The notes under the pieces were generated by a model that saw only the letters and a program-made list of their open reading frames with translations, was not told the DNA's origin and did not search any database. Made by a program: the position numbers and the translations under genes. Below, in pieces: positions 1 through 64,000 of a stretch of DNA of 64,000 nt. Within the stretch, counting starts at the first letter, position 1. Every line of letters begins with the position of its first letter. Source of the DNA: an uncultured Nitrososphaerota archaeon (lineage in GTDB: Archaea; Thermoproteota; Nitrososphaeria; Nitrososphaerales; CADDZS01); assembly GCA_963799845.1 (NCBI GenBank), contig CAWCYI010000004.1, positions 704,001 through 768,000 on the forward strand. Reading direction: 5' to 3'.

Positions 1-369
1 CAGTAATGCTGTCTTTGTGAATATTCATGCGTTGTTTCGATAAATACTAGCGCTACCATTTCGGGCCGTGGTCTTGGAAGACAGAGGAATGCGCTCTCTG
101 GAATATCAGCTGCTCTCGACCACATCTGACTCAGTTGAGAACCATTCCGCACAGGGATGGCAGCCATGTATTCATGGTCGGGCGTGGTGTTGGTAACTGC
201 ATACGAACCATGTGTCTTACACCAATTATCTCGCCAGCGAACTCGTGTTTATTGATTGATTTCACGGAGCGAATATGCCATCTTCGGTTAGAACGAGGTC
301 GCCAACCACCAAAGTTTCCACTGTTTTGATTCTAGAGGCAGTCATGATTTCCTCGCCTCTTGGAAAGCA
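1..369 (-). mobile_element. Intein (Hint domain), N-terminal part
   Basis: CFPRGEEIMT...IKTVETLVVGDLVLTEDG...TTPDHEYM matches intein blocks A and B. Not in the ORF track because of frameshifts. Confidence 0.7.
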
Positions 370-527
370 AAGGGGGCACCCTCCTGCTGCGTCAATACTA
401 GCAATTCGACACAAGGCAATTTGATCTTCAGAATTGATGTTCCCGAGTTTGCAATAAAGAATGCCTCGGATTGAGGTTCGGATGATACAGGAGCGGGACT
501 TGATTTCCTTCCTTCCTCATCTGCCAT
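1..527 (-). CDS. Putative radical SAM (SPL-like) protein N-terminus with inserted intein; three apparent frameshifts; runs off window
   Basis: Manual translation across frameshifts near 408, 265 and 217 gives MADEEGRK...SILKIKLPCV/IASIDAAGGCPL|CFPRGEEIMTASRIKTVETLVVGDLVLTEDGIFAP/VKSINKHEFAGEIIGV/THGSYAVTNTTPDHEYMAA. Intein block A (CF..G..I.T) and block B (TxxH) are present. Host family is inferred. Confidence 0.55.
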
Positions 528-724
528 AACATACGAGAAAGACTCTCCGTTAAGAACAAGAAGGGCGACCGGCTCAGAGTTTATCTCAGAGCCTCTTGCA
601 GGCATTAAGAGACGCTTAACTCGTCTAACCTGTCCCGGATAAACTCTGGAGCCTCCCTTGGTGGAATTCCTTTGGAAGCGTCGTGAGTCTGCCCTATCCC
701 TTCCTTAGGTGTGTCAGGATAGCC

Positions 725-982
725 TCAGGCTCTTTTTGAATTGGAATCCAGAGCTTTGTATCCATACCACTGCTGTGCAACTACCTTCCAGTCGGCGATC
801 GGTCGACCTTCATTGCTGATTCTACGCCGCATCAAGAGCCTCTTTTTCATTCTATCGACTGCGTCCTGCGAAGAAAGCTCGTCCGTGTTGAACTTTCTTG
901 CAAACCCATCTAATATTCTCGCGGAAGTAATTTTTACTTTTTTGCCAAGTTTGTACTGCACACTCGGAGGGAAAGACGTCAT
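725..982 (-). CDS. Hypothetical basic small protein
   Basis: 85-aa ATG ORF divergent from coxM; no recognisable motif. Confidence 0.35.
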   Translation of the reverse strand: MTSFPPSVQYKLGKKVKITSARILDGFARKFNTDELSSQDAVDRMKKRLLMRRRISNEGRPIADWKVVAQQWYGYKALDSNSKRA

Positions 983-1075
983 ATATTAATGACTAACCTG
1001 TGTCAGAATTCCGTCGTAGAAAATTCGCTAAAAGCATAATAGTGTCAGGTAGAGCCAACGTCTTCGGTTCATAGC

Positions 1076-1957
1076 ATGATACCGTCTTCGTTTGAGTACT
1101 ATTCGCCTACTACTCTTCCGGAAGCACTTTCTTTGCTCCAGAAATCTGGAGAGAACGCCAAGATCCTGGCCGGGGGGCAAAGCCTGATTCCTGTAATGAA
1201 ATTGAGACTGGGTTCACCGTCTCATCTCATTGATATCAATCGAGTTCAGGGATTGAATTACATCCGGGAATCTAATGGTGTTTTGCAGATAGGCGCAATG
1301 ACGAGAATGGCAGATCTTGAATCTTCCGATCTTCTCCGGTCGAAGTATGGTATTCTCCACGATGCGGCTATGAATATTGCAGATCCCTTGGTTCGTAACA
1401 GGGGCACTGCTGGTGGAAACATCAGCCACGCCGACCCAGCGAATGATCTTCCTGCAACAATGCTTGCTCTAGATGCAGAATTTCACGCCATCGGACCAAA
1501 TGGATCAAAGAAATTTAAGGCACAGGACTTTTTCGTTGATACGTTCACTACATCGCTGTCTCACGATGATATTCTGACAGAAATCCAAGTTCCCGCCCAC
1601 ACTCCCGGAAGTGGAGGAGCTTACTTGAAACTGGAAAAGAGAGTTGGAGATTTCGCAATTGTCGGAGTGGGTGTTCAAATCTCCTTGGATAGTAGGGGAA
1701 CATGTTTGAAAGCCGGAATCGGATTGACGGCCGTTGGGCCTACTGCGATAAAAGCGACGAATTCTGAAGAATATTTGGTAGGAAAAAATCTCGCGGACGT
1801 GAGTGTCCTTTCAAGAGCTGGAGTATTGGCATCGGAACAATCGAGTCCGACAACAGACCTGAGGGGCCCCCTGGAATACAAGAAAGAGATGGTAAAGATC
1901 TTCGTTATTCGTTCGCTGAAGGTAGCCCATAAGCGGACTGTTGGAGGGGGAATGTAA
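1076..1957 (+). CDS. coxM: Aerobic CO dehydrogenase medium (FAD) subunit
   Basis: [10 protein letters not shown] and [17 protein letters not shown]-binding motifs; first gene of M-S-L. Confidence 0.93.
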
Positions 1958-1961
1958 GACG

Positions 1962-2459
1962 GTGAACAAGATGAATATTTCCGTGAATGTAAACGGCCAG
2001 GATCGAAAGGCGGAAGTCGAACCCCGTTTACTTTTGGTCCATCTCTTGAGGGAAAAACTGAATCTCACGGGAACGCATATCGGTTGCGACACCTCAAATT
2101 GTGGAGCCTGTACTGTTCTGCTTGATGACAAAGCGGTAAAATCATGCACTGTCTTTGCGGTTCAGGCGAATGGTTCTAGGGTAACTACCGTGGAAGGCCT
2201 AGCGCAGGGAAGCAAGCTGCATCCAATTCAAGAAGGATTCTGGGAAAAACATGGGCTCCAGTGTGGCTTTTGCACTCCTGGTATGATGCTAGCCTCAGTT
2301 GAGTTACTTCGAAAGAATCCCAATCCGAGTGAAGAAGAGATCAGAAGAGGGATCTCGGGTAATCTTTGTAGATGCACTGGATACGTCAAGATAGTGGAAG
2401 CTGTTCAATACGCCGCTGAAAAGATGCGGCAGCAGCAGATTGAGGTGCCCGCGAGGTAA
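1962..2459 (+). CDS. coxS: Aerobic CO dehydrogenase small (2x[2Fe-2S]) subunit
   Basis: [20 protein letters not shown] and NLCRCTGY motifs; start GTG 1962 or ATG 1971. Confidence 0.93.
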
Positions 2460-2478
2460 TCCAAGAGGGTAATCGAAA

Positions 2479-4836
2479 TTGGCAACAATCACAGAAACAC
2501 CAGTAATTAACGGACTAGGCCATCCGATTAAGCGGAAAGAGGACCCTTCACTGATACGCGGCAGAGGTCACTACGTCGACGATGTCAAGCTGGAGGGGAT
2601 GCTATTCCTCGACTTCGTCAGAAGTCCATACGCCCATGCTAAGATCAAGAGCATCAACGCAGAGAAGGCGAAAGCCCTTCCAGGAGTCGTGGCCGTCATC
2701 ACTGGAAATGACCTCAAGGGACTGGGTCTTGACTGGATTCCTACTCTCGCCTATGACAAAATGATGGTTTTGCCCACTGAGAAGGTGGTCTTTCAGATGC
2801 AGGAGGTGGTAGGTGTCGTGGCGGAGGACAGATACATTGCCGCAGACGCCGTTGCCCTAATTGACGTCGAATATGAGGCTCTTCCTGTAGTCTCAGATCC
2901 TTTCAAGGCACTTGAGAAGGATTCTCCGATAGTCCGACCCGACAAAGGGACAAACCACATTTTCCACTGGGAGGTTGGAGATCGAGCTACAACGGACAAG
3001 GCGATCGCCGATGCTGATGTAGTCGTAAAGCAGGATATGTACTATCCCAGGATCCATGTTTCTTACATGGAGACCTGCGGTTGCGTTGCGGATTTTGATC
3101 CGGTCGAAGGTCATCTGACTTTATGGATGACATCCCAAGCGCCTCATGCTGTAAGGACCGTAGCAGCGATGGTCACAAAAATTCCTGAGAACAAGATCCG
3201 GATAATCTCTCCCGATATTGGAGGAGGATTCGGTGGCAAAGTGTACGTCTATCCAGGGTATATTGTGGCAGCAGTTGGCTCGATAATAACCGGTCATCCA
3301 GTAAAGTGGATCAACGATCGCTCTGACGACCAGCCATCGACGGCCTTTGGAAGGGACTTCCACATGTCGGGCGAAATAGCGGCGAAAAAAGACGGAACGA
3401 TCACGGCAGTTAAGATAAAGACAATCAGCGATCATGGGGCTTTCCACGGAGATGCTAACCCGACTAAGTTTCCAGTTGGACTGTTCAGTATCGTCACCGG
3501 CTCGTACGATATGAAAAATGCTTTCTGCGAAGTCGATGCTGCATACACAAACAAGCCCCTCGGCGGGATCACCTATCGCTGTTCGTTCAGAGTTACCGAA
3601 GCCGTTTACATCATCGAAAGAATGGTTGACATCCTCGCCCACAAAATCGGGATGGACCCCGCGGAATTGAGAATGAAGAATTTCATTCCCAAGGAAAAGT
3701 TTCCGTACAAATCAGTCCTCGGCTGGACTTATGATAGCGGAGACTACGCTCCCGCATTGAAAAAGGCGATGGACAGGATCGGGTACGACGATCTACGAAG
3801 GGAGCAGGAGGAGAAAAGGAAGAAGGGTGAATTGATGGGGATTGGTATCAGTAGCTTCACCGAAATCGTTGGCGCTGGGCCGTCGCACGATTTCGACATT
3901 CTTGGGTTGAAGATGTTCGACAGCGCTGAAATCAGGATCCATCCAACCGGCAAAGTGATCGCGAGATTTGGAACGAAGTCACAGGGTCAAGGACATCAGA
4001 CGACATATGCCCAGATTATCGCTGAGGAGCTGGGAATCCCGACTGATGACATTGTCGTCGAAGAGGGCGACACTGATACCGCTCCTTATGGTCTCGGGAC
4101 ATACGCTAGCAGAAGTACTCCTACGGCGGGTGCTGCGGCATCAATGGCTTCACGAAAGATTCGCGACAAGGCAAAGAAAATTGCAGCGTACCTGCTTGAA
4201 GCCAGAGAGGAAGATCTCGTCTGGGAAAGGGGCAGGTTCTACGTGAAAGGCTCTCCTGACCGCGGTAAGACTATCCAAGAGATCGCTTTTGCCGCGTACA
4301 CGAATAATCCTCCCGGCGTGGAGGCGGGCCTCGAAGCCGTTGACTATTACGATCCTCCCAACATGACGTTTCCATTCGGGAGTTACATCTGCGTGGTCGA
4401 TATCGATAGGGGAACCGGCGAAGCAAAAGTTAGGCGTTTCATCGCTGTCGACGACTGCGGCAACATCATAAACCCGCTAATCGTTGACGGACAGATTCAG
4501 GGAGCCCTGACCATGGGGTTCGGAACGTCCTTCCTCGAAGAGATCAAGTACGATGAAGACGGTAACGTCTATGGAGGGAACTTTATGGACTACCTGATTC
4601 CTACAGCCGTAGAAACTCCAAAGTGGGAGACCGACAAGACAGTGACGCCATCACCTCATCACCCGCTCGGCCTGAAAGGAGTTGGAGAATCTGCCACGGT
4701 TGGTTCCCCAGCGGCTTTCGTCAATGCAGTCGTTGACGCCCTAGCCCACGTTGGAATAACTCAAATCGAAATGCCCCTGAATCCTTGGAAGATCCGGAAA
4801 GCCCTAGAAGAGAAAGGACTTGCGTTAGAAAGTTAG
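2479..4836 (+). CDS. coxL: Aerobic CO dehydrogenase large (Mo-Cu) subunit, form I
   Basis: GGITYRCSFRVTEA closely matches the form I active-site motif AYXCSFR; coxMSL order; LKGVGES motif. Confidence 0.9.
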   Translation: MATITETPVINGLGHPIKRKEDPSLIRGRGHYVDDVKLEGMLFLDFVRSPYAHAKIKSINAEKAKALPGVVAVITGNDLKGLGLDWIPTLAYDKMMVLPTEKVVFQMQEVVGVVAEDRYIAADAVALIDVEYEALPVVSDPFKALEKDSPIVRPDKGTNHIFHWEVGDRATTDKAIADADVVVKQDMYYPRIHVSYMETCGCVADFDPVEGHLTLWMTSQAPHAVRTVAAMVTKIPENKIRIISPDIGGGFGGKVYVYPGYIVAAVGSIITGHPVKWINDRSDDQPSTAFGRDFHMSGEIAAKKDGTITAVKIKTISDHGAFHGDANPTKFPVGLFSIVTGSYDMKNAFCEVDAAYTNKPLGGITYRCSFRVTEAVYIIERMVDILAHKIGMDPAELRMKNFIPKEKFPYKSVLGWTYDSGDYAPALKKAMDRIGYDDLRREQEEKRKKGELMGIGISSFTEIVGAGPSHDFDILGLKMFDSAEIRIHPTGKVIARFGTKSQGQGHQTTYAQIIAEELGIPTDDIVVEEGDTDTAPYGLGTYASRSTPTAGAAASMASRKIRDKAKKIAAYLLEAREEDLVWERGRFYVKGSPDRGKTIQEIAFAAYTNNPPGVEAGLEAVDYYDPPNMTFPFGSYICVVDIDRGTGEAKVRRFIAVDDCGNIINPLIVDGQIQGALTMGFGTSFLEEIKYDEDGNVYGGNFMDYLIPTAVETPKWETDKTVTPSPHHPLGLKGVGESATVGSPAAFVNAVVDALAHVGITQIEMPLNPWKIRKALEEKGLALES

Positions 4837-4856
4837 CAAGAAACAAACCCACGGAG

Positions 4857-5090
4857 GTGGCTTTCACGAGCTACAACGAGAAAGGGCTGCCTCTCGTGGC
4901 GACTCTGACTATGTTCGCGATGCTCGCGGGATTCTTGCTCGTATTCCTGCTTCCGTACAGTCAGGTTTTCGGATGGGCTGTATTTCTAACAGTGGAGGTA
5001 ACAATCTGCGCATTAATAGTAAAGAAACTTCTTGAGGCGAGAAGACGAATTTCTGCCGCTAAATTATCTAAGGATTCAAAGTTGCATTGA
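4857..5090 (+). CDS. Small two-TM membrane protein downstream of coxL
   Basis: Two hydrophobic stretches and a basic tail; start uncertain. Confidence 0.5.
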   Translation: MAFTSYNEKGLPLVATLTMFAMLAGFLLVFLLPYSQVFGWAVFLTVEVTICALIVKKLLEARRRISAAKLSKDSKLH

Positions 5091-5305
5091 TTTGTGATAC
5101 ATATAATTAGGGCATTTAAGCCCGCAATTTGGGCCGCCGTTGACAGTACAGGCTATTATTTGCGTGACTTTCAATTATCAATATAGTATCGGGAACCGCT
5201 ACAATCTCAACTCATGAAGAGGATTTGCAGGAGTTACTAGCAAGTTCGACAGCCGGTAACACAATCTCGATATTCGATCCCGTCATTCTGAAAATAAGGT
5301 AAGTT

Positions 5306-6301
5306 ATGTCCCAGACTCCAGCCGAGAAATTCTTCTGGCGGAAAGATCCGACCAGCGAGGAACCGCGGGAGGCCACGACTACGTCGAAACAACCGACTCC
5401 CGCCAAAATCGAGACGATTGAGAATAAGGCTAAACTGAAGTCAACAGTTCTGATCGGAATACCATGTCACAATTCTGAGGGAACCATCGCGAAGGCAATT
5501 GTCCGCCTATTACCTCTTGGAGCAGATATTGTCGTTTGTGATGACGGATCGTCAGATTCGACTGAGGAAATTTCCAGAAAGATGGGATGCCTAATTATCA
5601 AGCATCCGAGAGAGCTCGGAAGATCAGACGCTGTAACCTCCCTTTTCCTGGCTGCAAAAAAACTCCAAGCCGAGGCCCTCCTTACAGTGGCCGTAGATTC
5701 CAATTTCAATCTGATGGACGCGACGAAATTAATCGATGCCGTGGAAAAAGGTGAGGTCGATATCGCAATTGGATCACGGTTGGATCGTGATTCCATAGAT
5801 CGGGCTCACAACGAGGGCCAGATTGCCGACAAAGGTTCTATCTTCCGTTCTTATGGAAAGAAAGCCCTAACATTGATTTCTCCTCCAGGAACTGGAAGCG
5901 TCGTGGTCGAGAAGGAAGTACTCGAGTTTGCAGAGCAGCAGGGCCTTAAGGTGAGAGAGTTTCCTATCACTCAGGCAGCCATTATTCCAGTTGCGGAGAC
6001 AAAACAAGCCCAATTCGACTTCGATTCAAGATTCATGAATTATGCCGCGATCAAACATCCGCTGGTATTTCTGGGAATACCGTCTCTTGGGTTTCTCTAT
6101 GTGTCCGTGCTTAAGACAGCGCTGGGAACTGATTTCGCCAACTTCTCACTGGCGACTTTGCAGAAATTTGCTCTGTCTCTTGCAAGCTCTCCTCTTTTTA
6201 TTGCATCGATAGCACTCTCAATCGGATCAGCTGTTCTCTATTCTCAGAAACAGATATTCGCAAAGCTAGACGTGATTAATCGAAAAGAAGAACGGCTCTG
6301 A
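5306..6301 (+). CDS. Glycosyltransferase family 2-like protein with C-terminal TM helices (DXD degenerate)
   Basis: IGIPCHNSEGTI and VVCDDGSSDST GT-A motifs; AVDS at the usual DAD position. Confidence 0.8.
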   Translation: MSQTPAEKFFWRKDPTSEEPREATTTSKQPTPAKIETIENKAKLKSTVLIGIPCHNSEGTIAKAIVRLLPLGADIVVCDDGSSDSTEEISRKMGCLIIKHPRELGRSDAVTSLFLAAKKLQAEALLTVAVDSNFNLMDATKLIDAVEKGEVDIAIGSRLDRDSIDRAHNEGQIADKGSIFRSYGKKALTLISPPGTGSVVVEKEVLEFAEQQGLKVREFPITQAAIIPVAETKQAQFDFDSRFMNYAAIKHPLVFLGIPSLGFLYVSVLKTALGTDFANFSLATLQKFALSLASSPLFIASIALSIGSAVLYSQKQIFAKLDVINRKEERL

Positions 6302-6439
6302 CCCTAAAATTCTGGGATCACTGAGACGGAATCCATTTCTTCTATTTTCGGAATAAATAGAAGCAATATTCAACCGAATCTACTTGGCTAGCACGTATAT
6401 AGCACAGTCATTCATCATGAGAAGACATTCGAGATTAGC

Positions 6440-6652
6440 TTGGTCGAGAGAAGTTCTGTTGAGCATTCAATCAGCAGGCTAAACCTTTTCCTAACCGGGG
6501 GCGGATTATTTTTCTTCATCATTGGAAGCTACATGTCGCTTTCTTTCAGCTCTCAAACAGGTTTGCTTTATCCGGGTCAATACTTTTTCATTTTTGGAAT
6601 GGTCCTTTCTTTCATAGGAATAATCTCAATATTCCTGAAAACCGATTTCTAG
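6440..6652 (+). CDS. Small two-TM membrane protein
   Basis: Two hydrophobic helices; TATA-like tatata upstream. Confidence 0.55.
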   Translation: MVERSSVEHSISRLNLFLTGGGLFFFIIGSYMSLSFSSQTGLLYPGQYFFIFGMVLSFIGIISIFLKTDF

Positions 6653-6786
6653 TTCTCGGCGGCACTTCGCTGACTTCAACGTGAGAAAGGCATTCTTTTC
6701 TGCGCGAGCTCCACTTTCAAAAAGCAAGCTTACACAAAATAGTCGTTACTTAAAATCCAGAAGCTTGCGATGATTTATTCCTAATC

Positions 6787-6997
6787 GTTCTTTAAATTCT
6801 AGCTCTCATTGATTCATAAAGAAAAAAATTTTCTGCGTTCGCACAAGGGGAGCTGTTTTCTGAGTGAAGAGCTCGAAACGAGCTTTGTAAGCTCAGAAGA
6901 GCTTGAAACGAGCTGAACGGAGTCTAGAGAGCTCGATTCTCATTGAACGTGCTTGCATTGTCCCTCCTCATTGAGACGAAAGACATTTTCTTGAGCT
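6787..6997. repeat. Dispersed intergenic element, copy 1 (44-bp block plus phased AGCT array)
   Basis: 6787-6830 matches 59097-59140 at 38/44; tandem GAAGAGCTYGAAACGAGCT at 6866 and 6896. Confidence 0.75.
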
Positions 6998-7035
6998 GAG
7001 AAAAACGGTGCAAACAGAGAATTAGGTCCTGAAAG

Positions 7036-8733
7036 TTACCGGACCGACCTTCTGACTAGAGCTGCAATTATCCCTAATTCGCCTGCTGAAATGCACGTCA
7101 TTACCAATATTGAAAGTTCGTGGTCGAGACTGAGCAAGAACGTTATTGCGTAGCCAATGACGGGAGTCAACAAGATCGTCGTGGAGATTGCAAATGATTC
7201 CATGAGGCGCTTAATGTCAGAACCTGCCATTATGCTGAATCCCTCCTGACTGATTCCGTCCCCGGCTGCTCCATCTCTCCTTCGAGGCTTGACAAAAAAA
7301 GCAATTTCGAAGATGCAAGCAGCAATCACGGAGAGAGCCTCGACAAAGGGGATCAGAAGAGTGTACTCTGAACTTATGTGCTTTGAGAGGCCGATTGCGA
7401 GCAATGTAATAGGAACGGGTGCGTAGGTTAGACTTGCAATTATCGTCTTGGCGTTGATGATTGTCCTTCCCCGAAGGGGAAGTGAAAGAGTGTATTCAAG
7501 ACCAGAGCCCTCCGTGTTCAGAAGGGTAGAACAAATCATGATTGTGAAAAAACATCCCAACACTGTCGCAATTATCATCGACGTCGCTTTCATCACCGGA
7601 AATTGTGACGTTACAACGGCTAGGGTTATCACTTCGAAGAGGGGAGTGGCGTAGAAGAATGCGAGAGAAGGATTCTTTGACGCAAGCCGGAGATCCTTCA
7701 AAACATAGGCAGTGAGAGGCTTCTGCAATCTAAGGGAGAAATCTGTAACCCGCTTATTCACCGAGGTCAACCCGTACCCCCGAGTTATTGCTGAAACTGA
7801 CCGAAACGTCCGCTGACCGGCGAAAAATGAGAGAATGAAATAACCAAAGGTTGCGAAGTACGAAAGCAACGGAGGAACGTATCTCGGCACGAGGAGAATG
7901 ACTCTTGGTGGGAGAGGAGACGAGTAAAGTCCTGGATAGACCACATTCGTGATTGCCAGGCCAATGGAAAATGGATGCAACACGGAGAGAACCAGACCAA
8001 CCGGCTGGGTAATGCTCCCTAAAATCGCACTAGCAAAAAAGGGAAGTGCGTAACTTACGAAGTTGAACAGGAATGCGATGCTCATTGCAGCAATCCCCCA
8101 CGTTATCAGAAACAGAGTTCGTCCTATTTTGGCGGTAAGAGATCGTCCTCCTCGAGTCACGTTTCTGTAGAAAATTCCCGAAAACCAGAGCGCGATTGCC
8201 ATCGCGAATACAATATTCGCAAGCGATCCAGCCGTCATCATTACCGTGGCAATCAATGAGTGAGTCAGCAGTGCAACGGCGCAGATCTGGACTAGAGTCG
8301 TTGTGACGGCAATGTAATCGAAGGTTCTAATGAAAGAAAGCAAAGCGATCAGGGAAAAATCTTGCTCGTTCAGTGGCAAAGAGCGGAGAAGATAGTAGGA
8401 TTCACCGCTCGAAAATGATGGTAGGATCTGAAGAGAGAAAAATACTATGTAAGCGAGACTGATGGCGAGACTGAGAGAAATTCCGCTGACGAGAGCTTCT
8501 GGCGTTGGAGCCACGATGTATTCCAGGAACGGAAAAAATGCCCCGATGGTCCCCAAGACGGCAAATGCGACCTTGCTGGTCCTAGCACTGCCGATCGTCC
8601 TGTCGAACCTTTTCCGCAGATCCTGACCATGTAACCCGTAACCCGAGGTCGAACCGCGACTGTTTTCAATCGAACGATAGGCGACTTCACGGTATGGATA
8701 GCGACTTAGCTTCCAAGCTTCTCGAAGTCTCAT
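7036..8733 (-). CDS. ABC-2 type exporter permease (multi-TM)
   Basis: About 12 TM segments, duplicated architecture (KDLRLASKNP), directly downstream of the ABC ATPase. Confidence 0.8.
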   Translation of the reverse strand: MRLREAWKLSRYPYREVAYRSIENSRGSTSGYGLHGQDLRKRFDRTIGSARTSKVAFAVLGTIGAFFPFLEYIVAPTPEALVSGISLSLAISLAYIVFFSLQILPSFSSGESYYLLRSLPLNEQDFSLIALLSFIRTFDYIAVTTTLVQICAVALLTHSLIATVMMTAGSLANIVFAMAIALWFSGIFYRNVTRGGRSLTAKIGRTLFLITWGIAAMSIAFLFNFVSYALPFFASAILGSITQPVGLVLSVLHPFSIGLAITNVVYPGLYSSPLPPRVILLVPRYVPPLLSYFATFGYFILSFFAGQRTFRSVSAITRGYGLTSVNKRVTDFSLRLQKPLTAYVLKDLRLASKNPSLAFFYATPLFEVITLAVVTSQFPVMKATSMIIATVLGCFFTIMICSTLLNTEGSGLEYTLSLPLRGRTIINAKTIIASLTYAPVPITLLAIGLSKHISSEYTLLIPFVEALSVIAACIFEIAFFVKPRRRDGAAGDGISQEGFSIMAGSDIKRLMESFAISTTILLTPVIGYAITFLLSLDHELSILVMTCISAGELGIIAALVRRSVR

Positions 8734-8742
8734 CCGCTACAA

Positions 8743-9597
8743 TCATTTCCCGACGAAGAAAGCTTCTCTCAACGTTCGGATAGTTTCCTGGATCTCTTCT
8801 TCCTCGTGAGTTAGTTTGAGAAACACATCTTCGAGAGTTGCTGGTGCGACATTCTCTCCAAAAGCCACATGATTGTTTCCTGAGGTAACGGCTACCGCCT
8901 TAGCTTTTCCCCGAAGTTCGTCCAGTGAGCCTTCAGCAACAATCTCGCCCTGGTAAATTATCCCGATACGATCACAGACGTGCTCCGCGACCTCCATGAT
9001 GTGGGTCGAGAAGAGGACAGCTCCTCCAGTTTTCTTCGCATGGAGCGTGATGATATCCTTGACTATGCGACTGCTCCTAGCATCCAACCCGTTAAGAGGC
9101 TCATCCAGAAGTAACAATGGAGGTTCATGAATCAGTGCGGCGATGAGTGAAATTTTTTGCTTCGTGCCCATTGAAAGAGTCGCGATTGGTGAATCGTAAT
9201 ACTGATCCAATCCAAAGACTGGAGCAAGAGCTTTGATCCTTTCCGAGGCAAGTTTCGGATTTGTTTTCCGAATGGAAGAAATGAATTCGAAAAAGTCTCG
9301 TGGGGTCAACGAATCGTAGAGAGTGGAGCTTTCAGAGACATATCCAATTTTTGACTTTACTCCTAACGGATCCGTAGAAGGATCCTGTCCCATTACGCGA
9401 ATTGAGCCCGAGGTCGGAGCGACCAATCCGGCGATTATTTTGATCATTGTACTTTTTCCGGCACCGTTTGGTCCCAGGAGTCCATAGATTTCCCCTGGCA
9501 TCACGTTTAGGTCCAGATTTGAAAGGGCCCTGACGTCACCGTATTCTTTCGAAATCGACTTTGCTTCAACAATAGGGGCATACTTCAAAGTAGACAA
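8743..9597 (-). CDS. ABC exporter ATP-binding protein
   Basis: Walker A GPNGAGKS, signature LSMGTKQK, Walker B LLLLDEP, H-loop STH. Confidence 0.93.
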   Translation of the reverse strand: MSTLKYAPIVEAKSISKEYGDVRALSNLDLNVMPGEIYGLLGPNGAGKSTMIKIIAGLVAPTSGSIRVMGQDPSTDPLGVKSKIGYVSESSTLYDSLTPRDFFEFISSIRKTNPKLASERIKALAPVFGLDQYYDSPIATLSMGTKQKISLIAALIHEPPLLLLDEPLNGLDARSSRIVKDIITLHAKKTGGAVLFSTHIMEVAEHVCDRIGIIYQGEIVAEGSLDELRGKAKAVAVTSGNNHVAFGENVAPATLEDVFLKLTHEEEEIQETIRTLREAFFVGK

Positions 9598-9782
9598 AGA
9601 ATTTCCGTCTTGAGAGAACTATCTCATCCAGATATTCAATTAACCTTGAGATTTACAGATCTGGAGTCGGAATACTTGCAGAAACAGATCTGAAAAATGG
9701 CCGGTAGTTATGGCAACAGTTGTAACCTGTTGCCAACAGACCTGTCTTACGCGAAGAGTCTTGTCGGAACCAGGTTCTGAGA

Positions 9783-10461
9783 TTAAGGTCCCGAAGTCGT
9801 GTAGGTCGATGTGATAGTCTCTGTGATCGTTGTAGCATTCTGAGATTCCGTATAAGTCTCAGGGATAAAGAAAGTAGTCCCCGTTATTGTGTAAGTCGTT
9901 CCGTTAAGCGAGAATGTGGTTGCGGGGTATACCATGCAGTCATAGGTTCCACCTGAAAATGCGAAAGTAGTTCCCGTTATAACTCCCGTCGTTCCAGTTA
10001 TTACGATGGAAGAAGCAGTATAAACTGAAGTGTATCCAGTAAGCGTCTCAGTTGTCGTGTACGTAGTAGTAACGTTGTAACATCCAGATACCGTGGCCAG
10101 GGTGGTCTGGGGACCCGAGGAGTTTGCTACGGTGCTCATCGTCGTACTATTCGAGGACGCTGCCATACTGGTACTAGTATTAACGATCTCAGTGGAACTT
10201 GTCATCGGTGAAGATGTGGAGTTAGTAACCATACTTGCGCTGGTCGAAGGAGTACTCGAAGACGAGCTGAGTCTGGGGAGGCACTGAAGATGTAGTCAGA
10301 GGAGTTGTCGTGACCTGGGCCACGCTCGAAGTGGAACTCGATTTTGATGAACCGAGCGCGAGATATGCACCAACTCCGACGGCAGCAATTATCACAATTA
10401 TCACAACAACTATCGCAGCAGCTGCGATTCCGCTATTTTCCCGATTAAGGCCTTGTCTCAT
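9783..10461 (-). CDS. Ser/Thr-rich surface protein with class III-like signal peptide (frameshift near 10272)
   Basis: ORFs 10222-10461 (RENSG|IAAAAIVVVIIVII) and 9783-10232 join by a single frameshift. Confidence 0.65.
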
Positions 10462-10674
10462 ACGAAAAGCAGAATTGGTATTGAAGGGCGGTATTTATAC
10501 TGTTAGTGTGGTTCGTGCTTGATCTTTGATTTCTAAGATTTCCTCTTTTTTTTGCAAACTTTTCGAGAAAACGTACAAGTTTCTAGCCTCAATCCGACAC
10601 ACAGGTGACTCGTCTTGAGATTGATTGCTAGTGGCTCAAAAATAAGGTCTAGTTGAATCGAAAAATGAGATGAA

Positions 10675-10708
10675 CGAGAAAAAAGAGAGAGGCCTCCGAA
10701 GAGGTCTC
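10675..10708 (-). terminator. Hairpin (C-UUCG-G loop) followed by pyrimidine/U tract
   Basis: GAGACCTC-TTCG-GAGGCCTC then TCTCTTTTTT on the minus strand, right at the stop of 10707-11312. Confidence 0.5.
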
Positions 10709-11312
10709 AGTTTGCGGTTATCTGTACGGTTTGTGGAGTTGGGATGTGAGAGATTTCTTCCATTCCGGAGTGCGTGACCATCGGCGCCGTCTTTGTCAGC
10801 GAGTCGATCTGTTGGGATAGGTCTTCGAATTCGGTCTTCGGCATGGAGTTTGCAAGAACGTTCTCAAGTTCGGCTATTCTGGATTCCGCGCGGTTGTATT
10901 GCTCTTTTGGAACTGTCTGCTCGTGGATTGTGTGAATCTCCTGATCCTTTCTGGAGACGACCTGCTCCAGCTCTGAAATCTTGGCCATTGCTTGCTGGAA
11001 CACTTGGTTCGGTACCGTTACTTCGGACAGTTTTACCGTCGCTTCCTTGATGGTGTCGCCTGAAACTGTGACCTGTTTGCTCAGTAGAGCCAGTCCCTGT
11101 CCAATGGTCTGGGTTTCCTCCAACTGAGACTTTGTCCGTCTGAGTTCCGCTGACATTCCGTCAATGGTTCCTTGCATCCTTGCGATGACTTCTTCATGGG
11201 TTTTCTTTGGTATCGATTGATCTAACTGCGCCTGAAGGCTTCTCGCCGTCAAAACCAATCTCCGTACTTCGCTGGTTATTTGTTCGGTTCTGCTGCTCAA
11301 CTGTTTGAACAC
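10707..11312 (-). CDS. Hypothetical coiled-coil protein with internal (V/I/M)PK repeats
   Basis: Heptad-rich; repeated SIPKKTH / TVPNQVF / TVPKEQY / SMPKTEF units. Confidence 0.7.
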   Translation of the reverse strand: MFKQLSSRTEQITSEVRRLVLTARSLQAQLDQSIPKKTHEEVIARMQGTIDGMSAELRRTKSQLEETQTIGQGLALLSKQVTVSGDTIKEATVKLSEVTVPNQVFQQAMAKISELEQVVSRKDQEIHTIHEQTVPKEQYNRAESRIAELENVLANSMPKTEFEDLSQQIDSLTKTAPMVTHSGMEEISHIPTPQTVQITAN

Positions 11313-11589
11313 ACACGCTCTTTATGTGAGATCTGGGAGTCTGAACCATATCTAATGAACCTAGTCAACATATTTTGATAGCTTAGTTTCTTACTTTGCT
11401 CTCCAGTTAGTTGAAACAAACCGGAATCAAAAATTCACTTACGAAGAATGAGTATCTTCGTTTCTCGGAAATGTTCGTGTAAGGGTATGAGACAAGACAC
11501 CATAATAGGGCGATCTTTAGGAAAAGCGTCTTACTCACTCAATTGGCAAAAATTGATTACCTAGGTTTTGGGCAAATCGGTCCAACAAT

Positions 11590-11784
11590 ATGAAAATCAG
11601 GTTTGGTCTGATCTACCTGGCATTCGTGTTGGTCGGTGCGCTTTACGAGGCTGAAATGAATCATTTTTCAGGAATCGCCGTTGTAAACTACTTGCTGACA
11701 GGATTTCTCTATTCGTCAGTCTTTTTCATCGTTTTCTACATCGTCGTCCGGATAGCAGTTTTTGTTTTTGGGAGATTCAAGTAG
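11590..11784 (+). CDS. Small membrane protein
   Basis: 64-aa ATG ORF with two TM helices. Confidence 0.55.
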   Translation: MKIRFGLIYLAFVLVGALYEAEMNHFSGIAVVNYLLTGFLYSSVFFIVFYIVVRIAVFVFGRFK

Positions 11785-11867
11785 GTAATCCGTACAGAGC
11801 TTGAAGTGGGATTTTGAAACAGTATCTAGAGCTCTCAACTGATTTATAACAAATTTCCCTTTTCTGT

Positions 11868-12266
11868 TTGAGCCCGCATTTGAAGCTGTTTTCTCACAAG
11901 TCCGGTTCAACTGGATTGATAGTTACCGTAATCGGAGGGATCATGCTTGCGGTCACATTCGTGATCGCTTTCGACGTTTACCAAGTTTACTTTGGTCTGG
12001 CTCAAAGCGACTTGAACTCATCCGCGGCTGATTTCATGCCAAGCCTGAACTCTCTTTTACAGGCTGCCATTGTAGTAATGTTTCTCGGGATAATGGGTTG
12101 GGTTGGATCCGCCTTCCTTTTGAGGGGCGTTGATTTCATGAAAGTGGACAGGGGAGTGGGCGTCGTAACCTTCAAAGTCGACAAGGGCGTCGGAATGGTC
12201 TCGGGAGTTGAAGTGACTGGTAAGCAGAACCAGACCCAAGTCCTTGAAGTTCCCGCCGACAACTAG
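11868..12266 (+). CDS. Two-TM membrane protein
   Basis: Hydrophobic helices; first of three co-oriented genes. Confidence 0.7.
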   Translation: MSPHLKLFSHKSGSTGLIVTVIGGIMLAVTFVIAFDVYQVYFGLAQSDLNSSAADFMPSLNSLLQAAIVVMFLGIMGWVGSAFLLRGVDFMKVDRGVGVVTFKVDKGVGMVSGVEVTGKQNQTQVLEVPADN

Positions 12267-12293
12267 AATTCACTTTCTGGCTGTGCTTCTCCT

Positions 12294-13151
12294 ATGGCCA
12301 GGGAAGCTCCGTTCATCTCAAAGGCGCTAAAACTCGTTTCATTGGCGATTACGGTCGCAATCGTCGCGATTGCGGCCACCGCGGCTTATTCCGGCTATGA
12401 AGAGTATGGCGCACTCGTTTCAGTCGGAAGTGCATCTTCGAGCCAGCTCAATGCAGTCCTCAACAGTTCGACTCTGACCATCTCCGGACTCAATGTGCCG
12501 AATAGGATGATCTACCCCCTTACTTTGGAACTCCTGGGAAACGTATCTATCGATGATACGCGCGTCGGAAATTTTGACACTGGCGCATATGTCATTCAGC
12601 CCGGCTATTCGCAGAGCATTAACGTATCGATTCCTCTAAATTACGATGCCCTCTTGAACAATACAAAAGCCCTGCAACAGGCCATCTCGAATTCGAGCAT
12701 CCTAACGATCAACACAACAGTAGCGGCGAATATGGTCCCACTCTTGGGCATCAACATAACGAAATCTGCTAACATGACGATCGGTCCGATAATTGGTGAT
12801 CTTTCTGCAAATCTCAATACTTCTGCTACACACATATCGGCAGACCACGAGTCGATGATGATTCCAGTCATATTGAGCTGGAATAATTTGTCGCCGATTT
12901 CAACAGGGTCGTTTTGGCTGAACGCGAATCTGACAAGTCTCCCGGGCAGACAGAGCGGAAGTTACGGAACGGCGTCGGGCGTCCTAAATTTTGTGCTGGG
13001 CAAAAACACGCAGATTTTTGATCTGAAGCTGCCAATCAAAGATTTTGAAGGAGGTAGCGTTTCCTCCGGAACTTACTCCATCCTTCTTTCATTCAGCCAG
13101 AGGGAATCTTCGGTACCGTTCATGCAAACAACGAGATTGATGGGTGTCTAA
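12294..13151 (+). CDS. Membrane-anchored extracellular beta-rich protein (LEA_2-like first domain possible)
   Basis: N-terminal TM; NVPNRMIYPL...IQPGYSQSINVSIPL resembles LEA_2/WHy; many N-x-S/T sites. Confidence 0.65.
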   Translation: MAREAPFISKALKLVSLAITVAIVAIAATAAYSGYEEYGALVSVGSASSSQLNAVLNSSTLTISGLNVPNRMIYPLTLELLGNVSIDDTRVGNFDTGAYVIQPGYSQSINVSIPLNYDALLNNTKALQQAISNSSILTINTTVAANMVPLLGINITKSANMTIGPIIGDLSANLNTSATHISADHESMMIPVILSWNNLSPISTGSFWLNANLTSLPGRQSGSYGTASGVLNFVLGKNTQIFDLKLPIKDFEGGSVSSGTYSILLSFSQRESSVPFMQTTRLMGV

Positions 13152-13156
13152 TTGAA

Positions 13157-13633
13157 ATGACAAGAAAAATATTTGGCATCGATTTGGGCGTATTTTTTTC
13201 AAGAACGGGATACGCAGTTGGTTATGGCCTCCTGACGATAGTAGTTTTTTACGAACTACCAGATCTTTTGTTGAAAAATATCAATGGGAGTGTTGCTAAC
13301 TTGCCGTTGGACAACGGAACCCTTTTCATCTCGTACGCCATCCTGATCACTATTCTAAGCTGCGTTCAGATTATTTTTCAGGATCACTTCGTCGGCGACG
13401 TTGCCGCAATATCAAACGGGATAGCACAGATTTTCTACATTTACATCTTTGCAAATGGTGGACTGATTACCGAGAACCTGTCAAGCTCTGGGATAACACT
13501 GTCGCTTGATTTTAGAACAGTCATTTACTTGATGCTTATTCCGTCCTCCCTTTCGATCATTTCGGCCGTTGTCTCTGCCAGCTCGCGATCGTCAATCGCT
13601 CGGTCGGAAATGGTGGAAGTTCCGCTCAACTAG
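13157..13633 (+). CDS. Four-TM membrane protein
   Basis: Hydrophobic; 5 bp after the previous gene. Confidence 0.7.
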   Translation: MTRKIFGIDLGVFFSRTGYAVGYGLLTIVVFYELPDLLLKNINGSVANLPLDNGTLFISYAILITILSCVQIIFQDHFVGDVAAISNGIAQIFYIYIFANGGLITENLSSSGITLSLDFRTVIYLMLIPSSLSIISAVVSASSRSSIARSEMVEVPLN

Positions 13634-13738
13634 ATTTGCAAAAACTCGCAAATGAATCCTAGAGACAACTATCAGTTCACTACCCTGTAAGGAGAATCTT
13701 CTATTGCAGGCTGTTACAGGGAAAATCTGAACCAAGAA

Positions 13739-13909
13739 TTACATTGGTTTGCTTTCGTTGCTAAAGTCGGAAAACAGGTAAAACGTGAAGAACATGCAAC
13801 AGAATATGGCGGCAAATCCCATGGCGGGCCTCGCCACAAAAAACACAATGGACAGCAAGACGGCCCAAAGAAAAACTGACAGCAAATCTTTACTGAAGGG
13901 GGATTTCAT
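13739..13909 (-). CDS. Small two-TM protein (56 aa, below ORF-track cutoff)
   Basis: MKSPFSKDLLSVFLWAVLLSIVFFVARPAMGFAAIFCCMFFTFYLFSDFSNESKPM. Confidence 0.5.
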   Translation of the reverse strand: MKSPFSKDLLSVFLWAVLLSIVFFVARPAMGFAAIFCCMFFTFYLFSDFSNESKPM

Positions 13910-14062
13910 TGAATCAAGACATAATTGAAGACCTAGTTATTTGTCTTGACACAGTTCACAAAAAACATGATTGATTCTTTTTGGAAAATGCCAAGGAATA
14001 GATTACAAGTAATCTTCTTGCCAATCTATTCCAATCAAGAGGAATTTGCGATGTGAACTGTC

Positions 14063-14221
14063 TTACGCGTCTTCTACCAGCACGTCTCTGACGCTCGCCG
14101 ATTGAATACCATACAACCTGAGGAACTCTTTTGCGGCTTCACTTTCGTTCTTTGCATGGATGTCGGCATCGAGAATGCACCAGAATCTTTTCTGACTACT
14201 TTTCTTAGAAGATTTCTTCAT
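14063..14221 (-). CDS. Small hypothetical protein (52 aa, below ORF-track cutoff)
   Basis: MKKSSKKSSQKRFWCILDADIHAKNESEAAKEFLRLYGIQSASVRDVLVEDA; TATA-like AATATAT about 25 nt upstream. Confidence 0.55.
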   Translation of the reverse strand: MKKSSKKSSQKRFWCILDADIHAKNESEAAKEFLRLYGIQSASVRDVLVEDA

Positions 14222-14325
14222 GCTGACCCTTTGGTGAGAGAGATATATTCAGACTTGTGAATGCAAAATATAGATTGCAAATCAGCTGGAGTTAGAGTCG
14301 CCAAGAACGAACGTGCAGGCTCGCT

Positions 14326-16263
14326 TTACGAATTCAATGTATCCACAATAATTTTCGCAAGCTTCTCGCTTATCTTACCAACTTGTGAAATTTCTTCGAC
14401 CCCTGACCTCCTCATTGCTTCGACCGAACCAAAATGCGCCAGCAGGTTGCGTTTTCTCTTTTCTCCTATTCCTGCAATTTCGTCAAGTTCTGACTTGGTG
14501 ACGTGCCTTGATCGCAATTTTCTGTGATAAGTGATGCCAAATCGATGCGCCTGGTCCCGAATATGCTGCATGATATGCAATGCCTCGGAATCCTTTGACA
14601 ACTTGATTGGGCGAACTCTTGTGGGAGTAAAGATGAGCTCCTCTTTCTTCGCCAGCGCGACTGTTGGTATCCCAAAAATTCCGTCGGTGTGCATCTGGTT
14701 TATAGCCGCATTCAGGTGCCCCTTGCCTCCATCAATTACGACCAGATCGGGAGGATCCTTCGCCCATCGTCGCCCTTCGGCGTTGGTCTCAGACAATCTC
14801 TTGAACCTACGGCTGATCATCTCTGCCATCATCGCGTAATCGTCAATTCCCTCGACCGTCTTGATTTTGAATTTCCTGTACTGGTTCTTTTCTGGGAATC
14901 CGTCTACGAAGACCGTCATCGCCCCCACGGCTTCATCCCCGTGAATGTTGGAAATATCGAAGCATTCGATCCTCCTCGGTAGGTGATCGAGATCAAGCTT
15001 CTCCTTGATATCCTTGAGGGCACGCAATCTTTCCCTCTTTTTCACGTCTTCTTTGGATTCTTGTTCTTTCAGAACCAATAGTGCATTGTCCTGCGCCAGC
15101 TTCATGAGCCTGCGATTTTCTTCACCCGAAGAAGCGGAGATGAGCTTCACCGTCTTTATCGGCTCTTCTGCGTCCCTATTCATTTCGGTCCGAGCGACAC
15201 CCTGAATGAGCGCTTCAATTTCTGCTGAATCCGGCAGTTCGATTGGGACAACTATCTCACTCGGAAATTGATGCCCAACCATTGCCTCTGTGGAAGAATA
15301 ATGCTGTTTTATGAACGCCGAAAGAATTTCCAAATCTTCAACTTTCGCGCTTACCACATCCAGAATATATTTTTCGCGCCCCACCACATTTCCTTCCCTT
15401 ACCTGAAACACAATAGCCGCGGCTGTATTACTCTCCGTATTCTCTTCCGCATGGGTCTCTCTCGCGATTGTCACTACATCCTTATCACGGTCCTTCTGGC
15501 TGGGAAAAGCTATTCTTTGCTTCAAGGCCGTCGCCTCGAGCGATCTAATTTCATTTCGAATTTTGGAGGCTCTTTCGTAGTCCTGCGACTCAGAAGCTTT
15601 CCACATGTCGTCATACATCAGCTTTGAAAGTTTGACGAGCTTGCCCCCCAGGAATAGCTCGAATTTCTTTACGTCGCTGAAATACTCTTTCTGAGTAACG
15701 GCGAAAATGCAGGGAGCTTTGCAGAGACCGATATTGTAGTCAATGCAAGCTTTGAATTTTTTTTCCCAATTTAGTGGAAGTGTGCAACCTCGGATGGGGA
15801 ATATCCTCCTAAGGTACTTTACTGTTCTCCTGGCAGCTCGTGCGTTTCCATAGGGCCCAAAGTAATGAGATCCGTCATCTTCTACCCGCCTAGTAACAAG
15901 GACGCGCGGCACTGCATCTGAAGTGATTTTGATGTATGGATAGCTCTTGTCATCCTTCAACCTTATGTTGTATTTCGGCTTGTACCTCTTGATCAATACG
16001 TTTTCGAGAATGAGCGCTTCGAGAGGTGACTGGTTGAAAATATAATCTGCGCTTTTGATCTGAACTTTGAGGCTCTGTCCTATCGGATCGTCGAATTTCG
16101 GGCGAAGATGCGCGAGTACTCTTCCTTTGATGCTGGTTGCTTTTCCAACGTAGACAGGACTTCCCTCCTCATTTCTAAGGATGTAGACTCCCGGCCTTTC
16201 AGGAAGCTTGTCAAAATTATCCAGTGGAGTTGAGATCGCTTCTTGCAGTGATAGGTTCAACAA
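14326..16263 (-). CDS. uvrC: Excinuclease ABC subunit C
   Basis: GIY-YIG (PGVY..VYVGKA), [30 protein letters not shown]-terminal HhH. Confidence 0.96.
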
Positions 16264-19176
16264 GATCTTCTTCTACCTTCGGCATGGTTTGCGGTTGTTC
16301 AAACCGGCGTCCAAGCATTTTCTTCAGGAATTGTCCGGTGTAAGATTGGTCTACCGTTGCAACTTCCTCGGGTGTTCCCTCCGCCACCACCAAACCACCG
16401 CGCTCTCCGCCCTCCGGCCCAGATCTATGATCCAGTCGGCAGTTTTGATAACATCTAGATTGTGTTCAATTACGATTACGCTGTTTCCCGCATCGGTCAG
16501 TCTTTGAAGCACGATAAGCAATTTCTTGATGTCTTCGAAATGCAGTCCCGTCGTCGGTTCGTCCAGCAGATAAAGTGTCTTGCCGGTGGGTCTCTTGGAT
16601 AGCTCCGAGGCAAGCTTTACTCTCTGAGCTTCGCCACCGGAAAGTGTCGTCGCGGATTGACCCAGTTGAACGTAACCCAGCCCCACGTCGTTTAGCGTTT
16701 CGAGTTTTCTCCTGACTCTTGGAATGTTCTCGAAGAATTGCAGCCCCTCTTCTACCGTCATTTCAAGTACTTCGGAAATGTTCTTGCCCTTGTATCTAAT
16801 TTCGAGCGTTTCCCTGTTGTACCTCTTCCCCTTGCAAACCTCACACGGGACATAAACATCAGGCAGGAAGTGCATCTCGAGGCGGATTATCCCGTCTCCC
16901 TCGCACGCCTCACACCTGCCCCCTTTGACGTTGAAGCTGAATCTGCCGGGTTTGTACCCGCGGGCTATCGAATCTGGAAGCTTCGTGAAAAGATCCCTGA
17001 CATCGGTGAAGAGCCCAACGTATGTTGCCGGGTTTGATCTCGGAGTTCTTCCAATCGGTGATTGATCTATGATGATTGCCTTGTCGATGTGCTCCGTTCC
17101 CAGTATCTTGTCATGCAAACCGGGTTTATCCCTAGAGGAGTACAGCTGTTGCGCCAAAGACCTGTACAGAATGTCGTTAACCAATGAACTTTTTCCGGAG
17201 CCCGAGACACCCGTGATGCAAGTGAAAATGCCGAGCGGAAACGTGACATCGATGTTTTGTAGATTATTCTCCTTTGCTCCCTTTATGACTAGATAACGGG
17301 AGGAGTGGGTTCTCCTCCTATCTGGAACTGGAATTGTCCTCGCTCCGGAAAGGTACTGACCGGTAATCGATTCCGGATTTTTTGCGATTTCATCTGGCGT
17401 GCCGGTCGCTACAACAAATCCCCCGTGAACTCCGGCACCAGGGCCGAGGTCCACGACAAAGTCAGACTCCAGAATTGTTTCCTCATCATGTTCAACAACA
17501 AGCACGGTGTTGCCAATGTCTCTCAGTGCTTTCAAAGTAGCGATCAACTTCTTGTTATCACGCTGGTGTAGACCGATCGATGGTTCATCCAGAATGTATA
17601 GGACCCCGACGAGGCTTGATCCGATCTGGGTTGCAAGCTGAATACGCTGGGCCTCCCCGCCAGAAAGACTGGCCGCTGGTCGGTCGAGAGTCAAATAATC
17701 CAGGCCGACGTTCATGAGGAAGGTAAGACGGGCCCTAATTTCCTTCAAGATTTGGGCCGAAATTATTTTCTCTTTTTCATTGAGTTCCAGATTCGTGAAG
17801 AACTGGATCGCTTGTCGAACAGAAAGTCTTGACACCTCAGAGATGGATTTCTCGTTCACAGTCACGGCCAAGATCTCCGGTTTGAATCTCTCGCCGTTGC
17901 ACGATGGACACTTCTGGTTACTCATGTATCGCGAATACCAGTCCTTCATATATTCGGATTCGGTTTCCATGTACCTCCTTTCGAGTTGGGGCAGTATTCC
18001 CTCCCATTCGTAGCCGTGGTACCATCCATGAAATCTGGACGGCTTGGGTCGCGGAATGTTCTCTTCAGGATTGGAACCGTAAAGCAGGATTCTCAACTCC
18101 TCTTTCCGAAGCCTATTGATTGGAGTGTTCAGCCTGAACCCGTAGCGTCTGCCCACCGATTCCAGATGCTGCATCGACCAGCTGTCCGTGCTTCCCATCG
18201 TAACGATCGCGCCGTCTAGAACCGACAGTGACTTGTCTGGAATCACAAGGTCAGGATCCATGTTCAGCAGATATCCGAGGCCGAGGCATTGCTTGCAAGC
18301 TCCGAATGGGCTGTTGAAGGAGAACATTCGAGGAGACAGTTCTTCAAGAGAAAAGCCGCAGGTAGGGCAGGCCATGGCTTCGCTCAGGACTACCTCCTTT
18401 GTCTTATCCTCGTTCACGTCAAAGACAATCGTCCCCTTCGACAGGCTGAGGGATGTCTGGATCGAGTCCGCGAGCCTCTTTTCGATTCCCGGCTTAACTA
18501 CGAGCCGATCTATAACGACTTCAATCGTGTGTTTTTTGTTTTTCTCGGGCGCAAGTTTGTCTTCCGGATCATCCAGGCCGTGAATCTTTCCGTCTACTCT
18601 TACTCTCGAGTACCCCTGCTTGCTCAGGTTCTTGAAAACGTCTTTGTGCTCTCCCTTCTGCGCCTTGATGACAGGGGCCAGCACCTGAATCTTAGTGCCC
18701 TCCTTCAGCTTCATTATCTGATCGACCATCTGCTCGACCGTCTGCTTCGCGATTATCTTGTGACAATTGGGGCAATGCGGAATGCCGATCCTCGCAAACA
18801 TGAGCCGGAGATAGTCGTGGATCTCAGTAACGGTTGCAACAGTGGATCGAGGATTTTTCGCCGCAGTCCTCTGTTCAATTGAAATTGCGGGAGACAGACC
18901 CTCTATGTAATCCACGTCCGGCTTGTCCATCTGCCCGAGGAATTGCCTCGCATAAGCGGAAAGGGATTCGATGTACCTCCGCTGTCCTTCAGCGTAAATA
19001 GTGTCGAAGGCAAGCGAGGATTTGCCAGAGCCTGACAGGCCAGTCAGGACAACGAACCGATCCCGAGGTATGTCCAGGTTGATGTTCTTCAGATTGTGCT
19101 GGCGTGCACCACGGATCACAATTTTATCTTTTGATCTCTTTACATTGAATTCGTCGCCGGGAATTTCGTTTTGCAA
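16217..19176 (-). CDS. uvrA: Excinuclease ABC subunit A (one-base frameshift near 16418)
   Basis: GARQHNLKN, two Walker A motifs ([16 protein letters not shown]), Zn fingers. Adding one C restores [11 protein letters not shown]...TGQFL ending at TAA 16217. Start approximate. Confidence 0.95.
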
Positions 19177-19310
19177 AAAAAGCTCATCTCCAATCGAAAA
19201 TTGTCCTGAAGAGTCAAAGACGAAGCTTTCACAGCTCAATTAACTGTTTCCATGAAGATTTCTTGACGGGTCTAGAACACCCTAGAAAAAACATCCATAC
19301 CCGAATCCTG

Positions 19311-20204
19311 TCAGATGGTAATATGAAATACCGACTGTATGAGCAAGCCGAACAAGAACAGTGCTGCGCTCGCTCCCAACATGATGCCCGCGAGTTCGCC
19401 AAAGTCCCGGAGAAAGCGACCTTGGGATACAATGGAGTTGTAATAGGTGATAAACGCGATTATGAAAATCGCCAAGACAATCGATATGCTGATTGCGATT
19501 ATCTGAGTCTTGGTGAAAAAATATGGGGCTGCGAGGATTATCGCGCTGACAAAGTACGAAACACCTGTGAAAATTGCAGAGATCGTTGCAGAGCCCTGAA
19601 ACCCCTGCTTAGCCTGTGCGTATGCGGCCGAGGCCATTGCAATCGATGCAGACGCTCCCGCGACGATTCCGGCAAGACCAGTGATCTCGGTGGAATGATA
19701 AATCCCCAGGGAGCCAGCGTGAATGCCGGAGATTTCGACGATGGCGTCCGCCAGTCCCAGGATAATGAAAGAAATGTACTTCAGATACCGCCCTTGCAAT
19801 TGCTCCATGAAGGCATTCTCGTGTTCTTCCTCGTCCCTGACCATCTCGTCAAAGTCTCTCTGGTCGGCCTCTGGGATCGAACTCTTGACCGACTTGTATC
19901 TCTTGATGACCGTGGTCTCGTGTTTTTCGAGGTACTTGATCGCAAACGTGTTACCGAAAATTAATCTAAGGCATAGAGTCAAGTAGAGCGTCCATTTGCT
20001 CACCGAAACCTTGGTATCGGGAGAGTATTTTTTCCAAAATTCGTAATGTTTGTATTCCGTTTTCGAAAGGGTGGTCAATATTTCCTTCAGCTTAGGATCT
20101 TTCGTTCTTGGGCTCTCCGAAAGGCGCTTGTAGACCATGTAGTCGGTGTACTCGTCATCGGCGCTTTCTCTGGCTACTTCTGAAAGACTAATCGAGGAGG
20201 CCAA
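19311..20204 (-). CDS. Rubrerythrin/ferritin-like plus VIT1/CCC1 membrane protein (MbfA-like)
   Basis: E..Y...ExxH diiron motifs (TEYKH, DEEEHE), then ILGLADAIVE and ASIAMASAAY VIT1 motifs. Confidence 0.85.
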   Translation of the reverse strand: MASSISLSEVARESADDEYTDYMVYKRLSESPRTKDPKLKEILTTLSKTEYKHYEFWKKYSPDTKVSVSKWTLYLTLCLRLIFGNTFAIKYLEKHETTVIKRYKSVKSSIPEADQRDFDEMVRDEEEHENAFMEQLQGRYLKYISFIILGLADAIVEISGIHAGSLGIYHSTEITGLAGIVAGASASIAMASAAYAQAKQGFQGSATISAIFTGVSYFVSAIILAAPYFFTKTQIIAISISIVLAIFIIAFITYYNSIVSQGRFLRDFGELAGIMLGASAALFLFGLLIQSVFHITI

Positions 20205-20305
20205 GTTTTGATCTGCTTCCGAAGATAGTATTCTATCTCATGCCGTTGTTTATCTGTTTTGTCTCGATTTAATCAATAGAGGATTCGAGTTTCCGTTGAA
20301 GATGA

Positions 20306-22303
20306 CTATGCTTTTTCGCCCTTCAGAAGCGCCCTGATCCTGTCCCTGATCCGCGCTGCAACTTCGAACTCGAGATTGTTAGCGGCCATTTTCATCTGTT
20401 CTTCGAGCTCCGAAATCATCCTGGGAAATTCGGGAGACTCTTTGGTAATTCGCGAGCTCGAGAGTTCTTCCTCGATCTCTTCGGCCTCGGCAAGGAGTGC
20501 GCGTATCTCTTTCCTAACCGTTTCGGGAGTTATGTTGTTCGCTTTATTGTACTGGACTTGAATGGCTCTTCTCCTGTCCGTCTCGTCAATTGCGCGCTTC
20601 ATCGAGTCGGTGATCTTGTCGCCGTACATTATTACCTGACCGGCTGCGTTCCTCGCCGCCCTCCCGATCGTCTGGATCAGAGCAACATCAGACCGAAGAT
20701 AACCCTCCTTGTCCGCATCGAGAATCGCGACAAGGCTGACCTCAGGCAGGTCCAGTCCCTCTCTCAGAAGGTTGATTCCTACGAGCACGTCGTATTTGCC
20801 CAGCCTGAGATCGCGCAAGAGTTCTATTCGCTTCAGAGTTTCCACCTCGGAATGAATGTACCTCACGCTAATTTTCAGGTCTTCCAAGTATTCGGCAAGA
20901 TCTTCGGCCATGCGCTTCGTCAGCGTTGTGACCAGCACCCTTTCCTTTTTCTCAACACGCTTTCTAATTTCTTTGATCAGATCGTCGATCTGGTTCTGCG
21001 CGGGTCTGACAATGATTTCCGGGTCAATCAGGCCGGTTGGTCTGATTATCTGTTCCACGACCTGTTCTGCCCTTGACATCTCGTAAGGCCCGGGAGTAGC
21101 CGAAGTGTAAATTATCTGGTTCATCTTTAGGGCGAACTCTGAAAAGTAAAGCGGGCGGTTATCGAAAGCAGAAGGAAGCCTGAACCCGTAATCCACCAAA
21201 TTTTCTTTTCGCGAACGATCTCCCTCGTACATTCCCCTGACCTGAGGAATCGCCATGTGGCTTTCATCTATGAACGTGATATAGTCGTCCGGAAAGTAGT
21301 CAATTAGGCAATATGGAGTATCTCCGGGTTGCCTTCCAGTAAAGTAGCGCGAATAGTTCTCCACCCCGGTGCAGTATCCTGTTTCTCGCAGCATCTCCAT
21401 GTCAAATTTCGTTCTCTGCTCTAATCGCTGCGCTTCGACCAGTTTTCCCGCGCCTCTCAGTTCCTGGAGTCGAGAGTCGAGCTCACTTTCGATTTCCCGG
21501 ATCGTCCCATCCAGACGGTCTCCAACTACGGTGTACTCCGTGGCGGGATAGATTATTGCCTCATTTCTCTTTCTGATAGCTTTTCCGGTTAGAGCGTCGA
21601 TCTCTATTATCTTCTCGACCTCCTCTCCAAAGAAATCGACCTTGATGATGTTCTCGCTCGCCGTTGCAATTTCCAGTGTGTCTCCCTTTACACGGAATTT
21701 ACCTCGCGAAAGCTGGAAATCGTTTCTCTGATACCTAATTGCAACGAGCTTTCTCAGTAAGACATCCCGGTCGATAGATTGCCCCGGAAAAATTCCAATT
21801 ACATTATCTCTAAAGTCGTCAGGCGCTCCCAAACCATAGATGCAACTCACACTCGCGACCACGATTACATCTCGCCTGGATACCAGCGCCTGCATTGCCC
21901 GTTGTCTCAGGGTCTGAAGGTCTTCGTTGATCGATGTGTCTTTCTCGATGTAAAGATCCTGCTGAGGAACGTAGGCTTCCGGTTGGTAGTAGTCATAGTA
22001 ACTTACGAAATACTCGACAGCGTTATGGGGAAAGAATGCTCTAAATTCACTCGTGAGTTGTGCGGCGAGAGTCTTGTTGGGTGACATTACAAGCGCCGGC
22101 CTTTGAAGCCTCTGTATAACATGCGCCATCGTAAGTGTCTTTCCAGTACCAGTCGCTCCGAGGAGAACCTGATGTTTTAGCCCTCTGAGTACGCCGTCGG
22201 TCAGTTTGTCGATAGCCTGCGGCTGATCGCCCTTGGGAGTATATTCGTTGCTGATTTCAAACCTTCCGGCTTTTTTGGATTGAACGTTCAGCGTCGAGGT
22301 CAA
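20306..22303 (-). CDS. uvrB: Excinuclease ABC subunit B
   Basis: GDQPQAI, GATGTGKT, YFVSYYDYYQPEAY, DESH, GINLLREGLD, UVR domain. Confidence 0.97.
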   Translation of the reverse strand: MTSTLNVQSKKAGRFEISNEYTPKGDQPQAIDKLTDGVLRGLKHQVLLGATGTGKTLTMAHVIQRLQRPALVMSPNKTLAAQLTSEFRAFFPHNAVEYFVSYYDYYQPEAYVPQQDLYIEKDTSINEDLQTLRQRAMQALVSRRDVIVVASVSCIYGLGAPDDFRDNVIGIFPGQSIDRDVLLRKLVAIRYQRNDFQLSRGKFRVKGDTLEIATASENIIKVDFFGEEVEKIIEIDALTGKAIRKRNEAIIYPATEYTVVGDRLDGTIREIESELDSRLQELRGAGKLVEAQRLEQRTKFDMEMLRETGYCTGVENYSRYFTGRQPGDTPYCLIDYFPDDYITFIDESHMAIPQVRGMYEGDRSRKENLVDYGFRLPSAFDNRPLYFSEFALKMNQIIYTSATPGPYEMSRAEQVVEQIIRPTGLIDPEIIVRPAQNQIDDLIKEIRKRVEKKERVLVTTLTKRMAEDLAEYLEDLKISVRYIHSEVETLKRIELLRDLRLGKYDVLVGINLLREGLDLPEVSLVAILDADKEGYLRSDVALIQTIGRAARNAAGQVIMYGDKITDSMKRAIDETDRRRAIQVQYNKANNITPETVRKEIRALLAEAEEIEEELSSSRITKESPEFPRMISELEEQMKMAANNLEFEVAARIRDRIRALLKGEKA

Positions 22304-22309
22304 ACTATA

Positions 22310-22774
22310 TCAACTCGCGCTCTGTTTCTTCGGTTCTTCCGGATACTTTATGGGGCGGCCCTCCGAAACGTCTTTGATTCTTTGGAGTGCGTCCCTTGTT
22401 CCTTTCCTAACGTGGCGCTGAATGAAGGGGGTTGCAAACCAGTAGATTCCGGTAAAGTGGACGTTCCACATGGCCACAAGTTTCTGTCGATTCTCGCCAA
22501 GAGTTTCCAATCTCAGAAATTTCACTCCCTCGGTCAGACCGTTGAGGTACTGAATCTCAATTTCAGTTCTCGGTCGCAGGATGATCTTCTGTTTTATGGC
22601 GTGTTTGCGAAAATTCTGGTAGATTTCGCGGTCAATGATGTTTCCCTCTTTAGAGAGATTCCTAACCTCCCTCGTGCCCCACCAGTACTCCGGTTCGTTG
22701 TCGAGATCAGAAATGACATCCCAAACTCTATCACTGGGAGCATCAATTTCGATCGATTCTTCGATTTTCGGCAC
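22310..22774 (-). CDS. SRPBCC/START-fold protein
   Basis: IEESIEIDAPSDRVWDVISDL...PEYW N-terminal signature. Confidence 0.8.
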   Translation of the reverse strand: MPKIEESIEIDAPSDRVWDVISDLDNEPEYWWGTREVRNLSKEGNIIDREIYQNFRKHAIKQKIILRPRTEIEIQYLNGLTEGVKFLRLETLGENRQKLVAMWNVHFTGIYWFATPFIQRHVRKGTRDALQRIKDVSEGRPIKYPEEPKKQSAS

Positions 22775-22890
22775 TTTCCTCGTCGATCAAGGTCTGGAAA
22801 CAATCAGAAAAACCCTTTGCTTGTCAAAAGTCATGGCTGAAAATCGACTACTGATTTTAAAGGCCACATCGAAAAGTGTGTGAGGGAATA

Positions 22891-23388
22891 TTGAACTCGA
22901 CTAGTAAGGGAAGTTCTTCGGCGGAAGGCCATTCACGTGAACGTTCTCGCATGTCCGTGCCTGTAGTAGACATTGTAGTCAGGAAAGGTGGCAAGATACT
23001 GCTGGAGCAAAGGGGAAAACCTCCGTTCGAAGAGATGCGTTGTCTCCCGGGCGGCCATGTCGAATATGGTGAGACCGTCGAGGAGACCGCGCTGCGGGAA
23101 TTGAAGGAAGAGACCTCTATTGATGCTAAACTAGTCGGAATTTTAGGAGTATTCAGCGATCCGAACAGAGATCCTAGAGGGCAAAGGATTAGCACCGTCT
23201 TTGTAGCCGACTGGACGAGTGGTAAACCGATCGGAGCCGATGATGCAAAAAGTGCAGAGTGGTTCGACGAATCAGATTTACGAAACCCTTCGTTCCAGCT
23301 AGCCTTTGACCACGCACTCATTCTCCGGGATTACTTCAAGTGGAAAGATTCGCAATCGGAAACTTTCTGGTCTTCGAAAAAAGACTAG
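22891..23388 (+). CDS. Nudix hydrolase (ADP-ribose pyrophosphatase-like)
   Basis: Nudix box GGHVEYGETVEETALRELKEET, RDPR, LAFDH; start uncertain (22891 or 22951). Confidence 0.9.
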   Translation: MNSTSKGSSSAEGHSRERSRMSVPVVDIVVRKGGKILLEQRGKPPFEEMRCLPGGHVEYGETVEETALRELKEETSIDAKLVGILGVFSDPNRDPRGQRISTVFVADWTSGKPIGADDAKSAEWFDESDLRNPSFQLAFDHALILRDYFKWKDSQSETFWSSKKD

Positions 23389-24209
23389 ATCCTTTCCGCG
23401 GAAACCCACATTTCCTCGATTGAACCTTTAGTCGATCTTGCAAACGAAGTATTTCTCACCCAAATGGCTATTGCGTGATTGAGTTCTTCGGAAAGGGGAT
23501 CGGGAACTCCGATTATAACATCGTCAAGGTCCGTAATCATCATGTCAAACATTATGTTGTCAGATTTACGGATCTCCACGTTTGCTCTTTTCGCTTCCTG
23601 AAGATCCTCTTTCGTTATCTTGACGCTTTTTGGGGCGATTATCCTGATTCGCTTGTTGCCGGACTCCTTGTTTGCAAATTCGAGCAAGATTGGGATGAAG
23701 AACTCCCTTGCTTCCACGGCTCTCTTTGCAACCAGAATGACATCGTGGGAATCCTCCAAGAGCTCTGCGAATTTGTTTGCGATCGTGTTGAAGCCTTTCA
23801 GCACAGAAATCTCTGACGAGCCAGTTTCTTCGCTCTGTGCGGGGGTATTCTCCAGAATCGTAATCAAACGTTCTTCCGCTTCCCTCCGTCTCTTTTGTTC
23901 GTCCGAAAATTGGACTTCGAATTGTCTTGCCCTGCCGTTAAGCGCCTGTCTTGGCGGAAGAGCCAGAAAATTCTCGTCCTGCTTTATTATGAAGCCCTTT
24001 GACATCAAACTCTCGATTGTGTCGTAAACTCGCGGAAGAGGAACATTCGCGCTGGATGCGAGTTGCTTTGAGTTTTGCCTTCCCAGCCTCAGGAGTGAGA
24101 TATATGCTCTCGCTTCATAGCCGGAAAGTTTGAAGTTCTCCTTCAGAGAGCTTTCAATTTCTTGGAGTGACTGTGATTCTCTGCTCAATCGAAGATTTCT
24201 ACCCGGCAA
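23385..24209 (-). CDS. TrmB family transcriptional regulator
   Basis: LSGYEARAYISLL...VPLPRVYDTIESLMSKG wHTH plus C-terminal effector domain. Confidence 0.88.
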   Translation of the reverse strand: MPGRNLRLSRESQSLQEIESSLKENFKLSGYEARAYISLLRLGRQNSKQLASSANVPLPRVYDTIESLMSKGFIIKQDENFLALPPRQALNGRARQFEVQFSDEQKRRREAEERLITILENTPAQSEETGSSEISVLKGFNTIANKFAELLEDSHDVILVAKRAVEAREFFIPILLEFANKESGNKRIRIIAPKSVKITKEDLQEAKRANVEIRKSDNIMFDMMITDLDDVIIGVPDPLSEELNHAIAIWVRNTSFARSTKGSIEEMWVSAERI

Positions 24210-25503
24210 TTTTTGCAGTTGGTAAGCGGAGATCTCTATCCTCCACGGGGCCGGCAGCTACAACCGACAACTTATCAGGACTAATGAATTTCTGAAAGCT
24301 GTGGAGGATCTCCTCGCCGGATATCCGCGCGAGAATTCCCGGATACCTTTCCAAATAATCTAGACCCAGATTGTCGTACTCGATGTCGTGAATTATCCCA
24401 ACCCTTTCTGAGGAAGTATCAAGCGATATGGAAAGCGAGCCGATGGAGTTTCTCTTCGCGGTTTCAAGTTCTTTTTCGGAAATCGGTTGGGTCGTGATTT
24501 TCGTAACTTCTTCGGTTATCCCTTCCACTGCCTTCTCCAGGTTTGCAGGGTTAACGCCCGCAAAGATCCCGAAGAACCCGGAGAATAACTTCCCCTGCAA
24601 CGCGCTGAAACTGTAGTACGCCAAGCCCCTTTCCTCTCGAATGTTTTTCCCCAATCGTCCATAAAGACCCAATCTGCCCAGGATGAGGTTTCCGAGGTTC
24701 AGGGAATAGTAGTACTGCGAAGATCTCGGGACTGCCTTGGTCCCAATCGCAAGATCGACCTGACTCTTGTGTTTCAGATCAACAACCGATACTTTTGGAT
24801 TATTAGGCGCCGTTTCTTGATACGAGATCTTCGACTTTTTATCTCCATTCCAGCTTGAGAATATTTTTCCGAGCTTTTCTTTGACGCGATCGTAATCGTA
24901 ACCACCCGTTATTGCGAAGATGACGCGGTCTGGAAAATAATTCTCTTCATGAAAGTGAACCAGATCCTCTCTCGTCAGCCTGTTCAAATCGTCTGGGATT
25001 CCCAGAGAATCGCGCCCATAAGGCTCGGCGCGTCCAAAAATTAGTTCGAGCAGCCTTCTGTAAGCAGAAGACCTTGTGTCATCACTCTGCGCCTTGATTT
25101 CCGAAAGAATCTCGTTTCGAGAGAGTGCTATCTCAGTCTGGGGAAACGAAGGCTGCATCAGACAATCTCCCAGAATTTCCAGAACATTGTCCAAGACTCC
25201 GTAGTAGCATCTCGAAGAAAAATAGACCGACTCGTCCCTGTTATCGAAGCTGAGAGTTGCGCCGGACTCCTCGATTTTCTGAGATATCTCGGCACCGGTA
25301 CGCGTTTTTGTTCCCCTCATGAGCGATCTTGAGACCAGTTCTGCCGTCCCGAAACGACCTTTTTCGTCGCAGATTGCGCCTGATTTTATGCTACCCGAAA
25401 TCGCGACCGTTTCGCTGTCGCTAATTTCATTGCTCAGCAGGACGAATCCGTTCTCGAAAACTTCCCGTTTCAGTTCCAGGTTGTTGAGTCTCTTCTCGGA
25501 CAA
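24199..25503 (-). CDS. M16B peptidase, non-catalytic subunit
   Basis: No HXXEH; has the R/Y motif IREERGLAY. Confidence 0.88.
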   Translation of the reverse strand: MSEKRLNNLELKREVFENGFVLLSNEISDSETVAISGSIKSGAICDEKGRFGTAELVSRSLMRGTKTRTGAEISQKIEESGATLSFDNRDESVYFSSRCYYGVLDNVLEILGDCLMQPSFPQTEIALSRNEILSEIKAQSDDTRSSAYRRLLELIFGRAEPYGRDSLGIPDDLNRLTREDLVHFHEENYFPDRVIFAITGGYDYDRVKEKLGKIFSSWNGDKKSKISYQETAPNNPKVSVVDLKHKSQVDLAIGTKAVPRSSQYYYSLNLGNLILGRLGLYGRLGKNIREERGLAYYSFSALQGKLFSGFFGIFAGVNPANLEKAVEGITEEVTKITTQPISEKELETAKRNSIGSLSISLDTSSERVGIIHDIEYDNLGLDYLERYPGILARISGEEILHSFQKFISPDKLSVVAAGPVEDRDLRLPTAKIAG

Positions 25504-25506
25504 TTT

Positions 25507-26826
25507 TTACGCGCCCTGCTTTGATTCGTATTCCCCTACGACGCGGTTTGACTCGGTAAGATACTTTTTTGCGACTATCCTGACATCCTCGGCGCTTACT
25601 TTGAGGGACCGTTCTACCAACGTGTCAGATAAGCTCCGGTCTTTGATCCTTTCCATGAAACCTATCGAAAGAGCTTGCAGGCTGATGCCATCGTTTTCGT
25701 AAGCATGCCACGACCTGATCTGGTTGAAAGCTACTTTCATTTCGTCTTCGTTTGGCGGCACGTCGCGCGCCCGATCGATTTCGGAGAAGAATTCTTCTTT
25801 GGCCGTCCCCAACTTTACACCCGGATTGAGAGTTACGTCAAAGTAGAGCAGCGAGGGATCAACATTGACAGGGAAGTACGTGTTGACTTCGCTCGCTATG
25901 TTTCCTTGAACAAGTCTCTTGTAGAGTCGGTTTGTCTTTGGCACGAATCGATCGCCGAAAAAACCTATGAGCCCGCGCCATCCGCCCAGAACCGCAGAAA
26001 GTACAATCAACCCCGGGGCGTCTTCGTGAGTGATTTCAGGAATGTGATAAGCTAAGCCCAAATAATTTAGCATCCCGGGCTGGGCTACTTTCGTCGTTCG
26101 CTCACCTTTCTGCGGCAGTTCCTCGAAAGGAATTTTGTCCGGGATTTTCTCTCCGGCGGGGATTCTTGAGAAGAAACTCTTAACCTTGATAGCAGTTTCG
26201 CCGGCATCAAAATTTCCGCAGACCACGAGAATAGCGTTGCTTGGATGGTAATACTTCCTGTAGTGATCATACAGGTCGTCGCGGGTCATGTTTCTCAAGT
26301 CATTCTTCCAGCCCACAACGGGCCACATGTACGGATGCATGTGATATGCGGTCGCGTAGACCTCTTCCCTGACCAGATATTGGGGAAAATTCTCGCTTCC
26401 CTCCCTCTCGGAAATTATTACCTGTCTCTCGCTTTCTACTTCCTTCGGTTCAAAAGCAGCGTTCGCCATTCTTTCCGACTCGATGAAAAGACCCATGTCC
26501 AGCTTGTCTTTAGGCAGAACCTCGAAGTAGGCGGTGACGTCGTGATCGGTGAAGGCATTATTTCGACCGCCTTCACCACTGACGAGAGTGTGGACATCGC
26601 CCTTGCCGAGCTTTCCGCCACCCTTGAACAGCATGTGTTCGCACCAGTGTGAAGCACCCGTTATCCCTAGTCGCTCGTTTCTAGAACCTACCTCGTAGAA
26701 AATCCATGTCGTCACGGCACTAGAAATCGGCACCGGTTTCAGAAGAACCTGTAATCCATTTTCCAGCTTAAATTCCTGGATGCCGTCGGACAAGTTGAAC
26801 TTGCTCTGTAATTCTGTTGTCTCCAC
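25507..26826 (-). CDS. M16B zinc peptidase, catalytic subunit
   Basis: GASHWCEHMLFKG (HXXEH), NAFT, ERQVIISE; likely GTG start at 26826. Confidence 0.9.
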   Translation of the reverse strand: METTELQSKFNLSDGIQEFKLENGLQVLLKPVPISSAVTTWIFYEVGSRNERLGITGASHWCEHMLFKGGGKLGKGDVHTLVSGEGGRNNAFTDHDVTAYFEVLPKDKLDMGLFIESERMANAAFEPKEVESERQVIISEREGSENFPQYLVREEVYATAYHMHPYMWPVVGWKNDLRNMTRDDLYDHYRKYYHPSNAILVVCGNFDAGETAIKVKSFFSRIPAGEKIPDKIPFEELPQKGERTTKVAQPGMLNYLGLAYHIPEITHEDAPGLIVLSAVLGGWRGLIGFFGDRFVPKTNRLYKRLVQGNIASEVNTYFPVNVDPSLLYFDVTLNPGVKLGTAKEEFFSEIDRARDVPPNEDEMKVAFNQIRSWHAYENDGISLQALSIGFMERIKDRSLSDTLVERSLKVSAEDVRIVAKKYLTESNRVVGEYESKQGA

Positions 26827-26965
26827 TTGCCTTCCAATGAAATACCAAATTGGCAGGTATAATTCTGTTTCAGAGATTAACTGATGGAATAATCTCCATT
26901 CAATTGGTCTCGGCACAACTCTAAAAAGCTGGATTAGAATCGAGTGGCTCTGTCAAACCCAAGAA

Positions 26966-27517
26966 ATGCCGACTCTCGTTCCAAAGAAAATCTTCCTTAC
27001 CAAAGGTGTGGGCAGGCACAAAGAGCGGCTCGCCAGTTTCGAACTTGCATTGCGTGATGCCGGAATTGAAGCCTACAATCTCGTCACTGTGTCGAGTATA
27101 TTTCCTCCAAGGTGCAAGGTCATTCCCAAGAAGGAGGGAATCGCCGAACTCTCACCGGGTCAGATTCTATTCCTAGTACTCAGCAGGATTGCGACCAATG
27201 AGCCAAACAGGTTGATTGCGGCGTCGGTCGGACTGGCGATTCCCCAGGATCGCAACACATACGGGTACCTTTCAGAGCATGAAGATTACGGGGAGACGGA
27301 GGAAAAAGCGGGCGACTACGCCGAAGATCTTGCAGCCACGATGCTCGCTTCAACTCTCGGAATACCTTTCAATCCAGATCAGAGCTACGACGAGAAAAAA
27401 CAGAACTGGAAAATCTCCGGCAAGATCGTGAAGACGACTCACATAACACAATCTGCCGAGGGCGACAAGAACGGACTCTGGACTACTGTTATCGCAGCAG
27501 CAGTCTTGTTGACCTAA
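26966..27517 (+). CDS. pdaD: Pyruvoyl-dependent arginine decarboxylase
   Basis: [22 protein letters not shown] self-cleavage site, GYLSEH. Confidence 0.92.
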
Positions 27518-27651
27518 ATTCTCAAGACTTGCGCGGGTTGATAATAGTCCCGCTCGTTAACCGATCATGTGGGAAATATGCGAGCTGTAATGTGTGTCCT
27601 TCCCGAAAAGATGCAAAATGGCCGGAATTCGTGTCTGAAAAAAGACTGCCT

Positions 27652-27762
27652 TTACTTTTCCATCCCATGTGAAACGGTGAGATGCATTTCGTAGTTCCTG
27701 ATTTCGGCGACATTGAAACTCTCAACCCTTCTCTTTGCAACGAGGCACGCTGGACACGGCAT
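27652..27762 (-). CDS. C2H2-type zinc-finger microprotein
   Basis: MPCPACLVAKRRVESFNVAEIRNYEMHLTVSHGMEK (CxxC...HxxxxH); start uncertain. Confidence 0.5.
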   Translation of the reverse strand: MPCPACLVAKRRVESFNVAEIRNYEMHLTVSHGMEK

Positions 27763-27914
27763 CGCAACGGACTCGAAGTGCGTATTAGAGAATGTCAAAC
27801 CTGATCTGGTCGTACAGATCTCGGATCCTGTCCTAATTAAACAGGCTATGAGCGTTTCCGCTATATTCTTGATCAGATGTGTTGCTTGATATATCCTAGA
27901 GTCTTGCCGAAAAA

Positions 27915-28862
27915 TTACACTTCGTTTTCTACGTAAAGAGATCTGATTTCGGAGGCAATCTTCTCGATTGCGTCTCGACCCTCTTGAAAATACCCCGGTA
28001 GTTGAACGAATCCATGGACCGTTCCGGGATAGTCGAGGAGTTTGGTCTTGACCCCCGAATGCTCTAATTTTTTCGCGTATTCGAGATCTTGGTCTCTCAA
28101 CGGATCGCATTCGGCGGTTACTACGATGGCAGAAGGCAATCCGTGCAGGTCTCCGTATTGAGGAGATACAAGAGGATCCTTCATCTCGAAATCGTGTTTC
28201 AGGTAATTTCGGCCGAACCACTCCATAGCCTCTTTGGAAAGGCCGAATTTGTACTTTGAGTACTCTGACAAGTCACTGGTGAGGTCAGTAATGGGATAGA
28301 TCAGTACCTGAGCCGCAATCTGAGGGCCGTTCTTTTCTTTCGCCATCAGTGAGACCGCAGCAGCCAGATTCCCTCCCGCGCTGTCTCCTCCTACGATGAT
28401 CGTGTCTTTATCTCCCTCAAGAAATTCAGCGTTGTCAGCAGCCCACTTTGTCACCGAGTAACAATCATGCAATCCGGCTGGAAACTTGTTAACGGGAGCC
28501 AGTCGATAGTTCACAGAAATCACGATCGACTCCGAGCGGTTCGCGAGCATCGAGCATAGTTCGTCATAGAGATCGAGTTTCCCGACGACCCAACCACCTC
28601 CGTGGAAGTAGACGATAATTGGAAACATGTCTTGCTCGTCTCCCGAAGACTTGGGCCAGTAGACCCTAACCGGTATTTCCGAAAGACCTTCATGAATCGT
28701 GTGGTTTTCTATCTTCTCGACAGTCTCCGGTTTCGTCAAGAATGGTAGGGTGATTCGTTCTTCCTCTTTCCTTGCGTCCTCAGCCGTAAGTTCAGAAATA
28801 TCCCGCGCGCCAATTGAATTCAACTTGTCTGCCCACTCAAGGGCTTTGGGGCTCGCCGTCAT
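27915..28862 (-). CDS. Alpha/beta hydrolase, HSL-family esterase
   Basis: HGGGW, GDSAGGNL, DPLRD, HGF triad motifs. Confidence 0.92.
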   Translation of the reverse strand: MTASPKALEWADKLNSIGARDISELTAEDARKEEERITLPFLTKPETVEKIENHTIHEGLSEIPVRVYWPKSSGDEQDMFPIIVYFHGGGWVVGKLDLYDELCSMLANRSESIVISVNYRLAPVNKFPAGLHDCYSVTKWAADNAEFLEGDKDTIIVGGDSAGGNLAAAVSLMAKEKNGPQIAAQVLIYPITDLTSDLSEYSKYKFGLSKEAMEWFGRNYLKHDFEMKDPLVSPQYGDLHGLPSAIVVTAECDPLRDQDLEYAKKLEHSGVKTKLLDYPGTVHGFVQLPGYFQEGRDAIEKIASEIRSLYVENEV

Positions 28863-28929
28863 TTCATTCGCGGATTCAGCCCGTTTGATTATTATTACTA
28901 TTGGGAGATCCTAGAAAAGTCGAGACATT

Positions 28930-29934
28930 TCATACAGTTTTGCGGAATAACTTCATCTCAATTTCGCCGTGAAGTTTCTCACCTGCTTTCAGCACGACCG
29001 CGGTTCCATCGCGGATCTGATTTTGAAGGCCCGTCGTGTTTGTGGTCGTCGTCGGTTCAAGCGCGAGCGTGTGGGCTCTACCAAAGTATGGGTAGTCCAG
29101 GATTCCCCAGTTCAGCCAGTACCAGAGGTACGGAAATGCGCTGTTCCACGAAAGTTCTACGCCAAGGTCGAGAGAGGGATTGTACAAAGTGTATGATGGT
29201 GAGCGGAGTTCGGTGATGGGGAAATCTTCCTGGACTCGCAGGCTCTTGTCGGGGATTTTGGTGAGGTCTACCTTCCTGCCGTCGAGACCCGGAGCCATTG
29301 GCCAGTCGAAGGGGACGTTCCTCTTGATCCTTTCATGTGACATTTCGTATCCGTGCGTTACTGCCCTAACTGCCGAGATGTCGATTTGGAGATCTGATGA
29401 GATGAACGGCTCCCCGTAGGCGATGTGTTGCGCCCACGAGAGCTCGATTCCCTGTTCTGCGGTGTTGATGATGTCCTCTGAAACTGTGAGTTTTGATCCT
29501 TCCAAGCTCAGAGTCTTTTCTGCCCGCAGGGGATAACGGAGGCAATTCAACGACAAGTGGGAAGTTACTTTGCCGTCGGTGACTTGAAATCCTGTGCATG
29601 ACCAAGGCAGGAGCGCGCTCTCTCCGTGCGATCCGAATTTCGTTCCCCTGTTGGACGAAGCGAAACCATAGTTGGGAAAGACGTCGTTCCACCCGCCGCC
29701 GTAATTGTCGGAAAATGCGCTGTCCTGATTCGATATTCTCTCGATATGAGTTTTTGGATCCTTGTAACCGTTGGGCGAATGCCAGATCACGTCGATGTCG
29801 AGCGGCTTGTAGATCACCTGGAATATGTCCGATCCCTTGTCGAGTAAAACCGAAATTTTCGCGACGTCGGTCTCGAGGATCAGCGTCTTCATTCCTTTGT
29901 AAGTCCAGTCAAGCGAACCGAAAGCTTCGCCCAT
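28930..29934 (-). CDS. Aldose 1-epimerase/galactose mutarotase-like protein (DUF4432-like)
   Basis: YGGGWNDVFP, HGE, QHIAYG, LALEP motifs. Confidence 0.75.
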   Translation of the reverse strand: MGEAFGSLDWTYKGMKTLILETDVAKISVLLDKGSDIFQVIYKPLDIDVIWHSPNGYKDPKTHIERISNQDSAFSDNYGGGWNDVFPNYGFASSNRGTKFGSHGESALLPWSCTGFQVTDGKVTSHLSLNCLRYPLRAEKTLSLEGSKLTVSEDIINTAEQGIELSWAQHIAYGEPFISSDLQIDISAVRAVTHGYEMSHERIKRNVPFDWPMAPGLDGRKVDLTKIPDKSLRVQEDFPITELRSPSYTLYNPSLDLGVELSWNSAFPYLWYWLNWGILDYPYFGRAHTLALEPTTTTNTTGLQNQIRDGTAVVLKAGEKLHGEIEMKLFRKTV

Positions 29935-30024
29935 GTGCGCAGCTGGTCTGAAGAATGGGTTAAACCCTTTCTCTGGCGTCCTAGACAGACTTAAATAAAC
30001 AGCCGGGTTCGTGAATGAATCGAA

Positions 30025-30402
30025 ATGCCCAAGCAGGTCATTAAATCGGACAATGCTCCAAAGCCGGGAGGCCCCTATTCACAAGGAATACTCGCGGAAA
30101 AGTTTCTTTTCGTCGCAGGACAGACAGGGACCGATCCAAAGTCGGGAAAGTTGCCAGATGGTGTCGAAGCCCAGACGAGGCAGACGCTTGAAAATATAAA
30201 GGCGGTCGTCGAAGCCGCAGGTGCCACGCTTGACAACGTTGTTAGGGTCGGAGTCTATCTTACCGATATCAAGAATTTCGGCGCGATGAACGAGGTTTAC
30301 AAGACATATTTCACGCAAAATCAGCCGGCCCGGTCAACAATACAGGCCGCGCTCGTGGGGCAGTACCTCGTAGAGATCGACTGTATCGTTTTAAAGCCCT
30401 GA
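30025..30402 (+). CDS. ridA: RidA/YjgF enamine-imine deaminase
   Basis: GPYSQ, FVAGQ, MNEVY, PARS with catalytic Arg, VEID. Confidence 0.9.
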   Translation: MPKQVIKSDNAPKPGGPYSQGILAEKFLFVAGQTGTDPKSGKLPDGVEAQTRQTLENIKAVVEAAGATLDNVVRVGVYLTDIKNFGAMNEVYKTYFTQNQPARSTIQAALVGQYLVEIDCIVLKP

Positions 30403-30593
30403 TTTCCAGAAAGTCGATCGATTACGATCTCGAATAGAGACTTTCAGACCCAAATGTGTTCGCGCTTCGAATACCTGGGCTAGCTCGCTTTCCCTATTCG
30501 TAACAGGGCCCCCAAAACGAGCTGAATTAGCTTTAGGCCTTTAGAGGAAAAGCGCTAAAGCGCCCACGGGCAATCTCAGTTATCAAAGCACTC

Positions 30594-31178
30594 ATGGAAG
30601 GGGATGATAGCACTGCATTATTGCAGACACATAACCTCTCGGTCACTTACGAGTCGGTCGGCGGAGATGTTAGGGCGCTTAGTGACGTTTCGTTCAAAGT
30701 AGGCCAAAAAGAATTCGTCGCCATCGTCGGTGAGTCTGGCGCCGGAAAGAGCACTCTCGCTCTAGCAATCATAGGACTGCTGGGTAATACTACTATAAAG
30801 GGCGACATTATTTACAGAGGAAAGGATCTGTCTACACTTTCGAGGAAGGAGTGGAATAAGTACCGAGGAACGGAAATCGGAATGATTTTCCAAGAACCCC
30901 TGAGCTCCCTCAACCCGATCGAAAAAATTGGAAATCAAATTGACGAGGCTATTAAAATTGGCAAATCTCGAGAGGGCCTTAAGAAAGAACTCAGGGTGCA
31001 TAATTATTCGCCAACAGGATTGGTCTCCTCAATGCCCCAACAAGAATACTCTCACCTCGTAAACGTCCCCGGCCTGTCAAGAGCCTCTTCATCCTTGAAA
31101 CCTGAGGCGAAAGAAGAAGTCCTTCAGTGGTTTAGAAAAGTCAGAATTCCCGATCCGGAAAACGCAGAAATGCTATGA
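30594..31178 (+). pseudogene. Truncated oligopeptide-type ABC ATPase (DppD/OppD-like)
   Basis: Walker A GESGAGKS and IFQEPLSSLNP present; stops after VRIPDPE, before the LSGG signature and Walker B; I found no continuation in other frames. Confidence 0.8.
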
Positions 31179-31225
31179 TGCCCTAAGTGAAAAGGTTTGC
31201 GAGGTACGGGATTCTGACACGAGTA

Positions 31226-31278
31226 TACTAGTAAATCCCGAGTGTGGAATGTGGGACCCCCGCACGAATTTACTAGTA
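31226..31278. repeat. 53-bp element bounded by 11-bp perfect inverted repeats
   Basis: TACTAGTAAAT at 31226 and ATTTACTAGTA ending 31278. Confidence 0.6.
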
Positions 31279-31617
31279 AAAAATTGCCAAATTAGGATGG
31301 GATTCCAACCTAACTTGGTTCAATTCTAACTCCCGGGACCTCTGTTCGTATCTCGGCTCTGATTGCAGAGTACCTCATGTTAATACGAGCGACAAACTGT
31401 CGCTAGCCAAAATGATGAGATTTTTTCACATCCGTCAGGGGGACTTGAAGCCGCTAACGGAGCTATCCAAGTCAGAATCTCAAACTTTGGATTATTAGAA
31501 ACTCATCGTGCTGCATTGATCATCCGTCTCAAATGACTACTACGCGACGAGGGTATCAGTGTTCAAGTCTCTAACCCCGAAGAAGGTCGACGCAACATCT
31601 CTCCTGCTATGTTGTAT

Positions 31618-33684
31618 CTAGCCGAATGTTACAGTGTTGATGAGGGGCATCGTACTCATTCCACCCCAGACAGGGTCGAGGTAAAAGCTATTGATTACGC
31701 CCTTTTGCCACACTATTGAACCGGAAACATCGAAGAGCTTGTCCCAGCCAAGCCAAGCGTAAGGCGCGTCGTTATAGATTTGGCCCTGGGCTATCTGGCA
31801 AAGGCCTTGTATGTCCGAAAGATTGCCATTAGAGACCATCGCATCCACGCAGGCCTGAACCTTCGGATTGTTATATCCGGCAAAGTTTCCCCAAGCCGAC
31901 ACATTACTCACGAACGAAACCCAGTCATCGACTGGAGTTTGTGCAGACGGTGCCCAATCCTCTCCGCCCAAGAGGCTGAGTTGCCCCTCCTGTTGTGCGT
32001 TTTTGACGTTAAAGGAATAACTTCCATAGGAACTTAACCATGTATTTGCAGTAACTACTTCGATGTTCACATTTATGCCCAGGTTGGCCAGATCGGCCTG
32101 CACTACTTGAGCTACATTGGTGCAGAAGGCACACGCCGTTTCCGTGTAAAACGTAAGGGTGGGGAAGTTGGCTGTATTTATTCCAGCGTTCTTCAGTATG
32201 CTTTGTGCTTGAGTGAGATTGTACTGGTAGGGGGTGTAATTACCAAGATCGTAAAAGTTTGACCAGGCTGGATACTCTGGGCCCATCGTAGGTGTCACTT
32301 CTCCAAAGAACGCCTTATCGGCTACGTCGGTGTAATTTATCGCATGGACGATGGCCTGGCGTACCGCTGTAATGTTAGTAGGGTACTCGTTCGTGTTGAG
32401 CGTGACGTCAACACTGAGTCCGGCCCAAGGAGGAAGAACCTCGTACGAATACTTGCTCGGATTTGCGAGAATTAGATTCCAGTCCTCCGATGAAATTGCT
32501 GCTATCTGCGCCACACCTGTTGAGAGATCAGTGTATCTTGCGAGGTCATCTGCTTTGTAATATATGATTACTTTGTTGACGTGACCTTGGTCCAGAATTG
32601 GATTGGCAGCTATCTGAGCGGCGGTGAGACTCTTACCCCAGTAGTTCGGATTCTGCTGAAAGGTCATATACGAATTAACGGACACCCCAGTTATTGTGTA
32701 GGGCCCTGTCCCAGGAACAGGATTCGTATCAAAGTACGTGTTGAGGGAGGCAGGTGCGCCAAATCCGCCGTGATCGAGCACGAACTGAGTGTCGAATGTC
32801 AATCCCACATATGAGACGAGCGTTCCGAGGAACCAGAGGAAGGGCGCCTGTAGGTGGAAGACTATCTGATAGGGACTGGTCACGTAGATCGGCCATGAGC
32901 TGTTCTCCATCACGCTCAACAGCTGGCTACTGGGATTCACCACTCCTCCGCTCTGATTCATTAGGGCAAGAGTGCTGGGGCCAAAGTTCACTCCGGTCAT
33001 GTTAAAGACAGGATAGGATTGCCACCATCCTGAGCTATTGGCCGACAAGTAGTACAAACCGTACAGCTCTGCCCATTCCTGGTAGGCGTTGAATAGATCT
33101 CCGTTTGAAAAGTTGACACCCTGCCTCAGGTTGAGGGTGTAGGTCCTTGCATCGGGTGAAATTGTCCAGTTGGCCGCGAGACCAGGCAGGTACTCTACAT
33201 TTCCTTGGTTGTATAGAGCCGAAAGATTCGCCCCAACGAGTGGCTGGTACACGGAAAACGCATACCAATCGGGCCAAGGAACCTCCTGCACGAAATAAAG
33301 TACATTCGCGCCACCAGGCGAGGGATAGTTGAAATCGTCCATCACGAGTGTTTGGGGAGCGGCGGCGGTGGATGTGGACGATGAAGAAGTGGAAGAACTG
33401 GAAGAGCTGGAAGAGGTAGAAATGGTGGAAGATGAACTAGAAACTCCGGATGAAGAAGTCGAGGGTACACTTGAGCTTGATGATTGAGTACTAGGCGCGG
33501 TTGTAAGAGACGAACTTGTTGACGATGATGTAGTAGTAGTGGAAGTACTGTGGTTACTAACCGCATAAAAGCCGCCCACCGCAATAATTATGATGATAAC
33601 GATAACAATGCCAATCATAGCACTTCTGCTGAGAGCATGTTTCAACCTAGACTTTCGAGATAGCACAAATCGGGGTTTCGTCAC
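31618..33684 (-). CDS. ABC transporter substrate-binding protein, family 5
   Basis: Class III-like signal (KHA|LSRSAMIGIVIVIIII), Ser/Thr linker, PGLAANWTIS, LRQGVNFSNG, GTGPY, VRQAIVHAIN. Confidence 0.9.
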   Translation of the reverse strand: MTKPRFVLSRKSRLKHALSRSAMIGIVIVIIIIIAVGGFYAVSNHSTSTTTTSSSTSSSLTTAPSTQSSSSSVPSTSSSGVSSSSSTISTSSSSSSSSTSSSSTSTAAAPQTLVMDDFNYPSPGGANVLYFVQEVPWPDWYAFSVYQPLVGANLSALYNQGNVEYLPGLAANWTISPDARTYTLNLRQGVNFSNGDLFNAYQEWAELYGLYYLSANSSGWWQSYPVFNMTGVNFGPSTLALMNQSGGVVNPSSQLLSVMENSSWPIYVTSPYQIVFHLQAPFLWFLGTLVSYVGLTFDTQFVLDHGGFGAPASLNTYFDTNPVPGTGPYTITGVSVNSYMTFQQNPNYWGKSLTAAQIAANPILDQGHVNKVIIYYKADDLARYTDLSTGVAQIAAISSEDWNLILANPSKYSYEVLPPWAGLSVDVTLNTNEYPTNITAVRQAIVHAINYTDVADKAFFGEVTPTMGPEYPAWSNFYDLGNYTPYQYNLTQAQSILKNAGINTANFPTLTFYTETACAFCTNVAQVVQADLANLGINVNIEVVTANTWLSSYGSYSFNVKNAQQEGQLSLLGGEDWAPSAQTPVDDWVSFVSNVSAWGNFAGYNNPKVQACVDAMVSNGNLSDIQGLCQIAQGQIYNDAPYAWLGWDKLFDVSGSIVWQKGVINSFYLDPVWGGMSTMPLINTVTFG

Positions 33685-34197
33685 TTAACTCCTTAATAAC
33701 TTTGTTACCAATTTTCATCTCGTATTGGCCGTCAACGTTTTTTACTGAAATCACCTTTTGCCCCGCGGATGCGAGAAAATTGAATCAGCTCGAAACACCA
33801 AGTGACACACTCAGTCAATTAGGTGTGAATAAAATAGTGAATGCTTACGGTCCTGCAACGATCCTCGGAGGATCGACTCTTGACCCTCGAATAACGAAGG
33901 TGATGGGAGAAGTAGCTCGAAGCTTTGTTGACATGGACGAACTATTGGACAAGGTGGATTCCAAGATCGCGAGTATCCTTGAAGTTGAAGCCGCTCATGT
34001 TACATCAGGAGCGGCTGCCGGACTTGCACTTTCCGCTGCTGCCTGTATGACGGGCTCAGACCAATCCAAGATAGAAAAGCTCCCGGACACGGCCGATTTT
34101 GAACGAAATGAGGTAGTGGTTCAGGCAGGTCACAGGAATACTTACGATAGGTGCCTACGAGTCTCCGGTGCTAGATTAGTTATGGCCGGGATACCTT

Positions 34198-35287
34198 TAG
34201 GAGTTACGCGGTTGACCCAAGAAGATAGATTGGGTGTGCAATGTCAGCTCCTTATCGCATCTCTGACGATTCTCGCCTTCGCTTCGTACCAGCTTATCCC
34301 GGTCATCAATCTGCACAATTCTAGACGTATGAACGCCCTTATTGACATGTGGATGTGATTCAGAATGGATGTCGCCTTCCTGACCTGAGCCCTCTCAATG
34401 CCACAACACTGCTTGACTCCTCTGTGGTACTCCTCGATTCCCCATCCTTGGTCAGAGAGTTCATCTCTCTTTTCCTCATTCATCCCAACGTCATCGGTAG
34501 CCCAGTGTTCAATGTCTCCTTTCTTGGAGGCTGTCCTGAACACCCTGACCATTCCGAATCCCATGAGATGAACCGTGGTTCCCTCAGGCGGGATCTCCAC
34601 GTCCTTGATTGGTTTGTTTCCTTTTTTTCTGCCCGTTGGATTGACGAGCCTGTTCTCCTTGAGGCGGCAGAAGAAATGCCACCCGAGCTCCCTTGCGATG
34701 AGCTTCAGATTTTCCATGCTCGAGTACCAGCTGTCAAAGAGGACGTATTTTGGTTCCATCCCTCTCTGCTTTGCAACCAACAACATGTCCTGGAAGTGAT
34801 CGTTCTTGGTGAGACCGTCTTTTGACGCATTGTAGAGTCTAAAGTCACATGGAATGAGGGCGTTACCATCGCTCCATAGTGTTGTGATGAGATTTATCCC
34901 CTTCACCACACTGTGGTGTTTTCCGCTCCAGTGGTACGTGACGTAATCCATCTTCTCCGCGTACGGTTTGTCCAGAGTTGAATCATCGACTATCAGTACT
35001 CCTCCCGCAGTAACGGCGATGATCCTCTTCGCCTCATCCCAGAGCGCTTCTGTATCCGCAGGCAGTCTCTCCAGAAGGCGGGTGAAGCTATCGTGTGCTG
35101 GCGGCGTGACTCCTGCATCATCATCAGGCTGACATCTAGCAGCTTCGGTGCAAGCGAATGATTTCTGGGATGCTATCAGGAAGTCTATGTAGTCATTGTC
35201 ATCGCATTTTGGAGGGTTCATGCAGCGTCTGATGAACCAGAGAAACAATCCTGGCCAAATTCTTTTCGGCCAAATGCGTAACTCCTA
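34198..35287 (-). mobile_element. IS701-family insertion sequence
   Basis: 12-bp terminal IRs TAGGAGTTACGC (34198) / GCGTAACTCCTA (ends 35287); 5-bp target duplication ACCTT (34193-34197, 35288-35292). Confidence 0.9.
34244..35221 (-). CDS. IS701-family DDE transposase
   Basis: LIVDDSTLDKPY, FDSWYSS, WGIEEYHRGVKQ. Confidence 0.9.
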   Translation of the reverse strand: MNPPKCDDNDYIDFLIASQKSFACTEAARCQPDDDAGVTPPAHDSFTRLLERLPADTEALWDEAKRIIAVTAGGVLIVDDSTLDKPYAEKMDYVTYHWSGKHHSVVKGINLITTLWSDGNALIPCDFRLYNASKDGLTKNDHFQDMLLVAKQRGMEPKYVLFDSWYSSMENLKLIARELGWHFFCRLKENRLVNPTGRKKGNKPIKDVEIPPEGTTVHLMGFGMVRVFRTASKKGDIEHWATDDVGMNEEKRDELSDQGWGIEEYHRGVKQCCGIERAQVRKATSILNHIHMSIRAFIRLELCRLMTGISWYEAKARIVRDAIRS

Positions 35288-36243
35288 ACCTTATCTCACA
35301 TACCCATGGCAGTTAGTAGCTGCGATTTCCAAAAAAACGGCAGCAATCGCTCATTTTACTCTTGGAACCGCGAGGCCAGGGGTCCTCGCACTGGAAGAGG
35401 TGCGTAGGATTGCTGACGAATTTTCACTGCCGATTATCGTTGATGGCTGCAATGCGGTTCTCCCAAATTTGAAAAACATTCCAAAGTATTTCGATCGCGG
35501 AGCTGACCTTCTTGTGTTAAGTGGAGGAAAAACTGTTCAGGGCCCTAACGATACGGGAATCGTTTGTGGAAGGAAAGACCTGGTAGAAGCCGCCAGGGCT
35601 AATCAGCTATCCGCACATGAACGGGATCGGCAGAACGATGAAGGTGAGCAAGGAGCAGATAGTCGGAATCTTGACTGCTCTTGAGATTTACTCGACCATT
35701 GACCCCTACGAGCGGTACAGTAGCTGGATCAAAAAATTGAATGTTATTCACGATGAATTGGTGGATCTTCCGAACATCAAGGTCAGGAGAGTCCCCAATC
35801 AACCCGACATGAGCACCGTGCCAGTCATCGAAATCCAGCTAGACGAAAAAGCGATCGGAGCCACGGCTCGCGAGATAGTAGGAGCTCTGAAGGCGTACGA
35901 CCCTCCAATCGTACTCGACATCGATTACTGGAAGAACTTCACGACACAGACGATTTTCGTGAATCCAATCTGTATGCAGAAATCTGATGAGATAATCGTT
36001 GCTACCGCCCTAAAGTCAGTCTTTTCGGACAAGGCCGTCCTGGCAGAACTGCAATCAAAGAAATACCGAACAAGGGCCTGTGCGTATCCCTGATTGAGCG
36101 CTGCTTCGGTAACAAGGGAATAATAATCGGGCAAAGTCTAGCAGCGGTCAAATCTCTGCACCTTCCCGTGAGCACGGCGAAGGCTTCCTGTCTAAGAGCA
36201 AAGCTAAATGAATACGCCCCCGAGACTTTTCCGGTAGTCTAAC

Positions 36244-37221
36244 ATGTTCGATGTAGTCGCACTCGGCGAGTCTCTAGTCCAGTTTAACCCTTTAGAAACG
36301 GGGCCGCTCAAGCACGTCTCTCTGTTCGAGAAGCATGCTGCCGGCGCAGAATCAAACGTGATAATCGGAATTTCGCGCCTCGGCTTTAAGACGGCTTACA
36401 TCACAAAGTTGGGAAAAGACGAGTTCAGCAAGTTCATCCTAGCGACCCTGAAGGGCGAGGGGGTCGATGTTTCCGGAGTCAGGCAGATGGACGGAAAAAA
36501 CTGCGGAATTTTTTTCGTGCAGCGCGGTTATCCGATCCCCGGGAAAAGCGATGTGATCTATTTCAGATCGGATTCGGCGGCAAAATATCTTTCGCCCGGA
36601 GACCTTGACGCAAAAATGATCTCGGGTAGCCGGATTCTCCACATCACTGGAATCACGCCGGCCCTTTCGGAATCGTGTCGAGAGACGATTTTTGAAGCAG
36701 TGCGCATCGCAAAGGGAGGCAACGTTCAGGTGTCCTTCGACACTAACTACCGTAGAAAACTGTGGTCAGAATCAGAGGCGAGACCGACTCTGATCGAGCT
36801 TGCGAGAAGTTGCGACATACTGCTGACTGATCCTGATGATGCGAGAATCATAATGGGAAAGAAACTCGACGACGATCCTATTACGGCGCTTGATGAGCTT
36901 CTTTCTCTGGGGCCTTCGACAATAGTTTACAAGCTCGGAGCTTCGGAGGGCCTTGCCGCAATCTCTAACGGAGAAAAAGCAACCAGTCTTCCGATAAAGG
37001 TGCCGCTGGTCGACTCGATCGGTGCAGGGGATGCAGTAGTCGCGGGTTTTTTGGCCGGGTACTTGGCGGGAGATTCGCTCCAGCGTAGCCTGGACATTGC
37101 GTCCTGTTGCTCGGCTCTAACAGTGATGAGGCGCGGTGATTTCGAAAACCTGCCTGATCTTGCGGATCTTGAAAAGTGGCTCAAAGCAAAGGAGCAAGGC
37201 TTCGAAGTGGACTTTAGATGA
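36244..37221 (+). CDS. kdgK: PfkB-family sugar kinase, 2-keto-3-deoxygluconate kinase-like
   Basis: AGAESNV, HITGIT, FDTNYRRKLW, DSIGAGD. Confidence 0.8.
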   Translation: MFDVVALGESLVQFNPLETGPLKHVSLFEKHAAGAESNVIIGISRLGFKTAYITKLGKDEFSKFILATLKGEGVDVSGVRQMDGKNCGIFFVQRGYPIPGKSDVIYFRSDSAAKYLSPGDLDAKMISGSRILHITGITPALSESCRETIFEAVRIAKGGNVQVSFDTNYRRKLWSESEARPTLIELARSCDILLTDPDDARIIMGKKLDDDPITALDELLSLGPSTIVYKLGASEGLAAISNGEKATSLPIKVPLVDSIGAGDAVVAGFLAGYLAGDSLQRSLDIASCCSALTVMRRGDFENLPDLADLEKWLKAKEQGFEVDFR

Positions 37222-39228
37222 TTACAGCCTTCTCGCGATAGAATAACCCGCCTCTATCGCGCCGCCTATCCGACCGCCTGCCACGTTGCAGTCGCCAATT
37301 TCGTAAACCTCGCTGACGGATTTCTTGAAAAGATCTTTGAGACCACTCGTCTGAATTCGCCCCGTGTTCAATACGACGTAATCCGCCTCGATATCTTGCT
37401 CCTCGCTAGATGGAATATTATAGATGACAACTTTCGTTTCGTTTATTCTCCTGATCCAGCTGAAAGGTATTATCTTCACTCTGACAGCCTGGAGCCTGCG
37501 GGTGACGTGAACGAGCTGATTGTAGAAAGAAAGTTCCGGCGAAATATGTGGATGTGGAGTGACAAGAGTTACCTGTTCAGCTCCCTTTCTAACCAACCAC
37601 TCGCTGACACCCGGGCCCTCGATGTAGGTCGTACTGTCCGCAACGATAATTTTTCCGCTCAATTTCTCACCGGAAAGGAGGAGGTGGTCAATCGTCCTGA
37701 CGTTAGGCGAATCCCATCCTGGCACCGGCGCGAACGTAATCATTTGAATGCCATTATCGATGGGAACCGAACCAGTTGCGATGATGACACGGTCGGGCTG
37801 TTCTTCGTCAACTACAAACTGTACTACGGATGGGTCTACGGGAATTTCTTTGTGAAATTCTATCCTCACTTCATTGTTTTGCAGCTGGGTCGAATACCAC
37901 GTCACAATCGAGCCAATGTCCGCGCGTCCAGGGAGCATCTTTGCCCAGTTTGCCTGACCGCCAATTTCCCCGGATTTTTCGTAGATGGTGACTTTGTGTC
38001 CCCTCTCCGATGCAATTCTCGCAGCTTCTAATCCGGCGGGGCCTGCCCCGATAATCAAGATTTTCTTCGACACCTCAGCTCGTCCGAGTTTTCCAATCCC
38101 TCTGGACGTTTCCCTTCCAGCAGCTGGATTCACGGTGCAGTGCATCGGCCACTCACGCGATACTGATCTCCCCCAGCAATCTTGCAAAGTACCGATACAT
38201 GGGCGAATCTCGGTGAGCAGGCCTTCTCTCGCCTTGTTAGGCAGGTGCGGATCTGCGATCAGGGCTCTGGTCATTCCGACAAAGTCAGCCTGATTTTTCT
38301 CGAGGATTGATTCACCTAGAACGGGATCTGTGATCCTCCCTGCTATGCCGATGCGAGTTTTTGAAACTGCTCTCTTGATTGGCTCGGACATGTATGTCCC
38401 GTAACCTGTCTCGATGTAGAGCGGTTGGGTCTGAAGAGCATGCTGGTTCACAGCCTCGAACTGGGAAACCGAGCCGCTGTCCACGTTTATGAAATCGAGC
38501 TTGGCGTCGAGAAACTTTGCCATCTCCACCGCATATTCGGGATTGACTCCGCCATCATATTTTTCATCAGCGCAGAGACGCATTCCCAGAGCGATTGAAT
38601 CACCGACCACAGCCTTCAGGATGCCTATAAGTTCGTCAAGAAACCTCATCCTGTTTTCAAACGAGCCGCCGTACTTGTCTGATCGTCGGTTGATGATTGG
38701 GGAGTAAAAGTGCTCAATTAGGGCGCCGTGCGTTCCGTGAAGATCGATCCCGTCAAACCTGCTTTCCTTGATCAGCCTCGCGCCGTCGGCAAAGTCTTCC
38801 TGGATCTGCGTGATTGCCGATTGAGTGAGTTCGTTCAGTGTAAGCCCCGACTCAAATGGGACGGCCGAGACCGGTCCGTAGAGGTGCGTCCATGCCGAAA
38901 GTTCCATGAAAATCTTCGAGTCGTATTCGTGAACCGCATCTGCAAGTCTGGACAGTCCGGGCACTATCTCCGGATTGGTGACAAGCGGAAATCTCCTCGC
39001 GCTGTCTGTCTCCCAGTTTGGAAAGACCGCTCCGTCAGATGGTTTGATGAAAAGCTGTGAGACCTCAAGGAGGCCGACTCCGCCCTTTGCCCTCTCAGTG
39101 TAGTAATCAACCATCGCGTCGGTAGGGAGGCCGTCCCGCAGGTACTGCTGCTCGTGCGGAGTGATTTGGATTCGATTTTTTATCTGGATGGGTCCGATGT
39201 CCAGAGGAGAAAATAGCCTATCGAACAA
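37222..39228 (-). CDS. NADH:flavin oxidoreductase (OYE barrel plus Fe-S and FAD domains; TMADH/2,4-dienoyl-CoA reductase-like)
   Basis: YYTERAKGGVGL, NRRSDKYGGSFENR, RALIADP, GAGPAGLEAA, IGDC. Confidence 0.88.
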   Translation of the reverse strand: MFDRLFSPLDIGPIQIKNRIQITPHEQQYLRDGLPTDAMVDYYTERAKGGVGLLEVSQLFIKPSDGAVFPNWETDSARRFPLVTNPEIVPGLSRLADAVHEYDSKIFMELSAWTHLYGPVSAVPFESGLTLNELTQSAITQIQEDFADGARLIKESRFDGIDLHGTHGALIEHFYSPIINRRSDKYGGSFENRMRFLDELIGILKAVVGDSIALGMRLCADEKYDGGVNPEYAVEMAKFLDAKLDFINVDSGSVSQFEAVNQHALQTQPLYIETGYGTYMSEPIKRAVSKTRIGIAGRITDPVLGESILEKNQADFVGMTRALIADPHLPNKAREGLLTEIRPCIGTLQDCWGRSVSREWPMHCTVNPAAGRETSRGIGKLGRAEVSKKILIIGAGPAGLEAARIASERGHKVTIYEKSGEIGGQANWAKMLPGRADIGSIVTWYSTQLQNNEVRIEFHKEIPVDPSVVQFVVDEEQPDRVIIATGSVPIDNGIQMITFAPVPGWDSPNVRTIDHLLLSGEKLSGKIIVADSTTYIEGPGVSEWLVRKGAEQVTLVTPHPHISPELSFYNQLVHVTRRLQAVRVKIIPFSWIRRINETKVVIYNIPSSEEQDIEADYVVLNTGRIQTSGLKDLFKKSVSEVYEIGDCNVAGGRIGGAIEAGYSIARRL

Positions 39229-39261
39229 TTCCTGTCAGCTCCTTATCCGAGTAAATTGAAG

Positions 39262-40200
39262 TTAGTGGAAGCTCGTCGTTACCTTCGGCAGAATATTCAG
39301 GTCTGCAAGTATTGTCTTCAGTCGTTCTCGCTGTTCGCTAGTCAACGGCAGGAGTGGTGGCCTCACAGTTCCTCCAGCCATCCCAAGCAGGTTCATCGTC
39401 TCTTTTGTCTGCGCGATCTGGATTGGAATTCCCTGGGTGACGGCCTGTAAATCCATGTGACGGAACGGTACTAGAAAGTCAAAGTATATCGATCGCGCCT
39501 TGTTGCTGTCGCCGGATTTGTGCGACTCGATCAGCTGCCCTATCTTCCCGGGAGCAAAGTTAGCCATCGAGCTGGTCGCTCCGATCCCTCCGGCGATCAG
39601 CCCGTAGTACATCAACTCTTCCGCCCCAACTATGATGGGGACTCTTCTGCCGACTACCTTCATCGTCTCGGCGAGCTGAGATAGATCCTTCGTGGCGTCC
39701 TTGATCGCAACGATGTTTCCGACCTTGTCCAGAATCTTCAGCAGAAGCTGAGGGGTAAGATTTGTTCTCGACTGTCCGGGCACGTTGTAAAGCACGATGC
39801 CGATGTCGATGCCGTTGGACACGAGTTCGAGGAACTTGATAAGACCCTCGTCCCTATCTTTCATGTAATATGTTGGCGGCACAATTAGAACTGCGTCAGC
39901 TCCGGAGTCTTTCGCGTACCGGGCTAGCTCGATCACCTCGACGTGGTTTGTGTGCGACACGCCCACTGTCACGAGTTTTTTTCCGTTTGCGGCATCGACG
40001 ACGATCTTCGTGACCTTCTTTCGCTCTTCTGTTCCGACTGACGAAAATTCTCCTACTGTCCCGAGGGGAACTATGCTCGTTATTCCCTCCGATTCGCTCA
40101 GGAACGTGATGTTGTCGCGAAGACCCGCGTAGTCAATCTCGTACGTTTTCTCCGAGAAGGGAGTGACCGTCGTTACGTGAATTCCGGAAAAGTCTAACAT
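39262..40200 (-). CDS. DHDPS/NAL-family aldolase or dehydratase (possible KD(P)G aldolase)
   Basis: GTVGEF, LYNVP, Schiff-base IKDA, VRPPL. Confidence 0.85.
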   Translation of the reverse strand: MLDFSGIHVTTVTPFSEKTYEIDYAGLRDNITFLSESEGITSIVPLGTVGEFSSVGTEERKKVTKIVVDAANGKKLVTVGVSHTNHVEVIELARYAKDSGADAVLIVPPTYYMKDRDEGLIKFLELVSNGIDIGIVLYNVPGQSRTNLTPQLLLKILDKVGNIVAIKDATKDLSQLAETMKVVGRRVPIIVGAEELMYYGLIAGGIGATSSMANFAPGKIGQLIESHKSGDSNKARSIYFDFLVPFRHMDLQAVTQGIPIQIAQTKETMNLLGMAGGTVRPPLLPLTSEQRERLKTILADLNILPKVTTSFH

Positions 40201-40213
40201 AAATTGTTCACCG

Positions 40214-42565
40214 CTAACGAGCTGGCTCCGTCATCAGGCTGCGAAGATAGTCGGGGGCGAGCGGCATCGTGTTGATTTTCGCATTAGCCAGTGCATCTTC
40301 GACCGCATTCACTATCGCTGGAACAGAGGCGACAGTCCCATTCTCGCCCACTCCCTTGATGCCTAGCGGGTTAGAACTCGTCGGCGTAAAAGTGGTCGAC
40401 CATCTTATCGGAAACATGTCTCCGGCTTGAGGAATCATGTAATCGAGAAAACTGCCCGTGACCAAGGCGCCGTCCTGATCATAGACTATTCCTTCCAATA
40501 ACGCCTGTCCCGCACCCTGGGCAATACCTCCGTGGACCTGACCTTCAGCAATCATCGGATTCACAATCACTCCGATATCGTCGACGGCGACGTAGTCAAG
40601 TACTTTGATCAGACCCGTATCTCTTTCGACCTCCACGACGGCTACGTGCGTGCCGTAAGGCCACGTCCAGTTCTTCGGAGTGAAAGCACTGTACTCGAAA
40701 AGAGTCGGCTCCATCCCCTCAGGCAGCTTCGTAGCATTGTAGCCCATCGCTGCAACGGCATCAAATTGAAGGGAATTTTTCTCGTTCCCTTTCTGAAAAA
40801 TCTTTCCATTCTGGAACGTTAGAGACTCCGGCACGACGCCTAACTCTTTTGCTGCAATTGCAGCCATCTTCTTCCTGATCTTTTGTGCAGACATCATGAC
40901 GGCTGAACCGCCAAGCGCCGCTGATCTGCTTCCACCCGTTGTCGATCCCCATGCGAGGCGATCAGTATCGCCGTATGTAACGCTGATTCTCTCGATGTCT
41001 ATTCCGAGTTCATCGGCAGCTATCTGGGCTAACGGAGTTTCGTGCCCTTGTCCGTGTGGAGAAGTCCCAGAAACTATTTTGATTTTCCCAGTCTGGGTAA
41101 TGTTGATCGAGGCAGTCTGAGGGTTTCCTGGGCCCCAGGAACTGATCTCAAGGTAGGCGCCGATACCGATTCCAATCAACCGACCATTTTCCTTTGATCT
41201 CTCCTCCCTCTGCTCTCGCCTCCACTTGTAATAGCTTACTATGTCAAGCGCTCTCTTCAGGCTCGTCTCGTAATCGCCAATTTCGTACGGATAACCGGTC
41301 AGAGATTTAAATGATGGATTTGCTCCGCGGAGAAAATTTTTCAGCCTGACTTCCGTCGGATCTAGACCCAGCTCGCTCGACACCCGATCGATTACTCTTT
41401 CGATGAGATAGGTAGCTTCTGGCCTCCCCGCGCCGCGATATGCGTCAAACGGCACTTTGTTCGTGTAGACGCAAAAAAGTTCAGCGTGGAAGTTTCTAAA
41501 GTCGTACTGCGCTGGAATCATGTTCACGGTTACCTCCGGGTCTCCAAAGGTTTCAGGCGACGCAAAAGCGCCAGAGTCAGAGACTATTTTCACCTTCAGC
41601 CCGAGAATCGTTCCGTCATTCTTTACCGCGGCTTCGACAGACTGCTCCTGCCCTCTCCCGTGGAACATAGTAGCAAGATTTTCGCTACGCGTTTCAATCC
41701 ACTTGACCGGTTGCCCTAAATCCATCGAAGCAATGCAAACAAGCACATCTTCGGGATAGAGGTAACATTTTGCGCCGAAAGCGCCGCCGACGTCTGGAGC
41801 GATGACTCGGATCTTGTTCTCATCCACGTGTAGGACCTCTGCTAGAGCGAGCCTTGTATCAAATGGCTGCTGATTACCCATCCACACCGTAAGATAATCC
41901 GTGCCAGGATCATAACTCGCAAGAACGGCCCTCGTCTCCATTGGGCTGGGCGCTACCCGCTGATTGACAATGTCGATCTTGATGATCTTGTCGGCGGCTT
42001 TGAAGGCATCGTCAATATTCCCGGATTGTTTCACGTAATAGTCCCCGACGTTGTCTTTTACGCTCTCGTGAATTAGCGTGCTGCCCGACATCATGGCCTT
42101 TGAAGGTTCGACTAAACTTTCCAGAGGCGAATAATCAATCTCAACTTTTTCTCCCGCGTCCTGTGCTAGGGATCGACTGTCTGCGACTACAAACGAAACG
42201 GCTTCACCTGCGTATCTGACTGTGCCCTTAGCAAGCGGGAATCTCGGGACCGGTTTCTTGTTGTCAGAAGAGTCAGGAATCGGCAGAGTGCTGATCCGGC
42301 CTTGAATTTCCTCGGCGTTGTAGATGTGATGAACACCTGGCGAGGAGATCGCCTGTCGAAGGTTAATCGAGTTAATCTTTGCGTGAGCGTAAGTGCTTCT
42401 CACGACGTAAGCGTGAAGCATTCCTGGCAGTTTGATATCATCAACAAACTTGCTCGCGCCGATAAGAAACCGGAGGTCCTCTTTTCTCTTGAGAGATCTG
42501 CCGACCAGTTTTCTTGTCTCGGTCTCGGTGAGCGTTGTTTGTAGGGTACTCGACATAAGAGGCAC
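40214..42565 (-). CDS. Xanthine dehydrogenase-family molybdoprotein large subunit (AYRGAGR type; CutA/aldehyde oxidoreductase-like)
   Basis: AYRGAGRPEA, GGAFG, HGQGHET, KGVGE; no adjacent M/S genes. Confidence 0.88.
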   Translation of the reverse strand: MPLMSSTLQTTLTETETRKLVGRSLKRKEDLRFLIGASKFVDDIKLPGMLHAYVVRSTYAHAKINSINLRQAISSPGVHHIYNAEEIQGRISTLPIPDSSDNKKPVPRFPLAKGTVRYAGEAVSFVVADSRSLAQDAGEKVEIDYSPLESLVEPSKAMMSGSTLIHESVKDNVGDYYVKQSGNIDDAFKAADKIIKIDIVNQRVAPSPMETRAVLASYDPGTDYLTVWMGNQQPFDTRLALAEVLHVDENKIRVIAPDVGGAFGAKCYLYPEDVLVCIASMDLGQPVKWIETRSENLATMFHGRGQEQSVEAAVKNDGTILGLKVKIVSDSGAFASPETFGDPEVTVNMIPAQYDFRNFHAELFCVYTNKVPFDAYRGAGRPEATYLIERVIDRVSSELGLDPTEVRLKNFLRGANPSFKSLTGYPYEIGDYETSLKRALDIVSYYKWRREQREERSKENGRLIGIGIGAYLEISSWGPGNPQTASINITQTGKIKIVSGTSPHGQGHETPLAQIAADELGIDIERISVTYGDTDRLAWGSTTGGSRSAALGGSAVMMSAQKIRKKMAAIAAKELGVVPESLTFQNGKIFQKGNEKNSLQFDAVAAMGYNATKLPEGMEPTLFEYSAFTPKNWTWPYGTHVAVVEVERDTGLIKVLDYVAVDDIGVIVNPMIAEGQVHGGIAQGAGQALLEGIVYDQDGALVTGSFLDYMIPQAGDMFPIRWSTTFTPTSSNPLGIKGVGENGTVASVPAIVNAVEDALANAKINTMPLAPDYLRSLMTEPAR

Positions 42566-42626
42566 TCATCCCCGACAGAGTGCTGGATGGCTAATATGTT
42601 TTGTAGGGCGATACAGACTCGTCTGC

Positions 42627-42956
42627 TCAGGTCGTCGCGACCATCTCGATCTCTACAAAGACTTCCAGTCCCAGACCTGCTTCCACTGTAGTCCTTGAAG
42701 GAGGAATTTCAATGCTCCCAAAATATTCATTCCATATTGCATTGAGGTACTGCTCCCGATAACTTAGATCCGAGAGGTAAACGGTTACCTTCACGACTTT
42801 GTCGAACGATGTTCCCGCCTCCTGCAGTACTGCTCTTAATTTTTCAAAAACGTTCCTGATCTGAGTGGGAACATCTCCCGGCTTTCCTGTGACCCCGCTA
42901 GTGTATACGGTGTTACCGATCCTCTTGAACCGGGACATTTTTGGTTGCTGGCTCAT
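42627..42956 (-). CDS. RidA-family protein
   Basis: VYTSG, VVKVTVYL, PPSRTTV, VEIE. Confidence 0.8.
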   Translation of the reverse strand: MSQQPKMSRFKRIGNTVYTSGVTGKPGDVPTQIRNVFEKLRAVLQEAGTSFDKVVKVTVYLSDLSYREQYLNAIWNEYFGSIEIPPSRTTVEAGLGLEVFVEIEMVATT

Positions 42957-43041
42957 TTGACAATATTCCTCCGAGGTTGTGGATTTAGGAATTTCGATCT
43001 TGGGAGTATTAACATTTTTCAAAATTTTGGAATATCTATTC

Positions 43042-44286
43042 TCAGGTGACAGTCTCCCATTTGCCAGTCAAAGTCGATCTTGAGATTGTATCAGTAACCT
43101 TGTCTGCCATGAGCCCGTCGTAAAACGTCGCACCCCACGGCTCTATCGGTTTGTCTTCGGCGACTGCTGTAAAGAAATGATACATCTCGTGAACCATTGG
43201 ATGCTCCCAACCCAGAACGTGACCCGATGGCCACCAATTCTTGGCATATGCATGCACGGGTTCAGTTGCAGAGATAGTTCTGAACCCTCTCTTTTCCTGC
43301 CCATCTTTGTTCGAATAATAATCCAACTCGTTCAATCTTTCCAAGTTGAATGAAAGCGAACCTTCAGTGCCGTGAATCTCTATCCTCTGAAAGTTCTTCC
43401 TTCCCGCACAGAACCGTGAGGCCTCGACCGAGCCAATGACTCCAGACTTGAACCTCAACAACGCAATGAAAGCATCGTCCACGTCGACCTTTCCCGTTTT
43501 ATTTTCCCCCAACCCATTTTCGGGCAGAGGTCTCTCCTCGATAAATGTCTTCGTCATCCCCACCGTTGAATCAATGTCACCCACGAGAAACCTTCCGAGG
43601 TCGATGACATGAGTCCCTAGATCTCCCAAAACCCCGCTACCCGCAATGGATTTTCTCAATCGCCATACTAGGGGAAAATTTGGGTCCATAATCCAGTCCT
43701 GAAGATAAGCTGCCCTAAATTCAAGAACCTTGCCAATTGAGCCATCATCAATTAGTTGCTTTGCCAGTCGGATTGCGGGGATAAACCTGTAGTTATACCC
43801 GACCATGTGCTTAATTCCCGCCTTTCTTGCTGCCCGTAGCATCCTCTCGGATTCCTTTGCATTGCGCCCGAGTGGCTTTTCGCAGATCAGATCTTTTCCC
43901 AGCTCGGCGGCTTCGATGCAAGGATCCTCATGAAGGTTGTTTGGGAGTCCGTTATCGACAACTTGAACGCTATCGTCTTTCACGACCTTATGCCAATCGG
44001 TATAATATTTTTCGTACCCAAAATTCTTGGCAGCTTCTTTTACAGCCGATTCGGATCTGCCGGCAATTGCACTAAGGCTCGGGATGGGGGAGTTTGGAAA
44101 AATGAACGGAAACTGGATGAAAGCGTTCGTGTGAGCCTTTCCCATAAAGGCGTATCCCAGCATCCCGGTCCCAATCCTCTTTCTTTGGGAACTTGAATCG
44201 CTCTTTGTTTCGACAAGAGCAACATGAGCTGTCCTCTCATGCGTTGAGCCTCTCGGTTTTTTCATTGTCGTACGAAGCGGTTTCAA
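43042..44286 (-). CDS. Gfo/Idh/MocA oxidoreductase
   Basis: GYAFMGKAH, CEKP, GVLGDLGTH, VDD; start uncertain. Confidence 0.9.
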   Translation of the reverse strand: MKPLRTTMKKPRGSTHERTAHVALVETKSDSSSQRKRIGTGMLGYAFMGKAHTNAFIQFPFIFPNSPIPSLSAIAGRSESAVKEAAKNFGYEKYYTDWHKVVKDDSVQVVDNGLPNNLHEDPCIEAAELGKDLICEKPLGRNAKESERMLRAARKAGIKHMVGYNYRFIPAIRLAKQLIDDGSIGKVLEFRAAYLQDWIMDPNFPLVWRLRKSIAGSGVLGDLGTHVIDLGRFLVGDIDSTVGMTKTFIEERPLPENGLGENKTGKVDVDDAFIALLRFKSGVIGSVEASRFCAGRKNFQRIEIHGTEGSLSFNLERLNELDYYSNKDGQEKRGFRTISATEPVHAYAKNWWPSGHVLGWEHPMVHEMYHFFTAVAEDKPIEPWGATFYDGLMADKVTDTISRSTLTGKWETVT

Positions 44287-44388
44287 TCTAGTATATTTTT
44301 CAGTTTAGCTTGGATTCCACGAACTGGACATTACTTAGAACGCTTTTATCCGAAAAAGAAGTCCTTGAAAATTGGTTTTCATCTCGAA

Positions 44389-45354
44389 ATGAAGCTCGGA
44401 GTGTTCAATCCAATTTTTTATCACAAGTCCTTCGAAGAGTTCTTGGACGCTTCCAAAGCTCTGGGATTAGATGCAATTGAGATCGGGTGCGCCAATTATC
44501 CTGGTACAAAGCATTGTGATGCCAAGCGCTTGCTTGCAAACAGCGATGAGCTTGCAGTGTTCAAAAAAAAGATTCAAGACCATGATTTGATAATCAGCGC
44601 TCTCAGTTGCCATGGTAATCCTCTGCATCCATCTCCGAGTATATCTGAAGCGCACCGGCAAGGGCAGCGAGACGCAATCCTTCTCGCCTACAAACTTGGG
44701 GTTGGGCGGATAGTTACCTTCTCCGGCTGTCCCGGAGATTCAGATTCGTCAAGGTACCCCAATTGGGTTACAAGCGCGTGGCCGGAGGACTACCCGAAGA
44801 TCCTCGATTGGCAGTGGAAAGAAAAGGTGATTCCTTACTGGCAGAAGGAAGCAGAGTTTGCCGAGAAGAACGGGGTTGACAAAATTTGCATCGAAATGCA
44901 CCCAGGCTTTGTAGTTTACAATCCTGAAACGATGATCAAACTCAGGGAAAGTGCGGGGAAGGTCGTGGGCGGGAACTTTGATCCTAGTCACATGTTTTGG
45001 CAGGGAATAGATCCCTGCGTAGCAATTCGCAAGCTCTCTGGGAGCATCTATCACTTCCACGCGAAGGATACCTATCTCGATTTGCAAAACATCCAGACGA
45101 ATGGAGTAATTGACTCCAAGAATTACTCTGGCATGAAGGATAGATCTTGGTACTTCAGGACTGTAGGTTATGGTCATGATGCAATAACATGGAAAAACAT
45201 CATGAGTGCCCTACGACTCGCCGACTATGATTACGTCGTCAGCATAGAACACGAAGATGCTCTCCTCTCCCGCGAAGAAGGCCTGAGAAAAGCTGTGGAG
45301 TTTTTGAAAGGGGTGTTGATAACGGAACCACCGAGCGAGGCTTGGTGGACTTGA
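44389..45354 (+). CDS. Sugar phosphate isomerase/epimerase (xylose isomerase-like TIM barrel)
   Basis: HGNPLHP, IEMHPG, NFDPSH, HAKD, SIEHED metal ligands. Confidence 0.88.
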   Translation: MKLGVFNPIFYHKSFEEFLDASKALGLDAIEIGCANYPGTKHCDAKRLLANSDELAVFKKKIQDHDLIISALSCHGNPLHPSPSISEAHRQGQRDAILLAYKLGVGRIVTFSGCPGDSDSSRYPNWVTSAWPEDYPKILDWQWKEKVIPYWQKEAEFAEKNGVDKICIEMHPGFVVYNPETMIKLRESAGKVVGGNFDPSHMFWQGIDPCVAIRKLSGSIYHFHAKDTYLDLQNIQTNGVIDSKNYSGMKDRSWYFRTVGYGHDAITWKNIMSALRLADYDYVVSIEHEDALLSREEGLRKAVEFLKGVLITEPPSEAWWT

Positions 45355-45693
45355 TCGATGAGGCTGCAATAGTTCTAAGATTCTTAGGAACTAGACTTTG
45401 TCAGCATTCGGTTCTTTTGATAGTTCTTCTCGAATCAGCTCGCCGAGTTCCAGATCGGGCTGCCCAATACACGAGATAAACGATTCCGAAACCCGCGAGC
45501 ACAACAAATAGCAAGAAAATTACACTTGAGATCAAGCTACTGTTTCCAGTCAAAATCGATGACAAGTTTGGCTCACTTCGACTAATGGTAAGTGTAACTT
45601 GCACTTACACCTTTGGCATCGTCTTCATAGCCTTTGAGTTTAAGACTGGCATTGCTCGGATAGCTTAGGCTCTTGGGACATCTATTTCGTGAA

Positions 45694-46834
45694 CTACCCT
45701 TGAATAAATTCGTGGGCTTCTTGCTTCCTTGACTGAAACTTGCTGATCCGTGTGATCAGTAGAGGCTCTGTCTCCACAAGGGACTGCTCCAGTCCCAGCT
45801 TCAGGTGATTGCGAGCTGCGTTCACGTCACGGTCCAGTTCAAGACCACAACGCTCGCAATGAAACACTCTGTCCTTCAGAGTGAGTTTCGTCGGCGAGAG
45901 TCTATCCGCATCTAGAGCATTTCTGCGAACTGCCAATGGGATTGACGAGTAAGACTCGCCCGCTACGCCTTTCTGCCTTGTAAGCAGTCATTACGCGTAG
46001 CTTCCCCCAGGTGGCATCCAATATTGCTGATGCGAGATTGTGGTTTCTCACCATGTTCAGAATCTTCAGGTCTTCGAATACAACCAACTTGTTCTTCCGA
46101 GCAAGGTCATTCGAAAACTTATGGCAGAAGTCTTCCCTCTGTCTCCGCACTTTTCTCCACGCCTTGGCGAGAACGATCCGTGCCTTCTCCCTGTTCTGAG
46201 AAGCCTTCTTCTTTCGTGAAAGCTTTCGCTGAAAAGACTTGATTCTCTGCACACTCCCCTTCAAGTAGCGTGGGTTTTCTATAAGGGTCCCATCGCTGAG
46301 AGCTGCTACACTCGAGATCCCAACATCCACGCCAATTTTTCCATCGGAGCATTTCACAGTCGGATTGGATTCGTCGACGAGCAGTGCCACGAACCACTGG
46401 TCGACGTCCCGGATAACGGTCACACGCTTGATGACGCCGGAGATTTTTCGGTGTAGCACAATCTTGATCTTCCCAATTTTGCTCAGGTAGATCGTGCCAC
46501 CTTTCAGCTTGAAGCCGGATTGAGGATAGGTGAAGGAGTTGTAGCGACCGTATTTCCTGAACCTCGGATACTTCATCAGCCCTTTGAAGAATGCTTGGAA
46601 CGCCTTGTCCAGTCTCAGGGCTACGTCCTGCAGGACTTGGGAGAATACAACCTTGAGATATTTATTGTCCCGCTTCAAAGGCACGAGCTGTCTTTTCTGT
46701 TGGTAGAATCCAGTCCGATTCTCATTCCGATCCGCAAGAAGATTGTTGTATAGACGCCTGCATGTTTCAAGAGTCTCGTTGAGGCTTCTCTCTCGTTGCG
46801 TGCTTGGATAGATCCTGAACTTGTAGGTGATCAA
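45694..46834 (-). CDS. tnpB: TnpB RNA-guided nuclease (frameshift near 45905)
   Basis: YKFRIYP, GVDVG (RuvC I), VFEDL (RuvC II), CSRCG/CERCG Zn ribbon, DRDVNAARN (RuvC III) in the shifted frame. Confidence 0.9.
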
Positions 46835-47229
46835 ATCTCTTTCTGCTCTGCAATGTATTGCTTGATCGTGTCGAATGAGACGTGTCCGTGTGTTGAAACA
46901 AAGTAGCTTCGACTCCAGAGAGTAGGAAGCCGGGTTGCAAGTTCTGGGAATTCCTTTCTGAGCTCGTGGGAAGTATGACCCTTGAGAGCCGCGATGATCC
47001 GGTTTGGTGCGATCACCGGAGTAGCCTGGATGAATAGATGCACATGGTCAGGCATTATTTCGAGTGCGATAATCTTGCAGCCGAGAGCATCTGTTTTCTC
47101 TTGAAGTAAAGCTTTGAGTCGAGCTTCAACTTTTCCAACGAGAACCTTTCGCCTGTATTTGGGGCACCAGACGAAGTGATAGTTCATGAAGTGAACTGAA
47201 GTCTGGGAAGGGAGATAGCCCCGTGGCAC
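46831..47229 (-). CDS. tnpA: IS200/IS605 Y1 (HUH) transposase
   Basis: YHFVWCPKYRR, DHVHL, LWSRSYF, YIAEQ. Confidence 0.93.
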   Translation of the reverse strand: MPRGYLPSQTSVHFMNYHFVWCPKYRRKVLVGKVEARLKALLQEKTDALGCKIIALEIMPDHVHLFIQATPVIAPNRIIAALKGHTSHELRKEFPELATRLPTLWSRSYFVSTHGHVSFDTIKQYIAEQKEI

Positions 47230-47287
47230 GGGAAAAAATGGATAACATTTACTTAATTAAAATGCTCGCTTTCATCCCACGGCTGAA

Positions 47288-48465
47288 CAGTAGTTGCGAA
47301 TCAAGTATGCTTTCCTCTCATGTCAAATGACTTGTTCATTATTAGACCGATGAGATAGAGTTTCATTTGGATTACTTTGATCGATACATAGTCATTCGGA
47401 TGGAGCAGCTCTCGATCGGCATTGTACATGACCCACGCGTTGTATACAAGACATGCAAAGAGATAGTAAAATAACCTTACCACGTAGTTCCTTGATGTTG
47501 TTTTATCAGGAATTGATTTGACATCCGGTAGCTCGTCTCTATGCCCCAACGATTCTTGAACAATCTCAATACTGTCTCAGCTTTGTAGGGAAGATTGGTT
47601 GCAAACAGGTACTTGTAATCCTTTGATTTGTCGTAGACCACGACCACATCAAATGACGTTTGTTCGGACTTTCTTCTCCTGTGTCCACTAGTCGTGTATG
47701 TGAATCTCCTGCCATTCCAGAGCCTCATTTTCTTTGTGCTGTAGGTCGGAGCCATTCGGACGATGTACTTGAGTCCAGATTCCTCAAGAAATCTCAGGAA
47801 GCCTGTGCTAAGGAATCCACCGTCAAACACCAAGTATCGAATTCTGATTTCCAGCTCTTCTCGCAGTTTTCGCACAATTTGTTCGGCAGATGAAGCAAGT
47901 TCCGCAGCTGATTCTAACCCTGTAACAGCTACGATCAGTCTTTCCCCATCTACCAGAACAGAAGCTGTAAGATACTTGAACGCATAATTGCTTCCATCTC
48001 GGTGCATGGTTCCGATGACCATCGGTGTTTCTTCATGATCGCCGTAATACATGACATCGTGCAGATCCACCGCTACGGGGACTGGAAGTCGTAATTTCCG
48101 TCGTTTTCGGAGCTTCTTTACATTCATGTCTACCAAATCATCGAAGATTCGTTTGAGCCTCTCTTCTCTTTGTGATTTGATGTACGAAAGAAGAGTTTCT
48201 GCTGTCGGTGATTCGTCTAGAGACTTTGAAACACCTTCTGCAAACCCATTCACCAAGCTTGCAGAAATAAGCAGTTTTAGGTGATCGGCTTTTGAGTAAA
48301 TGGCTCTCTCCTTGAGGTCGTATGTTAGCAATCCTGAGATACTTTTCTTCACGAATTCATGCAGCTTTCTTGAATTGACCTTCAATGAATGTCGGAAAGA
48401 AGCCCTAAGGCACGCTGGCCATAATAATTACGGCCGAAAACGCTTGAATTCATTCGCATCTACTG
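47288..48465 (-). mobile_element. ISH3-family insertion sequence
   Basis: IRs CAGTAGTTGCGAAT / ATTCGCATCTACTG (13/14); 4-bp duplication TGAA at 47284-47287 and 48466-48469. Confidence 0.85.
47301..48385 (-). CDS. ISH3-family DDE transposase (frameshift in A-run near 47502)
   Basis: VAVDLHDVMYYG, FDGGF, RWGIETSYR, then KTTSRNYVVRLFYYLFACLVYNAW in the shifted frame. Confidence 0.85.
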
Positions 48466-48536
48466 TGAAGCACGTGGGATTTCCCGCTCGACTTAGTGCT
48501 AAAATACTCACGAAAACTTAAGACATTCCGGAAAGA

Positions 48537-49318
48537 TTGCCTGTCTATAGAAAGAATAAGTCTAGAGCTTTGCTCAGAGAATCAAAACCAACAGTTGCTA
48601 CACATGTTCACAGTACCTGGCCGGGGATGATGGAAGTCATCGGCTCGACAGGCCTCGTAGACTATGTGGAACTTTCCGCACAATATGCGCCGTACGATTT
48701 GTATCTCTCGACAATCTTGCGATGGCAGCTGACCTTTATGAAATGTCGGCCATGATAAAAATCGATCCCGAACCCAGATATTTCGTGGCCCAGCGGGCGA
48801 TAGGATCTGGATTCCAATCGGTGCTATTTGCAGATCTCAGATCAGTGAAAGATGTCGAGGACGCTATTTCAATAGTTAGGGCAGAGCCGAAGGGCAAAAA
48901 TGGATCTGCGATGAACAGGGCAGCCAAATACTTCTACGGCGGTAGCGAAGAATTTGTGAAGTACTGCGACGATATTGTAATAGCCGTCATGATTGAGAAA
49001 AAGTCCCTATACGAGCATCTGGAAGAAGTTCTCAACTTGGACGTTGATATGATTCAGTTTGGTCCGTCTGATTTCTCGATGAGCCTCGGGGTCTGGGGCC
49101 AGACCAGTAATCCAAAGGTTCTCGAAGCGCAGGAAAACACGATCAAGATGGCGTTGAAATACGACAAGCATCCGAGAATTGAGCTGTCGAGCTTCGCGAA
49201 GGCAGAGAAATATCTCCAGATGGGCGTCAAGGATTTTTGCATCGGATGGGACGTCATGGTGATGAGGGACTTTCTGGTTCAGAACGCTGAGCCACTCCGA
49301 AAGCAACTCGGCATTTGA
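48537..49318 (+). CDS. HpcH/HpaI-family aldolase (frameshift near 48704)
   Basis: DYVELSAQYAP, VMIE, FGPSDFSMSLG; two ORFs join by adding one T. Confidence 0.8.
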
Positions 49319-49343
49319 TGTAGAATCCAATTGAGGAACCAAC

Positions 49344-50249
49344 ATGATTCTGTCAGCCGATCCGCTTTCTGACAATTGCGCTGAATTACTCAGCCAGTTT
49401 GGTCTCAAAAACGGAAGCGAGGATCGAACTGATTTCAAGGAGGCGAAGATCCTTTTAGGCGCGCGCGGTTCCATAAGAAAATCACTCCAGTTCGGGATGC
49501 CGAATCTGGAGGCAATTCAGACTTTCACTGCGGGCGTTGATGACCTGCCATTTGAGCTGATCCCTCCAAATGTGAAAATCTTCTCTAATGCTGGCGTATA
49601 TTCTCAAAGCGTCTCGGAACACGCTCTGGCTCTCGTTCTGGCACTATCCAAGAATGTAAACCGGAAAGATCCGACCGTGAGTTACGGCCTTCGGGGCAAG
49701 ACTTTAGTCGTTCTGGGATGCGGCGGGATCGGAAGCAAAGTAGCTGAAATGGCGCGAGACGCTTTCGGGTGCAGGGTCATAGGGGTATCAAGGTCGTTCA
49801 AATTCCCTGGGCATTTCGATGAAAGAATTGGAGTCGATCAACTTCAGTATGCCGTGGCCTCCGCGGGTATTTTGATCAGCGCTCTTCCATTGAACAAGTT
49901 TACCAGGAATCTTCTGAGATATGGCGATCTGAGTAAAGCGAAGAAGAATTCGATCATCGTGAACGTAGGAAGAGCCGAGGCGATAAATGAATCAGATATC
50001 TATCGGTTGCTCGTCGAAAATCCAGGAATCAGATTCGGTACGGACGTCTTCTGGTTCGTTGGGGAAAAGGAGAATTTTGATTCCAAATTGTGGGAGCTTC
50101 CAAATTTCATGGGAACGATGCACAGAGCTGGTGGGCATGCAAGTCCGGAGGTGATGGAACATGCTATGGAGGTCGCAGCCCAAAATGTTAGAGACTACAT
50201 CCTAACTGGCAACGTTCAGAATTTAGTGAAGCGGGACGATTATGTTTGA
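49344..50249 (+). CDS. D-2-hydroxyacid dehydrogenase
   Basis: TAGVD, SEHALAL, GCGGIG, NVGRA, TDVFW. Confidence 0.85.
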   Translation: MILSADPLSDNCAELLSQFGLKNGSEDRTDFKEAKILLGARGSIRKSLQFGMPNLEAIQTFTAGVDDLPFELIPPNVKIFSNAGVYSQSVSEHALALVLALSKNVNRKDPTVSYGLRGKTLVVLGCGGIGSKVAEMARDAFGCRVIGVSRSFKFPGHFDERIGVDQLQYAVASAGILISALPLNKFTRNLLRYGDLSKAKKNSIIVNVGRAEAINESDIYRLLVENPGIRFGTDVFWFVGEKENFDSKLWELPNFMGTMHRAGGHASPEVMEHAMEVAAQNVRDYILTGNVQNLVKRDDYV

Positions 50250-50265
50250 AGATCTATTTTGAACC

Positions 50266-50895
50266 GTGGGAACTATTCCTATGAGGAGGTCAGCGATTGA
50301 GAGGCGGCGTCTTGTCTTCGTATCGATCGTCTTGATAGCGCTCTCGCTGGTCGTATTCGTTGCTTATTTTATTGGAGCCCAATCCACTCTTTCGGGCATT
50401 CAAGCGATTCAGCTCAATGCCCCGATTACTCATACGCCCACTTTTCTCGGCAGTTACACTTTCATTCTAGGAGGAAAGAATCTGTTTCAAAATGGGACTG
50501 CATACTCTTACGTCTGGATTAATGCAAGCGCGATAGAAAGAGGAGATATCTTCACAGCTTTCCCGGCCCTTAATGTCGGACTTCTAGGCAAGGGCATAAA
50601 TGAAAACAACTTCACCGTGGAGATAATTTATTTTGGCTCGACTTTTGGATCCTCGCCCTACTGGCTCAATTTCTCTGTCTTGATTCCCGTTCTCCATTTG
50701 TCGACAAATTCCTCACAAATTGGGTTTTCAGGCAACTTTTCCAGATCTAACATTTCCATACCTGACTCAAACGGTGCGGAGTTTTTCAGCCAAATTTCTA
50801 ACGTAGTCAATTCGTACGATGAGTTTGAGTTCTTTTTCTACATCGGAAATTCGACCACGCCTGTGCCCGCATTGGCACATGGTCCAGTGAATTGA
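50266..50895 (+). CDS. Membrane-anchored hypothetical protein
   Basis: Basic N-terminus plus TM helix, N-glycosylation-like sites. Confidence 0.6.
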   Translation: MGTIPMRRSAIERRRLVFVSIVLIALSLVVFVAYFIGAQSTLSGIQAIQLNAPITHTPTFLGSYTFILGGKNLFQNGTAYSYVWINASAIERGDIFTAFPALNVGLLGKGINENNFTVEIIYFGSTFGSSPYWLNFSVLIPVLHLSTNSSQIGFSGNFSRSNISIPDSNGAEFFSQISNVVNSYDEFEFFFYIGNSTTPVPALAHGPVN

Positions 50896-50966
50896 GTCAT
50901 CAGCTTCAAAATTGGTAGTCTCGAAACGAGCTGTCGAAGCTGTGGATGATTGTGAAAACGTCGATA

Positions 50967-51839
50967 CTACTCCAGTTTGATTACCGGATTAGTCAGTAGT
51001 CCAATCTTTTCAATTTCAATCTCCACCAGATCACCGTATTGCAGCGTAAAATCGTCAGGTGGTACGATGGAGGTCCCCGTCATCAAGAACGTGAATCTAC
51101 TCAGAACGTTGTCTCGCTTCAGATAAGTCAAAAGCTCCGAAATTGATCTTTTCATTTGCGATGTGTTAACGGAACCTTCAAAGACAAGAGCATTATTTCT
51201 TCTGATTCTCATGTTGATCTCGAGCGATTGCGGACTGGGTATCTCGTCCGGCGTAACGATTACGGGCCCTACTGCGGAAGACGCTCGGTAGACCTTTGCC
51301 TGCGGAAGATAGAGCGGATTCTGTCCCTCGATATCTCGCGAGGACAGGTCATTTCCAATCGTGTATCCAACGACCCTTGCCTCCTCGTCGCACAACACCG
51401 TTAGTTCCGGTTCAGGTACAGACCAATTACTGTCGCCCCTCACAGCCACTTCTTCATTGGGTCCCCTGCACCGAATTCCAGTATCCTTTAGGAACAGCTC
51501 CGGCCTCGCAGCTTCGTAAACATAATCGTAGAGACCCTTCGTTTTTGTTTCGCTTTCCCTTGCTTCTCTGCTTCGCAAATACGTTACACCCGCAGCCCAA
51601 ATTTCAGCCCCCTTCACAGGAATCTTGAGAGAATCGTAGTTAAAGGGAAACTTTCTCGCTTTCTGCATTCCATCCGATGCCACGGTAAGCAGCGAGGGAT
51701 AGTCGCCCTGTACCTTGTCGTAGAGGCTGTTAAGATCTCTGAATACCTGATTGTCAACACCCGTCAGATCATAAAGCCATCCATCATCTAGCACGCCAAA
51801 ACAGATGCCGTTGGAGGATTGGAATCTGCAGAACTTCAT
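50967..51839 (-). CDS. Fumarylacetoacetate hydrolase-family protein (2-keto-3-deoxy-pentonate dehydratase-like)
   Basis: WAAGVTYLRSR, RPELFLK, VPEPEL, NDLSSRDIEGQNPLYLPQAK, MTGT. Confidence 0.85.
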   Translation of the reverse strand: MKFCRFQSSNGICFGVLDDGWLYDLTGVDNQVFRDLNSLYDKVQGDYPSLLTVASDGMQKARKFPFNYDSLKIPVKGAEIWAAGVTYLRSREARESETKTKGLYDYVYEAARPELFLKDTGIRCRGPNEEVAVRGDSNWSVPEPELTVLCDEEARVVGYTIGNDLSSRDIEGQNPLYLPQAKVYRASSAVGPVIVTPDEIPSPQSLEINMRIRRNNALVFEGSVNTSQMKRSISELLTYLKRDNVLSRFTFLMTGTSIVPPDDFTLQYGDLVEIEIEKIGLLTNPVIKLE

Positions 51840-51911
51840 TCGTGTGAAATTAATCCGACAGAATTAAAAGAGTTCTTAACTCGGCATGCTCGTGAGGAAG
51901 TCCATTATCGC

Positions 51912-52940
51912 CTAATATGAGACCATTTTGATTACATCAAGGATTTCCTGATCGATCGTTCTTGTTTTTGATGTTGATTCTTCCAAACTTACCGCAGTGA
52001 TCTTAGTTCCCCTCAATGATACCATCATACCGAATTTGCCATCTTTGATCAATTGCACAGCCGCGAGACCAAATCGAGTTGATAGTACTCTATCAAAAGC
52101 CGTAGGTGACCCTCCTCTGATTGTGTGACCTAAAACCGTGACTCTTGTATCGTACTTCGTTCTCTTCTCTAGCTCGTCACCAAGATACTGACCGATGCCA
52201 CCTAATCTCATATGGCCGAACTCGTCAACTTTACCCTGATCGACTCCCATCTGATTCTTAAGAGTCGCGCCCTCTGATATGACAATTACAGTCGCCTTTT
52301 CGCCTTTTTCATGCCGAGCCTTGACAAATGATACCACTTCTCCAATATCGAACGGCTCTTCCGGGACAATTATCAGATTAGCACCAGAAGCTATGCCGGC
52401 ATATGCTGTAACCCAGCCAGCTTCACGACCCATGACCTCGACAACGAAGACACGATCGTGGGACTCTGCTGTGGTTCTCAAATTGTCAATCATGTGCGTT
52501 GCTTCGTTGACAGCAGAATCGAACCCGAAAGTGTAATCGGTGTTCGAGAGATCGTTGTCCATCGTCTTAGGAACTCCAACGATTTTCAATCCTTTCTTGT
52601 AAAGCTGAGCTGCAACTCCAAGTGTATCGTCGCCCCCGACACCAATCACTGCATCGAGGCCGAGTTTCTTCACATTCTCAATTATGATCTCGAGACCGTT
52701 AGGACGCTTTGTCGGATTCGTCCTAGAAGATTTCAGAATAGTGCCTCCCTGATTTATGATTCCTTCCAGTTCATGGAATGATAACTTTACAGAATCGGCT
52801 TTAAGGAGTCCCTCCCATCCGTATCTAATCCCCAAGACTTCCCAGCCAAATTCTTCTGCATGTTTGACGACAGCTCTTGTTACTGCGTTAAGTCCGGCGC
52901 AATCACCACCGCCATTGAGTATTCCAATTTTCAAAGCCAC
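51912..52940 (-). CDS. pfp: PfkA-family phosphofructokinase, PPi-dependent signature
   Basis: GGGDCAGLNA, GGDDT, PKTMDND, EVMGR, LGHTIRGG. Confidence 0.85.
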   Translation of the reverse strand: MALKIGILNGGGDCAGLNAVTRAVVKHAEEFGWEVLGIRYGWEGLLKADSVKLSFHELEGIINQGGTILKSSRTNPTKRPNGLEIIIENVKKLGLDAVIGVGGDDTLGVAAQLYKKGLKIVGVPKTMDNDLSNTDYTFGFDSAVNEATHMIDNLRTTAESHDRVFVVEVMGREAGWVTAYAGIASGANLIIVPEEPFDIGEVVSFVKARHEKGEKATVIVISEGATLKNQMGVDQGKVDEFGHMRLGGIGQYLGDELEKRTKYDTRVTVLGHTIRGGSPTAFDRVLSTRFGLAAVQLIKDGKFGMMVSLRGTKITAVSLEESTSKTRTIDQEILDVIKMVSY

Positions 52941-53106
52941 AGATCACTAAAGGATTGTTTCTTTGAATTCGTTTCTCCAAAAGCCTTTCTGCTGTTATGA
53001 AATGTTCCCTCATATCGAATGATAATGGCAATGTATGCCGGATCTAGAAATCGATAATTCGTGGACAGATAATCAAATAACTTATTTGGCTCGAATACGA
53101 TCAAAA

Positions 53107-54300
53107 ATGTCAGAAACAGTAGCTGTCATCGGAGCAGGGTCAACCGGATCTAGCACGGCTTACCATCTCGCCAAATCCGGATTCCGCGTTGTTCTCCTAG
53201 ACCGGGGCGAGATCGGATACGGGATGACAAGCCGTTCCACCGCCGTTGTTAGAACTCATTACAGCAATGACATTGTCGCAAGGATGGCGCTATATTCTTT
53301 GAAGACATTGAGAGATTTTTCCTCAATTGGAGTCTCCGGTTTTATCAACAGTGGAATGCTAGTACTAGTTCCTGATGCCTTCAGGAAACCAGTTGAACAG
53401 AACGTTCGAATGCTAAGGGACGCAGGCATAAACGAGATTGAGCTCACAAAATCCGAGGCAACAACAATGTTTCCCGATCTTGATCTTGAGGAGTGCGACT
53501 ATTTTGCCTTTGAGCCGGAAAGTGGTTATGCCGACCCCGTGGCTACTGCAGGGGCGTACGCGTCAAAAGCTCGCGAACTTGGTGCTGAGATTTTGCTTAG
53601 GAACGAGGTCGAAAAATTAGAATTCGAAGGGGAAAAGGTCTCCAAACTTCTGTTGCAAGACGGAACCAGGATAAAATGTGCGAAGGTTATTCTCTGCACA
53701 AACGTGTGGACAAATCATCTTCTAGAACGAAGCGGAGTCCGCGAAGAGCAGCTACTTCCAATAAGAGCAGTTCCCCATCCCGTCGTGGTCTACCGCAGGC
53801 CGAGTGGATATCAAGGGAAGAGGATCATCGTCAGCGATTATTTCAACAAAGCATATTACAAACCCGAGGGCCAATCTCTTCTTTTCGGAGGGAGCATAGA
53901 CGCTTCGATCGACAATCAATCAGTCGATCCCGACAATCCTCCGGCCGATGTTCCGTTTGAGTATGTGTCGAAATATTCTGAAACGATATCCAAAAGAATA
54001 CCAGCGATGAAGGATGCGGAGTTCCATTCGAGTTACATCGGGATGTACGACACCTCTCCGGACGAACACCCGATCATTGATGACCTTTCGAGTATAGGCC
54101 TAGGCGAAGTCTATTCTTGCGTCGGACTAAGCGGCCACGGATTCAAGTTGTGCCCCGCGTTTGGAGTCATGAACACTGAAATGTTGATCGGAAAGGATCC
54201 TTCAGATCTGACATTCGATCGTTCGCTCTTCGCACTTGATCGCTTTAGAACAGGAAAACTTCTCAGAACGAGGTACGAGGGCCTAGGAAGCGTCGCCTGA
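53107..54300 (+). CDS. FAD-dependent oxidoreductase (DadA/sarcosine oxidase beta-like)
   Basis: VIGAGSTG, TSRSTA, YDTSPDEHP, SGHGFK. Confidence 0.88.
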   Translation: MSETVAVIGAGSTGSSTAYHLAKSGFRVVLLDRGEIGYGMTSRSTAVVRTHYSNDIVARMALYSLKTLRDFSSIGVSGFINSGMLVLVPDAFRKPVEQNVRMLRDAGINEIELTKSEATTMFPDLDLEECDYFAFEPESGYADPVATAGAYASKARELGAEILLRNEVEKLEFEGEKVSKLLLQDGTRIKCAKVILCTNVWTNHLLERSGVREEQLLPIRAVPHPVVVYRRPSGYQGKRIIVSDYFNKAYYKPEGQSLLFGGSIDASIDNQSVDPDNPPADVPFEYVSKYSETISKRIPAMKDAEFHSSYIGMYDTSPDEHPIIDDLSSIGLGEVYSCVGLSGHGFKLCPAFGVMNTEMLIGKDPSDLTFDRSLFALDRFRTGKLLRTRYEGLGSVA

Positions 54301-54336
54301 AAAGAACTGGTCAGCTTCGTAGCAAGTGGGTAACTA

Positions 54337-54657
54337 TCATACGACTATTGGACCTTTCTGCGGCGCTTCAGATTGTCGGGACTTGACGTAGGCCGAAAGG
54401 ACCGCAATTATTTCTTCTTTCGTCGCCTTTAGTGTGATCACGTCGCCGATTCCCTGAACATAAGAAATCTCAATGGGGACACGATCGTGCTGAAGGGGAA
54501 GTTTCTCGCCAATTTCGTTTTCAATTTTGTCGTTGAGTTCAACTTCTATGTGGGTGATCCTCCAGGAGTTAATGTCGCAAATTATCTCCTTTGACTTTCC
54601 TATCTTCCAGCCATTGAGTCCCACAACTTCCTTGTCCAAGAAATCTCTGCTGTGCAT
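54337..54657 (-). CDS. PRC-barrel domain protein
   Basis: FLDKEVVGLNGWKIGK..EI.CD...W.I and IGDVITLK PRC pattern. Confidence 0.75.
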   Translation of the reverse strand: MHSRDFLDKEVVGLNGWKIGKSKEIICDINSWRITHIEVELNDKIENEIGEKLPLQHDRVPIEISYVQGIGDVITLKATKEEIIAVLSAYVKSRQSEAPQKGPIVV

Positions 54658-54751
54658 GGATTCGTCTGATTAGATTTACGGGACTGTTTAAGGAGATTTT
54701 AAAGCTGTTTCAAGCCAAGGCAGCTGGAGACAGGATGTAAGATCTCCGCAG

Positions 54752-55369
54752 CTACTTCGTCACAAGATCTTTCAATCGCTCGTGGTTCCATATTTTGCCA
54801 TTGTAATGCGGATTTGAAGGACATTTTGGACAGTACGGATTCATTCCGCAAGGTGGATTCTCTTTATTCGTGTAATCGAGGTCAAGTTGTGTGATGTACG
54901 GTCTCTCCCAGGATCTGATTAATGTGAATTTGACTTCAGACACACCTTCGATTTTTTTGAGATGTTCATCCACAAGGTAATGAAACATATCATTGTCTTC
55001 GGCTGCAAAATACAGCGAGAGTGAATTGTCCCCGATGCCTGTGGAAGCGTTAATGAAAAGCGGGCACTTTTTGGCCCAGGAAATGACAAGATTTCCGGCA
55101 CTTCCTCTAACGTCGACTCTACACATCTCAATTCCTAATACGGCATAGTTTACGCCTGATGAGTCCACAAGCAAATTTCTGCGATGAAGGTTGTACAACC
55201 TCGCTGCAATCGAAGACTGGGACATTCCGAGCCGTTTTGCGAGGTCTGCTTGTGTGAGTTTTGAATCTATTTCCAACAGTGCGATGATCTTTCTATCGGT
55301 GTCGTGGCTGTTAACCCCTAATTCCCTTTCTGAGTTCACGTCGTCGGCCAGCGAACGAGCGAACGTCAT
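54752..55369 (-). CDS. Lrp/AsnC regulator with Cys-rich C-terminal tail
   Basis: DRKIIALLE..LTQADLAKRLGMSQSSI..R HTH; tail PPCGMNPYCPKCPSNP. Confidence 0.82.
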   Translation of the reverse strand: MTFARSLADDVNSERELGVNSHDTDRKIIALLEIDSKLTQADLAKRLGMSQSSIAARLYNLHRRNLLVDSSGVNYAVLGIEMCRVDVRGSAGNLVISWAKKCPLFINASTGIGDNSLSLYFAAEDNDMFHYLVDEHLKKIEGVSEVKFTLIRSWERPYITQLDLDYTNKENPPCGMNPYCPKCPSNPHYNGKIWNHERLKDLVTK

Positions 55370-55446
55370 CCGCCTTATTTACGCTATTAGGCAGTAAGAA
55401 TTTAACAATCGGCAATAGTCGAAATCTTGAAAATTAGATTTGCTTC

Positions 55447-55737
55447 CTAAGAGTTTGGCCACGATAATCTTCCGAAATAGCCTTTCATATTATCAAAAGC
55501 CTTCAAATTCACGCTGTCCGCATAAACGCACTTCGAATCTGGATTATTTCTGTCATTTGTCCAAACCGATACAAAGAAAATCTGTTTGTCCAGAGGTTCC
55601 AGATCCTGCGAGTAAACATGCATTTTTTGGGCAGCGAAGCAACGAGATCTTGCGACGTTAGGAATCTCATTTTCGCCAATGATTTTCGCTAACGCGAGAA
55701 TAGCTCTTCTTTCTCTGAGTGAAGCTTGATAATACAT
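55447..55737 (-). CDS. Hypothetical protein
   Basis: 96-aa ATG ORF in an otherwise empty gap; no motif. Confidence 0.35.
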   Translation of the reverse strand: MYYQASLRERRAILALAKIIGENEIPNVARSRCFAAQKMHVYSQDLEPLDKQIFFVSVWTNDRNNPDSKCVYADSVNLKAFDNMKGYFGRLSWPNS

Positions 55738-55933
55738 TCTGACCTATTAACTCCGAACCAACTTGCTGCGCAGGCTTACGCAGTGATCCATCCTCGTATA
55801 TGCCTCTTTCTGAATGCTAGTCCGATTACTTAGGGCGGTTCATGTAGATAACCTAACTAATTATAGCTTCTAATGATCGGAACACGATGGATTATCGAAA
55901 AAATGACAAGAACCAACTCGAATATTTCCTGGT

Positions 55934-56185
55934 ATGTTTGAGATGACGATAGTTCATTCTCAGGAGTTATTCCCTCTCGAAAATACAATAAAAAGCCTAA
56001 TTAGCGATGGAAGGCTCTCTCTTCGAACCAGATTAATGTCATTTGAAGCGGATCACTCCTTCCTTGCAATATTCGTTGAGTGCGAATACTGTGGTGAAAT
56101 CTTCCGAGGTCCGAATGCTAAGATTATCATCGCGAGTTGCAACAGCCATATCATTGAAGCTCATAAAGCCGAGTCGACGGGGTAG
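55934..56185 (+). CDS. Small protein with C2H2-like zinc finger
   Basis: CEYCGEIF...HIIEAH; start may be downstream (MSFEADH). Confidence 0.5.
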   Translation: MFEMTIVHSQELFPLENTIKSLISDGRLSLRTRLMSFEADHSFLAIFVECEYCGEIFRGPNAKIIIASCNSHIIEAHKAESTG

Positions 56186-56357
56186 TTTTTTGCCTAGAGA
56201 AGTTACCTCTTATTTATCGTAGCAATTTCGGAATTTGTAGTCGTCATAAGGACGCCTGTGTTCGAATTCATTGAACATGTTCCAAGCACTCTGCATTGGT
56301 ATAAAGACAACAACCCAATGGTGTATTAGGCAGGAAGTCTCTTCATTTAGTGTCCTG

Positions 56358-56492
56358 TTGGTAACTTACAATTTCTGCGAACGATGCGGCCATGATGACG
56401 AGATTGCTTACTGCTCTACCCACAGGCAATTTCTCTGTCTGACTTGCGATTGGCGACTTCATGAAACCGAGATAAAGCAGATATCGTATTAG
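56358..56492 (+). CDS. B-box-type zinc-finger microprotein
   Basis: CERC-x8-C-x2-H-x4-C-x2-CD-x3-H spacing; TTG start assumed. Confidence 0.6.
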   Translation: MVTYNFCERCGHDDEIAYCSTHRQFLCLTCDWRLHETEIKQISY

Positions 56493-56638
56493 ATCTTGAC
56501 TTGTTGCTAGTTTTCGCTCTGCACGTCCCTGTTATTGCCTCGGGAATGATACCGCGGACGGTTAACGCACTTGCCTAAATGAGTCGATCTAGTAGTAGCC
56601 CGACTGGGTAAATCGAATCTACTGCCTTGTTGTAGAAA

Positions 56639-56956
56639 TTAGGTAGGCTTTTTCACCCAGATTCCCGTGCCTTCTACCTTTACTTCGAAGGTAGGTTCGG
56701 GTTTTTGTGTAGGACCGCCAACGACGGCGCCCGTCCTGACATCGAATTTCGATCCGTGCCAAGGACACTGAATGATGTTACCGGTAAGCTTCCCTTTTCC
56801 TAACGGCCCGCCAAGATGGGTGCATTTGTTGGACAGAGCGTAAAACGATCCTTCGACATTTGCCACAAATAATTCGACTCCTCCTATTTTCACGATTTTG
56901 GTTGTCCCCTGAGGTACCTCTGAGACTTCAGCGACTTTCTCGAATTCGTCCATCAT
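56639..56956 (-). CDS. Rieske [2Fe-2S] ferredoxin
   Basis: CTH...CPWHGSKFD. Confidence 0.93.
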   Translation of the reverse strand: MMDEFEKVAEVSEVPQGTTKIVKIGGVELFVANVEGSFYALSNKCTHLGGPLGKGKLTGNIIQCPWHGSKFDVRTGAVVGGPTQKPEPTFEVKVEGTGIWVKKPT

Positions 56957-57268
56957 TGTTTCAAAACACAGCGGTAGTGATTATTTTACTGTTCCCAAAA
57001 ACACGACACTAGTCGCAAGAAAGATGGTAATAGAATCTTCTTGAAATTGATACTCGATGGTTTCTTCTTATGAAGGACCAACAATAGCTTTCAATTCGGA
57101 CTCGAGGGGTGTTCATTTGGCCTGATAAAAGCTGTTTATTGGCCAGTACATTATAATTCGAATCTCGAGCATATTTTATGAATACGCTTCAATAATTAGA
57201 TAACAATTGAACATCTTGCTCTTATATCCGAAGCTTAGATAAAGTCCTAGAAATAAAGTTCGATCACC

Positions 57269-57553
57269 ATGCTAATTTTAGACGCTTTTCTATTCAGCAT
57301 AATTCATGCGTTGCCAAGTACTTCCCTCTTTTTGGGAGAAAGAATCCTGACCGGAATCGCGGATGTCTTTGGAGGTCTGATCTTGCTCGTCATAGGCGTA
57401 CTGATCATAGTATTACTTGTGGCCGCCGCCATAGTCCTACTGCCGGCGATCATTGTCGCGGTTCTCGTGTGGTTCTTGACAGGCAGTTTCTTTTACGCGG
57501 GAATTGCCTTCCTAGTTGTCGCTCTGATAAGCCTAGTCGCAATGGCTGATTAG
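57269..57553 (+). CDS. Small hydrophobic membrane protein
   Basis: Near-continuous hydrophobic helices. Confidence 0.65.
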   Translation: MLILDAFLFSIIHALPSTSLFLGERILTGIADVFGGLILLVIGVLIIVLLVAAAIVLLPAIIVAVLVWFLTGSFFYAGIAFLVVALISLVAMAD

Positions 57554-57699
57554 AAATAGCTTATTTGGAGCATCGAACATTTCTAGTGCCGCAGGCTTCT
57601 TAAGCAAGTGCAGGCATATCCCGTACGTACCCGGTTGTCGTCACGCATGCCGATGGAGAACCTCCGGCAACGGGTTAAGAGGATTTCTTATTAAAACAA

Positions 57700-58947
57700 C
57701 TAGGATTTCAAATATTTACCAAACTCGTCAACATTCAAAGACAGATTCGTTGGCTGAGCATAGTTATCGATGGTTGCGTCCGGCTGATTTAGACCGAAAC
57801 CCGTGACGATGATCGCAACCGATTCACTGCTATCAATTATCCTGTCAGCAAGCAACTTCTTCAAAGCTGCTAGAGGTACAGCCGAAGACGGTTCTGCATA
57901 GATTGCTTCAACCTCGGATAGGAGTTTCGTAGCTTCGACGATACTTTCATCTGGTACGGCTACGCCGAGCCCATTTGTTTCTTTGAGCGCGGTGATTGCG
58001 AGATCACCATCTGGCGCCCAGTCGTCCAGAATGCTGTGAGCTATGGTTTTCGGATTTGCTATTTTCGGAATGTTTCTAGGGTCGAGATTCTTATTGAACG
58101 CTTCTACAACAGGAGCACAACCTGAAGCTTGAACTCCGACGAGTCGTGGATATTCTTCGATCAACCCCAGCTCAATTAATTCGTGAAGGCCTTTGAAATA
58201 CGCTGCAATGTTGCCCCCTCCTCCAACTGGAAGTATTATCCAGTCGGGAAGCTTGCGACCGCCCTGCTCGAATATTTCAAACACCGCAGTTTTTGCTCCT
58301 TCCTTGACATACGGATTGTATCTTGACGCAGCAGAACAGTTTTGCAACTGGAAGGCGTCGCAGACTTTCTTGGTAAATTCTAAGACATCGCCAGTACTCG
58401 CATTCGTCAGGAATACGTTCGCCCGGTACGCCAAAAGCTTGGCTAACTTAGCGTTGGAGATGCCCTGGAAGGCAAAGATGTACGATTCGATCCCCGCTTT
58501 CGCAGCATAAGCTGCGACCGAAGAACCGGCATTGCCGGCAGTGGCGGCGACAACTCGATTGTATCCATCTTCGACGGCCCTGGATATTGCAACGGCAGAT
58601 TTTCTATCTTTGAAACTGCAAGTCGGGTTCCTCGATTCGTCCTTGACAAAGAGGCTATCCATCTTCAACATCGAGCCAATCTTTTCCAGTTTGTGATATG
58701 GCGTCGACCCTTCACCCAGCGAAACATAATTAGCAGGAGATTTAACGGGAAGCAATGGGGAAAATTTCCAGATTCCTTCGGCGCCTTTAATTAGCGGCAG
58801 GGCGTGGTATTTTTCACGGATTTTCTTGTAATCATAAATTACCTCAAGAGAACCCCCGCAAGTCGTGCAGGATCTTTCAGCCAGATCTCCTGTGGCAGGA
58901 CGATCGCACCAAACACACTGCAATGAATAATCCAATTGAATGCTCAT
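57700..58947 (-). CDS. thrC: Threonine synthase-like PLP enzyme
   Basis: N-terminal CxxC...CxxC, LGEGSTP, NPTCSFKDR, TAGNAG, PVGGGG, EPSSA, TGFGL. Confidence 0.78.
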   Translation of the reverse strand: MSIQLDYSLQCVWCDRPATGDLAERSCTTCGGSLEVIYDYKKIREKYHALPLIKGAEGIWKFSPLLPVKSPANYVSLGEGSTPYHKLEKIGSMLKMDSLFVKDESRNPTCSFKDRKSAVAISRAVEDGYNRVVAATAGNAGSSVAAYAAKAGIESYIFAFQGISNAKLAKLLAYRANVFLTNASTGDVLEFTKKVCDAFQLQNCSAASRYNPYVKEGAKTAVFEIFEQGGRKLPDWIILPVGGGGNIAAYFKGLHELIELGLIEEYPRLVGVQASGCAPVVEAFNKNLDPRNIPKIANPKTIAHSILDDWAPDGDLAITALKETNGLGVAVPDESIVEATKLLSEVEAIYAEPSSAVPLAALKKLLADRIIDSSESVAIIVTGFGLNQPDATIDNYAQPTNLSLNVDEFGKYLKS

Positions 58948-59096
58948 TGAGTTAGACTACAAATTAATGCCAACTGCCGATAAGATAAACTAAACGGCGT
59001 CCTTTCTATCCCGAATACCTTGGTTAATTGCCTTCCTGTTTGTGTAAGAAACTCACGTTATGGTGTCAAAATGTCAAAGCGTACACTGAGGTTCCG

Positions 59097-59560
59097 GTTC
59101 TTTTAATACGAGTTCCCATTGTTTCATAAAGAAAAAAATTCTGCCGTTTCGCAACCGCGCGTACATTTTGACGGGAGAGCTACATTCAAGCTCTGTTAGC
59201 TCAGAAGAGCTCGTTTCGAGAGCTCGTAACGAATTGAACGGAGGCACAAGTAAGTTGATTGAGAGATTACTCGACAATTGTCGAGTTGATCGTTTCATAT
59301 TGGATTTTCGAGGATGTTCTGGAAATTTTAACCGATATACCAGATCATTGCTCGAGAACTTTAGCCTGCAGATCTGAATTTTCTCTACGTTCTGCACAAG
59401 CGCATACTTTTTTGGCCGAAGAGCTTGTTTCAAGCCATTATAGAGAGGGGGCCCCCTAGAGGAGTTCTGCAACCGTGCACGTGTGCGCAGAAGATTGCTT
59501 TCTACCAGATCGTTTCAAGTTGTTCAATTGAAACAGCGTGATTTAGCTATTTAGCTCAGT
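59097..59560. repeat. Dispersed intergenic element, copy 2, with further degenerate subunits
   Basis: 59097-59140 matches 6787-6830 at 38/44; AGCT array 59178-59224; motif variants at 59422 and 59507. Confidence 0.72.
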
Positions 59561-59748
59561 CAGGGCTCAAAACGGCGCGAGTTTTCATAGTCAAGAAAAA
59601 AATGTTTCAAAATGGTAGGTCTCGCTTTGAAATGGATTCGTTGTTTCAACGATAGATACTTGTCGAGATTCCCGACTCGAGCTTCCCTTGCTCACACTTT
59701 GAATAAGTTTAAGCCACTGCCAAAAACAACTAAGGGAACGGATCCAAA

Positions 59749-60909
59749 CTGACAAAAGTCTCGAAGAAAGCCGCACAGTTCACTGAATCTGTCATCAGGG
59801 AGATGACGCGCCTCGCCGGTAAGCACAAAGCGGTAAACCTCGCCCAGGGATTTCCTGACTTTCCCTGCCCTGAAGAACTAAAGATTGCCGCGGCCAGAGC
59901 GATTGACGAAGATTACAACCAGTACTCAGTTACTTGGGGTGCTCCGGTCCTCAGAGAGGCTATTTCGAAAAAGGCAAAGAAGTACAACAAGATTGATTCC
60001 GATCCGGAAAAAAACATCGTAGTGACGTGCGGCACGACCGAAGCTATGGTTTCAGCCCAGCTGGCAATCCTTGATCCCGGTGAAGAGCTGATCGTTTTCG
60101 ATCCTCATTACGAGAACTATGCGCCTGACGCGATAATCTCGGGGGCGAAACCGAAGTACTTAGAACTCGATCAGGAAAATAATTTTGCACTAGACGAGGA
60201 GAAATTGAAACAGGTCTTTAACTCAAAGACCCGTGGTATTGTGCTCAACTCGCCACTGAATCCAACTGGAAAAGTTTTCGACAAAAAAGAGCTGAACTTA
60301 ATCGCCGATCTCTGTGATGATTACGACACCATCTGCTTCACCGATGAGATTTACGAGTATATACTCTACGGCGGCGCGAAGCACATCAGCATCGGGAGCC
60401 TCCCATCAATGAAAGACAGGACCGTTACGATAAGCGGTTTCTCAAAAACCTACAGCGTCACGGGGTGGCGTGTGGGCTACATTATCGCAAACGCCGAACT
60501 TACCAACGCGATAAAGAAAGTCCACGACTTTGTTACAGTGGGCGCTCCCCATCCTCTCCAAATAGCCTGCGCCACAGCCCTTTCATTCCCACAGTCTTAC
60601 TACGACCAACTGAGGAGCGATTACGACGAGAAAAGAAAGATGCTTCTGAAATCGCTCGAATCCATTGGTTTCTCGTGCGTTGACCCCGCAGGAGCCTACT
60701 ACATCTGGTCCGACTTTTCTGAGCTAGACCGAAAATCCGATGATCTTGAATTTGCGAAGAACCTTGTGGAAGATGTCGGGGTCGCTGCGGTTCCCGGCTC
60801 CTCGTTCTATTACAAGAGCAACCATGGTAGGAAAAAAATCAGGTTCACTTTCTCGAAGAAAATGGAAACTCTGCAAAAGGCGTGCGAAAGATTAGAAAAA
60901 TTAAAGTGA
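59749..60909 (+). CDS. Class I/II PLP aminotransferase (YbdL/kynurenine aminotransferase-like)
   Basis: NLAQGFPDF, NPTGKVF, DEIY, SKTYSVTGWRVG. First ATG is 59803, but the open frame extends to a CTG at 59749. Confidence 0.9.
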   Translation: MTKVSKKAAQFTESVIREMTRLAGKHKAVNLAQGFPDFPCPEELKIAAARAIDEDYNQYSVTWGAPVLREAISKKAKKYNKIDSDPEKNIVVTCGTTEAMVSAQLAILDPGEELIVFDPHYENYAPDAIISGAKPKYLELDQENNFALDEEKLKQVFNSKTRGIVLNSPLNPTGKVFDKKELNLIADLCDDYDTICFTDEIYEYILYGGAKHISIGSLPSMKDRTVTISGFSKTYSVTGWRVGYIIANAELTNAIKKVHDFVTVGAPHPLQIACATALSFPQSYYDQLRSDYDEKRKMLLKSLESIGFSCVDPAGAYYIWSDFSELDRKSDDLEFAKNLVEDVGVAAVPGSSFYYKSNHGRKKIRFTFSKKMETLQKACERLEKLK

Positions 60910-60974
60910 ATTATTTTTGTTCCTGCGCTAAAATTTGAGGTGAGTATCAGAAACGGACAAAAAAGATTGAGTGA

Positions 60975-61017
60975 AAAAAGAAGAAAAGGATGGAGTTGGC
61001 CGAATTTGCCAAACTCC
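60975..61017 (-). terminator. Hairpin plus T-rich tract between convergent genes
   Basis: GGAGTTGGC-CGAATTT-GCCAAACTCC next to an A-rich run on the + strand. Confidence 0.45.
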
Positions 61018-61040
61018 GATTGAATTCTGTCGTGTACTGC

Positions 61041-62434
61041 TTATTGTCCAGAGGTAGTTGTTGTAGTTGTACTGGTGTCTGTTGTTGTTGCTGATGTCGT
61101 TGTGGTGTCGGTCGAGGATGTTGAGGATGTAGTTGTGCTTCCGGTCGAAGTTGTTGCAGACGTTGTGGTGGCGTCAGTTGTGGATGAGGTTCCCGATGTG
61201 GTTGTTGCGCTCGTCTGACTCGAGGTGCTGCTCGAAGTCGAAGTTGCCGAGCTAGTAGATGTTACGTGCGCAGTAGTCGAACTGGAAGTTGTGGTCGCAG
61301 ATCCGCTCGCCGTTACTGCCATCTGCGCGTGTTCTCCGCTTCCGAGAACGGTTACTATGTACTTCTGTCCCGCAACAATGCCGTGAGTAGGAGTATGTCC
61401 CTGCAACAGTGCGAGTGCTCCTATCGTGACCCCTCCATTGTAGGTGAACGTTGCGCTAGATCCCGGCGCCAGTGCGAATCCCGACAGTGCTAGAGTCTGG
61501 ACGGTTCCTTGCTTGGTCGATGCAGATAGTGCAAGTAGATTTCCGTTCGGCGCTACGACGAAGAACTCTGAAATCTTGGATACAGGTCCGAGTGCGGTAC
61601 TGGTACCCATCCGCCGCTTGGAGTGGACGTCGAGGTGACTGCGACCATCCGGAAGATGATTGTCGCATTTCCGGTGTTATCCACTGATACGCTGACAGAG
61701 TTCGGGCCGAGACTTGCTCCAGTGAGCTGGAACCTCGTCATGTACCATATCGCTGCAGATACTCTGTTATTGTAGTCGTTTCTGTCGCCTACGTGTGGAT
61801 GATTTGCGATGGAGTTTGCTGGTAATGTGTATCCAGTAGCCGCTGGGATGAAGGCGAATGTTGGATCAGTGGTGTTCCCCAATAGAAGAACCGTCGGGGT
61901 CATGTCGATCATTGCTCCGGTCGTCTGTCCGTCGCTGATGACTATTCCTCCTGGGATCCAAACGTATAGTGTGTGCTCCTGGTAGACAAGATCTGCCGTG
62001 TAGTTGGTTCCTTGGAATGTGACAACCGCCGAGGTCACGTTGAATCTCAGTCCGTTGAACTTTCCAGAGGTGATGTTGGTTGAGGCAATGGTCTGGCTCT
62101 CGTTGACTATGCTCATGAGGTTGATTTCGCCCGATGTTTGCAGGTCCGTCCAACCCGTTTGGTTACCCGCGTCGGCGAAGTGGACTTCGATGCTGCTGTA
62201 GTTGATGTAGACTGCTGTTACGCCATCCGGCACTGTTGGTGGGTCCGTCATCAGAACCGCCAAAGTCCCGGATCCGCTCGGTGCATTCGCGCTGGAACTG
62301 CTAGTACTTATCGAAGTGCTAGAAGTTGAACCCTTGTTCACAAGTCCAGGCGTGAACACTACCGCGCCTATCAGCGCCACCGCAATAATAGCTGCGAGGA
62401 CGCCAGATACGATTACTTTGTTTTTCGTAGACAT
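61041..62434 (-). CDS. DUF4382-like secreted protein with Ser/Thr-rich tail (frameshift near 61592)
   Basis: TM anchor; GTLAVLMTDPP..P.GVTAVYI.YSSIEVH DUF4382-like start; two ORFs join by adding one C. Confidence 0.72.
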
Positions 62435-62485
62435 GGTATTTCGTTCACTTGACTCACAGATATTCCACGTTTGTATTAGAAACAG

Positions 62486-62538
62486 CGTTCTTGAACGGTA
62501 TGTTCAAGCAGTGCCCCTTGTGTTCAAGTTGTTGAACA
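62486..62538. promoter_or_regulatory. Paired TTGAAC/GTTCAA palindromes upstream of the DUF4382-like gene
   Basis: CTTGAAC-N5-GTTCAAG (62490-62508) and TGTTCAA-N4-TTGAACA (62521-62538). Confidence 0.45.
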
Positions 62539-62842
62539 TGCAATTTCGTGCGGGGCCAGCGATTGGATTGACCTTAAACCTAAAGATATAGAAAACACAT
62601 CAGTACCGGTAGGAGCGAAGATTATTCGACGTTTTTCGAGCTCATAGCGAATAACGATATAACCCGTCCCGACGACCTGAATCTGATTGCCTTGGCTCTT
62701 ACTTGATCGGGGCTTGCTTTTCGTTCATTTACTAGTTACCATTGATTCATTAAGGTAGGAACGACCTACTACCATTGTTTTTCACACGTTTACGAACGAT
62801 CGCCTAACAATCATTGACCCGAAATCGTTCGGCAAAGGTCGA

Positions 62843-62992
62843 TTATTCCAATGCCTGGAGGTGGTCGTCTAACCACTTTCGTGTATAATCGCTGAACGAC
62901 ATACCTGCAACTTTTGCTCTTTGTTTGAAGGTCTCTTCTTCTTTTTCGGTCAGAGGGAACGCGACGAAACGCCTCCCCGTTTTCTTATGCAT
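62843..62992 (-). CDS. Ribbon-helix-helix (MobC/CopG-like) microprotein, 49 aa
   Basis: MHKKTGRRFVAFPLTEKEEETFKQRAKVAGMSFSDYTRKWLDDHLQALE. Confidence 0.6.
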   Translation of the reverse strand: MHKKTGRRFVAFPLTEKEEETFKQRAKVAGMSFSDYTRKWLDDHLQALE

Positions 62993-63349
62993 TTCTACTG
63001 CGAATTTGTCTGCTTCTTCATAATCTGATTCCGGTGAATTTATCTTTATTCAGCAAATGGATTCATTCATCGAACGTTAATTTATGGTTAGATTCGCTGT
63101 TGGTGCCGTGTTCTTTGACCTGAAACGATTCTGCATAGGTGGACTATCTTTGTTTCATGGACTCTTCAGGCAAGTCGTCGCGTGATCTCCACGCGCACCA
63201 TGCGACAGTCTGACATAATCGGTTCATGTGTGACCCCGATATTTTACTCGATCTATCGATTACAAGATTCGATAATCATGGTAGCGCCATAACGATTAGG
63301 CGAGGCGTAAGGGCGAATACGAGAGTTATCGCCCAACGACTTGATCCGG

Positions 63350-64000
63350 TGTTGTTTCCCTCGGTCGTGCCTCAAATGCTACGATAAAATTCTGAATATT
63401 TTACTTGATCGGTCGCTTACCAATTTTCTCTTTTCCGACAATTATTTCGCAAGCTGGTAAACAGGAGTAGACTGGGAGAGTTTTGGAAGAGCGTAACAAA
63501 GCGTTACGAGAAACATGTGCCCGCGAAGCTTGATAGCGACAAGATCAGTTACCTCTTCAGAGCTAGAGAAAGGGGCGAGACCTGCGCAAACATTGCTCTC
63601 CAGCTCGGGGTGTCAAAGAGGAGGGTTGAGCAGATACTTGCCCAGCATAGGAAAGGTGGGGGTGTGCCTCTCCTCCTCAAGAAACCAGGAAGGAAAAGCA
63701 TTCCAATTACCGACGAGGAAACTTCGCTCGTCATTGATGCTTATCAGAGATATAGGGCAAACGCCCTCTACCTTGAACGAAAGATCGAGTGCGATAGCAA
63801 GATTCACATCAACCACAACAGGATACACAGGGTGCTCCTGATGAACTCCTTTGCGTCAAACTCTAGGAAGAAGTGGATAAGGAGGAAGTGGGTCAGATAC
63901 GAGAGGGAACACTCGAATTCATTATGGCATACGGACTGGCACGAGGTAAAGGATCCGAGGTGGAAGGGCAAGTGGCTCACCTGCTATGAGGATGATGCTT
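63350..64000 (+). mobile_element. IS481-family element, left part
   Basis: Candidate terminus TGTTGTTTCCC at 63350, followed by a transposase ORF. Confidence 0.7.
63517..64000 (+). CDS. IS481-family transposase (partial, runs off window)
   Basis: Frame not in the ORF track: IALQLGVSKRRVEQI HTH, KKPGRK, HNRIHRVL, RYEREHSNSLWHTDW, YEDDA. Confidence 0.88.
   Translation, partial: MPAKLDSDKISYLFRARERGETCANIALQLGVSKRRVEQILAQHRKGGGVPLLLKKPGRKSIPITDEETSLVIDAYQRYRANALYLERKIECDSKIHINHNRIHRVLLMNSFASNSRKKWIRRKWVRYEREHSNSLWHTDWHEVKDPRWKGKWLTCYEDDA

Follow-up and report, generated by a model that had tools for sequence, protein, structure and literature searches.

Phased AGCT arrays in a lineage-specific superfamily of hairpin elements dispersed between the genes of soil Nitrososphaerales-like archaea

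The window (the whole stretch of DNA analysed, 64 kb in length) contains no open reading frame of 40 aa or more between positions 6653 and 7035, in agreement with the gene-free gap reported by a first-pass annotation. This gap holds the twelve AGCT sites which that annotation had listed for 6707–6997 (6707, 6727, 6762, 6801, 6851, 6870, 6881, 6890, 6900, 6911, 6930, and 6994), and a recount returned the same spacing of the core sites, 11, 9, 10, and 11 nt. The window contains 275 AGCT sites, or 4.3 per kb, so that 1.25 are expected per 291 bp, matching the earlier estimate of about one. The Poisson probability of at least 12 sites in 291 bp is about 1e-8, and the next AGCT-richest 300-bp windows of the 64 kb hold seven and six. 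The second array noted there is also present, with AGCT at 59178, 59189, 59198, and 59208 (spacing 11-9-10); a fifth site at 59221 extends it, with spacings of 11, 9, 10, and 13 over 59178–59221. The block of 44 bp said to be shared by the two loci (6787–6830 and 59097–59140) is indeed identical at 38 of 44 positions. The count of twelve sites is thus correct, but they do not form a single array, being split over three pieces: eight belong to the element proper (6786–6949), three (6707, 6727, and 6762) to a degenerate fragment upstream of it and one (6994) to a partial head repeat downstream. The array went undetected by Tandem Repeats Finder, and no tRNA was found in the window. Both copies in the window have ordinary genes as neighbors, coding for a 12-TM membrane protein, an ABC ATPase, a PLP enzyme and an aminotransferase. 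The features of the two loci are listed below; G000 denotes the genome assembly containing the window, and C4 its contig.

6696..6770, plus strand: degenerate upstream fragment with AGCT at 6707, 6727, and 6762; a tentative assignment, missed by the family models
6786..6949, plus strand: complete short-form copy (head, variable segment, AGCT array, tail); nhmmer match G000:C4:710786-710949, model positions 2-165, 150.9 bits
6790..6798, plus strand: TATA-like box 1 (CTTTAAATT), 5' of the invariant box; position constant in the copies of G000 and its congener
6807..6815, plus strand: CATTGATTC box, more conserved than any other motif of the superfamily (cross-genus alignment A2)
6816..6832, plus strand: AT-rich stretch (ATAAAG, then A7T4), from alignments of copies
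6833..6865, plus strand: variable segment of subtype T3, one of three sequence subtypes among copies
6866..6949, plus strand: AGCT array and tail, units of about 30 nt with AGCT-centred arms, ending in CATTGAACG; delimited by a 19-nt direct repeat
6965..6997, plus strand: partial second head-like repeat (CTCATTGA..GAAAGACATTTTCT) with AGCT 6994; from the direct repeat 6821-6834 / 6978-6991 (86%) and sequence reading
59097..59545, plus strand: long-form copy with the same head, a shorter AGCT array and extra conserved modules; nhmmer match C4:763097-763241
59377..59442, plus strand: second, head-less unit inside the long form, with a variable segment and an AGAGCT hairpin; model R2 positions 37-101

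Four parts make up each copy of the repeat: besides the invariant CATTGATT box, these are a TATA-like stretch rich in A and T, a variable segment and the hairpin AGAGCT-N7-AGCTCT. The short form is about 165 nt long, and the copy at 6786–6949 is an example of it, scoring 148.6 bits with covariance model R1 and covered by model R2 over 6789–6947. Its head comprises, from 5' to 3', the TATA-like box, the (C)CCATTGATTC box and the AT-rich stretch with a terminal A/T tract, and is followed by CTGCGTTTC, a variable segment of about 15–25 nt occurring in three subtypes, TTTTTGGCCGAAG, the array and CATTGAACGG. In alignment A2, the columns of ATTG and of two more T in the CATTGATTC box are invariant, and the box is found in copies of genomes G002, G004, G005, G011, and G012. 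Among copies, TATA-like box 1 takes the forms TTTAAAT, TTTATAT, TTCAAAT, or TTAATTA, and the A-to-T junction of the A/T tract moves (A7T4, A2T8, A6T5). In G000 and its closest relative the hairpin module is repeated as about three tandem units of 30–31 nt, which make up the array. The consensus units are identical at 20, 21, and 25 of 31 positions, and the 19-nt direct repeat of the window copy (6866–6884 / 6896–6914) is 95% identical at an offset of 30 nt. The number of units differs between copies, which results in runs of four, five, six, or seven phased AGCT. The fragment upstream of the window copy is related to the element by a weak direct repeat (6696–6707 and 6856–6867) and an inverted repeat (6705–6726 / 6854–6875, 73%).

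The long form, about 450–560 nt, occurs at about a dozen loci and is extended by two palindromes, CTCGACAAT(T/C)GTCGAG of 16 bp and GGGG(G)CCCCC, by a duplication of TTTTCGAG and by a second unit that lacks the head. The extra modules of the window copy at 59097–59545 are the CTCGACAATTGTCGAG palindrome, TTTTCGAGG, the second head-less unit, which is also an nhmmer match (C4:763377-763435), and the GGGGGCCCCC palindrome. In BLASTN searches with 59090–59780, at least 10 loci share 370–480 nt, and 11 long copies were aligned. The idea that the element is a kind of “polylinker” was dropped, palindromic hexamers being enriched just about twofold (11–21 against about nine expected).

The first-pass annotation had proposed either a methylation-read chromosome landmark or a REP/MITE-like family, together with a BLASTN comparison with the genome. 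This comparison with G000 (4.60 Mb in nine contigs, 47–48% G+C) gave 66 alignments for window positions 6780–6960 and 69 for 59090–59780, at 70–92% identity. A profile of the 166-nt core produced 123 nhmmer matches, 50 of them at 50 bits or more, merging to 48 loci. The family is spread about fifty to ninety times through the G000 genome. It is dispersed and REP/BIME-like, as one part of the proposal had it; the defining traits of a MITE and the role of a landmark were not borne out. Copies lie along both large contigs, roughly one per 80 kb. No open reading frame is overlapped by 44 of the 50 primary matches, and the remaining six touch one each according to a crude ORF caller: five short frames (107–174 aa) and the edge of a 368-aa frame. 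Both orientations relative to the flanking genes are present: of 49 matches, 17 lie between tandem genes in co-orientation, 15 between tandem genes in opposition, 11 between convergent and six between divergent genes. No protein family adjoins more than three of the 48 loci. On contig C4, plus-strand copies seem to prevail before about 1.1 Mb and minus-strand copies beyond it; the GC skew is weak.

The G000 genome contains 133 clusters of at least five AGCT per 150 bp, and the observed/expected ratio of AGCT over the whole genome is 1.16, the motif being neither avoided nor enriched. Runs of at least four AGCT spaced 8–12 nt apart number 38 against 0.2 expected, and 37 of them are part of the family. 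The spacing autocorrelation, another analysis proposed with the initial observation, has peaks at 9–11, 19–21, 30–31, and 40–41 nt within the family, but the periodicity does not extend outside it: in G000, non-family intergenic DNA has no 10-bp AGCT periodicity, and coding DNA displays just the 3-nt rhythm. Since phased runs and spacing peaks are confined to the family, the phasing of AGCT is a property of this family by common descent and not a general rule for AGCT. That the locus belongs to a repeat family, with phasing acquired through common descent and internal duplication, is in our view nearly certain.

In a DNA search of 41 genomes the element was found in five, all of one genus. Two models were then applied to 13 genomes of the taxonomic family, all of which are incomplete assemblies. 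R1, a covariance model based on 34 copies, matched 60 times in G000, 32 in G003, three in G004, two in G005 and once in G012, with no match in the other eight of the 13. The broader, sequence-only model R2, with a cut-off of E ≤ 1e-4, was positive in eight of the 13 (G000, 93 matches; G003, 51; G004, 21; G012, 7; G002, 4; G005, 4; G006, 1; G011, 1) and found none in the five other incomplete genomes; the copies in the six genomes beyond G000 and its congener G003 are weaker. A scan of species genomes with the head motif gave at least 80 loci, but this pattern is too loose and most of them are single chance matches in AT-rich bacteria; among the head-motif matches listed, only records of Nitrososphaerales archaea passed the family model (six of nine loci tested). 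Viral contigs contained no match to the array motif, and a viral origin was rejected on this basis.

Common to all lineages are the CATTGATT box, the AT-rich TATA-like stretch, GCAAC, the short stem P0 with its T-rich loop, and the hairpin H1. In G000 and G003 this plan is elaborated into the long phased array. Runs are shorter in G005 and G006 (three to four sites), and the copies of G004 and G012 retain the stems with one or two AGCT. Within G000, a second subfamily (B) of 22 copies has the same head and only a single AGAGCT-N7-AGCTCT hairpin. Comparison of 20 G003 loci with G000 revealed nine with an element at the syntenic site and at least two that have an element in G003 but an empty site in G000; nine could not be placed. 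The positional orthologues are 68–89.5% identical, their flanking genes 82–88%, and in mutual similarity they rank from 2 to 29; they are not each other's nearest relatives, which results in a star-like pattern of similarity. Overall, these are hairpin elements scattered between the genes of soil Nitrososphaerales-like archaea and forming a superfamily specific to that lineage; the first locus of the window is one copy.

Folding predictions indicate that the arrays can pair within a single strand. The array of the first window copy is predicted to form, as plus-strand RNA, a long imperfect hairpin of −32.1 kcal/mol (z −2.68); the values are −24.5 (z −1.94) for minus-strand RNA and −16.8 (z −2.35) for DNA, and the array of the second copy has a z of −0.18 on the plus strand. 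In the 34-copy array subfamily, 90% of the cells of the specified array helices are paired. In 21 diverse copies, 73.5% of the cells of the specified P0+H1 structure pair, compared with 27–41% when the partners are slid. Changes on both sides were observed in six of the 12 P0+H1 pairs of these 21 copies, including four of the six H1 pairs, one of which is G-C in 14 copies and C-G in three. The covariation score of P0+H1 (0.169 against 0.122 ± 0.019) is reached by seven of 500 shuffles, a level that related sequences without structure can also give. No pair with a change on both sides was found in the 34-copy array subfamily, where shuffles equal the data, and RNAalifold returned no consensus pair for the 21-copy cross-genome alignment. 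The array helices contain about as many G·U as A·C, so that they give no strand signal.

The variable segment is homologous to P0 of the related genomes, which is a clear stem in the copies of G002, G004, G005, and G006 and is more stable on the plus strand in 12 of 13 of these copies because of G·U pairs. In the array subfamily of G000 the same segment folds no better than shuffles (mean z about 0.1; subfamily B, −1.1), and a hairpin of the variable segment was set aside there. In G004 the array is replaced by an unrelated stem of 9–10 bp, AGAGCAATG/CATTGCTCT, and one stem-loop is flipped between copies (AGCTTGAAACGAGCT and AGCTCGTTTCAAGCT). The AGCT motif itself did not prove to be the conserved feature across relatives: the stems of G004 and G012 contain one or two AGCT, and the H1 pairs have changed as described above. 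Distant copies that have lost AGCT retain the stems with compensatory changes, which suggests that selection has acted on single-strand pairing rather than on the motif. Single-strand pairing is probably the selected feature.

The head of the element resembles a promoter. Upstream of ATG starts in G000, TATA-like hexamers peak at a distance of 30–45 nt, with TAAATA enriched 6.7-fold (684 regions, crude gene calls), and box 1 of the element (CTTTAAAT, CTTCAAATA, and the like) is similar to these upstream hexamers. Presumably, the usual archaeal geometry would put a transcription start directed by box 1 near the A/T tract. The TATA-like box is not retained in the copies of G004 and G012, and on the plus strand T-runs follow. 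At gathering thresholds Rfam gave no matches in the window, and a lenient search gave only E-values at chance level (3.6–8.9). A small RNA transcribed from the element's own promoter is one possibility, which we put forward tentatively.

The best-supported interpretation of the phased AGCT sites is that they are the reiterated self-complementary arms of a module which functions in single-stranded form, or is at least under constraint in that form, likely as plus-strand RNA. Each stem arm has AGCT as its self-complementary core, and the spacing of 9–11 nt corresponds to one arm plus a loop, lying near one helical turn by chance; the spacing is regular because the arms are reiterated. The property under selection would be base pairing in the single strand, most likely in a plus-strand RNA. 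Such an RNA would begin near the A/T tract under the control of the TATA-like head, or extend into the element from a neighboring gene. The element could then act as a stable stem-loop module in the manner of REP/BIME-type elements, with new copies arising through duplication or mobilization by some enzyme. For this explanation as a whole, interspersed hairpin elements with a reiterated pairing module acting as a single strand, we estimate a probability of roughly 0.55.

The same regularity could be read as a platform on duplex DNA: a protein, perhaps a reader of m4C, would bind cooperatively to phased RAGCTY sites that face the same side of the helix, and about 50 arrays would then be epigenetic or architectural landmarks. 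The phased clustering at 9–11 bp and its multiples is what such a platform would require, and the array sites are flanked so as to make RAGCTY hexamers. AGCT columns are more conserved than the spacers (94.6 and 82.5%), which is predicted by a motif-reading protein and by stems alike. The lack of a G·U versus A·C asymmetry in the array and the loop-less palindromes GGGGCCCC and CTCGACAATTGTCGAG, better suited to duplex DNA than to RNA, fit this proposal as well. The earlier statement that AGCT is an m4C motif in several Thaumarchaeota is sound according to two reports, which describe orphan m4C AGCT methyltransferases persistent in Nitrososphaerota (PMC10609329) and modification of 82–91% of AGCT in two marine Thaumarchaeota bins (PMC8919816). 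The N6_N4_Mtase family has 12 matches in G000. Against the platform, the phasing is restricted to one repeat family and is accounted for by its tandem stem-loop units, distant members retain the stems with one or two AGCT, and these stems carry compensatory changes. Moreover, the arrays lie within elements of 170–600 bp, of which the CATTGATT box and the AT tract are at least equally conserved. A duplex platform is thus improbable, and the methylation-read landmark on one helical face suggested by the first-pass annotation is not supported. Its fullest form, with about 50 dispersed intergenic arrays of five to nine RAGCTY each serving a putative reader of the phylum-wide orphan m4C AGCT methylation and the stem symmetry being a by-product of the palindromic site, is slightly less probable again. 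If true, these archaea would use a repeat family as a system of epigenetic landmarks in nucleoid organization, replication timing or segregation.

A somewhat stronger alternative, though still an unlikely one, is that the family is purely selfish non-autonomous DNA, mobilized in trans in the form of single-stranded hairpins, like REP/RAYT or IS200/IS605-derived elements, or by another recombinase, with no host function and a promoter-like head that is incidental. The many dispersed copies with star-like similarity, the orthologues that are not nearest relatives, the sites filled only in G003 beside the nine of 20 shared with G000, the mosaic structure and the variable unit numbers would all be expected of such DNA. 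Divergent promoter regions are slightly under-represented (six of 49), and a non-palindromic conserved box adjoins the hairpins, as it does in the substrates of HUH enzymes. However, terminal inverted repeats are lacking apart from the GTTC..GAAC that some copies have at their termini, inverted pairs being internal, and no target-site duplication was detected in 18 full-length copies (longest shared flank word 3.28 on average, 3.00 ± 0.21 for shuffled partners). No autonomous insertion sequence has the same ends, no transposase recurs beside the 48 loci, and no mobilizing enzyme or other partner gene was found beside the copies. Only two Y1_Tnp matches occur in G000, both in ordinary IS605-like units with unrelated ends; one is the Y1 gene of the window (46843–47196), beside which there is no family sequence, and a link to this IS200/IS605 unit was rejected on these grounds. 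Uneven conservation of columns and the compensatory changes suggest ongoing constraint, and copies at shared sites reach 89.5% identity where the flanking genes of the two species are 82–88% identical. Three further origins have hardly any probability: degraded coding DNA, a terminus of some known insertion sequence, and an artefact of assembly. An open reading frame of 132 aa (59074–59472, minus strand) does overlap the second copy, but it belongs to no Pfam family, the first copy has no frame of 40 aa or more, and indels between copies are not multiples of three, on which grounds a coding function was rejected; a small peptide encoded by the long form was discarded, its frame being broken by an 8-nt indel in the window copy. 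Transposase genes do not adjoin the copies. Short-read contigs of four soil-metagenome DNA runs break and pile up at the element, without joints, as an artefact might cause, but this is expected because the repeat is multi-copy, and the same family occurs in eight separately assembled genomes. The family accounts for breaks in short-read assemblies at such sites.

Hairpin elements constrained as a single strand, the interpretation preferred here, may also double as landing sites for insertion sequences of the IS110 family. A 2.4-kb element at G000:C6:336645-339016 (boundaries 336644/339017), coding for a protein with the Pfam domains DEDD_Tnp_IS110 and Transposase_20, is inserted in the A/T tract of the head of one copy. 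A 570-bp insert with similar termini occupies the same spot of another copy (C4:886298-886868; boundaries 886297/886869). A second, partial copy of the IS110-type element (C4:1287262-1288773) lies outside family copies, and the IS110 element shares no sequence with its host copy. The insertion parallels the reported insertion of IS110-family elements into bacterial REPs (PMC1525189; PMC12288879; also PMC11208160). The family thus supplies natural targets of an archaeal IS110-family element of the bridge-RNA type.

The presence of TBP and the absence of sigma-70 region 2 in G000 identify the organism as an archaeon. It also encodes a eukaryote-type topoisomerase IB (E 7e-73), which we take to be a hallmark of Thaumarchaeota among archaea. 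AmoA was not found in G000 (86.7% complete), nor in the control genomes. The family could serve as a marker for this poorly known, apparently non-ammonia-oxidizing soil lineage. It also demonstrates that a helically phased motif array can arise by plain reiteration of a stem-loop unit. Moreover, dense clusters of the persistent orphan-methylation motif of the phylum at about 50 defined loci make the role of AGCT m4C directly testable.

Interspersed hairpin repeats of the REP, BIME and BOX kind are well studied in bacteria, and a full-text literature search found no description of such repeats in Nitrososphaerales. MITEs, including archaeal ones, are short, non-coding and multi-copy, with presence/absence differences between related genomes, and the family resembles them in all these respects; membership was rejected, as neither terminal inverted repeats nor target-site duplications were found when sought, and the same holds for an autonomous insertion sequence with matching ends. 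BOX, ERIC and Correia/NEMIS elements are interspersed intergenic repeats of 100–200 nt, modular (as with boxB in BOX), with predicted RNA folds and sometimes promoter-like sequence. The family is like them in its intergenic location, variable number of internal units, predicted fold and promoter-like sequence; it has no sequence relation to them, is confined to one archaeal family, and lacks the terminal inverted repeats of Correia elements. None of these three groups was found in archaea in the full-text literature search. The GATC clusters bound by SeqA in E. coli consist of several methylatable palindromic tetranucleotides about one helical turn apart, a spacing shared by the AGCT arrays; unlike those clusters, the arrays are homologous copies of one repeat, have stem-loop symmetry and lose AGCT in distant members.

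The closest resemblance in kind is to the REP/BIME elements of enterobacteria and pseudomonads, which are extragenic, present in dozens of copies or more and in both orientations, and composed of imperfect palindromes in mosaic modules. REP units are about 35 nt long and have a REP-associated tyrosine (Y1/HUH) transposase, whereas none was found with the family in G000, and its copies measure about 165 to 560 nt in an archaeal host. A conserved non-palindromic CATTGATT box, a TATA-like head and AGCT arms at 10-nt spacing further distinguish it from REP/BIME. The family represents REP/BIME-like interspersed hairpin repeats, the likeness being functional and without an associated transposase: dispersed extragenic copies in both orientations, stem-loop palindromes and mosaic modules are the features that it shares with them.

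The stretch ranking second in the window for AGCT density (positions 15587-15886, 7 sites per 300 bp) lies within an ORF of 645 aa (14326-16263, minus strand) and falls outside the repeat family, the dispersed intergenic hairpin elements carrying AGCT arrays. Another ORF, of 189 aa and without a Pfam family (61041-61610, minus strand), contains a tandem repeat at 61086-61186, with a 33-bp unit, 3.1 copies and a 67% match. The genome of the source archaeon (G000) yielded 12 matches, at the family level, to N6/N4 DNA methyltransferases, including the following:

C8:12182-12838, N6/N4 DNA methyltransferase family match
C6:437066-437809, N6/N4 DNA methyltransferase family match
C4:214462-215238, N6/N4 DNA methyltransferase family match

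The 22 copies of subfamily B, which share the head of the repeat family and carry a single AGAGCT-N7-AGCTCT hairpin, appear to be bounded by direct repeats (GTACCYGCAGACC), each about 13 nt long and spaced about 300 nt apart. These boundaries may point to a larger unit or to a site of recombination. Examples with their flanks are:

C4:1714797-1714897, subfamily B copy
C6:617540-617634, subfamily B copy

Over the whole length of contig C4, repeat copies are mostly on the plus strand before approximately 1.1 Mb and mostly on the minus strand beyond it, as judged by inspection of their positions, and the switch roughly tracks a weak turn in the cumulative GC skew; the orientation pattern may be due to chance. 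On contig C6, a long-form copy (head at 81954) is preceded by a tRNA-like gene called by ARAGORN without a definite anticodon (81828-81924), whose end is about 30 nt upstream of the head. Just 9 tRNA genes were called genome-wide, in a run without intron settings.

The window also contains an IS200/IS605-like unit, which bears no sequence relation to the repeat family and has a second copy at C6:729242-729595. The unit and its neighbor comprise:

45902-47229, minus strand, entire IS200/IS605-like unit
46843-47196, minus strand, Y1 transposase (Pfam Y1_Tnp, E 6.5e-41)
45902-46834, minus strand, 310-aa ORF of the unit, abutting the transposase
47477-48385, minus strand, 302-aa ORF directly adjoining the unit, possibly a further gene of mobile-element origin

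Outside the window, one repeat head is interrupted in its A/T tract by an IS110-family insertion sequence (C6:336645-339016, locus L077), whose 374-aa product carries the domains DEDD_Tnp_IS110 and Transposase_20. A partial copy of this element, 99.6% identical, occurs at C4:1287262-1288773 and is not located within a repeat. The same position in the head of another repeat, also outside the window, is occupied by a non-coding insert of 570 bp (C4:886298-886868, locus L078). This insert may be a non-autonomous derivative of the IS110-type element, the ends of which its termini (GGTTTTGT... and ...CAGAACC) resemble.
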